Notes under the pieces: model-generated
What the model saw: only the letters and a program-made list of their open reading frames with translations
Told to the model about the DNA's origin: nothing
The model's database searches: none
DNA from: a virus
Taxonomy: Duplodnaviria; Caudoviricetes
Length of the DNA stretch: 37,085 nucleotides
Direction: 5' to 3' (one strand)
Virus record (IMG/VR): IMGVR_UViG_3300020201_000056
Span: 1 to 37,085 of that record
Translations under genes and position numbers: made by a program
Shown: piece after piece, positions 1 through 37,085 of the stretch
How the letters are laid out: each line of letters begins with the position of its first letter
How positions within the stretch are numbered: the first letter of the stretch is position 1

Positions 1-131
1 CTAAATACGAAAAAAAGACAAAGGAGTATGAAAAACTTATCAAGGAAAGACTAAAAAACAAAGAAGGTACTTTTGGGGATGCAACAAACGAGGCTGTGCG
101 TGTGTTGGAAACAGAAAGAGACAGTCGTCTT
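1..131. repeat. Terminal direct repeat / circular assembly overlap (copy 1)
   Basis: 1-131 matches 36955-37085 except position 5 (A vs G, synonymous Lys AAA/AAG). Confidence 0.97.
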
Positions 132-1079
132 GCAGACATAGCCATTGATCAGAAAAAAGCCAGAGGAGACTACGAAGGGGCACTTGAGACTGCAAAAATG
201 AAACTAGACGCAGAGTTTGCACCTATAGATAATCAAATCAAAGGACTCACAACACTCTATAGTTTCTTGCAAGATGATTTAACTGAAAGTGAAAAGTTAC
301 AGGCACAGGCGGTTATATCAGACAAAAACGCACTTCGTGATTTTAATTATGCCAAAGAACTGAATATACAACAAGCAGGAATAAAAGCGTCTCAACAGGC
401 GAGTGATAGTGGTATTTACACATCAAAACAACTGACAGCACTTACTAGATTAAATGACGGTATTTCTAAATCACAAGATTATTCAAAGACAGTAGTAATG
501 AAAACCTACGCAGACAATATACAAACAGCCCTAGCAAACAAAAACGGAGTTAGTGATATTTCTGCAATAAATCAGTTTCAAAAGATAATTGATGAGGGTG
601 CAGTTACAAGAGAACAAGACGTTGTACTTATTAGGTCTGCACAGTCTTTACTTGGTGTACTACAAACAAAAATCAAAGGACTTACAAAGGGTGAGAAGTT
701 AAATGAAAACCAGAGAACACAAATGAGTGAAATGGTTAATCAGTTTTACAATAATCAAATAAGGTCTTTACAAACCAGCCCTTACGTTCAAGCAAAAAAC
801 AGAGAGGCAGAACTTTATGGTCTAAATGTTTCTGACACAATACTTGCAGAGCTTACTGGGTTTACAAAGTCTGGTCAGGGGCAAAATCCACAAACATTTC
901 ATGTTGGGAACATAACATACACAGTTGGTGCAGATGGTAAGTATTATCCACCTTCTGGGGAATTACTAAAGAAACCTCCAGTAACACAACCAGCCCAACC
1001 AGCTTTTAGTAGTAGTAAGACAAGTCTTTTTAACTTTAGCGGTTATGACCCAAGTTGGCTTAACTCTTGGTTCAAATAA
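1..1079 (+). CDS. 3' part of putative DNA ejection protein (continues from 36549)
   Basis: ORF 96..1079 is in frame with the wrapped ORF; helical, Q/A/K-rich; synteny. Confidence 0.7.
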   Translation, partial: KYEKKTKEYEKLIKERLKNKEGTFGDATNEAVRVLETERDSRLADIAIDQKKARGDYEGALETAKMKLDAEFAPIDNQIKGLTTLYSFLQDDLTESEKLQAQAVISDKNALRDFNYAKELNIQQAGIKASQQASDSGIYTSKQLTALTRLNDGISKSQDYSKTVVMKTYADNIQTALANKNGVSDISAINQFQKIIDEGAVTREQDVVLIRSAQSLLGVLQTKIKGLTKGEKLNENQRTQMSEMVNQFYNNQIRSLQTSPYVQAKNREAELYGLNVSDTILAELTGFTKSGQGQNPQTFHVGNITYTVGADGKYYPPSGELLKKPPVTQPAQPAFSSSKTSLFNFSGYDPSWLNSWFK

Positions 1080-1080
1080 T

Positions 1081-3330
1081 ATGCAAGGATATACACTAGA
1101 AGAATTACAGAAAATGGGAGGACAGCCAGTTAATACGGGTGGTGGATTTACTCTGCAAGAATTACAGTCAATGCAATCACAGCAAACTACTAAAAAAGAC
1201 GGGTGGTTCAAAACCCTAATAAAAGACCCAATTAAGACATTGCTGGTTCAGCCAGCGGCAAGATTTACAGAAGCTGTTGGTAGAAGTGGTATACTTGGCA
1301 AAACAATCCAAACTGGATTTGAAAGTATGGCAGACGAGTCACAAGTATTTAATACATTTGCAGGTCAATACACGATAGACCCACAGAAAACTGGCATAGA
1401 GGGTGCAAGACAGATAATTGGAGACGTAGCAAAATCAGCATCATATTTATATACTGGGGGTGCAATAGCACCAGCACTCACAACGGGTGGTAGGGTTTCA
1501 CAGGGATTAGCTCAGGGTGCAAAAGTCGGTGCTATCGGTGGAGGTGCTTACTCTTTTGGAGATGCACTTCAAGACGCAGAAGCACAGCCAGCAGATATAG
1601 CGATGAGAACTTTATTCGGAACTGTTACTGGTGGTGTTTTGGGAGGTGTTTTGGGTGCAGGAGTCCCGCTTGTTGTTAAATCTGGTAGTATGGTAAGAAA
1701 GTTTAGTAACATTGAGTCTCTAAACGGAGAATTACAGACGATAAACAACACTGTTTTACGACCAACACCATCACAGTCTAGAGAATGGGCAGAAAAAAAA
1801 ATAAACCCAATCAAAACATACACAGAAATATTTGCAACAGAAGTTCCTAGTGTAGACAAATCAAATAGGTTCACACAAGAAAGTATAGAGGAGTTTGTCG
1901 GTCGTGTTGATGATTTATACAAGCCAGGTTCTTCTGCTTTCAATACAATTTTGAGAAACTCACCAGAGGTCACAAGTCTTTCTGTTGCGGAAATAAATGC
2001 AATAAAAAGGATTAACGGGTCTTCTCTCACATCAACACAGAAAATAAAAGCTCGTGCTGGAATACAAGCAGAGTTTAGTGCGATAAGGGTTGAATACGCA
2101 CCACAGATACTGGGTGGAGATAATATCCCAGTGGCACTCACCGACAACCTAAAAGATATTTCTTGGGGGGCTACAAAGTATTTTGGTGCAGAGGAGGCAA
2201 GTGTTACAAATGAAATAAACAGAACAATCGGTCGTGTTTTTGCAAAACAAATAGACGATGTTATAACAGACACAAGTGTTAATGGATTTAACAAACAGCT
2301 TCAAGAACTTATAAGGTTGAAAGAGTTTTTGGGTGGTCTAAATGGTAAACTAGCAGGAAGTGGTGGAAAAATGACAAGACTATTCTCACGGGTTATCGGT
2401 GGTATGGCTGGCTCTGTTGGTGGTATTCCTGGCACAATAGCTGGTTCTATAACTGGAGATATGATAGCACAAGCACTTATAAACCCAGCAAACTCACCAA
2501 TGAGGTGGTTGATTTTACAGCAAATAAAGAAACTTCCCCAAGCAGAAAGACAAACACTATTAGACCAAGCTAATGTGGTGTTACAAAAAATGTTCCAAAG
2601 GAGGTCAGAGATGTTGCGACTACCAGCTCCGTCTGGTGCTAGTCTAATCAATCAAGGTAGACCAACTAAAGTCCTACCAGCTGGTAGGTTTGAGTCCACA
2701 TCAGCAGACGTGGTTGCACAAAATTATTCCCCGTCTAAGAGTTTGGATACAACCCCAGCGATTGCAACTCCACAGATTACCCAAAATATAAACAATAACA
2801 TATCCCCTACCCTACCACCTAAAGGTTTAAAAGTAAAGGGCGAAATAAAAACTAACTCTGCCAAAGAAGCCATCGCTAAAGGAATGACAGAGGAGCAGTA
2901 TGTGAAGGAGCATGGAACGCCTTTGTATCATGGGACAAATGCAAAGTTTGATAAGTTTGATGTATCTATGTCTGGTGAAGTACAAAACGCAGACTGGGGT
3001 GACGGAATTTACTTTACTGATAATCCCGCACACGCTAAAAACTTTGCAAAAGTAGCTGGAGGCGACATTGTCATGGAAAGATTTGCTCCTAATGTGAAGT
3101 TTGCAGACGGAAGTAAACTCCTAAAGGACAGTAAGTTTATGGATGCTTTAGATGATGGAATGGGGTTTGTTACACCATCAGAATACTTAAAAGCAAAAGG
3201 ATTCGGTGGGGTAAAGTACAAGAATCCTCAAGGATTTACAGAATATGTTGTATACGACCCAAACAAACTCAAAACAACCGCACAACTCCGTGCAGAGTAT
3301 CAGGCGGCGAAGTTAAACAAAAAAAGATAA
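1081..3330 (+). CDS. Large DNA ejection/internal virion protein with C-terminal ADP-ribosyltransferase-like (ART-PolyVal-like) domain
   Basis: Gly/Ala-rich hydrophobic segments typical of ejection proteins; C-terminal LYHGT...FDKF...GDGIYFT...EYVVYDP; ATG 1081 directly after the upstream stop preferred over 1045. Confidence 0.65.
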   Translation: MQGYTLEELQKMGGQPVNTGGGFTLQELQSMQSQQTTKKDGWFKTLIKDPIKTLLVQPAARFTEAVGRSGILGKTIQTGFESMADESQVFNTFAGQYTIDPQKTGIEGARQIIGDVAKSASYLYTGGAIAPALTTGGRVSQGLAQGAKVGAIGGGAYSFGDALQDAEAQPADIAMRTLFGTVTGGVLGGVLGAGVPLVVKSGSMVRKFSNIESLNGELQTINNTVLRPTPSQSREWAEKKINPIKTYTEIFATEVPSVDKSNRFTQESIEEFVGRVDDLYKPGSSAFNTILRNSPEVTSLSVAEINAIKRINGSSLTSTQKIKARAGIQAEFSAIRVEYAPQILGGDNIPVALTDNLKDISWGATKYFGAEEASVTNEINRTIGRVFAKQIDDVITDTSVNGFNKQLQELIRLKEFLGGLNGKLAGSGGKMTRLFSRVIGGMAGSVGGIPGTIAGSITGDMIAQALINPANSPMRWLILQQIKKLPQAERQTLLDQANVVLQKMFQRRSEMLRLPAPSGASLINQGRPTKVLPAGRFESTSADVVAQNYSPSKSLDTTPAIATPQITQNINNNISPTLPPKGLKVKGEIKTNSAKEAIAKGMTEEQYVKEHGTPLYHGTNAKFDKFDVSMSGEVQNADWGDGIYFTDNPAHAKNFAKVAGGDIVMERFAPNVKFADGSKLLKDSKFMDALDDGMGFVTPSEYLKAKGFGGVKYKNPQGFTEYVVYDPNKLKTTAQLRAEYQAAKLNKKR

Positions 3331-3339
3331 ACACACAAT

Positions 3340-4389
3340 ATGGAAAACCTAACACCAAAACAACAAAAGAACATACTCAAAATTGCCAAGTTTCTTGACA
3401 ACAAAGAGTCTGCTTTGGTGGAGTCTTTTATAGAGCTAGACGATAAGTTAGAAATGCTTGATGAAAAGATCGAAACTGTAACTGAAAATCTAAAAAAAAA
3501 GTTAGAAGAAGAATTACTTTACGAAGTTGATGAGCAGAAAATAGCCGACAATGTTCTTTCTAAAATAACCGTTCCTAAAAATGGTGAAGACTATGTTTTG
3601 ACTGAAGACGATAAGCAAGATATCGCTTCAAAAATTGTCGTACCTGTCGTAGTAAAAGAGGTTGAAACTATCGTAGAAAAGGTGGAGGTTATTCGTGAAA
3701 CACCGATCGTTACTGAAAATGTTGTAGAAAAAGCGGTAACAGATACCGCAGATGTTATCATAGAAAAGATAAACAAATCTGAAGGTAAAATAAACGTAGA
3801 AAGAATTGAAGGTAGTTTTGTTTCACAAGAAACTTATACCGACGAGATTAAAACTTTACAAAACAGAACACAGCTACTTGCACAAATAGCGAGTAGTGCC
3901 AGAGACAGGGTTATTCCTTCAGGTGGTGGAACGCCCGGCGGTTCCAATACACAGGTTCAATTTAATGACAGTGGCGTTTTTGGTGGTGACGCAGGTCTTA
4001 CATTCAATAAGACAACTAACATGCTTTCTGCGGGCGGACTTACTGCCACTGGTGGCGCTGTCTTAGAAAAGGTAGTAACACTCACAGACGGGGCTACAGT
4101 AGCCCTAGACGCCTCACTAGGCAACGTATTCAACCTAACCGCAGGTGGAGACAGAACAATCCTCGCACCGACTAATCCCACAGACGGACAGAAAATACGC
4201 ATAAAGATACTGGCCTCTGGTGCAGACAGAACGATCACAATGACCACAGGTGCTAATGCTTTTGTGTTCTCGACATATGTGATGTCGCCGTTGCCGGCTA
4301 TTCTTTCAGGGAAGGTTATGGCTTTGGTGTGTGATTATTCCTCACTTAATTCTCTGTGGACAATTCTCGCAGAAAACACAGGTGTATAA
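3340..4389 (+). CDS. Tail fibre-like virion protein
   Basis: Acidic coiled-coil N-terminus, GGSNTQVQFNDSGVFGGDAGLTFNKTTN fibre-type motif, beta-rich C-terminus. Confidence 0.6.
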   Translation: MENLTPKQQKNILKIAKFLDNKESALVESFIELDDKLEMLDEKIETVTENLKKKLEEELLYEVDEQKIADNVLSKITVPKNGEDYVLTEDDKQDIASKIVVPVVVKEVETIVEKVEVIRETPIVTENVVEKAVTDTADVIIEKINKSEGKINVERIEGSFVSQETYTDEIKTLQNRTQLLAQIASSARDRVIPSGGGTPGGSNTQVQFNDSGVFGGDAGLTFNKTTNMLSAGGLTATGGAVLEKVVTLTDGATVALDASLGNVFNLTAGGDRTILAPTNPTDGQKIRIKILASGADRTITMTTGANAFVFSTYVMSPLPAILSGKVMALVCDYSSLNSLWTILAENTGV

Positions 4390-4498
4390 AGATATAATTT
4401 TAGAAACAATAGATAGCGAAGGTCGCTTTTTTGTAGAAGCACCTAGTAGCCTATGGGATAGAAACGATTTATCACAACCAACACCACCAAAACCATAA
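4382..4498 (+). CDS. Small hypothetical protein (38 aa)
   Basis: GTG 4382 to TAA overlapping the next ATG (TAATG); fills the gap exactly. Confidence 0.4.
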   Translation: MYKDIILETIDSEGRFFVEAPSSLWDRNDLSQPTPPKP

Positions 4499-5034
4499 TG
4501 TCTATATTCACACTAAACAACGCAATAAAGGCCGTATCGGATGTATCATTTTTACCGATAAGTTGGGCAAACCCAACAAATTCTTTATTATCTGATGATG
4601 TTTATTCAAGCACAACGCCCAGAGTCAGTGGAGACCTCACCATTGTAGACGATGAAGTTTATTTACAAACTGACGATTCAGTAACTACTGGTAACAACAA
4701 AGCCGACACAAGCACTGCATGGAGTACAACCGAATCTTATATTTCTTATGGTGACGAGAACGACAAGTGGGGGGTGGCACTTACGCCCGCCATTGTAAAC
4801 ACCATAGAATTTGGTGTGGGCGTTAGTTGTAAAATAAACACACAGCAATCAGCCCGTCTTTACGCCTCTAATTTCCGTTTTAATATTCCTACGAGTGGGG
4901 TAATTCGTGGGATTAAGGTTGAAGTAGAAAAATTAAAGATATATGACTCCATGACTAACGCAACGACTGGCAGGGTGGACCATATAAGAATGACAGTTTA
5001 TTACGGATTTCCACATCTTAATCATTTTGGATAA
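4498..5034 (+). CDS. Putative virion-associated beta-rich protein
   Basis: 178 aa, Ser/Thr-rich, in the tail module. Confidence 0.5.
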   Translation: MSIFTLNNAIKAVSDVSFLPISWANPTNSLLSDDVYSSTTPRVSGDLTIVDDEVYLQTDDSVTTGNNKADTSTAWSTTESYISYGDENDKWGVALTPAIVNTIEFGVGVSCKINTQQSARLYASNFRFNIPTSGVIRGIKVEVEKLKIYDSMTNATTGRVDHIRMTVYYGFPHLNHFG

Positions 5035-5275
5035 TATGAAAAACGAACTTCAGGCACATATAAACGAGGACATACAAAAAGACATCAAGCAACTTTTTAG
5101 CCACACGGATATAGCTAACAAGGAAATGCGTGAAATTAAAAAGGAAATGGGAGATATAAATGTTAATATCGCCAAGATTTTCACAGACGTAAACTGGATA
5201 ATGAAGTTCTTTTGGGTCATCGCCACGTCTGCGCTGGGGGGTCTAATAGCTTCTGTCTTTAATTTAATAAAGTAA
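5027..5275 (+). CDS. Holin/antiholin-like membrane protein (coiled coil plus C-terminal TM helix)
   Basis: FFWVIATSALGGLIASVFNLI TM segment; directly upstream of the amidase. Confidence 0.55.
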   Translation: MDNMKNELQAHINEDIQKDIKQLFSHTDIANKEMREIKKEMGDINVNIAKIFTDVNWIMKFFWVIATSALGGLIASVFNLIK

Positions 5276-5291
5276 TGGTATAATACATACA

Positions 5292-5858
5292 ATGATACAA
5301 CGACCAAGTACAAACTTTAGTAGCAGAGATGGTTTCACCCCAAAGTATATTTGTATTCATATAATGTCAGGTACTATGTCTGGCACAGCATCATGGTTTG
5401 CTAGTCCCATTTCCAGTGTATCTGCTCACTACGGAATAGGTTTGAATGGCGAGGTACATCAATACGTAAAAGACGACAAAAGTGCTTGGTCAAATGGGCG
5501 TGTCAATAATCCGACTGCAAAAATTGTACTAGACAATTTGAATATAAATCAAAACAAAATCAGTCTTTCAATAGAACACGAAGGTCAAGACCTTTCAAAA
5601 GCACCAGAGATACAGCTAAAAACTTCTGCCGAGCTTATAAAAACACTTGCAATGAAGTGGAACATTCCGATAAACAGAGAACACATCATAATGCACAAGG
5701 AGATATATAGTCTAAAGCCAAATTGTCCTAGCCCCGACTCAAGTATACGAGATAGGTTGGTAGATATGGTCAAAGAATTAGCTGAAGATAGTTTGGTTAA
5801 CATTCAAGTTCCAAAGTCAAAACTGGCAAAAGCCGAAGCGTTTCTTTCTAATTTATAA
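5292..5858 (+). CDS. Endolysin, N-acetylmuramoyl-L-alanine amidase (Amidase_2)
   Basis: ICIH, SAHYGIG, SIEHEG, HKEI...CP zinc-amidase motifs. Confidence 0.9.
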   Translation: MIQRPSTNFSSRDGFTPKYICIHIMSGTMSGTASWFASPISSVSAHYGIGLNGEVHQYVKDDKSAWSNGRVNNPTAKIVLDNLNINQNKISLSIEHEGQDLSKAPEIQLKTSAELIKTLAMKWNIPINREHIIMHKEIYSLKPNCPSPDSSIRDRLVDMVKELAEDSLVNIQVPKSKLAKAEAFLSNL

Positions 5859-5938
5859 AGAACTAACACCCCAGCCACCAAGCCCTTACGGCGACAGTGG
5901 TTCGGGCGTCAGTTCTTTCGCAAAAGAGGAGTGCCCAA

Positions 5939-6172
5939 ATGAAAATCGTGGTCGACACTGCCAAGAAGATGAATGTGTCTGTTCGTATCCTGTTTGATAT
6001 GTGGGCATGCTTCGAAACTGGAAAGGGGCGTGGTGAAGCGGAAAGGGCTTACATGGTCTATCGGAATCAGGGAAGGATCGGTGTCTCACTGGAGAACTTC
6101 TGCCTCAATGTGCTTACTGGTCGTGCAGTTGTCCCCTCGCCTTTTAGGGGAAAAAAGGGAGGGAGGAAGTGA
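5939..6172 (+). CDS. Hypothetical protein (77 aa)
   Basis: ATG 5939 preceded by GAGGAG at 5926-5931; visibly higher-GC segment. Confidence 0.55.
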   Translation: MKIVVDTAKKMNVSVRILFDMWACFETGKGRGEAERAYMVYRNQGRIGVSLENFCLNVLTGRAVVPSPFRGKKGGRK

Positions 6173-6363
6173 ACATCTACAACATCATTTTCACTGGTTC
6201 AGAGATTGAGACTATTATTCAGAGGTCAAATCTTTCCGATGAAACGCAGTCACAGCTCTGGGCGATGTTTGAAGACTATGCTCATATCGATAAGCGTTTC
6301 AATACGAATCAAACGCCCAACGAACATGACGCTGGTGACGAACACCCGATCCTCTTTGTGTAA
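6169..6363 (+). CDS. Hypothetical protein (64 aa)
   Basis: GTGA overlap with the upstream stop, preceded by GGAGGGAGG. Confidence 0.5.
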   Translation: MNIYNIIFTGSEIETIIQRSNLSDETQSQLWAMFEDYAHIDKRFNTNQTPNEHDAGDEHPILFV

Positions 6364-6394
6364 CCACTCGCTCTGCTTCGGCTCAGCTTGTCGT

Positions 6395-6425
6395 AACTCC
6401 TCATCAGAAATGGTGGGGGGTTTTT
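6395..6425 (+). terminator. Intrinsic terminator
   Basis: CTCCTCATCA-GAAA-TGGTGGGGG stem followed by a T run. Confidence 0.65.
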
Positions 6426-6436
6426 GTAAGCATCAT

Positions 6437-6470
6437 AAAAAAAAACTACCGATGTGGTAGTCTTTTTTTT
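6437..6470. terminator. Bidirectional intrinsic terminator
   Basis: A-run/ACTACC-GATGT-GGTAGT/T-run between convergent genes. Confidence 0.75.
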
Positions 6471-6473
6471 GTA

Positions 6474-6776
6474 TTATTTAGTGACTTGCAGTAAGAGCAG
6501 GTCTCTGTAGGCAGTAAGAAGTTCGAGGTATATCTCCAAGAGATTCCTATATTCTTTTAGCTCACGATAAGCGCTACCACCACTATTGCTCTTTCTTCCA
6601 CCGCTTCGTGGTGCTTCTGGTTCATCACTTTCAATTGTTGGTTCGTCATTATTTACTACAGGTAGTGTAGTTTCTGTTGTTGATACATTTTCGATTGGTG
6701 TACTCTCTACCGCACTTCCAAACACTAAAGCTGGAAACATTAAACCGATTACGAACATTGTGACTATTTTTTTCAT
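6474..6776 (-). CDS. Secreted/exported protein (moron-like); the only convincing minus-strand gene
   Basis: MKK plus hydrophobic signal peptide, low-complexity linker, Leu-rich C-terminal helix; has its own terminator. Confidence 0.75.
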   Translation of the reverse strand: MKKIVTMFVIGLMFPALVFGSAVESTPIENVSTTETTLPVVNNDEPTIESDEPEAPRSGGRKSNSGGSAYRELKEYRNLLEIYLELLTAYRDLLLLQVTK

Positions 6777-6830
6777 GTTTTATAACTAATTAATAACATT
6801 ACTACCATAGCATAGTTTAGCGAATACACC

Positions 6831-6871
6831 TGTGGATAACTCCTAGCACAAAACCTTTGGTTTGGTATAAT
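6831..6871 (+). promoter_or_regulatory. DnaA box plus extended -10 promoter for the holin/SLT genes
   Basis: TGTGGATAA 6831-6839; TGGTATAAT 6863-6871. Confidence 0.65.
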
Positions 6872-6899
6872 AAATAGATTATAAGTAACACATAAAGAC

Positions 6900-7130
6900 G
6901 TGGATTTATTAACAAATGTAGCGTTGGTTCCTGTAATTATTGGTGTAGTGCAAGCTCTTAGGACAGTAGGACTTGCAACACGGTTTGCACCTATCGTAGC
7001 GATATTATTGGGTATTATGGGGGTGTTGGCTTTTGATGGATTCTCTAGTATGAATATTTTTATCGGGGTAGTAACAGGTCTTTCTGCGGCCGGACTTTAC
7101 AGTTCTACCAAAACAACTTTGCATATATAG
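6900..7130 (+). CDS. Holin-like membrane protein
   Basis: 76 aa, 2-3 TM segments, GLSAAGLYS C-terminal pattern typical of small phage holins. Confidence 0.75.
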   Translation: MDLLTNVALVPVIIGVVQALRTVGLATRFAPIVAILLGIMGVLAFDGFSSMNIFIGVVTGLSAAGLYSSTKTTLHI

Positions 7131-7389
7131 CAATCACTTGCCCCTGTATTCCCTTTTTTATGTTTTGTGGAATATGGGGGATAGTGCGTACTATGAGAGC
7201 TTGGCAGTCCGAGGGACACAGAAATGCACATTGAGTTGTCACTAGTCGTTTCAACAAAATTGAGAATATCAGTTAAACAAATTTAACAACAAATTTATTT
7301 TAGAATTATTATTTGCGCTTATCTTATTTATTCGTGTTGAAGTTTATCAAGTAAAAGCAGAGGAGATAGTAAAAGTAAAACCCACAGAT

Positions 7390-7689
7390 GTGGTCGGGTT
7401 GGTAATTTACTACTCAGAGCAATATGGGATTGATCCGGCTTTGCCGTTGGCTATCGTAAAATGTGAAAGCAACTTTGAAAGGTACGCAAAAAATCCAAAC
7501 TCATCTGCAAAATCTTATTTTCAATTTATCAATGGAACGTGGAAATATACAATGGGGGAAATGGGGCTTGCTACATCAACAGATGTGTTTGACACAGACA
7601 CACATATCATGGCGGGTGTTTGGTTATTAGCTAACGAGGGTGAGCGTCACTGGAGTGAATCAAAGGCGTGTTGGAGTAAATCAGTCTAA
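7390..7689 (+). CDS. Lytic transglycosylase (SLT/lysozyme-like); true start probably further upstream
   Basis: AIVKCESNF catalytic Glu motif, SSAKSYFQFINGTW, C-terminal HWSESKACW; frame open from 7264. Confidence 0.85.
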   Translation: MVGLVIYYSEQYGIDPALPLAIVKCESNFERYAKNPNSSAKSYFQFINGTWKYTMGEMGLATSTDVFDTDTHIMAGVWLLANEGERHWSESKACWSKSV

Positions 7690-7702
7690 CCTTATCCTAT
7701 TG

Positions 7703-7737
7703 AAACTATCACCGCCCAGCAAGGGTGGTTTTAGTTT
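7703..7737 (+). terminator. Intrinsic terminator after the SLT gene
   Basis: ACCGCCC-AGCAA-GGGTGGT plus TTT, extended by AAACTA/TAGTTT. Confidence 0.65.
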
Positions 7738-7745
7738 GTAAAAAG

Positions 7746-7800
7746 CTATCCACATATTTACGCATTTAAGACTTGGAAGATTATTTGTGTGTGGTAAGAT
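7746..7800 (+). promoter_or_regulatory. DnaA-box-like site plus sigma70 promoter
   Basis: CTATCCACA 7746-7754; TTGGAA 7773-7778, 16 nt, TGG-TAAGAT ending 7800. Confidence 0.55.
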
Positions 7801-7805
7801 ATTGG

Positions 7806-8190
7806 TATGCCTAAAGAAAATACAATCATTTGTAAAAGTGGAAATTATAACAGAACTATGTTATGCTTTAATTCCTCTTTAGGCATAAAGACAGAACGGC
7901 CACAGCTATTTATTTAGTTGTGGTTTTTCTGTTGTGCGACAACATCAGCAAACGAGCTATAAGCACATCTCGGAAAAAACTTGGGCTTAATAAAAAATAA
8001 CAATTTGCGTGTTCCTCAAAAGACTTGGCGATGTCCACACTCTGACAACCAAGCCCTTAGGGGAGGACACAAAATGGTAGGACATCCTAGAGAAGAATTA
8101 CTCAGATACGGGAAGGACTAGGGAACTAACTACTGACGCCTGATTTCATATAACTAGCCATAATTTCCACAGGATAGTTCCTAAGGAATA
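7806..8190 (+). ncRNA. Putative structured RNA / attenuated leader
   Basis: No long ORF; nested inverted repeats (7806-7817/7876-7887, 7900-7908/7915-7923 plus T5, CTTGG/CCAAG, GGAACTA/TAGTTCC). Confidence 0.45.
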
Positions 8191-8199
8191 AAGAGACCT

Positions 8200-8424
8200 A
8201 TGCTTGATATAAAACAAATACTAGGAGAAGAATACTTAAAGAGATTTAAGATATTTTACGAGCAAACATTATTTCCACCAATTTGGGAGAATATAAGAGT
8301 CGGTAGATGCCCACTTTGTAGTAATAAGTTAAAGATAGACTTAAAAGGAAATGGATATTGCCCGAGTAACAAACACGGAAAGTCTTTTTTTATAACAAGA
8401 GATAAACTAAATAAAATAAAATGA
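8200..8424 (+). CDS. Small zinc-ribbon protein
   Basis: CPLC...CPSNKH motif, 74 aa. Confidence 0.7.
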   Translation: MLDIKQILGEEYLKRFKIFYEQTLFPPIWENIRVGRCPLCSNKLKIDLKGNGYCPSNKHGKSFFITRDKLNKIK

Positions 8425-10391
8425 AAAACGAAGTAATACAAGGAGATTGTTTAGAAGTAATGAAGGGTATGCCCGATAATAGTGTGGACTCAATCTGTTG
8501 CGACCCTCCTTATGGTTTATCTTTTATGGGCAAGAAATGGGATTACGATGTGCCAACAGTTGAACTATGGAAAGAAGTTATCAGGGTATTAAAGCCGGGT
8601 GGACACTTACTTTCTTTTGCAGGTAGTAGAACCTATCACAGAATGGCAGTAAACATTGAAGACGCAGGGTTTGAGATACGAGACCAGATTATGTGGTGTT
8701 ACGGTTCAGGATTTCCGAAATCTCACAATCTGGGAAAAAGCGTTAATGCACTTGAAACTAAAGAGTGGTCAAAGATAAGCAATGCACTTGACAATATAGA
8801 CCAAAAGACTATAATTGAGTTATGGAAAACGAATGCAAAACTTGCGGAAATAAAATTAGCAAAGAGTCTAACAGGAGTTGGAAGCAATACTCAAAAAAAG
8901 TATTTTGTTCCCGACATTGCTGTTCTGTATTTCAATCAAAAAAACAAATATGCAGATGCGATAACTGCGGAGTTGAGCTTATGCGTTCCAAGTCGCATAT
9001 CAGAGGAAAATCTATCTATTGCAGTAGAGAGTGTAGAACAAAACACAGAACTATCACAAAGCCTTGTGAAGTCTGTAATAAAATTATCACAAGACCGAAA
9101 TCTCAAGTCTTGGAACATTTTTACTGCGGAATGCAATGTCAAGGAATGGCTAAACGAAAACACAACGGTCAATCTCAAGGTAGACGAAGCACTGAAGACC
9201 TTGCGTGGAAATCAGAAATACTCAAACGAGGAAATTACAAATGTGCTATGTGTGCTACTGACCGACACCTTGAAGCTCACCATATTAAATCAATCAAAGA
9301 CTTTCCAGAGCTTAGACACAAACTCTCAAATGGAATGTGCGTCTGCCACCAATGTCATTATTACGGAATACACGGCGGAGCACCTAATTTCAAACACGGT
9401 AGATATTCTAAAAAGCAAGGCGGTGGACAAGTTGCAAGGGAATGAGAGGGAAGATGCAGGAAGTTATACTATAGGGGGAATGGCACCAGACAGAGAGAAC
9501 TTTGGTGCTAACGACAGGAGCGAGGGCAAAGGTATGGGATTCCGAGCGGGTGATATTAAAATCACCCAAGGCTCATCACCCTACGAAGGCTGGGGGACAG
9601 CCCTAAAACCTGCACACGAACCTATCGTAGTAGCCCGCAAGCCACTATCTGAAAGCACTATTGCAGAGAATGTATTGAAGTGGGGAACGGGTGGGATAAA
9701 TATAGATGGTTCAAGGGTGGGGACAGAAGATAATAGAGCAAGAAAGAATCACATAGAGCCTGGGTTTGGTGGCGGTTGGGGGGCAAAAGATACCGAGAAT
9801 AATCCACTAGGCAGATTCCCCGCAAACTTCATTCACGACGGAAGTGATGAGGTGGTAGGGTTGTTTCCTGAGAGTAAAAGTCAAGGAAATAGAGTCAATG
9901 TCCAATACAAAAATCCTAACAACCCTGTAGTAAACTTTGGAGGAGGAATTAAAAACGACTTTAACGACTCAGGAAGTGCCTCACGCTTCTTTAAGACCTG
10001 CTCTTACGAAGAAGGAGAAGGTGCAATCTTCGCATATTTCCCAAAGGCTTCAAAGAAAGACAGGAATGAGGGGTTGGAGGGGTTTGAGGAGAAAGACGCA
10101 CCAGCAAGTGCTAGAAGTAAACCAGCAGAAGGTAGAGAAAATGCTTTGGGTAATCCAAGAGCTAACCACCACCCAACAGTCAAACCCACCTCCCTCATGC
10201 AATACCTTGTAAGACTTGTTACACCAAAAGGCGGGACGGTCCTTGACCCATTTTGTGGAAGTGGATCTACAGGCAAAGCGTGTGTTTATGAAGGCTTTGA
10301 TTTTATAGGAATAGAAAAAGAAAAAGAATACTGCAAGATAGCAGAGTCACGGATTAACTATGCCCTCGCCTCTCTAAATAAAATAAAATGA
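8421..10391 (+). CDS. DNA N6-adenine/N4-cytosine methyltransferase (beta class) with about 227-aa insertion
   Basis: GDCLEVM, DPPY near the N-terminus; HPTVKP and LDPFCGSGSTG near the C-terminus; insertion between SHNLG and KAVDKLQGNERE. Confidence 0.92.
   Translation: MKNEVIQGDCLEVMKGMPDNSVDSICCDPPYGLSFMGKKWDYDVPTVELWKEVIRVLKPGGHLLSFAGSRTYHRMAVNIEDAGFEIRDQIMWCYGSGFPKSHNLGKSVNALETKEWSKISNALDNIDQKTIIELWKTNAKLAEIKLAKSLTGVGSNTQKKYFVPDIAVLYFNQKNKYADAITAELSLCVPSRISEENLSIAVESVEQNTELSQSLVKSVIKLSQDRNLKSWNIFTAECNVKEWLNENTTVNLKVDEALKTLRGNQKYSNEEITNVLCVLLTDTLKLTILNQSKTFQSLDTNSQMECASATNVIITEYTAEHLISNTVDILKSKAVDKLQGNEREDAGSYTIGGMAPDRENFGANDRSEGKGMGFRAGDIKITQGSSPYEGWGTALKPAHEPIVVARKPLSESTIAENVLKWGTGGINIDGSRVGTEDNRARKNHIEPGFGGGWGAKDTENNPLGRFPANFIHDGSDEVVGLFPESKSQGNRVNVQYKNPNNPVVNFGGGIKNDFNDSGSASRFFKTCSYEEGEGAIFAYFPKASKKDRNEGLEGFEEKDAPASARSKPAEGRENALGNPRANHHPTVKPTSLMQYLVRLVTPKGGTVLDPFCGSGSTGKACVYEGFDFIGIEKEKEYCKIAESRINYALASLNKIK
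8788..8815 (+). promoter_or_regulatory. Consensus sigma70 promoter for the nested HNH gene
   Basis: TTGACA 8788-8793, 16 nt, TATAAT 8810-8815; HNH ATG 7 nt after the -10. Confidence 0.8.
8822..9445 (+). CDS. HNH endonuclease with three N-terminal Cys4 zinc-finger repeats, nested in another frame inside the methyltransferase
   Basis: CxxC...[FY]C[SG]xxC three times; CAMC...LEAHHIK...SNGMCVCHQCH HNH core. Confidence 0.9.
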   Translation: MENECKTCGNKISKESNRSWKQYSKKVFCSRHCCSVFQSKKQICRCDNCGVELMRSKSHIRGKSIYCSRECRTKHRTITKPCEVCNKIITRPKSQVLEHFYCGMQCQGMAKRKHNGQSQGRRSTEDLAWKSEILKRGNYKCAMCATDRHLEAHHIKSIKDFPELRHKLSNGMCVCHQCHYYGIHGGAPNFKHGRYSKKQGGGQVARE

Positions 10392-10528
10392 CCCGACAAG
10401 AAATAGACAACGATATAGAAAAACGCAAAGAGCTTTTTATGAAAGACGCAGATACTACACCCTTGACCATTGAGGATAAAGAAAGGGTAAGGGCTTTGTT
10501 GATTAAGTATAAGCCGCCTTACTTGTAA
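10388..10528 (+). CDS. Small hypothetical protein (46 aa)
   Basis: ATGA overlap with the methyltransferase stop. Confidence 0.55.
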   Translation: MTRQEIDNDIEKRKELFMKDADTTPLTIEDKERVRALLIKYKPPYL

Positions 10529-10531
10529 GGG

Positions 10532-10574
10532 TGTGGATAACTTCCTTGAAACTTGAACCACGATAATATATTAT
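10532..10574 (+). promoter_or_regulatory. DnaA box plus sigma70 promoter for an early cassette operon
   Basis: TGTGGATAA 10532-10540; TTGAAA 10546-10551, 17 nt, TATTAT 10569-10574. Confidence 0.65.
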
Positions 10575-10660
10575 AAAGGAAGTAAACACTGTGAAAAGCG
10601 AAGACTCACAGCAAAGTAATCGCCTCTCCGGTGTTTCATTAATAAATAATAAATAAATAT

Positions 10661-11008
10661 ATGACAAGAGAAATAAAGTTTAGAGCGTGGGATAAAAAAG
10701 AAAATAAGTTTGAGGGCCACTTTCAGATAGCTCCAAACGGAGTGCTTGCGATGTTTGACCCAATGACCGCAAGTTGGGGAAAAGCAGAAGAAGATAGATT
10801 TATCGTAATGCAATACACAGGACTCAAGGATAAAAATGGCAAAGAGATTTATGAGGGGGATATTATTGACGATGAGGGTGCTCGACAGAAGTATGAAGTT
10901 ATATTTCATAACGGGTGTTTCTGTATTAGCCGTGGTCCCGGTTATCACATCTTCAATGAAAAGAAAGTAGAAATCATCGGCAACATCTACGAGCACCCTA
11001 ATTATTAA
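10661..11008 (+). CDS. YopX family protein
   Basis: REIKFRAWD, MQYTGLKDKNGKEIYEGDI, EIIGNIYE. Confidence 0.92.
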   Translation: MTREIKFRAWDKKENKFEGHFQIAPNGVLAMFDPMTASWGKAEEDRFIVMQYTGLKDKNGKEIYEGDIIDDEGARQKYEVIFHNGCFCISRGPGYHIFNEKKVEIIGNIYEHPNY

Positions 11009-11012
11009 ATAT

Positions 11013-11168
11013 ATGACCGACCACATCACCAAAAAAAGAAGAATGAGCAAGCCAGAGAAAGACCCTACCGACTTCCTAACCCTACTCACAGCCCTCGCCA
11101 TCGGTGTCGCCATCGCAACAATTATTCATAGTTTCTTCTTCCTCCACCTGATCAACCTTTGTAAATAA
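11013..11168 (+). CDS. Small membrane protein (51 aa)
   Basis: AAATATATG start context; one TM helix. Confidence 0.6.
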   Translation: MTDHITKKRRMSKPEKDPTDFLTLLTALAIGVAIATIIHSFFFLHLINLCK

Positions 11169-11172
11169 ATAT

Positions 11173-11472
11173 ATGACCAACACAGAAAAAGTATTAGAGG
11201 AGTTTGAGAAGTTAAGAATTATTAGTGTTACAGTTTCAGATGTCGATGATGACACTTATATTCACGATGAAGGACCTGAATACATCAAAGCCTTCATCTC
11301 CACCTCAATCGCACAAGCAGTAGCAGAAGAGAGGGAGAGGGTGGTGGATAAAATTAGAAAAGCACCAATGTGGAAACTTGTACCAAATACTCCGAGAATG
11401 ATTATGTGTAGCGACAAGGAGTTTGACAACTTCCTCTCCTCCCTAGACAAACCATTGACAGATAAAGAATAA
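11173..11472 (+). CDS. Hypothetical protein, box-modular family member 1
   Basis: MTNTEK...KAFISTSIAQAVAEERERVV...SSLDK blocks shared with 12892, 14949 and 16433. Confidence 0.8.
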   Translation: MTNTEKVLEEFEKLRIISVTVSDVDDDTYIHDEGPEYIKAFISTSIAQAVAEERERVVDKIRKAPMWKLVPNTPRMIMCSDKEFDNFLSSLDKPLTDKE

Positions 11473-11476
11473 ATAT

Positions 11477-11785
11477 ATGAAAACAAAACAAGAACAAAAA
11501 GACGAGGCCTGCGAAGAATACGAAGCAACACAAGCACCAGCACTCAAAAAATACGAAGTAACCACAAAATTAGCACTCAAAAGATACGAAGCAATCATAG
11601 CCCCAGCACTTAAAGCATACGAAGAAATAATAGAGCCAGCGATCAAGGTATATCAAGCAACCATAGAGCCAGCATACAAAGAATACCAAGCAATCACGGA
11701 ACCTGCGCACAAAGAATACATTGAGGCTCAAGCACCAGCACTTAAAGTATACAGAGCTAAATTATTAGAAATAAATAACAGATAA
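11477..11785 (+). CDS. 11-residue repeat helical protein
   Basis: About 7 repeats of xY[EQ]xxxxPAxK. Confidence 0.8.
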   Translation: MKTKQEQKDEACEEYEATQAPALKKYEVTTKLALKRYEAIIAPALKAYEEIIEPAIKVYQATIEPAYKEYQAITEPAHKEYIEAQAPALKVYRAKLLEINNR

Positions 11786-11789
11786 ATCT

Positions 11790-11915
11790 ATGAGTATAGT
11801 ATATTGCCACAAGTGCGACACCTACATAGACACTGACTTTAACGCAGAACACTTTGACGAAGAAGTGAGAGGTTGTGGAACCTCTTATCAGGAAGAGCTT
11901 AATAATAAAGAATAA
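11790..11915 (+). CDS. Small CxxC protein (41 aa)
   Basis: MSIVYCHKCD...; fills the gap in the operon. Confidence 0.55.
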   Translation: MSIVYCHKCDTYIDTDFNAEHFDEEVRGCGTSYQEELNNKE

Positions 11916-11921
11916 CGATAT

Positions 11922-12887
11922 ATGAAATTATACTTAATATCACAAGAAGTAAACAACAGATATGACAGATACGATGCATTCGTAGTATGTGCAGAGAATG
12001 AGGAAAAAGCAAAACTTATAAAAACACTATCCGCAGAAGGAGAAGATCATGGTGATTGGGTTAAAGATGTAAAATATATAAAAGTAAAATATCTGGGTGA
12101 AGCAGATGAAAGTATAAAAAAAGGGGAGATATTGGGAAGTTTCAATGTGAAATTATACTTAATATCACAAGAAAAAATAGAAGAAATGGTGCGAGATTTC
12201 TGCTCCGTAGTCCCAAAGTCAAAATGCAATCATTGTAAAGAAGAACATAAATTAAAAAACACAGGTTGCTCCAACTCTGGCCACTCCAACTCTGGCTACT
12301 ACAACTCTGGCCACTATAACTCTGGCTACTACAACTCTGGCCACTATAACTCTGGCGACTACAACTCTGGCTACTACAACTCTGGCCACTATAACTCTGG
12401 CGACTATAACTCTGGCGACCGCAACTCTGGCTACTACAACTCTGGCGACTACAACTCTGGCGACTACAACTCTGGCTACTACAACTCTGGCTACTACAAC
12501 TCTGGCTGGTTTAATACTGATGAGCCAACGATGCGTTTCTTTAATAAGGAAAGCAGTATCAAGTATTCAGATTTTAACGTTCAAGTGTACCCAGACTTAA
12601 AAATTTGTGCTTGGGTAGAACTAAACGCCTTACCAATAAACGAGCAAACAGAAAGTGCTAAGCAGATGGGTGGACTTCTTAAAACTTTAACCTATAAAGA
12701 ATCTTGGGCTGAATACTGGAATCGCGCAAGTGATAGTGATAAGAAATGGTTTCAAGAATTGCCGAACTTTGACGAAAAGACTTGGGAAGAAATAACGGGT
12801 ATTAAACTAAACGCACCGCTTTCTCTTTCAGGTAAAGAAGTATCAGTAAATGTAGATGGTAAAGATTACAAAGCTATTATCACCTAG
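11922..12887 (+). CDS. Chimeric protein with NSGxx pentapeptide repeats
   Basis: 16 NSG[HYDW]x repeats; also contains copies of its own start and of the next gene's start. Confidence 0.8.
   Translation: MKLYLISQEVNNRYDRYDAFVVCAENEEKAKLIKTLSAEGEDHGDWVKDVKYIKVKYLGEADESIKKGEILGSFNVKLYLISQEKIEEMVRDFCSVVPKSKCNHCKEEHKLKNTGCSNSGHSNSGYYNSGHYNSGYYNSGHYNSGDYNSGYYNSGHYNSGDYNSGDRNSGYYNSGDYNSGDYNSGYYNSGYYNSGWFNTDEPTMRFFNKESSIKYSDFNVQVYPDLKICAWVELNALPINEQTESAKQMGGLLKTLTYKESWAEYWNRASDSDKKWFQELPNFDEKTWEEITGIKLNAPLSLSGKEVSVNVDGKDYKAIIT
12273..12512 (+). repeat. Coding tandem repeat, 16 x 15 nt (AACTCTGGC + 6 nt)
   Basis: Directly visible; variation limited to codons 4-5 of each unit. Confidence 0.95.
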
Positions 12888-12891
12888 CCAC

Positions 12892-13128
12892 ATGACCTCC
12901 ACAGAAAAAATAGAAGAAATGGTGCGAGATTTCTGCTCCGTAGTCCCAAAGTCAAAATCAGAAGTTAGACAGAGAATCCACCAAGCCATAGCAGAAGAAA
13001 GGGAGAGGGTGTTAGTAGATTATACAGAATTTCTTCTTAAGTATGGTTATGTGGACTCTGATGTTTACGCCGAAGAACCAGAGGCAGTTGAAAGATACCT
13101 CTCTTCCCTAGACAAAACAAATAAATAA
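12892..13128 (+). CDS. Hypothetical protein, box-modular family member 2
   Basis: MTSTEK...QAIAEERERV...SSLDK; ATG 12892 chosen by family alignment. Confidence 0.75.
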   Translation: MTSTEKIEEMVRDFCSVVPKSKSEVRQRIHQAIAEERERVLVDYTEFLLKYGYVDSDVYAEEPEAVERYLSSLDKTNK

Positions 13129-13134
13129 AGAAAT

Positions 13135-13272
13135 ATGCGAAAATCTTACGAACTAAAAATAACAGATGATAAGTATTACGAAAAAATGCGATATGTTGGA
13201 GAAACTACAGAAGATGCCAAAATAAGGGTCGAGGCTAAAAGACTCAAAAAAAAGATATCGTCTAATGTATAG
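13135..13272 (+). CDS. Small basic hypothetical protein (45 aa)
   Basis: AAATATG start context; ends before the next promoter. Confidence 0.5.
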   Translation: MRKSYELKITDDKYYEKMRYVGETTEDAKIRVEAKRLKKKISSNV

Positions 13273-13287
13273 GTGTTTATATCAAAG

Positions 13288-13333
13288 TTATCCACAAGTG
13301 GCGATTGATACGTCAATCAAGATAGTATATAAT
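13288..13333 (+). promoter_or_regulatory. DnaA box plus strong sigma70 promoter with a palindrome over the -35
   Basis: TTATCCACA 13288-13296; TTGATA 13305-13310, 17 nt, TATAAT 13328-13333; GATTGA-TACG-TCAATC. Confidence 0.8.
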
Positions 13334-13361
13334 ACATGTATTAGTAAGTAATAAAAAACAT

Positions 13362-13484
13362 ATGGTTTATGAAGCACAAGAATTACTCGCTTTGGTAGAT
13401 AACCTTACACTTGTTGGACAAGATTCTGAAGGAGACCTCGAATGGGTAGGCACAGATGAAGATTGGGCTAAAACAAAAATATAA
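13362..13484 (+). CDS. Small acidic hypothetical protein (40 aa)
   Basis: First ORF after the promoter; TAATG coupling to the next ORF. Confidence 0.55.
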   Translation: MVYEAQELLALVDNLTLVGQDSEGDLEWVGTDEDWAKTKI

Positions 13485-13639
13485 TGTATACACCACAACA
13501 ACTAGAGCACATAAACGAAGTGTTAAAAAACCATATTGAAGACCCCAGCGTCTTATACGAAATAATGTTTGCTTTATCAGACACCCCAGAGGAAAAACCA
13601 ACAGAGCCGTTAGACTTTTCTTCAGGAGTAACAGAATAA
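13484..13639 (+). CDS. Small hypothetical protein (51 aa)
   Basis: Translationally coupled; fills the gap. Confidence 0.55.
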   Translation: MYTPQQLEHINEVLKNHIEDPSVLYEIMFALSDTPEEKPTEPLDFSSGVTE

Positions 13640-13643
13640 ATAT

Positions 13644-13838
13644 ATGAACATTTTACAAGAAATAATAACTCAATACGACTCGCCTTTGGTAAACAACTCA
13701 AAAGAGATTATCCGTAACAAGTTTAGACGCTGGGAAAAAATGGGTGTAAAGGGTGCTATGTTCGCCCAAAACGAACTAGGGGTAGACGCAGATGTATCAG
13801 ACATAGACTTTGACGGGCAATCACAACGTGGAGAATAA
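13644..13838 (+). CDS. Hypothetical protein (64 aa)
   Basis: AAATATATG start context. Confidence 0.65.
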   Translation: MNILQEIITQYDSPLVNNSKEIIRNKFRRWEKMGVKGAMFAQNELGVDADVSDIDFDGQSQRGE

Positions 13839-13850
13839 TAATAAAAAAAT

Positions 13851-14345
13851 ATGAACAAAAACTTTGAAATAATTTGGTCAGAAAAAAAGAAAACAACAAC
13901 AGGTAAAGATGTTATCAGTGCAACGCTAAAAGACGAGTCGGGTGCAGAGTTTGAAAAGGTATCAATTTGGGGCGACTTCCCTAACTGGGCTTCAATTATG
14001 TCAGGGCATAAGGTAACAGGCGTAATTTACACTAATGACAAGGGGTATAAGACATTGTACCCTCCAAAGCAGGAAAATGCGTCTACGGGGCAAATGGGTG
14101 GCAATAAAAGCGGTTTCGGGGCTGGTATGATGAAGGCAAAACAAGAGGGTATACAGAAAAGCCAAGAAAACAAGGAATTGGGTATTCGGACAAGCTCGAC
14201 AATTCGTATGGCAGTAGACCTTGCTATCGCTGAAAACACGCCAACAGAAGCAAGAATAAAATACTGGAGAAGCTGGCTTGTAGGTAATTGGGATATTCAA
14301 GAGCCGACAAGTCCTATTGATATTGATAATCCACCAAATATATAA
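13851..14345 (+). CDS. Putative ssDNA-binding/recombination protein
   Basis: Beta-rich OB-like N-terminus, Gly linker, acidic Pro-containing tail; next to a NinB-like gene. Confidence 0.45.
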   Translation: MNKNFEIIWSEKKKTTTGKDVISATLKDESGAEFEKVSIWGDFPNWASIMSGHKVTGVIYTNDKGYKTLYPPKQENASTGQMGGNKSGFGAGMMKAKQEGIQKSQENKELGIRTSSTIRMAVDLAIAENTPTEARIKYWRSWLVGNWDIQEPTSPIDIDNPPNI

Positions 14346-14347
14346 AA

Positions 14348-14752
14348 ATGAAACTTTGGCTTATAGAACAAAAGAATAATCAGCCACACCTCACTGACTA
14401 CCAGACTGCGAGCTTCCACGATTACTGCGTAGATAATCCAAAAGCAAGGTTTCACCTCACGCCACTAGAAAACAAACGGACACTTACTCAAAATGCTTTC
14501 TACTGGGTTTATCTAACTGTAATAGCAAGAGAAACTGGAAACGATGCAGACGATTTGCACGCTTACTTCAGAGCAAACTTACTTCCTAGAAAGATTGTAA
14601 AGATTAAAGGTCGCAAGGGAGTATATGACTTTGAGAAGTCACAAAGTACAACAGAATTATCAAAGGCGGAGTTTGGGGAATATATGGAAAAGATTTGTGT
14701 GGCGACAGAAGTGCCGATACCAAACCCAGAAGACGCAGGATATTACAAATAA
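14348..14752 (+). CDS. NinB/Orf-like recombination protein
   Basis: RTLTQNAFYW...STTELSKAEFGEYMEKI pattern. Confidence 0.7.
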   Translation: MKLWLIEQKNNQPHLTDYQTASFHDYCVDNPKARFHLTPLENKRTLTQNAFYWVYLTVIARETGNDADDLHAYFRANLLPRKIVKIKGRKGVYDFEKSQSTTELSKAEFGEYMEKICVATEVPIPNPEDAGYYK

Positions 14753-14762
14753 TAACAAATAT

Positions 14763-14942
14763 ATGTTGAAAACGTACGAGGACGATGGCAAGTTTTATAC
14801 TTACAACACGGAACACATAAAGGACAGGTGTGTAGATTGCAAGAAACAGATTGTGGGTGACTTAGAGCAGAATTATTTAGAAAGAGGGAATTACTGCAAG
14901 GCTTGTAATGCAAAGTTTGGATACAAGAAAAAAATAAAATAA
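14763..14942 (+). CDS. Small zinc-finger protein (59 aa)
   Basis: CVDC...CKAC; AAATATATG start. Confidence 0.65.
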   Translation: MLKTYEDDGKFYTYNTEHIKDRCVDCKKQIVGDLEQNYLERGNYCKACNAKFGYKKKIK

Positions 14943-14948
14943 AAATAT

Positions 14949-15440
14949 ATGAACAACACAAAAAAAATCTTAGAGGAGTTTGATGAGAAGTTTCCTAACC
15001 TTGGAGCAACTGACCCTAAGGAAGGTTGGTATGATGCCAAACCCGAAGTAAAAGCCTTCCTCTCCACATCAATCACACAAGCCATAGCCGAGGAGAGGAA
15101 GAGGATGGTGGTAACTGAGAATACATCAGATGGCTACCATACATTCAAGGAATTATACGAGTTCCCAAAGATATATAACGCTGTACTGTTCAACGAGTGG
15201 ACGAGTGGTGGAAAGTACCAAATTCATAAAAGTAAAAAACACAGTGATGGTGAAGAATGTTTTGGAGGTGGGTGGTTTATTGTTGTGGCGACACTGCCGA
15301 CTGGACAAATAAGTAACCATTACGAGTTAAAGGATTGGGATTTATTTGAGTGTGAAGAGCGAGAATTGGCAGACAAATGGGATGGGCACACTTCGCAAGA
15401 TGTTCTCATTAGGCTCGCCTCCCTAGACATAACTAAATAA
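14949..15440 (+). CDS. Box-modular family member 3 carrying an SDGYHTFxELY...WDGH domain
   Basis: Family blocks flank a domain of about 100 aa that I recognise from other phages. Confidence 0.8.
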   Translation: MNNTKKILEEFDEKFPNLGATDPKEGWYDAKPEVKAFLSTSITQAIAEERKRMVVTENTSDGYHTFKELYEFPKIYNAVLFNEWTSGGKYQIHKSKKHSDGEECFGGGWFIVVATLPTGQISNHYELKDWDLFECEERELADKWDGHTSQDVLIRLASLDITK

Positions 15441-15445
15441 TATAT

Positions 15446-15826
15446 ATGAAAGCGATTAAAATAGACATTGGTAAAAAGTGGTTGGATGTATCTCCTGGAG
15501 TTTACAGAGAAGCTATCCGAGAACAAGTTATGGCCACTTTTCAAGAGACAGAAAAAACTCCCGATGTCGTAACTATGAAAGAAGCTATTTATTTTCCAAT
15601 TAAGGTCTATGAACCAGGAAGTTCTGAGTTTACTACATATCTTGTCAAACAAGATGACGAAAAGATATTTAGAGACTTAATGACTATCCAACAAGACACT
15701 CTTGATAAGGCTGTGCGATTTAAGGTAGATGAACTATGGGAAATGAATTACATGGAAATAAATGCTAAGGCGTGTAATAGAATAAGAAAACTTCCTTGGT
15801 ATAAAAGATTGCTAAAACTGTTTTAG
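15446..15826 (+). CDS. Hypothetical protein
   Basis: 126 aa; C-terminal PWYKRLL. Confidence 0.75.
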   Translation: MKAIKIDIGKKWLDVSPGVYREAIREQVMATFQETEKTPDVVTMKEAIYFPIKVYEPGSSEFTTYLVKQDDEKIFRDLMTIQQDTLDKAVRFKVDELWEMNYMEINAKACNRIRKLPWYKRLLKLF

Positions 15827-15862
15827 TTTTCCTTCAAATTATTACTAGATAAAGAAATAAAT

Positions 15863-16216
15863 ATGAACCAAAGAGAAATAATGAAATTCAGAGCTTGGGA
15901 TGGTTTATCTAAAAAGATGTCATTCTGGACAATGAATGATTTGTGTAACCATACAAATGATTCATCAGAAAAACCAAGTTGTTTAGAGGAATGGATGCTA
16001 TACACAGGTCTTAAAGACAAAAATGGTAAAGAGATTTATGAGGGGGATGTCATTAAATCCAGTTATCTCGGTGGAACAATTGAAAAGATCGTATGGGAAG
16101 ATGGAGGATTTAAAGTCCAAAGAAAAGGTTATTGGGAAAGACTCCATTCTCTTTTAGTTGAAAATTCTGAAATCATTGGAAATGTTTTTGAGAACCCTCG
16201 CATCCCTAGACACTAA
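15863..16216 (+). CDS. YopX family protein (second paralog)
   Basis: KFRAWD, YTGLKDKNGKEIYEGDVI, EIIGNVFENP. Confidence 0.92.
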   Translation: MNQREIMKFRAWDGLSKKMSFWTMNDLCNHTNDSSEKPSCLEEWMLYTGLKDKNGKEIYEGDVIKSSYLGGTIEKIVWEDGGFKVQRKGYWERLHSLLVENSEIIGNVFENPRIPRH

Positions 16217-16228
16217 CCTTAAATAAAT

Positions 16229-16426
16229 ATGAAACTAAAACAAATACACGACTTTCTAAAATCTATCGTAACCTCGCTTATAGTCAGACGAGACGGAATG
16301 ATAAAAGACAAACTACCAAAATTATCTATTGAATATGCAGAAGGTCAGTTGTATGAGGCGCAGTATATCCTAGATATTTTTGAGAAGGTGCTTTATGAGA
16401 ATGAGAAGCTAGTGACAGATAAATAA
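16229..16426 (+). CDS. Hypothetical protein (65 aa)
   Basis: AAATAAATATG start context. Confidence 0.65.
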   Translation: MKLKQIHDFLKSIVTSLIVRRDGMIKDKLPKLSIEYAEGQLYEAQYILDIFEKVLYENEKLVTDK

Positions 16427-16432
16427 AAATAT

Positions 16433-16699
16433 ATGACACCCACAGAAAAAAGATCAGCGGAGTTTGAAAGTTTTGATAGTTTCTTTGCAGGACTATCTAT
16501 GCGAAAGGAGAAGAACGCAATGATTTTTTACGAAAGATATATCCAAGCCTTCCTCGCCACCTCAATCGCACAAGCCATAGGAGAAGATAGGGAGAGGGTG
16601 GTGAAAGGATTATTAAAAGAATACAAAGGGCAAGAAAGCCAGATACAGGATGCAGCAAATTACATCTCCTCCCTAGACAAATTAACAGATGAAGAATAA
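16433..16699 (+). CDS. Hypothetical protein, box-modular family member 4
   Basis: MTPTEK...AFLATSIAQAIGEDRERVV...SSLDK. Confidence 0.8.
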   Translation: MTPTEKRSAEFESFDSFFAGLSMRKEKNAMIFYERYIQAFLATSIAQAIGEDRERVVKGLLKEYKGQESQIQDAANYISSLDKLTDEE

Positions 16700-16701
16700 C
16701 T

Positions 16702-17055
16702 ATGAAAACATCAGTACAAAAAGGAAAACTTTTGGAGGAATATGTTGCAGGCCAAATCAGGGATAAGGGGATTGATCTAAAGGCGTATCGCTCACACGGG
16801 TCAGGATCATCACCCACAGAAAAAGGGGATATTTGGACATCTATGATGATTTTGGGACAGAATGTTGGGATAGAATGTAAAAACCATGCAGCACTACACA
16901 TACCAGAGTGGTGGAGGCAGACTAAAAAGCTAGAGAGCCTTGGTAGAGAACCTGTGCTTGTTTTTAAGATTTACGGCGAGCCAATGAGCGAAACTAAGTG
17001 TGTTATTTACCTAGACACATTACTAGAAATGATAAAGCAGAATATAAAAAACTAA
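16702..17055 (+). CDS. Holliday junction resolvase, PD-(D/E)xK type
   Basis: KGKLLEEYVA...GDI...IECKN...WWRQ...PVLVF. Confidence 0.8.
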   Translation: MKTSVQKGKLLEEYVAGQIRDKGIDLKAYRSHGSGSSPTEKGDIWTSMMILGQNVGIECKNHAALHIPEWWRQTKKLESLGREPVLVFKIYGEPMSETKCVIYLDTLLEMIKQNIKN

Positions 17056-17056
17056 T

Positions 17057-17224
17057 ATGATAAACTCACACACGATAGCGAATAGAAAGGGATGGACAAC
17101 TAGAAAAAAAAGATTTTCTAAGGAACAGATATCAGAAATGGCTAAAACAGCAGTAATGCAAACACTAAGATACAAGAAAGCTAATCAAAAAAAGGGGTAT
17201 AAACAAGATGTGAACGCAGAATAG
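17057..17224 (+). CDS. Small basic hypothetical protein (55 aa)
   Basis: Starts directly after the resolvase stop. Confidence 0.55.
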   Translation: MINSHTIANRKGWTTRKKRFSKEQISEMAKTAVMQTLRYKKANQKKGYKQDVNAE

Positions 17225-17264
17225 CTATCCACATGTAGCAACACATATACTTGTGTGATATAAT
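17225..17264 (+). promoter_or_regulatory. DnaA-box-like site plus promoter for the HTH/terminase operon
   Basis: CTATCCACA 17225-17233; TAGCAA 17236-17241, 17 nt, TGA-TATAAT ending 17264. Confidence 0.7.
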
Positions 17265-17289
17265 CTATGCGTATAAATAATCATAAACT

Positions 17290-17367
17290 ATGTACACAAA
17301 GACTTCACAAACCAAAAAAACCAAAAAAACAAAAAAAACCAAAAAAACCAAGAAAGCTAAGAAATAA
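17290..17367 (+). CDS. Lys-rich micro-peptide MYTKTSQ(TKK)5AKK
   Basis: ATG 17290; TAA overlaps the HTH ATG (TAATG). Confidence 0.45.
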   Translation: MYTKTSQTKKTKKTKKTKKTKKAKK

Positions 17368-17663
17368 TGAGGGTAAGGGTATTGACTCAGGAACAAATAC
17401 AGGAAGCACGCAGACAACAGAAAGAAGGTTGTACAAATCGTCAAATAGCTTTATATTTCGGTGTAGGCAAGACCACCATCTGGGATAACATATACCAAAA
17501 TAGAAGAAGAATACCGCTACGCAGAATAACTTTGTTATCTAACATACCAAGTGTTATAATGATAGTTACGATAATGAGAAAGGAGGGATTTACATCAATG
17601 GATGTTTCAGAAATACTAAGTATTCCCTTGATAGAAGTTAATAAGATTTATAGCAGAAAATGA
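17367..17663 (+). CDS. HTH DNA-binding protein, candidate late-gene activator
   Basis: TNRQIALYFGVGKTTIW and TSMDVSEILSIPLIEV HTH-like motifs; directly upstream of the terminase. Confidence 0.7.
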   Translation: MRVRVLTQEQIQEARRQQKEGCTNRQIALYFGVGKTTIWDNIYQNRRRIPLRRITLLSNIPSVIMIVTIMRKEGFTSMDVSEILSIPLIEVNKIYSRK

Positions 17664-18118
17664 TAGTACCCAACCCAAATGGTGCAAACGCAACAGTAAG
17701 TGACCCAAGAGAAGAAGTAATGTGGGCTTCTTTTGTTGCGAAAGGGCTTAAAAATGCTTATGAAAGTGCAATAGACGCAGGATATTCAGAAAGCAATGCA
17801 AAGAATGTAACAATGCGAGACTGGTTTAAGGAGCGTTTAGGGAAACTGAGACGCAAGGATATGTTATCAAAAGCAGAGCGTAATTTAGAGAAAGTTCTTG
17901 ATACTTCTTACGAGACAGGGGAGGGTAAAATAATTCCAGATGTAATGAGGATAGTGGTTGATGTTTCAAAGACAGTTGTTACTACTTTAGGTAAGGATGC
18001 ATATAGTTTAAGAGTAGAGAGCACTGGTGCAGACGGAAAAGATTTACCACAACCAATAATAAATGTTCAAAGACACGACAGCATACAAGAAGATAAACAA
18101 ACTGAAGAAACGAGTTAG
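17660..18118 (+). CDS. terS: Terminase small subunit
   Basis: NAYESAIDAGYS motif, C-terminal TGADGKDL, overlaps terL. Confidence 0.85.
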   Translation: MIVPNPNGANATVSDPREEVMWASFVAKGLKNAYESAIDAGYSESNAKNVTMRDWFKERLGKLRRKDMLSKAERNLEKVLDTSYETGEGKIIPDVMRIVVDVSKTVVTTLGKDAYSLRVESTGADGKDLPQPIINVQRHDSIQEDKQTEETS

Positions 18119-19256
18119 AATTATCCAAGGGGGTACTTCAGCAAGTAAAACAATAAGTATTTTGTTATATCTTATTGCTTATGCACAGACTGATAAGATA
18201 AAAACACTAACAAGTGTAGTATCAGAGAGTATTCCCCATCTAAAGCGTGGAGCGATAAGAGACTTTAAGAACATTTTACAATTACACGGATATTGGAAAG
18301 AAGATAAGTGGAACGCAACCGACAGTATTTATACTTTTGAAACAGGAAGTCAAATGGAGTTCTTCAGCACAGACAACGCAGATAAGTTGCGTGGAGCAAG
18401 ACGAGATAGATTATTTATGAATGAGGCGAACAATAATACTTTTGACGCCTTTGAACAATTAGAGGTACGGACGAAAGAGTTTATAATGCTTGACTACAAC
18501 CCAACGAATGAGTTTTGGGTGCAACAGGAGTTACTAGGCAAGCGTGATGACTTAGATTTTATAATACTTACATACAAGGATAACGAAGCACTATCACCAG
18601 AGATTATTGCTTCCATTGAACAGAGAAGAAACAGAAAAGGTTGGTGGCAGGTTTATGGAGAGGGTCAGCTCGGAGAAGTAGAAGGAAAGATTTACAAAGA
18701 CTGGCAGATAATTGACGAGATACCACACGAAGCAAAGCTAGAGAGATATGGGCTTGACTATGGATACAGCAACGACCCGACAGCTATTGTTGCGGTGTAT
18801 AAATACAACGGGGGCTTTATTTGGGATGAGATTACTTATCAGAAAGGACTCTCAAACAAACAGATAGCCGATATTCTTTCTAACCTACCAGAAGCATTAG
18901 TTATCCCCGACTCATCAGAGCCAAAGAGTAATGATGAGCTTATGGCTTATGGGATAAACATTTTACCCGCACAAAAAGGGCAAGGTTCAGTAAATCAAGG
19001 AATACAAGTTGTGCAGAGCCAGAGAGTATCTGTGACTAAAAGATCAGTAAACATAATCAAGGAATATAGAAACTACTTATGGATTACTGATAAGAACGGA
19101 AAGATTTTGAACACAGCAGAAGACGGCTTTAATCACTGTATGGACGCTGGGCGTTACGCTATGCAGACACTAAACATAGATGTTGGACTCTCAAAAATAG
19201 AAGAATACATGCTTATGGAAGCCCGCAGGAACAGGGGGACTAACTTTGCTAGGTAA
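18063..19256 (+). CDS. terL: Terminase large subunit (PBSX/Terminase_3-like)
   Basis: QGGTSASKT Walker A, LRGARRD...MNEAN Walker B, GLDYGYSNDP, NHCMDAGRY. Confidence 0.95.
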   Translation: MFKDTTAYKKINKLKKRVRIIQGGTSASKTISILLYLIAYAQTDKIKTLTSVVSESIPHLKRGAIRDFKNILQLHGYWKEDKWNATDSIYTFETGSQMEFFSTDNADKLRGARRDRLFMNEANNNTFDAFEQLEVRTKEFIMLDYNPTNEFWVQQELLGKRDDLDFIILTYKDNEALSPEIIASIEQRRNRKGWWQVYGEGQLGEVEGKIYKDWQIIDEIPHEAKLERYGLDYGYSNDPTAIVAVYKYNGGFIWDEITYQKGLSNKQIADILSNLPEALVIPDSSEPKSNDELMAYGINILPAQKGQGSVNQGIQVVQSQRVSVTKRSVNIIKEYRNYLWITDKNGKILNTAEDGFNHCMDAGRYAMQTLNIDVGLSKIEEYMLMEARRNRGTNFAR

Positions 19257-19283
19257 TCCGACCAAGCGTTAATTTGTTAGCAT
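19255..19283 (+). promoter_or_regulatory. Putative late promoter 1
   Basis: AATCCGACCA-N10-TGT-TAGCAT; portal GTG 8 nt after the -10. Confidence 0.7.
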
Positions 19284-19290
19284 TCTGTCT

Positions 19291-21099
19291 GTGGACAATA
19301 AAATCTTTGCATATTTAGACAATTTATCAGACGCTTACAACGGTTCAGTAGAAGTTATAAGCGGTTTACAGGTCAACCAAAAAGAAATTTTAAGAAACAT
19401 TGAGTTCTATTCTGCGAGTAAATATTTATCAGGTAACACTGATGAGCTAGGCAGAGAAAAACCTTTTTACAATGTGTGTAACTACAGAGTGACGATAGCA
19501 AAAATCGCCACCGATTTAGACATAAAAGATATTAAGTTCGAGCCAGATACCATTGACCAAAAGACAGTAGTGGCGACAATGATGATTAACCGAGAGCTAT
19601 TTAAGTACCTAAAGGAGATAAACTTTTCAAGGACTCTAAACGAAATGGGACACACACGGCCCAAATATGGCGGTGTATTGATCAAGAAATTTGAAGGAGG
19701 CGTGGGGTCAAAAATAGAAGTAGTAGACTGGAGAAACGTGGAGACTGATCCGGTAGAAGTTTTGGGCGGAGCTATTATTGAAACTCACTATATGAAACCG
19801 TCTGATGTGATAAAGAAATCAGACACTTGGTATGCAAGCGAGATAGACGAAGCAATAGAAGCTCATGCCAAAGCTAGCAAAAACAAGCCGACAAAGATGA
19901 CGATTAAGGAGGTAACAGGAGAGTTCCCCGTGTCATTTGACCCAAACGAAACAGACAACGAGGAGAATTCTAATGACCCAAACGAAACAGATAACGAGGA
20001 GAATTCTAAAACTTTCAAGACTATGTGTTTCTACATGGCTTGTGTGGGCAAGAAAAAATGGCTACTTTATAAGGAAGATATAAAAGACATAAAAGATAAA
20101 TATAGATACTTAGAGTGGGAAAGAATACCGGGTAGAGGTCTTGGTCGTGGGGTAATTGAAGATGGATTTGAGTCTCAGTGGGCTATCAATGACGCTATGA
20201 TCTCAATGAAAAACGCTATGGATATAGCAGGGAAGGTTATACTAGCTACTACTTCAAGAAAGGTTTCAGGTAATGCCTTAACTTTACAAAACGGACATAT
20301 CTTTGAGCTTGAAGATGGTAAGACTATCAATTCCCTTAATCTTGCCCCGTCAGCTCTACCACAGTTTGAAAGAACAATTGACCTATGGAACACTCAGTAT
20401 AACCAAGCGTCATCAACTTACGACGCAAACACTGGTGAATCACCAACGGCGGGTACTCCTTACTCTCAAACAGCCCTACTTAATCAAGTAGCCAACTCTC
20501 CATTTGAATACAGACGAGAGGAGTGGGGTATTTTCCTCAATGAGATATTAAACGACTGGATATTCCCTGAGCTTAAAAAGAGGATAATGAAACAACACTA
20601 CCTTGTATCAGAGTTTGGTGAAGATGAATTGAAAGTAATTGACGAAGCTATCAACATCAAGAACCAAAGGCAGATGATGAAAGAAGCGTTGTTAGCGGGT
20701 AACCTACCAACCGAAGGAGATGTGGCAGGTATGGGTGCAGAAGTAAGCAAATCGCTATCGACTTTCGGCTCAAAAAGAGAGATTGATATACCAGAGAAGT
20801 TTTTAGATATTAAAGGTAAAATATCTGCTAACATCACTGGCGAATTAAAGAATAAAAGCGCGGTACTACAGTCACTTGATAGCGTACTAAAAACAGTGGT
20901 GTCATCATTCAATCCAAACACAGGGCAATACGCAGTCCTAGAAGACCCTACTCTTTCAAAGATATTTGGTTCAATCGTAGAAATGTCTGGTATACCTATC
21001 TCATCGTCTATGATGAAGTCATCTGCTGTAACAGCATCACCTACTCAACCAACACCAAGCACAGATTTATCAGCGATAACACCACAACCAACACAATAA
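19291..21099 (+). CDS. Portal protein
   Basis: 602 aa directly after terL; GRGLGRGVIE...Q...N pattern of podovirus-type portals. Confidence 0.85.
   Translation: MDNKIFAYLDNLSDAYNGSVEVISGLQVNQKEILRNIEFYSASKYLSGNTDELGREKPFYNVCNYRVTIAKIATDLDIKDIKFEPDTIDQKTVVATMMINRELFKYLKEINFSRTLNEMGHTRPKYGGVLIKKFEGGVGSKIEVVDWRNVETDPVEVLGGAIIETHYMKPSDVIKKSDTWYASEIDEAIEAHAKASKNKPTKMTIKEVTGEFPVSFDPNETDNEENSNDPNETDNEENSKTFKTMCFYMACVGKKKWLLYKEDIKDIKDKYRYLEWERIPGRGLGRGVIEDGFESQWAINDAMISMKNAMDIAGKVILATTSRKVSGNALTLQNGHIFELEDGKTINSLNLAPSALPQFERTIDLWNTQYNQASSTYDANTGESPTAGTPYSQTALLNQVANSPFEYRREEWGIFLNEILNDWIFPELKKRIMKQHYLVSEFGEDELKVIDEAINIKNQRQMMKEALLAGNLPTEGDVAGMGAEVSKSLSTFGSKREIDIPEKFLDIKGKISANITGELKNKSAVLQSLDSVLKTVVSSFNPNTGQYAVLEDPTLSKIFGSIVEMSGIPISSSMMKSSAVTASPTQPTPSTDLSAITPQPTQ
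19938..20009 (+). repeat. 36-bp in-frame tandem duplication in the portal gene
   Basis: Two copies with 1 mismatch (DPNETDNEENS twice). Confidence 0.95.
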
Positions 21100-21100
21100 T

Positions 21101-22156
21101 ATGGCAACCCGATATTTAGTAACAGGAGGAGCTTCGGTAATTTGGTCAGAAAGTAATACAGATATCTGGTCGGCTACTACAGGTGGTGCGGGGGGTGCTT
21201 CCGTACCAGTTGACGGTGATCTCATTATTTTTAACGGATCGTCAGGTGGTGGAACGGTGACACTAGGCTATTCTCCTACTGTAGCCTCTATAACTATGGG
21301 GTCTTATTCAAACGGGACGTTTGATGCTTCTACTTTTGATATAACAATGAGCGTTTTCAGTTGTACTGGAGTAGCAACCAGAACATTAAAGTTGGGTACA
21401 GGAAAATGGACTCTTAAGAGTTTTGGTACAGTATGGAATACAAGCACAATCACAGGACTTACGTTTGATGCGGGTACTTCTACGATTGTGATTGACCATT
21501 CCTCTACGACAAACAGTAAAACATTTTCACATGGTGGTTTGACATACAATAATCTCTTGCTTACAGGAACGGGATCAGGTGATTTTATTATCGGTGTTGA
21601 TGAATCACCAGTTACTTTTAATAACTTCAGGGTAGGTGTAGCACCCGCTGTTGTGCGATTTGCTGATGGTGCAACAATAACCGTCAATTCCTTTTGGGTT
21701 AGAGGATCACCCGGGGCTGAGATTACAATAGACTCCGTTACAACAGCAACTCACACACTTAACAAAAACACAGAAGGGCCAATGTTTGGGGATTACTTAA
21801 ATATTCAACACTCGGTAGCATCGTCAAATAATGTTTGGTACGCAGGGAATAATAGCACCAACAATCAAGGAGTATCATCACCTGGTGCTCGTTGGATATT
21901 CTCAGAGCCAAGTGAAAGTGTATTGAACGCTAACAAAGCAACAGTTCAGGATAAGTTAAACATAATGGCGGGGACTACTGGTAGGAGAAAGAGCGAGTGC
22001 ATGAATATTTTAGCGGGTACTTCGGGCCTTCCTTATCAAGACGCATGGAATGTCTTCGTTGGCACGACTGGTCAAAGGAAACAGTTTTGTGCAAACAAAC
22101 TTGTGGGGACACAAGACCTACGAGTAGGGGATTGCTTAGACCTTATATTTCTATAA
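21101..22156 (+). CDS. Gly/Thr/Ser-rich beta-solenoid-like virion protein with C-terminal 17-aa repeats
   Basis: Composition; NIMAGTTG/NILAGTSG/NVFVGTTG/NKLVGTQD repeats. Confidence 0.55.
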   Translation: MATRYLVTGGASVIWSESNTDIWSATTGGAGGASVPVDGDLIIFNGSSGGGTVTLGYSPTVASITMGSYSNGTFDASTFDITMSVFSCTGVATRTLKLGTGKWTLKSFGTVWNTSTITGLTFDAGTSTIVIDHSSTTNSKTFSHGGLTYNNLLLTGTGSGDFIIGVDESPVTFNNFRVGVAPAVVRFADGATITVNSFWVRGSPGAEITIDSVTTATHTLNKNTEGPMFGDYLNIQHSVASSNNVWYAGNNSTNNQGVSSPGARWIFSEPSESVLNANKATVQDKLNIMAGTTGRRKSECMNILAGTSGLPYQDAWNVFVGTTGQRKQFCANKLVGTQDLRVGDCLDLIFL

Positions 22157-22161
22157 TAAGC

Positions 22162-22389
22162 ATGGAAAACCTTTTAAAAAGATTCAATGGTGATCCTCAC
22201 ACAAAAGAAGCAGTCTTGTCGTTCATCGCCGATCATTTGGAGAAAGAGATTGTGAAGCGTGCAAGAGCTGGCCTAGACGTTAAGTCTCTCGCAGAAGCAA
22301 TTAATGAAGTAGTAAAGGCATTTGATAAATTAGAGAATCAATATGGAATACAAACCCCTAAGCCTAAAGAAACAAATCAAGCAAGGTAA
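22162..22389 (+). CDS. Hypothetical head-module protein (75 aa)
   Basis: ATG 22162 after the upstream stop; small helical protein between portal and scaffold. Confidence 0.7.
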   Translation: MENLLKRFNGDPHTKEAVLSFIADHLEKEIVKRARAGLDVKSLAEAINEVVKAFDKLENQYGIQTPKPKETNQAR

Positions 22390-22423
22390 TTTAAACGACC
22401 CACAAGAGAGGGAACGTATACTT

Positions 22424-22516
22424 ATGCGCTACGCTGGTATCTTCCCGAATAACATTGAGGAGTTTGCAAGCAAGTTTATCCCTCGTAATAAAAAGATAAA
22501 AAACCACGCTAGGTAG
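22424..22516 (+). CDS. Micro-protein (30 aa) ending NHAR
   Basis: ATG 22424 to TAG 22516; shares the C-terminal NxAR with neighbours. Confidence 0.45.
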   Translation: MRYAGIFPNNIEEFASKFIPRNKKIKNHAR

Positions 22517-22525
22517 TTGGTATTT

Positions 22526-22554
22526 AATCCGACCAAATTGACAGATGATATAAT
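22526..22554 (+). promoter_or_regulatory. Putative late promoter 2
   Basis: AATCCGACCA-N10-TGA-TATAAT upstream of scaffold/capsid. Confidence 0.75.
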
Positions 22555-22629
22555 CCTTGTGTTATTAGCATTGTGGTGAAAGCATAATCCACATAACAGC
22601 CTGCTGAGGGGCATAATCCAGCAAATAAA

Positions 22630-23157
22630 ATGTCTGAACAAGACGAACCGGTTGTAGATACCATAACATCTACCGAAGAAGAACCCGATATAATTCTTGA
22701 CGATGTAGAGGACACAGAGGACATCGAAGTTCTTAAAGATAATTTGGAAAAGGCACAAGATGCCCAACGCCTAATACATTTAAGAGCAAAAAAAGCGGAG
22801 GCACAGGTAAGAGACTTAGAGTCTCAACTGAAAACTTCCGCACATCAACCAATTAATAAACAACCAACGGATGAATCTATCCAAGCGATGATTTTGAAAT
22901 CACAAGGAATGTCTGACGAATTACTTGGAGAACTCAAAGTTATTGCAAAAGCTAGGGGTAAATCTGTTTTAGATACTGTGAACGACCCTATCTTTGTTGC
23001 TATCAAGAACCAGAAAGAACAGGAAGAGAAGACCAAAAGGGCTTCACTACCCGCTTCAAAGGGTGCAGGACAAGCAATAGTGAAGAAAGGGTTCCAATCA
23101 GAAAATCTAACAGCAGAGGAACACAAAGCTATGTGGAAAGAGACACAGTTGGGATAA
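22630..23157 (+). CDS. Capsid scaffolding protein
   Basis: Acidic N-terminus, coiled coil, directly upstream of the capsid gene. Confidence 0.8.
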   Translation: MSEQDEPVVDTITSTEEEPDIILDDVEDTEDIEVLKDNLEKAQDAQRLIHLRAKKAEAQVRDLESQLKTSAHQPINKQPTDESIQAMILKSQGMSDELLGELKVIAKARGKSVLDTVNDPIFVAIKNQKEQEEKTKRASLPASKGAGQAIVKKGFQSENLTAEEHKAMWKETQLG

Positions 23158-23169
23158 TAATAAAATAAA

Positions 23170-24111
23170 ATGGGTTTAGGAACAAATGGGTTTACAGGAG
23201 GTAATGGAGGTGACCTTACAGTAGACATACCTCTTGTATGGGGTAAAGTGATTAACGACTACTTCCGATTCGAACTAAGTTTGGCTAATTTCTTCATCGA
23301 CCGAAGTGATGAACTTTCAGACGGTGGTGCTGTGGTGTACACACCTAATATTTCCGCTTTGACAACAAACACAAAGGTGGTAAATGCAGAGGTTACACTT
23401 TCTTCACCAACTTTTACAAATGCGATTCTTAATGTTTCAACATGGAAAGAGGCTTCATTTGTTATCGAAGATAGAGAGTTGGCACAGGTAAAGAAAAGTT
23501 ACTACCTACAAGATAAAATCGCTCAAGGTGGTGCTTGGGAGGTTGCGCATGATTTGGAATCAGATATCGCCGCGTTGTTTACAGGATTTACAACTAACAT
23601 TGTAGGTGCTGCAAATCAAAACTTGGCGGACTCTTCTCTTCTTGCGGCTATCGCTTTGCTTGAAACAGTTGGAGTACCAATTTACAATGGTTCAGCAGCT
23701 TGGATTTTTCATCCAAACACTTTCTACCGACAAATTGGTTCAGTAGACAAATTGACACTATGGCAGAATACATCAACAGAGCTACCACGAGGCAAACAGC
23801 CGACTCGTTCTTTGTACAGTATCCCAGTTATAGTTACACCAGATGTACCATTAGGTGCTGGTGCTGTGGGTGAAAATTCAGCTCGACTAAATATGCTTGC
23901 TCACAAAGATGCTATTCATTGGGCGAGACTAACATTACCTGTAAAGACTGAGAAAGGTATGGTGGGATCAGAAGGTGTCCGAGTACAGCAATCTTATGTT
24001 CACGAGTATCTTGGAGATTTGGTAACGATCGATCTTTGTTACGGAAGCGTAGAAAACCGAGACAACGCAGGAGTCAAAATGCGTTCTCATTCTGTGGCAG
24101 TAGGACTATAG
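23170..24111 (+). CDS. Major capsid protein (P22 coat-like, HK97 fold)
   Basis: IPLVWG...GGAVVYTPNI N-arm pattern, 313 aa, followed by a strong terminator. Confidence 0.88.
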   Translation: MGLGTNGFTGGNGGDLTVDIPLVWGKVINDYFRFELSLANFFIDRSDELSDGGAVVYTPNISALTTNTKVVNAEVTLSSPTFTNAILNVSTWKEASFVIEDRELAQVKKSYYLQDKIAQGGAWEVAHDLESDIAALFTGFTTNIVGAANQNLADSSLLAAIALLETVGVPIYNGSAAWIFHPNTFYRQIGSVDKLTLWQNTSTELPRGKQPTRSLYSIPVIVTPDVPLGAGAVGENSARLNMLAHKDAIHWARLTLPVKTEKGMVGSEGVRVQQSYVHEYLGDLVTIDLCYGSVENRDNAGVKMRSHSVAVGL

Positions 24112-24140
24112 GTTCAATATTCATTATATATTGCCAGATT

Positions 24141-24161
24141 ACCACCTTCGGGTGGTTTTTT
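24141..24161 (+). terminator. Intrinsic terminator after the capsid gene
   Basis: ACCACC-TTCG-GGTGGT followed by a T run. Confidence 0.9.
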
Positions 24162-24166
24162 GTTGT

Positions 24167-24195
24167 TTGCATACTTTGTATATGTTATGTACAAT
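24167..24195 (+). promoter_or_regulatory. Sigma70 promoter for the glycan locus
   Basis: TTGCAT, 17 nt, TACAAT; ATG 24203 is 8 nt downstream. Confidence 0.65.
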
Positions 24196-24202
24196 ATAAG
24201 TA

Positions 24203-24514
24203 ATGACAATAAACATTTCTTCTAGGATGGCTCGTAAAAGTAAGGTGATGGACTTAGGTGGTAACATAATAGACTTATTGGACGAAACTAATGGTGGGTA
24301 CATTATTCGTGGGAGACAAATAGTCAATCATGAAAAGTGGGAGGAGATATTACAAAAAGAACGAGACAGGGTAAGTGCGGCACGAGCTATGACTGAAGCA
24401 GTCAGTAATCCTTCGTCAGTAGATAGAAACGTAAACCCAACAGAGCAAAATTCGTTAAGATCTGAAGTGGAAGAATTAAAAAAGACAATAGCGAAGCTAA
24501 CCAAAAACAAATAG
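24203..24514 (+). CDS. Hypothetical protein with C-terminal coiled coil
   Basis: 103-aa ORF, first gene of the locus. Confidence 0.75.
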   Translation: MTINISSRMARKSKVMDLGGNIIDLLDETNGGYIIRGRQIVNHEKWEEILQKERDRVSAARAMTEAVSNPSSVDRNVNPTEQNSLRSEVEELKKTIAKLTKNK

Positions 24515-24515
24515 G

Positions 24516-25583
24516 ATGCGCATATTGTATTTACCCGGCCGCTATGCGTTTTGTTACTACTATAGAGGTTACTTGCCGGGAGTCTACTCGGAACAAATGG
24601 TTGTTAGTGATTTTATCAAGTCAAACGGTGCTTCAACCAATTCAGACACGGTTGCAGAAATGGCTATCAAAGCTGATGTGGTTGTAATGCAACGACCTAA
24701 TGAAAAAAATAGTTTATCGCTCGCTATGTCAATCAAGCGTGCAGGAAAGAAACTTATCTTTGAGAATGATGATACTTACTTAGCAGGTAAGGGTATCCCA
24801 CTTGAAAGACTAGAGAATGATGACCAAAGAAAAATAGCGACCGACATGAGTCAGATAGTAAAGGATGTTCTTAAAATATCAGATGGTGTGATAGCTTCCA
24901 CTGAAACCTTAGCTAAAGAATACGCTGAAATAAATCCTAACGTAGTAGTGTTGAAAAACTGTATAGACCCACTCGATGATTTTCCTTGCAAAAAGAATAA
25001 CACAGGAAAATTTCGTTTAGGTTTTATAGGTTCAGTCACAACTAATGATGACTACCTACATATCAAAGACCAGATCAAAAGACTAGACGAGCGAGGTGAC
25101 ATTACTATAGTCGTTTTGGGTGTGAAGTATAAAGACGGCACTCATTTATCCTTTATGCAAATGGACTATGACTTTTGGTCATCGTTAAAGAATGTGGAGT
25201 GGCAATCTTATGTACCCGTAACAGAGTTCATGATGACTGTGGCGAACCTAGCATTAGATTTGGCGGTGATACCACGCAAGGACAATTACTTTAATCGTTG
25301 CAAAAGCAATTTAAAGTTTTTAGAGATGTCCTTATTAAATATCCCCGTAATAGCACAGGGGTTTGCAGACGGCACGAGTCCATATCAGGGTGTGGATAGC
25401 TCGTTTATGTCAATTGTTGTGGATGATAATTCGTGGTACGATAGAGTGATTGAAATCAAAGAAAACTATGCTATTTACTCCGACTTAGCAAAAAAGGCAC
25501 ACGATTATGTGCTGGAAAATTATAATATAAAGAATTGTGCGGTAGATTGGACAAGAGCTATAAATAAACTAATAAACAAATGA
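24516..25583 (+). CDS. Glycosyltransferase, GT-B fold (GT4-like)
   Basis: VVVMQR, FENDD, LGFIGS, FNRCKSNLKFLE motifs. Confidence 0.85.
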   Translation: MRILYLPGRYAFCYYYRGYLPGVYSEQMVVSDFIKSNGASTNSDTVAEMAIKADVVVMQRPNEKNSLSLAMSIKRAGKKLIFENDDTYLAGKGIPLERLENDDQRKIATDMSQIVKDVLKISDGVIASTETLAKEYAEINPNVVVLKNCIDPLDDFPCKKNNTGKFRLGFIGSVTTNDDYLHIKDQIKRLDERGDITIVVLGVKYKDGTHLSFMQMDYDFWSSLKNVEWQSYVPVTEFMMTVANLALDLAVIPRKDNYFNRCKSNLKFLEMSLLNIPVIAQGFADGTSPYQGVDSSFMSIVVDDNSWYDRVIEIKENYAIYSDLAKKAHDYVLENYNIKNCAVDWTRAINKLINK

Positions 25584-26050
25584 TAATAGATAAAACAATT
25601 TTAAGTGAAAAGAACTACACTGGCACTAGAAAGATTTTAATAAATGACGAGAAAGTAAGGACACTAAAAGGTGAATTAAAAAAGCTACAAAAAGAAATTA
25701 ATCCTATCCTAGATGGGCTTGCAGAAACCTTTAGTAAGTTTGACGCTACTAACAAGCTAATTAACGAACATCAGGAAGAGATCAAGAGATTAAATGTGGA
25801 GTTACAACCCGACAAGGATTTTTACGATGAAGAAATGAAGAAAATTGAGCCAGTAGAGAAGAAAGCTAAGCTAATCAAGGATAAACTAGAGCCGTTAGTG
25901 ATTAAATTAGTAGAAGATCAGCTCGGAGAGTTTGAGAAAGCCTTACACGTTATAGAGGATGACAAAAATGGCGATATTTATGTAGAAGTAGAAGACCAGA
26001 TTGAAAAAACTGTTTTAAGAATTAGAGAAGAGAACGCTAAAAAGAAATAG
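25580..26050 (+). CDS. Coiled-coil hypothetical protein
   Basis: K/E-rich heptads; ATGA coupling. Confidence 0.7.
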   Translation: MIIDKTILSEKNYTGTRKILINDEKVRTLKGELKKLQKEINPILDGLAETFSKFDATNKLINEHQEEIKRLNVELQPDKDFYDEEMKKIEPVEKKAKLIKDKLEPLVIKLVEDQLGEFEKALHVIEDDKNGDIYVEVEDQIEKTVLRIREENAKKK

Positions 26051-26051
26051 T

Positions 26052-27059
26052 ATGAAGAAGGTACTCTTAACTGGAGTGTCGGGGTTTGTGGGTTCGCACA
26101 TACTCCGTCATATATTAGTAAACACAGACTGGAATGTTGTGGGCATAGCTTCTTGGAAGCATAAAGGCACACCAGAGAGAATAGAAGAAACTTTGAAGGG
26201 CCACCCAGAGTGGAAAGACCGAGTGGAGATAATAACCCACGACCTTGTTTCACCTTTCCCCCCTATGACCAAGAAGCGTATCGGTAAGTGCGACATTATT
26301 TTGAATTTAGCGGCAGAAAGCCACGTTGATAGAAGTATCACAGAGCCACGACAGTTTATTGAAAACAATACGCAAGTCGCCTTGAATATGCTGGAGTACG
26401 CAAGAGATTGTCCACCAGAAGTATTTTTACAGTTTTCAACAGACGAAGTCTATGGAGTCGCACCCTTAGGTGTAGATCACAAAGAATGGTCAGCGATTAT
26501 CCCAAGCAACCCATATTCTGCGTCGAAGGCGTGCCAAGAAGCTATTGCTATCTCATATTGGAGAACTTATAACGTACCCTTGATTTTAACGAACACGATG
26601 AATATTTTTGGTGAGTTTCAAGATCACGAAAAGTATTTAGCTAAAGCAATTCGTTGTATAGAGAGCGGAGACACGCTAACTGTTCACGGGAAGGTAGGTA
26701 AAATCGGCTCACGCTATTACTTGCACGCAAGGAATATGGCAGACGCAGTTTTGTACATAGTAAAAAATCTCAAACCAACTTTTTATGTTCAAGACGAACA
26801 CCTTGTACCAGACCGATACAATATTGTCGGGGATATTGAGTTAAACAACCTAGAGATGGCAGAAACTGTTGCAGAGATAATGGGTAAGACTTTGAAGTAT
26901 GAGCTAATTGACCACCACAGCACAAGACCCGGACACGATTATCGCTATGCACTAGACGGACAGAAGTTAAGAGATTTGGGCTGGACAGCACCTTTAACAT
27001 TCAAAGAGTCTTTAACTAAGTATATTAACTGGACACTAGAGAATAGGGAATGGCTATGA
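26052..27059 (+). CDS. NDP-glucose 4,6-dehydratase (RmlB-like extended SDR)
   Basis: TGVSGFVG, AAESHVDRSI, STDEVYG, PYSASK, RPGHDYRY. Confidence 0.93.
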   Translation: MKKVLLTGVSGFVGSHILRHILVNTDWNVVGIASWKHKGTPERIEETLKGHPEWKDRVEIITHDLVSPFPPMTKKRIGKCDIILNLAAESHVDRSITEPRQFIENNTQVALNMLEYARDCPPEVFLQFSTDEVYGVAPLGVDHKEWSAIIPSNPYSASKACQEAIAISYWRTYNVPLILTNTMNIFGEFQDHEKYLAKAIRCIESGDTLTVHGKVGKIGSRYYLHARNMADAVLYIVKNLKPTFYVQDEHLVPDRYNIVGDIELNNLEMAETVAEIMGKTLKYELIDHHSTRPGHDYRYALDGQKLRDLGWTAPLTFKESLTKYINWTLENREWL

Positions 27060-27616
27060 TTGATATAAAAAAGATAAGTGGGCAACTGGGTAATCAAATG
27101 TTTCAGATAGCGTATATCTACGCACAAATGAAACGTGGGGAGATACCAGACATATATGTGCAAGACCCCGCATTATTCAGTGAGTACGAACAAGAGATCA
27201 AACAAATGTACGGGGCAGGTATAAGTCCTATAGACCAAGTGGCCATACATGTTAGGAGGAAAGATTACGTCAAGAATGCGTTTTATGTTGACATATCTGA
27301 TACCAATTACTACGAGAGAGCTATGGCAGAGTTTCCAAACGCAGACTTCCTTGTTTTTAGTGATGATATTGATTGGTGCAAACAACAAAATATTTTCAGT
27401 AACTGTGAGTTTTCTAATGGGAATGAGATAGAAGACATGAACATGATGGCAGGTTGTCGTGGTATTATTATGGCCAATTCATCGTTTTCTTGGTGGGCTT
27501 CCTACATATCCCCCTACGCAATAAAGGTAGTCTGTCCGAGTATATCAACACTATGGTATTCTGACGGGGAAGTAAGAACTAAAGTACCTAAAGAATGGTT
27601 ACAAATAGAAAAATAG
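27056..27616 (+). CDS. Alpha-1,2-fucosyltransferase-like (GT11)
   Basis: GQLGNQMFQ, HVRRKDY, FSDDIDWC, ANSSFSWW. Confidence 0.9.
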   Translation: MIDIKKISGQLGNQMFQIAYIYAQMKRGEIPDIYVQDPALFSEYEQEIKQMYGAGISPIDQVAIHVRRKDYVKNAFYVDISDTNYYERAMAEFPNADFLVFSDDIDWCKQQNIFSNCEFSNGNEIEDMNMMAGCRGIIMANSSFSWWASYISPYAIKVVCPSISTLWYSDGEVRTKVPKEWLQIEK

Positions 27617-28272
27617 CGATATGTATTCCTGTTCACAGTATGGACAACGCTCCATACTTCTTCACACGTTGTTTAGACTCAATAATCTCACAGACTTACG
27701 ATAACTTTGAAGTCTTTGTAGCAGATAATTCTGATGGTGATGTTCTTTATAAAATCTCACAGACTTATGGTATGAAAATCACTTGGATTAAAAATCCAAT
27801 AAGGGGTGCTTGTGTGAATACTAACAAAGCTATTAAGGGCGCAAAAGGCGAGATAATAAAGATACTGCACATGGATGACTTGTTTGCTCATAAAAACGCC
27901 CTACAGTCCATTTCAGAGACTTGGCGGGGTGGCTGGTTGGTAACAGGTTGCTACCACACAAATGGTAAAGACAGGATAAACCCCCATTTTGCTATGTATA
28001 ACAATAATATCCATAAAGGCAAGAATACAATTGGTTCCCCTTCAGTCTTATCCTTTGAGAATAATAACCCTTACTTGTTTGATGAGGAATCCGTATGGCT
28101 GTTTGACTGCGACCTTTACAAGAGATTGCACAAAAGATACGGGATGCCGACAGTTTTAAATGATTTTAACGTAGTGATAGGTATTGGAACACATCAGATG
28201 ACTGAAAAAATAACACAGGGTAGAAAAGACGAGGAGGTTTTGATAATGACAAAAAGATATGACACTATTTGA
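27595..28272 (+). CDS. Glycosyltransferase family 2
   Basis: ICIPVH, DSIISQTY, ADNS, LHMDD. Confidence 0.88.
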   Translation: MVTNRKIAICIPVHSMDNAPYFFTRCLDSIISQTYDNFEVFVADNSDGDVLYKISQTYGMKITWIKNPIRGACVNTNKAIKGAKGEIIKILHMDDLFAHKNALQSISETWRGGWLVTGCYHTNGKDRINPHFAMYNNNIHKGKNTIGSPSVLSFENNNPYLFDEESVWLFDCDLYKRLHKRYGMPTVLNDFNVVIGIGTHQMTEKITQGRKDEEVLIMTKRYDTI

Positions 28273-28768
28273 ATACTTAAAAATCAAAAGCTCGGATATT
28301 AACGAACACTTAGAAACGCTTAAAAACCTTGCGTCAGAGTGTGATCACGTCACAGAAATGGGAGTCAGATACATAGTATCAACTTGGGCATTTGTAGAAG
28401 GAATGAAAGGGGGTACATTGGTTTCAATAGACATTAAACACCCGAAAGAATACGGGGGCGATTTAGATTCTCTGGTAAAAGCGTGCAAGGACAAAGGGAT
28501 AGACTTTACTTTCAGAGAAGCTGATACAACAAAGATTAAGATAGACAAAACTGATTTGCTTTTTATAGACACAGACCACACTTATAAACAGTTAGAAACA
28601 GAGTTAAAAATACATGCGGGTAGTGTTAGAAAGTATATTGTAATCCACGACACTGTTTCTTGTGAGACAGAGTTGATGCCCGCCATAAATGAGTTTTTAG
28701 AGTCTGGTGTGTGGAGGGTTAAGGAGCATTACAAGAATAACAATGGGATTATGATTTTAATGAGATGA
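28259..28768 (+). CDS. Class I SAM-dependent methyltransferase (Methyltransf_24-like)
   Basis: EMGVR, DLLFIDTDH, IVIHDT. Confidence 0.85.
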   Translation: MTLFEYLKIKSSDINEHLETLKNLASECDHVTEMGVRYIVSTWAFVEGMKGGTLVSIDIKHPKEYGGDLDSLVKACKDKGIDFTFREADTTKIKIDKTDLLFIDTDHTYKQLETELKIHAGSVRKYIVIHDTVSCETELMPAINEFLESGVWRVKEHYKNNNGIMILMR

Positions 28769-29589
28769 TAATTACGGAAATCTACAATGGTATGGGGTTA
28801 GGCAACCAGTTAGCAAACATAGTAACAACTCGTTGCATAGCCTTAGACAATGGTTACGAATGGGGTATTGCACACCAAGAAAGATTCAAGGGACATTCGT
28901 TTATGACGCTTGATTTTGGTAAACCTGTCATAGGTGGACACACTCCAGTAGAGGGCCAAGCACCTAGTGAATTACCCGAAGGAATAGAGAGATATTATCG
29001 GGAGAAAACTACGCTACACGCAAACGGGAGTGATATAAGTGGCTATGATGATTATTTAAGAAGAATACCAGATAACACTATGGTACACGGATTGATGCAG
29101 GGTTCGGATTACTTCATTCATAGGAGGGCAGAGATACGAGAGTGGTTAAAGACCGAGCCATTAGATGTCCCTGAAAATGTATGTGTTCTAGCTTTTAGAG
29201 GTGGGGAGTATGTGTGGGTTAAGGATTTCTTTTTACCTAGTAGTTATTGGGAGAACGCTATGGAAAAGATGAAAAAAGTCAGACCCGATATTGTGTTCAG
29301 AGTAGTAACAGATGACGTGATTACAGCTAAACAATTCTTCCCTGATCTAGAGATAACCCACGAGATAGGACACGACTGGCGGTCAATACATAACGCACCT
29401 TATGTAATACTTTCCAATTCATCATTTGGCTTTTTCCCCGCGTGGCTTAGTTTGAAACTAAAGTATTGTATAGCACCGAAGTATTGGGGCAGATTTAACA
29501 TTTCAGACGGATACTGGAGTATAGATCAAAATTACACACAAGGTTGGAATTATTTAGACAGAGATGGTGTATTAACAAAAGAGAAATGA
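28765..29589 (+). CDS. Second GT11-like glycosyltransferase
   Basis: GMGLGNQL, FRGGEY, VVTDD, SNSSFGFFPAWL. Confidence 0.82.
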   Translation: MIITEIYNGMGLGNQLANIVTTRCIALDNGYEWGIAHQERFKGHSFMTLDFGKPVIGGHTPVEGQAPSELPEGIERYYREKTTLHANGSDISGYDDYLRRIPDNTMVHGLMQGSDYFIHRRAEIREWLKTEPLDVPENVCVLAFRGGEYVWVKDFFLPSSYWENAMEKMKKVRPDIVFRVVTDDVITAKQFFPDLEITHEIGHDWRSIHNAPYVILSNSSFGFFPAWLSLKLKYCIAPKYWGRFNISDGYWSIDQNYTQGWNYLDRDGVLTKEK

Positions 29590-30200
29590 AAATAACGAAC
29601 TCTTTTTTAGTAGTAAGTAACTACAATTGCAACCTTGACTGGCTAAGAGAGTATTCTGATAATTATATAATTTATAATCGTGGCGAAAAGATAGACGACA
29701 CTAAGGCAATACAGGTAGAGAATATCGGCTACAATATCCACGATTATTTATCTTTTATCATTGAAAACTACGAGAAATTACCCGATGTTGTTCAATTTAC
29801 CAAAGGCAACATTTTAGAAAGGCATATCACTAAAGAGGAGTTTGATGAAGTCTGTAATAATAAAACCTTCACACCCCTATTAACAAAGAACCACGAAACG
29901 CAATCGGGTATTTCTTTTTATAACGAGAACGGGATTTATGAAGAAAAAAATACTTCGTGGTATTTATACTCTTATGATGCAAAGTATTATTTCAGTTATG
30001 CAGAGTTCGCTAAGGATTTTGATATCAAGTACAAAGATTACTTGCCTTTTGCGCCCGGTGCGTGTTACATAGTGCCAAAGGATAACATCTTAAAGCACAG
30101 CAAAGATTACTACTCACGACTACGGGATTTAGTATCTTGGACACAACTACCGGCAGAAGCGCACCTTATAGAACGAACACTTTACACTTTATGGAAGTAA
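29586..30200 (+). CDS. DUF3431-like putative glycosyltransferase-associated protein
   Basis: VVSNYN...W, YN(R)G, NIG, YLSFIIENYEKLPD, FAPGACYIV, HLIER; ATGA coupling. Confidence 0.7.
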   Translation: MKITNSFLVVSNYNCNLDWLREYSDNYIIYNRGEKIDDTKAIQVENIGYNIHDYLSFIIENYEKLPDVVQFTKGNILERHITKEEFDEVCNNKTFTPLLTKNHETQSGISFYNENGIYEEKNTSWYLYSYDAKYYFSYAEFAKDFDIKYKDYLPFAPGACYIVPKDNILKHSKDYYSRLRDLVSWTQLPAEAHLIERTLYTLWK

Positions 30201-30580
30201 AATACTCAACGGAAAAACCTCCTAATAACATATACGAGAAGTGTCGGGAGAGATTTGGTGTTGATTGGGATAAAGGAATTATTTTTACTTATGGAGATAC
30301 AATTTACTGTAAGTCACCCATTTCAGATGACCTTAAAGTCCACGAGGCGACTCACATCAGACAACAAAGAGAAATCGGTGAAGATATCTGGTGGGAACGC
30401 TACTTAAAAGATAAAGATTTCAGACTCTCACAGGAAGTTGAAGCGTATAAAAACCAGATGGAGTATATCAACAAAAATTACAATAGAAACGCAAGAAGGT
30501 ATTTATATAAGCACATTATAAGAAGTATGGTAGAACTTTACGATATGTGTACTGAAGAAGAAGCTAAAAAATTATTATGA
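30191..30580 (+). CDS. HExxH-motif protein (zincin/DUF4157-like)
   Basis: VHEATHIRQQ...EVEAY. Confidence 0.65.
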   Translation: MEVKYSTEKPPNNIYEKCRERFGVDWDKGIIFTYGDTIYCKSPISDDLKVHEATHIRQQREIGEDIWWERYLKDKDFRLSQEVEAYKNQMEYINKNYNRNARRYLYKHIIRSMVELYDMCTEEEAKKLL

Positions 30581-31317
30581 TTATTGACTTGTTTTATTTT
30601 AACAACGAGCTTGATCTTTTGGAGATACGCTTAAGTATCCTAGACAAGTATGTGGATAAGTTTGTTTTAGTAGAAGCAAGAGAGACCTTTTCAGGCGTGC
30701 CTAAACCTTTATACTACGAGGAAAACAAGGAACGTTTTGCTAGGTGGAATATTATACATTATGTCGTGGAGAACGGGGATAAAGAAGTAGAGAAAATGGC
30801 ACTACTGAGTCCTAACACTGGTGCGGGTGAGCATTTTTGGTTGCGTGAATTTTACCAAAAAGAAATGGCACAGAAAGCACTACTCTTTTGTGAAGATAAT
30901 GACATTGTATACATATCGGATGTAGACGAGATTTGGCGACATGAGTCTATGCCTGAGATTAAAGACGCTATATATAAACCCCGACAACTTCCCTATCTTT
31001 ATTTTCTTAATCAGAGAACTAATGAGAACTGGCTTGGATGGACTGGGACTATTTGTACAAGGTATAAGAATATTAAAGGTGCTTGTATGAATCATTTGAG
31101 AACAGACGATATGAATGAATACGAAGTGGTGGAGCGAGGTGGTTGGCATTTCAATAGTATCGGTGGCAAAGAAAAAAAGAAAAACGCATTTAAACACCCC
31201 GTATATGAGAATGATACGGAGTGGCAACGCAGAGAGGTTGAAATGCACATAAGCGATGTTGATTGGCCAGAATATTTATCATATAATAGGGATAAGTATA
31301 AACAATTATGCAAATGA
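30577..31317 (+). CDS. GT17-like beta-1,4-N-acetylglucosaminyltransferase
   Basis: FNNELDLLEIRL, FVLVEA..TFSG.PKP, SDVDEI, GGWHF. Confidence 0.88.
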   Translation: MIIDLFYFNNELDLLEIRLSILDKYVDKFVLVEARETFSGVPKPLYYEENKERFARWNIIHYVVENGDKEVEKMALLSPNTGAGEHFWLREFYQKEMAQKALLFCEDNDIVYISDVDEIWRHESMPEIKDAIYKPRQLPYLYFLNQRTNENWLGWTGTICTRYKNIKGACMNHLRTDDMNEYEVVERGGWHFNSIGGKEKKKNAFKHPVYENDTEWQRREVEMHISDVDWPEYLSYNRDKYKQLCK

Positions 31318-31511
31318 TATTCGTGGTTTCAACCGACCATAACAAAACTATTTGTTGCCGTCTTGATGGTGACGAGGTGATTAAGAGTGTGGATAGCGAT
31401 ATTGTCAAAGAAACAATAAAAAGTTCATCACATAAACTTTTGGAAAGTGGTGGTATCGGTAGTGCTTGGCTGATAGATTTCAATAGCAAAGATATAACTA
31501 ATATTCGATAG
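31308..31511 (+). CDS. Hypothetical protein (67 aa)
   Basis: Fills the gap in the operon. Confidence 0.55.
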   Translation: MQMIFVVSTDHNKTICCRLDGDEVIKSVDSDIVKETIKSSSHKLLESGGIGSAWLIDFNSKDITNIR

Positions 31512-31516
31512 AACAA

Positions 31517-32206
31517 ATGGATACAAATGTTAGTGTCATAATCCCCTGTTACTCTTACGCAAGATACTTAGACGAAGCAATTCAAAGCGTGCTAGACCAA
31601 ACTGTAAAGGCTCACGAGATAATTGTTGTGTCAGACGGGGCGATAGATAATTCGGTAGAGATAGCTCGTAAATATCCAGTCAAGATTATAGAAAAAGTAA
31701 ATGGTGGACTGGCTTCTGCTAGAAACGCTGGGATAAAGGAGGCAACGGGAAAGTATATTATGAGTTTTGACTCTGATGATATTCTGCGACCCGACTGTAT
31801 AAAGGAGCATTTGAAACTAGCAGACGAAAATACAATAGTGACGTGTGGACTGATGGCTTTTGGGAAAATTAGCTACACAGCAAGACCAGAGGTGGCTACG
31901 CTAGAAATACTAATGAAAAGAAACTGTGTATACAGTAATTCACTGTTCCCAAAAACCCTATGGGAGAAAATTGGTGGATTTGACGAAAGTGAAGTTATGC
32001 GACTCGGACTTGAAGACCATCTTTTTTGGAAAGAATGCGCTGCGATTGGATCACACTTTAAGACCTCCAGCTATATTGGGCTTTTATGGAGGCGACATAA
32101 CAACGCAATGTCAGAGACAAGTGCAAATCCAAACTGGGATACTATTACTAAGTTTATGAATGAAAAAATGAAGAATAAGTACGGCCTAGACAATCCGACC
32201 ATTTAG
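31517..32206 (+). CDS. Glycosyltransferase family 2
   Basis: SVIIPCY, SVLDQT, NGGLASARNAG, FDSDD, IGGFDE, LED. Confidence 0.92.
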   Translation: MDTNVSVIIPCYSYARYLDEAIQSVLDQTVKAHEIIVVSDGAIDNSVEIARKYPVKIIEKVNGGLASARNAGIKEATGKYIMSFDSDDILRPDCIKEHLKLADENTIVTCGLMAFGKISYTARPEVATLEILMKRNCVYSNSLFPKTLWEKIGGFDESEVMRLGLEDHLFWKECAAIGSHFKTSSYIGLLWRRHNNAMSETSANPNWDTITKFMNEKMKNKYGLDNPTI

Positions 32207-32220
32207 GGCTTTGATACCAT
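32192..32220 (+). promoter_or_regulatory. Putative late promoter 3
   Basis: AATCCGACCA-N10-TGA-TACCAT; adaptor ATG 7 nt after the -10. Confidence 0.7.
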
Positions 32221-32226
32221 TGTGGT

Positions 32227-32940
32227 ATGTCTTTAACATACACACAACTACTTGACCTAATTGACGATAATGTCAAGAGTAACAGTAGCTCTTACAGCAC
32301 AGCCGACAAAACAAGAGATATAAACATCGCACTAGACAGGGCTTTCTCCTTGATTTTTAGCGTTGGTGGAAATTGGCAATTTGACGACAGTAACCATGAA
32401 GGTTATCCGTTTATTACAACTGCTATAGTTTCAGGACAAAGGTCTTACACCTTTACAGAGGACGAAGACTCTAACTTGATCTTAGAGATTTACAAAGTAA
32501 TGATCGCAGACTCAAATGGGCTATTCAGAGAAATAACTCCAGTGGACCAGCAAGCAGTCAATCCGTACTCTCCTAGTAATTATTGGAATGGACTGAATAC
32601 AACAGGAACTCCAAACACTTACGACAAAACTGCAAACGGAATATTCCTTGACCCTATCCCTAACTACAATAGAGCTGCGGGATTAAAGATTTTTATCAAT
32701 AGAGAAGGCTCTTATTTCCTTACAACAGACACGACAAAAAAAGCGGGTTTTGCGGGGTTGTACCATGAGTATCTAGCTTTAAGACCCTCATACCAATATG
32801 CGTTCCGTAATTCCTTGCCTAATGCTGCGGTATTAAAAGCAGAAACCGTAGAAATGGAAAACGCTATGATGGATCATTACAAAAAGCGTGAAAAAGACGT
32901 TATTAAAAGAGTAACAGGTAAACAAAATAATTATAAATAA
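32227..32940 (+). CDS. Head-tail adaptor (tail tubular protein A-like)
   Basis: Helical ends, TTAIVSGQRSY, IFLDPIP, YHEYL; first gene of the tail module. Confidence 0.7.
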   Translation: MSLTYTQLLDLIDDNVKSNSSSYSTADKTRDINIALDRAFSLIFSVGGNWQFDDSNHEGYPFITTAIVSGQRSYTFTEDEDSNLILEIYKVMIADSNGLFREITPVDQQAVNPYSPSNYWNGLNTTGTPNTYDKTANGIFLDPIPNYNRAAGLKIFINREGSYFLTTDTTKKAGFAGLYHEYLALRPSYQYAFRNSLPNAAVLKAETVEMENAMMDHYKKREKDVIKRVTGKQNNYK

Positions 32941-32942
32941 AT

Positions 32943-33365
32943 ATGGCTGACGTAATATACAACAGTGTGAAATCGAGTTTTCTAAAAGCATCAATTAATC
33001 TAACCACAAACACAATAAAGGTCGCACTTGTAACCTCATCTTACACACCCAATCAAGATACTCATGACTTCTTTGATGATGTTACTAACGAGGTGACTGG
33101 TGCGGGATATACTGCGGGTGGTGTAACACTAGCAAGCAAAACTGTAACGGAAGATGCTGCGGCTAATACTGCAATATTTGACGCTGCAGATGTAACGTGG
33201 GCGGCATCAACGATTACTGCGGCTGGTGCGGTGATCTATAAATCTACGGGTGTGTCTTCAACGTCTAACTTGATAGCATTTATAGACTTTGGGTCTTCAT
33301 TTTCAACAATATCAGGTACATTCCAAATAACATGGAGTGCCAGTGGAATATTATATTTAGGATAA
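32943..33365 (+). CDS. Small virion structural protein
   Basis: IKVALVT...NEVTGAGYTAGG...DAADVTW pattern common in phage tail modules. Confidence 0.7.
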   Translation: MADVIYNSVKSSFLKASINLTTNTIKVALVTSSYTPNQDTHDFFDDVTNEVTGAGYTAGGVTLASKTVTEDAAANTAIFDAADVTWAASTITAAGAVIYKSTGVSSTSNLIAFIDFGSSFSTISGTFQITWSASGILYLG

Positions 33366-33379
33366 AAACAAAATAAGAA

Positions 33380-34219
33380 ATGGCAGCAACAGTTCAAACA
33401 GTAGGGACTTATACATCATCTTCTTCGGCAACATCAATTGATGTTTTTATGCCTGCCTCAATTGCGGTTGGTGATCTGCTTGTTGCGCATGTCGCAGGGC
33501 AAACTAATTCTACGTCATATAACACACCCGCTGGTTGGACACTAACAAGAGATGCGTCGGGCGCAAATTCTGTGATGGCTGTTTTTCATAAGGTTGCAGT
33601 CCTTGCTGACGTTTCTGCGAGTACTACCACATTCACCACAACGGGTAGTAATGCGAGAATCTCAGGGAGAATTTTAAGAATTAACGGACAGAGAAGTGAT
33701 TTTTCTACGGTGATGGACGACGCAAATGGTGCCGCTGGTGGTTCAAATACTACACCAACATCATCTGGTTTTACTCCATCTTACACTGACGATTTAATAA
33801 TGATATTCGTATGCGCACAAAACTCACGCACTAATTCTACTTATGCCATAGCGACAACGCCTCCTACCTTTACAGAACACTATGACGATCAAGAGTCGAA
33901 TTTAAGTATTTCCGCCGCATCGGGTCTTAGAAATGTTGACACGGCAACAGGAAATGCGACATCACTACTTTCTAGTGCAGCGTTTTGGTCAATAGTGGTA
34001 ATTGCAATTAGTTCTTTTGAAAATGCGACGGTAACACCAACAGTTTTACCGGTGTCTTCATCATTTATTAACCCAGCACTACTTTTGGAGTCTAATCTCT
34101 CCCCAACTGTTTTAGGAATAACATCGGCGATTCAACCTGAGACAGTTTCGGTACAAACAAATCCAGTGTGGTCAAACCTACCTAAAGATAATTCAGTTTG
34201 GACTAATACACCAAAATAA
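33380..34219 (+). CDS. Ser/Thr/Ala-rich virion appendage protein
   Basis: GDLLVA...TPAGWT beta-sandwich pattern. Confidence 0.6.
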   Translation: MAATVQTVGTYTSSSSATSIDVFMPASIAVGDLLVAHVAGQTNSTSYNTPAGWTLTRDASGANSVMAVFHKVAVLADVSASTTTFTTTGSNARISGRILRINGQRSDFSTVMDDANGAAGGSNTTPTSSGFTPSYTDDLIMIFVCAQNSRTNSTYAIATTPPTFTEHYDDQESNLSISAASGLRNVDTATGNATSLLSSAAFWSIVVIAISSFENATVTPTVLPVSSSFINPALLLESNLSPTVLGITSAIQPETVSVQTNPVWSNLPKDNSVWTNTPK

Positions 34220-34515
34220 TGGAGGAATTACTTTTAAAAATAAATACGTTAGAGAAAAAACTTGATAGTTTAGAAAAAAAAATCAATTCGTTAGATGCTT
34301 TCACGACTATCCCTTTTAATGTAGAGCGAGCATTTCGTGTGAGGTTTGGTTTAGACAGCTTTTCTTCACTTTTAGTCAGCTCTAAGTCTGCAACCAGTGA
34401 GAATCAGGTGGTCAATGAGTCAGGTTCCAGTACATATACTGTTCTTAAACTACCCGATGGGTTTAGAGATTTGATAGTGGACGGTACAACATTATCATTC
34501 CCTTATTATACATAA
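34219..34515 (+). CDS. Hypothetical tail-module protein
   Basis: N-terminal coiled coil, C-terminal FPYY; TAATG coupling. Confidence 0.65.
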   Translation: MEELLLKINTLEKKLDSLEKKINSLDAFTTIPFNVERAFRVRFGLDSFSSLLVSSKSATSENQVVNESGSSTYTVLKLPDGFRDLIVDGTTLSFPYYT

Positions 34516-34516
34516 C

Positions 34517-36544
34517 ATGGCATTACGACTTCAACAAAACCAAAATTGGATACAAAAAAACGATTCAGACAAAACTGGGGTTTTATACTACACCAAAAAT
34601 ATAAATTTTGATAAGACTGGGTACTTAAAGTTGTCACCAAGAACGATAAATGTATTTGACGATTCAGGAAACGTGTCGGACACTTCAAACACCAGCTTTG
34701 GTATTGCTGCGGCATTTGGAAGAACGAGTTACGGGGAATTTAAAAACGTCACAACAAGTGCCATGTTTAATATTACGTTGAGTCCAAATTTTAAAACAAT
34801 AAGACTAGATGCAGAGGATGATAGTCCAAATACAACAGCAGATTCTCACGGTAGATGGTGGCAAAAAAGATACCATGTATCCAGCTCTAGTTCAGTAAGT
34901 TATCTTACTGGATCAACTTGGACGGCGGGTGCAATTACTGGTCTCACGAGTGGTGTTAGGCATTATATGGAAGTATTTAAAAATAGAAATGAGTTTTGTG
35001 TGTCTAACGGAAATGTAGTAAAGCAGTACAGCACTTCTTATGTAAATACAACCAACCTCACACTTCCTAGTGATTTTGAAGTGACTGGGATGGTTTATAA
35101 CAACTACCAGATGGGGATTATTACCCGACTGGGGGATGATTCTACTGGTCAAAACAACGATTCTTACTTCTTTACTTGGAACGGGTCGCAATCAACAGCA
35201 CAAGTTGGAGTTTCATTAGGTTCATACTCTGGTGTGTGTTTGGTTGCTTATAAATCATCTTTTGTGGTTTTGACAAGTGACGGGCAAATACTTTATTGGA
35301 ATGGCGGGGGGTTTGATGAGATAGCAAGGTTCCCTTTTTATTTGACCGAAAAAAGGTGGGGAGATTTGACTAATCATTTGTCTTTTGGAGACAATCTTGT
35401 TGTTGAAGGAGACATAATTTATATAAATATTGGTTTTGATTTTGACGCGACAGGGAAAAAGGGAGAGGAGATAATGCAGAGTTGCCCATCTGGTGTTTGG
35501 TGTTACGACCCACCGGTAGGTTTGTACCATCGATACTCTCCTTCAAATTCAAAGGTTTATGTTCATGCTATAGAATCTTCTAATATTAATATAGCAACAG
35601 ACACTTTTACAACTATGCCCTTTACAACAGGGATAGTCCCCGCAACTGGGAATCCTGTGATTACCACAGACGGAACATCTGGGGGGTTGAATGTTGGTTA
35701 TAAATATTTTATTATCAAATTATCTTCAACAACATTTAAAATAGCTCTCACTAAAGAAGATGCAGAGGCGGGCGTTGCAATAGACATAACTTCTGCTTCG
35801 GGTACGCAGACTTTTTGGATGTATGACATCATAGATTATGGAATCACAAAACAAGACAGAGCGGGAGCGGTGGCTTTATTTGGTACATCAACAAGCATTT
35901 ATCAAGATATCATCTTTGGTTCTAGAATAAGAGACACAGCACTTACTTCGCAGGATACTATGTGTATGGCCGTTCCATTACTAGAATCCCGTGGGTATTT
36001 CGTATCACAAAAAATATATTTAGATTCAGTAGAAGATATAACACAAAAACTTTTTATTAAACACGCAGTTCTTGACACCGATGATCAAATAATCTTGAAA
36101 GTAAAAACAAGAGATTATGTAGGTATCCCCGTATCATCTGGCACAATAATATGGACAGACGAAGTAACAGCTTCAATAAGTAGCGATTTATCGGAGGCAT
36201 TTTCAGCTTTCGGGAATGGTGAGGAATTAGAACTTGAACTTGTTGCTGGTGTTGGATCGGGACAGTTAGTAAAAATATTGGATATGCGATATTCCAATGG
36301 AACATACGTAATTACTACTGAAGATAACGTCATCGGTGCAACAGTCCTTACTAAGAGTTCATTTATTATAGATAACTGGAAAGTGGCGGGGGCAGTAACA
36401 AGTTCAAGTCAAAGTAGGGGTATATTTGAAGTACCTATCGGGACATCGAGCAGGTGGATACAATTCAAAGTTGAACTTCGTGGGTTCAACACGACCATTG
36501 AGGATTTTCTTATAGTAAGTAGTCCACACAAACCATTAACATAA
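34517..36544 (+). CDS. Tail nozzle (tail tubular protein B / P22 gp10-like)
   Basis: 675 aa, beta-propeller-like, C-terminal WIQFKVELRG; precedes the ejection genes. Confidence 0.7.
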   Translation: MALRLQQNQNWIQKNDSDKTGVLYYTKNINFDKTGYLKLSPRTINVFDDSGNVSDTSNTSFGIAAAFGRTSYGEFKNVTTSAMFNITLSPNFKTIRLDAEDDSPNTTADSHGRWWQKRYHVSSSSSVSYLTGSTWTAGAITGLTSGVRHYMEVFKNRNEFCVSNGNVVKQYSTSYVNTTNLTLPSDFEVTGMVYNNYQMGIITRLGDDSTGQNNDSYFFTWNGSQSTAQVGVSLGSYSGVCLVAYKSSFVVLTSDGQILYWNGGGFDEIARFPFYLTEKRWGDLTNHLSFGDNLVVEGDIIYINIGFDFDATGKKGEEIMQSCPSGVWCYDPPVGLYHRYSPSNSKVYVHAIESSNINIATDTFTTMPFTTGIVPATGNPVITTDGTSGGLNVGYKYFIIKLSSTTFKIALTKEDAEAGVAIDITSASGTQTFWMYDIIDYGITKQDRAGAVALFGTSTSIYQDIIFGSRIRDTALTSQDTMCMAVPLLESRGYFVSQKIYLDSVEDITQKLFIKHAVLDTDDQIILKVKTRDYVGIPVSSGTIIWTDEVTASISSDLSEAFSAFGNGEELELELVAGVGSGQLVKILDMRYSNGTYVITTEDNVIGATVLTKSSFIIDNWKVAGAVTSSSQSRGIFEVPIGTSSRWIQFKVELRGFNTTIEDFLIVSSPHKPLT

Positions 36545-36548
36545 TATT

Positions 36549-37085
36549 ATGACACCAATAGAACAACTAACTCAACAAGCGAATCAAGCGCAAAAACAGC
36601 TTGATATGATATTCAAACAAAAAGGTTTGATGTATGACCCCACCACTAAAACTGCTATACAACTTCCAAAAGTAAATACTTCCATTAACGCTGGTCAGAT
36701 AGGGAATATAAAGGCAATTCCGCCAATTCAACAACAAAACAATGTCGGGATGAGTGCTTTGCAGTCAAATCTCATAGACTTTCAGTCTTCTGCACAGACA
36801 CAAGTACAACCAGCGCCACTTACAAATCAACAGATCGTACAGCAACAGATTATGGGTTTGATAGAAAAACAAGGTACACAGGGGGCAAGGGCTAACGAGA
36901 TCAATCAGCAAGAGGATGTAGAAAAAAAGGGACAACTTGCTAGAGATTTAACTACTAAGTACGAAAAAAAGACAAAGGAGTATGAAAAACTTATCAAGGA
37001 AAGACTAAAAAACAAAGAAGGTACTTTTGGGGATGCAACAAACGAGGCTGTGCGTGTGTTGGAAACAGAAAGAGACAGTCGTCTT
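36549..37085 (+). CDS. 5' part of putative DNA ejection (internal virion) protein spanning the circular junction, about 494 aa in total
   Basis: ATG at 36549; the Gln-rich frame continues across the repeat into the 96..1079 frame; follows the nozzle gene as in podoviruses. Confidence 0.7.
   Translation, partial: MTPIEQLTQQANQAQKQLDMIFKQKGLMYDPTTKTAIQLPKVNTSINAGQIGNIKAIPPIQQQNNVGMSALQSNLIDFQSSAQTQVQPAPLTNQQIVQQQIMGLIEKQGTQGARANEINQQEDVEKKGQLARDLTTKYEKKTKEYEKLIKERLKNKEGTFGDATNEAVRVLETERDSRL
36955..37085. repeat. Terminal direct repeat / circular assembly overlap (copy 2)
   Basis: Matches 1-131; the ORF from 36549 reads in frame through it into 96..1079. Confidence 0.97.

Follow-up and report, generated by a model that had tools for sequence, protein, structure and literature searches.

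The window, that is the whole stretch of DNA analysed here, is an entire virus record of 37,085 bases with genes for terminase, capsid, holin, amidase and glycosyltransferase. On its forward strand lies an ORF of 656 aa (8421..10391) for a beta-class N6/N4 DNA methyltransferase, which matches PF01555 (E=5e-33) and phrog_67, has the fold of its class (matching M.BceJIV, CcrM and M.RsrI) and carries the class signature of DPPY towards the N-terminus and FxGxG towards the C-terminus. DPPY (8502..8513), almost invariant in alignment A2, we take to be methyltransferase motif IV, and DPFCGSGSTG (10245..10274), recognisable from the sequence as the SAM-binding motif and modelled with a pLDDT above 90, is presumably motif I. 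The ATG of a small ORF on the same strand (10388..10528, no PHROG match) overlaps the methyltransferase stop as ATGA, an arrangement that makes translational coupling between the two possible.

This methylase gene contains an in-frame insertion of 681 nt on the same strand (8736..9416), across which its reading frame stays open. In an alignment with insertion-free homologues the host motif FPKSHNLG (8712..8735) is followed in empty alleles by KAVDK or KAIDK, and in the window KAVDKLQG starts at 9417. The boundaries proposed by a first-pass annotation of this DNA, made from the sequence alone, thus stand, also when breakpoints between near-identical inserts are compared, except that each is ambiguous by 2-3 codons (8736-8744 at the 5' end, 9416-9424 at the 3' end). 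The word AAAAAGC, which had been reported at both ends, does occur at 8735 and 9410, but its copies are 675 and not 681 nt apart, and as it is found at both ends in only 2 of 71 copies it can be ruled out as a target-site duplication. Two copies of AATGCACTTGA at 8745 and 8781 (8745..8791, forward strand) were correctly identified in the window copy, the second containing the start of the -35 box described below. An independent contig covers 8667-9632, including both junctions, with zero differences, so the insert is not an assembly artefact.

The first insert codons (8736..8768, forward strand) resemble, in the MTase frame, the host helix that they displace, reading K-x-I/V/L-D/N-K against K-A-I/V-D-K in the host (71 invaded alleles compared with 50 empty ones by column profile), and a helix is predicted over them at methylase residues 104-124. 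The host loop at the insertion site, the end of which is marked in sequence comparison by GWGTALKP (9588..9611, forward strand), ranges from 13 to 145 aa in 67 empty alleles, which shows that the insertion site is a loop of optional length. A different HNH, unrelated to that of the window, occupies the same loop at L174:500-1400; it is encoded in the +1 frame, leaves the methylase frame open and has a cysteine pair at each end, and the loop is for this reason regarded as an insertion hotspot.

The insert encodes, in the +2 frame of the same strand, a 207-aa HNH endonuclease (8822..9445). The first-pass annotation had described a complete zinc-finger HNH ORF at these positions, and coordinates, family and residues all agree: the ORF matches phrog_1271 (E=4e-18), has the invariant Cys, His and Asn, and consists of three N-terminal Cys4 zinc-finger repeats followed by a C-terminal HNH domain. 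The catalytic core, CxxC..HH..NG..CxxCH (9242..9358, forward strand), is intact in 78 of the 79 sense copies of the family described below. The Pfam match of the window HNH alone is weak (E=0.039), with PF01844 matched by 11 of 14 aligned homologues; the model has a pLDDT of 82 and its best fold match is 5H0M, the GVE2 HNH, at E=0.009, with zero matches in the fold search at E<=0.001. It had also been noted that the HNH takes its stop codon from the resumed methylase sequence. This is copy-specific, with 30 of 75 copies stopping at the junction and the others at host-encoded stops further on, and since the position differs between copies a host-derived stop can be ruled out as a design feature.

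Upstream of the HNH ORF is a sigma-70-type promoter, TTGACA-16-TATAAT (8788..8815, forward strand), the sole 12/12 match between 8000 and 10700. The claim that it is perfect and placed for a leaderless transcript is borne out, both the geometry and the leaderless ATG being conserved in the family. Among the 70 copies scored (nine could not be scored) 46 have TTGACA-16-TATAAT-6-ATG with <=2 mismatches, as against 0.24% of 7,139 other ATGs, and a Shine-Dalgarno-like word precedes the HNH ATG in only 3 of the 70. A leaderless HNH mRNA starting at or near 8822 is therefore predicted from the sequence. The promoter consensus has been lost in some clades, and in one that comprises L008, L020, L083 and Escherichia phage BUCT618, where near-identical inserts sit in different hosts, the -10 box is degenerate, so that the promoter may be dispensable.

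When the insert region as translated in the MTase frame was used as the query, 104 protein clusters were obtained, almost every one an N6/N4 methylase with a homologous insert after FPKS. As such a query selects for an open frame, DNA was also fetched with the HNH as the query, which gave 114 loci (80 of 110 from the metagenome scan being kept) in addition to phage BUCT618. With 8 loci of short or no HNH match left out the remaining 107 reduce to 87 distinct copies, of which 79 are inserted in sense and 7 in antisense orientation, L099 being the one free ORF; copies and sites are related by descent, so these counts are not counts of independent events. The window insert belongs to a widespread family. 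Most alleles are empty: the 80 closest methylase N-termini in viral contigs include this insert once, an unrelated HNH insert once and 78 empty alleles. In the cultured phage BUCT618 (L195, OM735461.1:36396-38258) the insert is present with both frames intact. The insert was without a match in the plasmids searched, the BUCT618 insert found no match in E. coli genomes, and a profile search of the family gave no further full-length locus. Two loci, L087 and L111, that might be considered broken copies can be ruled out as such, since every one of their stops is a TGA, mostly standing where both frames have a conserved Gly; they were read with NCBI table 25, which has this reassignment, and are not sisters in the HNH tree.

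The first-pass annotation had argued that the absence of stops in the MTase frame over 207 overlapping codons is unlikely to be chance, and both recoding and shuffling nulls agree. Synonymous recoding of the HNH with the codon usage of the window gives a mean of 7.6 stops and a stop-free frame in 0 of 20,000 trials, and under the mildest null, in which the HNH's own synonymous codons are shuffled, P=0.007. The depletion extends to the family, whose inserts do not usually carry stops: over the HNH core the MTase frame has none in 77 of the 79 distinct sense copies, and all 79 together have 3 stops in 15,315 codons, where ~399 would be expected over 77 copies and the third frame has 1,441. A GC-matched subset has 0 stops in 4,032 MTase-frame codons. 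The 8 homologues that are not read in this frame (the 7 antisense copies and L099), which are valid controls for the +2 sense frame yet under an antisense constraint of their own, have 37 stops in 1,562 codons, with 2-7 in each of the eight. Where a Leu, Val or Ile codon of the HNH precedes an A, the stop-making third base A or G is used in 0 of 605 cases, compared with 23 of 54 in controls. The same frame is kept in the leader, which runs from FPK to the HNH ATG and is not part of the HNH: nine different lengths occur, which differ by multiples of three in 73 of 75 copies; the MTase frame contains 12 stops where the other two frames contain 253 and 304, and among 71 in-frame copies only L069 has a leader stop.

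Constraint on the MTase frame goes further than the avoidance of stops. Four-fold sites of the HNH that carry no risk of a stop diverge less than those of controls (0.36-0.51 vs 0.57-0.78), and their third-base entropy is 0.74 bits over 21 sites in the part predicted to be helical and 1.36 over 13 sites in the disordered part (p=0.001). The helical part, methylase residues 240-339 (9138..9437, forward strand), is overprinted on the HNH core, and it is here that HNH-silent sites are fixed so as to give Leu or Glu; Pro188 of the HNH, for example, is CCT in 76 of 76 copies, which gives Leu in the MTase frame. Among residues of the MTase frame Pro accounts for 2-3% (controls 7%) and Glu for 6-8% (controls 1.7%). 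In the model the methylase core has a pLDDT above 90 and the helical part of the insert only 50-70. Both frames of the insert are thus open and under selection.

A few copies are damaged in one frame. L056 has a nonsense codon in the HNH with the MTase frame open, and the same holds for L048 over the HNH core, with a stop five codons from its contig end; a lesion of the MTase frame in or beside the insert is found in 5 of 79 (L063, L065, L069, L076 and L114). In L076 (48-1079, P0003) a frameshift joins the methylase N-terminus to the HNH, which may be an assembly error or a true frame switch. Where the end of the ORF lies inside the locus, motif I is within the same ORF in 44 of 50 invaded copies and in a separate downstream C-terminal ORF in the other 6. 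An initial count of 11 invaded ORFs ending before motif I was discarded, as 5 were misses of the search pattern and 6 are split by a second cassette. These methylases, split again downstream of the insert with the C-terminal part in a separate ORF, are those of L005, L036, L060, L073, L080 and L097; the second split follows RFPAN or RWPAN in L036, L060, L073 and L080, and the restart peptide is conserved in five of the six.

Evidence for mobility comes from the junctions and from the host phylogeny. Inserts that are 95-97% identical lie between flanks that are 57-96% identical, mostly under 90%, and identity drops within a few bases of the 3' junction whilst the 5' break is spread over ~30 nt. 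A sharp 3' break together with a variable 5' break is what would be expected of homing with one-sided co-conversion. On the host tree the invaded alleles require 11-13 changes. An AU test does not reject a single invaded clade on all 127 rows (p=0.109); it does so only in a post hoc analysis on 115 rows (p=0.013), with 12 long-branch rows dropped and the blocks aligned separately. Distances of insert and host are poorly correlated (r=0.13-0.24), but as the N and C blocks of the host gene correlate hardly better with each other (r=0.19-0.30) the gene is a mosaic in any case and the discordance is not specific to the insert. Because the tree evidence is the weaker and the halves of the host gene correlate so poorly, we regard homing as likely and no more than that.

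Copies of the same HNH are also found in other settings. At L114 (4950-5600) a sense insert with a host-like start occupies a second site ~15 residues upstream, before AWVYG, and the methylase has a stop just downstream of it. Of eight homologues that were candidates for free-standing genes, seven proved to lie antisense within the methylase gene, which leaves L099 as the one free ORF. The L099 ORF (550-1090) lies directly 5' of a methylase gene, and in the tree it branches from within the embedded copies; it has one nonsense codon, its shifted frame has five stops, and it is possibly an escaped, decaying copy.

The seven antisense homologues form a clade (support 96) inserted at the same site. 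Antisense inserts of this HNH family, with the methylase split, are located at L092, L100, L101, L102, L104, L107, L109 and L110. In this clade the first part of the methylase runs on from FPKS through a conserved tail of ~40 residues to a stop, and the second part begins with a conserved head of its own, the restart ATG being the HNH -35 box in reverse complement. Across the HNH core no stop interrupts the codon-aligned antisense frame in 7 of 7 antisense copies, which is true of only 2 of 79 sense copies (2 of 24 when GC-matched). The filler ORF, with ~190-250 codons and no stops, spans the HNH; at the loci where the junction was found it starts over the first stop and mostly ends near the restart. 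This arrangement suggests that the filler ORF serves as a translational relay. With respect to the direction of the inversion between sense and antisense the HNH tree is unrooted, and the head of the antisense C-terminal half was searched for in viral contigs and not found.

Taken together we favour, with a probability of roughly 70%, a homing insert that does not splice, in which the HNH is self-promoted and leaderless and the MTase frame is read through as a tolerated loop. RNA polymerase would start at the internal promoter, at or near the ATG, to give the zinc-finger HNH, which during co-infection would cut or nick an empty methylase allele near its FPKS..KAVDK codons, and repair would copy the insert in. 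The long mRNA would give a single methylase of 656 aa, in which the first insert codons stand in for the displaced host helix, the helices of the last third of the insert lead back to the core and its middle part is disordered; for these reasons the invaded methylase would stay active. The first-pass annotation had proposed a dual-coded, self-promoted homing element, and the dual coding, the promoter and the lack of intron and intein features all hold, with homing supported indirectly. It had left open whether the host tolerates a protein loop or the insert is bypassed or removed. As the MTase frame is stop-free in 77 of 79 relatives the insert is likely to be translated as a tolerated loop and not spliced, and the depletion of stops, the leader frame, the amino-acid constraint and the lack of conserved RNA structure all favour the loop over bypass or removal.

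The alternative that survives best, although we consider it improbable, is that the HNH is now inactive in homing and that the insert is a domesticated or hitch-hiking cassette, for instance a nuclease partner or DNA-binding module for the methylase, moved by ordinary recombination between FPKS and GWGTALKP. Such a cassette would sit easily with a host gene that is mosaic even where it lacks the insert, with an AU test that is not significant on all rows and with the strong constraint on the MTase-frame product. It fits less well with breaks that fall within a few bases of the 3' junction and not at the next conserved motif, with near-identical HNHs beside unrelated variable loops, unlike a matched restriction-modification pair, and with the presence of the HNH family at a second site and in antisense.

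Slightly less probable still is that the frame is open only for the passage of ribosomes, so that polarity is avoided and coupling to the next ORF kept, and that the invaded methylase is crippled. The antisense clade, by keeping its filler ORF free of stops, indicates that ribosome passage alone can be selected for here, and the overlap of the methylase stop with the next ATG points the same way. However, the Leu and Glu fixed at HNH-silent sites, the depletion of Pro and the host-like first helix exceed what stop avoidance would produce, and the catalytic motifs are retained.

Removal of the insert is very unlikely at either the RNA or the protein level, and the earlier verdict of neither intron nor intein is upheld, with no intron RNA, no Hint domain and no His-Asn end found. 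An intron that has escaped recognition would fit the in-frame length and the host-like 5' end, and atypical phage introns exist, as cited in PMC11855218. Against it, searches with Rfam gave no intron for the window or for 16 related loci, shuffled sequences fold almost as well as the insert (z=-0.86), and a consensus fold of 27 copies has two-sided changes in 3 of 46 pairs, an unpaired leader and almost no covariation; moreover an intron needs neither stop avoidance nor amino-acid constraint. Protein splicing, for which it can be said that the window insert starts with Ser if the junction is set after Gly-Lys, and ribosomal bypassing, which requires neither an open frame nor conserved residues in it, have equally slender prospects, as the MTase frame of the insert matches no Pfam or PHROG family, its first residue varies (S, Q, A, N), it has no His-Asn end and its model is helical or disordered and not beta-rich.

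The general view is that a homing endonuclease inside a gene spares its host only by means of an intron or intein. An exception was proposed in 2025 for a different insert in this gene family, from which the window insert differs in site, HNH type and promoter. The ShiLan domain is a hidden out-of-frame HNH in the mycobacteriophage DNA methylase gp65 (PMC11855218; PMC9957025), for which a tolerated loop and a leaderless start were proposed without experiments, with about ten close copies (PMC11855218). The window insert has the same layout, a stop-free in-frame insertion with a complete HNH ORF on the same strand and no intron or intein features. Like the window methylase gp65 is a PF01555 protein, with N-terminal blocks 62-70% identical, and ShiLan likewise has an HNH in the +2 frame, an open host frame, no intron or intein and first residues that resemble the downstream flank; its distribution is patchy, as that of the window insert may be. 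The sites differ, ShiLan following GTALKP and the window insert following FPKS ~60 residues upstream, and so do the nucleases: that of ShiLan is described as central and I-HmuI-like, with a GTG 18 nt in and a TAAC end, whereas that of the window has its ATG 86 nt in and a stop whose position varies between copies, and only the zinc-finger repeats of the two match (E about 1e-3). The window insert therefore works like the ShiLan domain without being a member of its family. A conserved internal promoter is a feature of the window family, the 5' part of ShiLan having at least 4 mismatches to the same consensus, and the window family is much larger and more divergent, with TGA=Gly phages and an E. 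coli phage among its hosts; no ShiLan-type phage is among the 40 of 68 phage hits listed.

Other systems share parts of this arrangement. Pacc40 gp60 also has an out-of-frame HNH hidden in a phage methylase (PMC11855218; PMC12613952), with a methylase and an insert that are different according to the paper (PMC11855218), and Applejack gp54/gp55 are reported as free-standing relatives upstream of a methylase, comparable to L099 (PMC11855218; PMC12613952). In Aeh1 nrdA split by mobE is reported to be rescued without splicing by an element-derived peptide, which is reminiscent of the antisense clade; there are two chains there with tails shown to be essential, whereas the window copy is read through as one chain (PMC3045599). 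Inteins with out-of-frame or antisense endonucleases, as outlined in a preprint, similarly have an endonuclease overprinted on an open host frame, but they possess a splicing domain, and none was found in the window insert (bioRxiv 10.1101/2025.01.02.630785). In the literature searched there is no description of this site, family or promoter, and the ShiLan repository files or the supplement of the intein preprint may list related inserts.

The ShiLan paper left two questions, namely by what means the HNH is expressed and whether the enzyme does in fact tolerate the loop (PMC11855218). The window family offers a candidate answer to the first, in its conserved internal promoter and leaderless start, and quantitative evidence of translation and selection of the host frame for the second, and it adds a sister architecture to this kind of element; since the insert occurs in BUCT618, an E. 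coli phage that is in culture, a laboratory test is feasible. A broader proposal, which we put forward tentatively and at somewhat less than even odds, is that the element brings its own overprinted protein adaptor, a helical stalk that evolved de novo over the promoter and codons of the HNH and makes the insertion harmless although nothing is spliced, and that inversion at a single site has taken a single HNH lineage between two arrangements, a read-through chain and a split enzyme whose tails come from the element and which has a relay ORF free of stops. If this were true, homing elements would have in rescue without splicing a third general route, next to introns and inteins. The insert is in addition a clear natural case of dual coding over 200 codons, with a helical domain that is likely de novo. 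Annotation misses such genes, that of BUCT618 listing the methyltransferase only and not the nested HNH.

Some other features of the window are worth recording. A block of glycosyltransferase genes with a GDP-mannose dehydratase-like gene (24516-32940) lies 3' of the capsid gene and possibly has a role in glycosylation of the virion or of a surface. A 761-aa protein (1045-3330) has a C-terminal ART-PolyVal ADP-ribosyltransferase domain, comparable to phage polyvalent proteins. ORFs at 11477-11785 and 11922-12887 contain internal repeats, an 11-residue Y/E/A repeat and pentapeptide repeats (PF01469), and the short peptide IEEMVRDFCSVVPKSK is common to the ORFs at 11922 and 12856.
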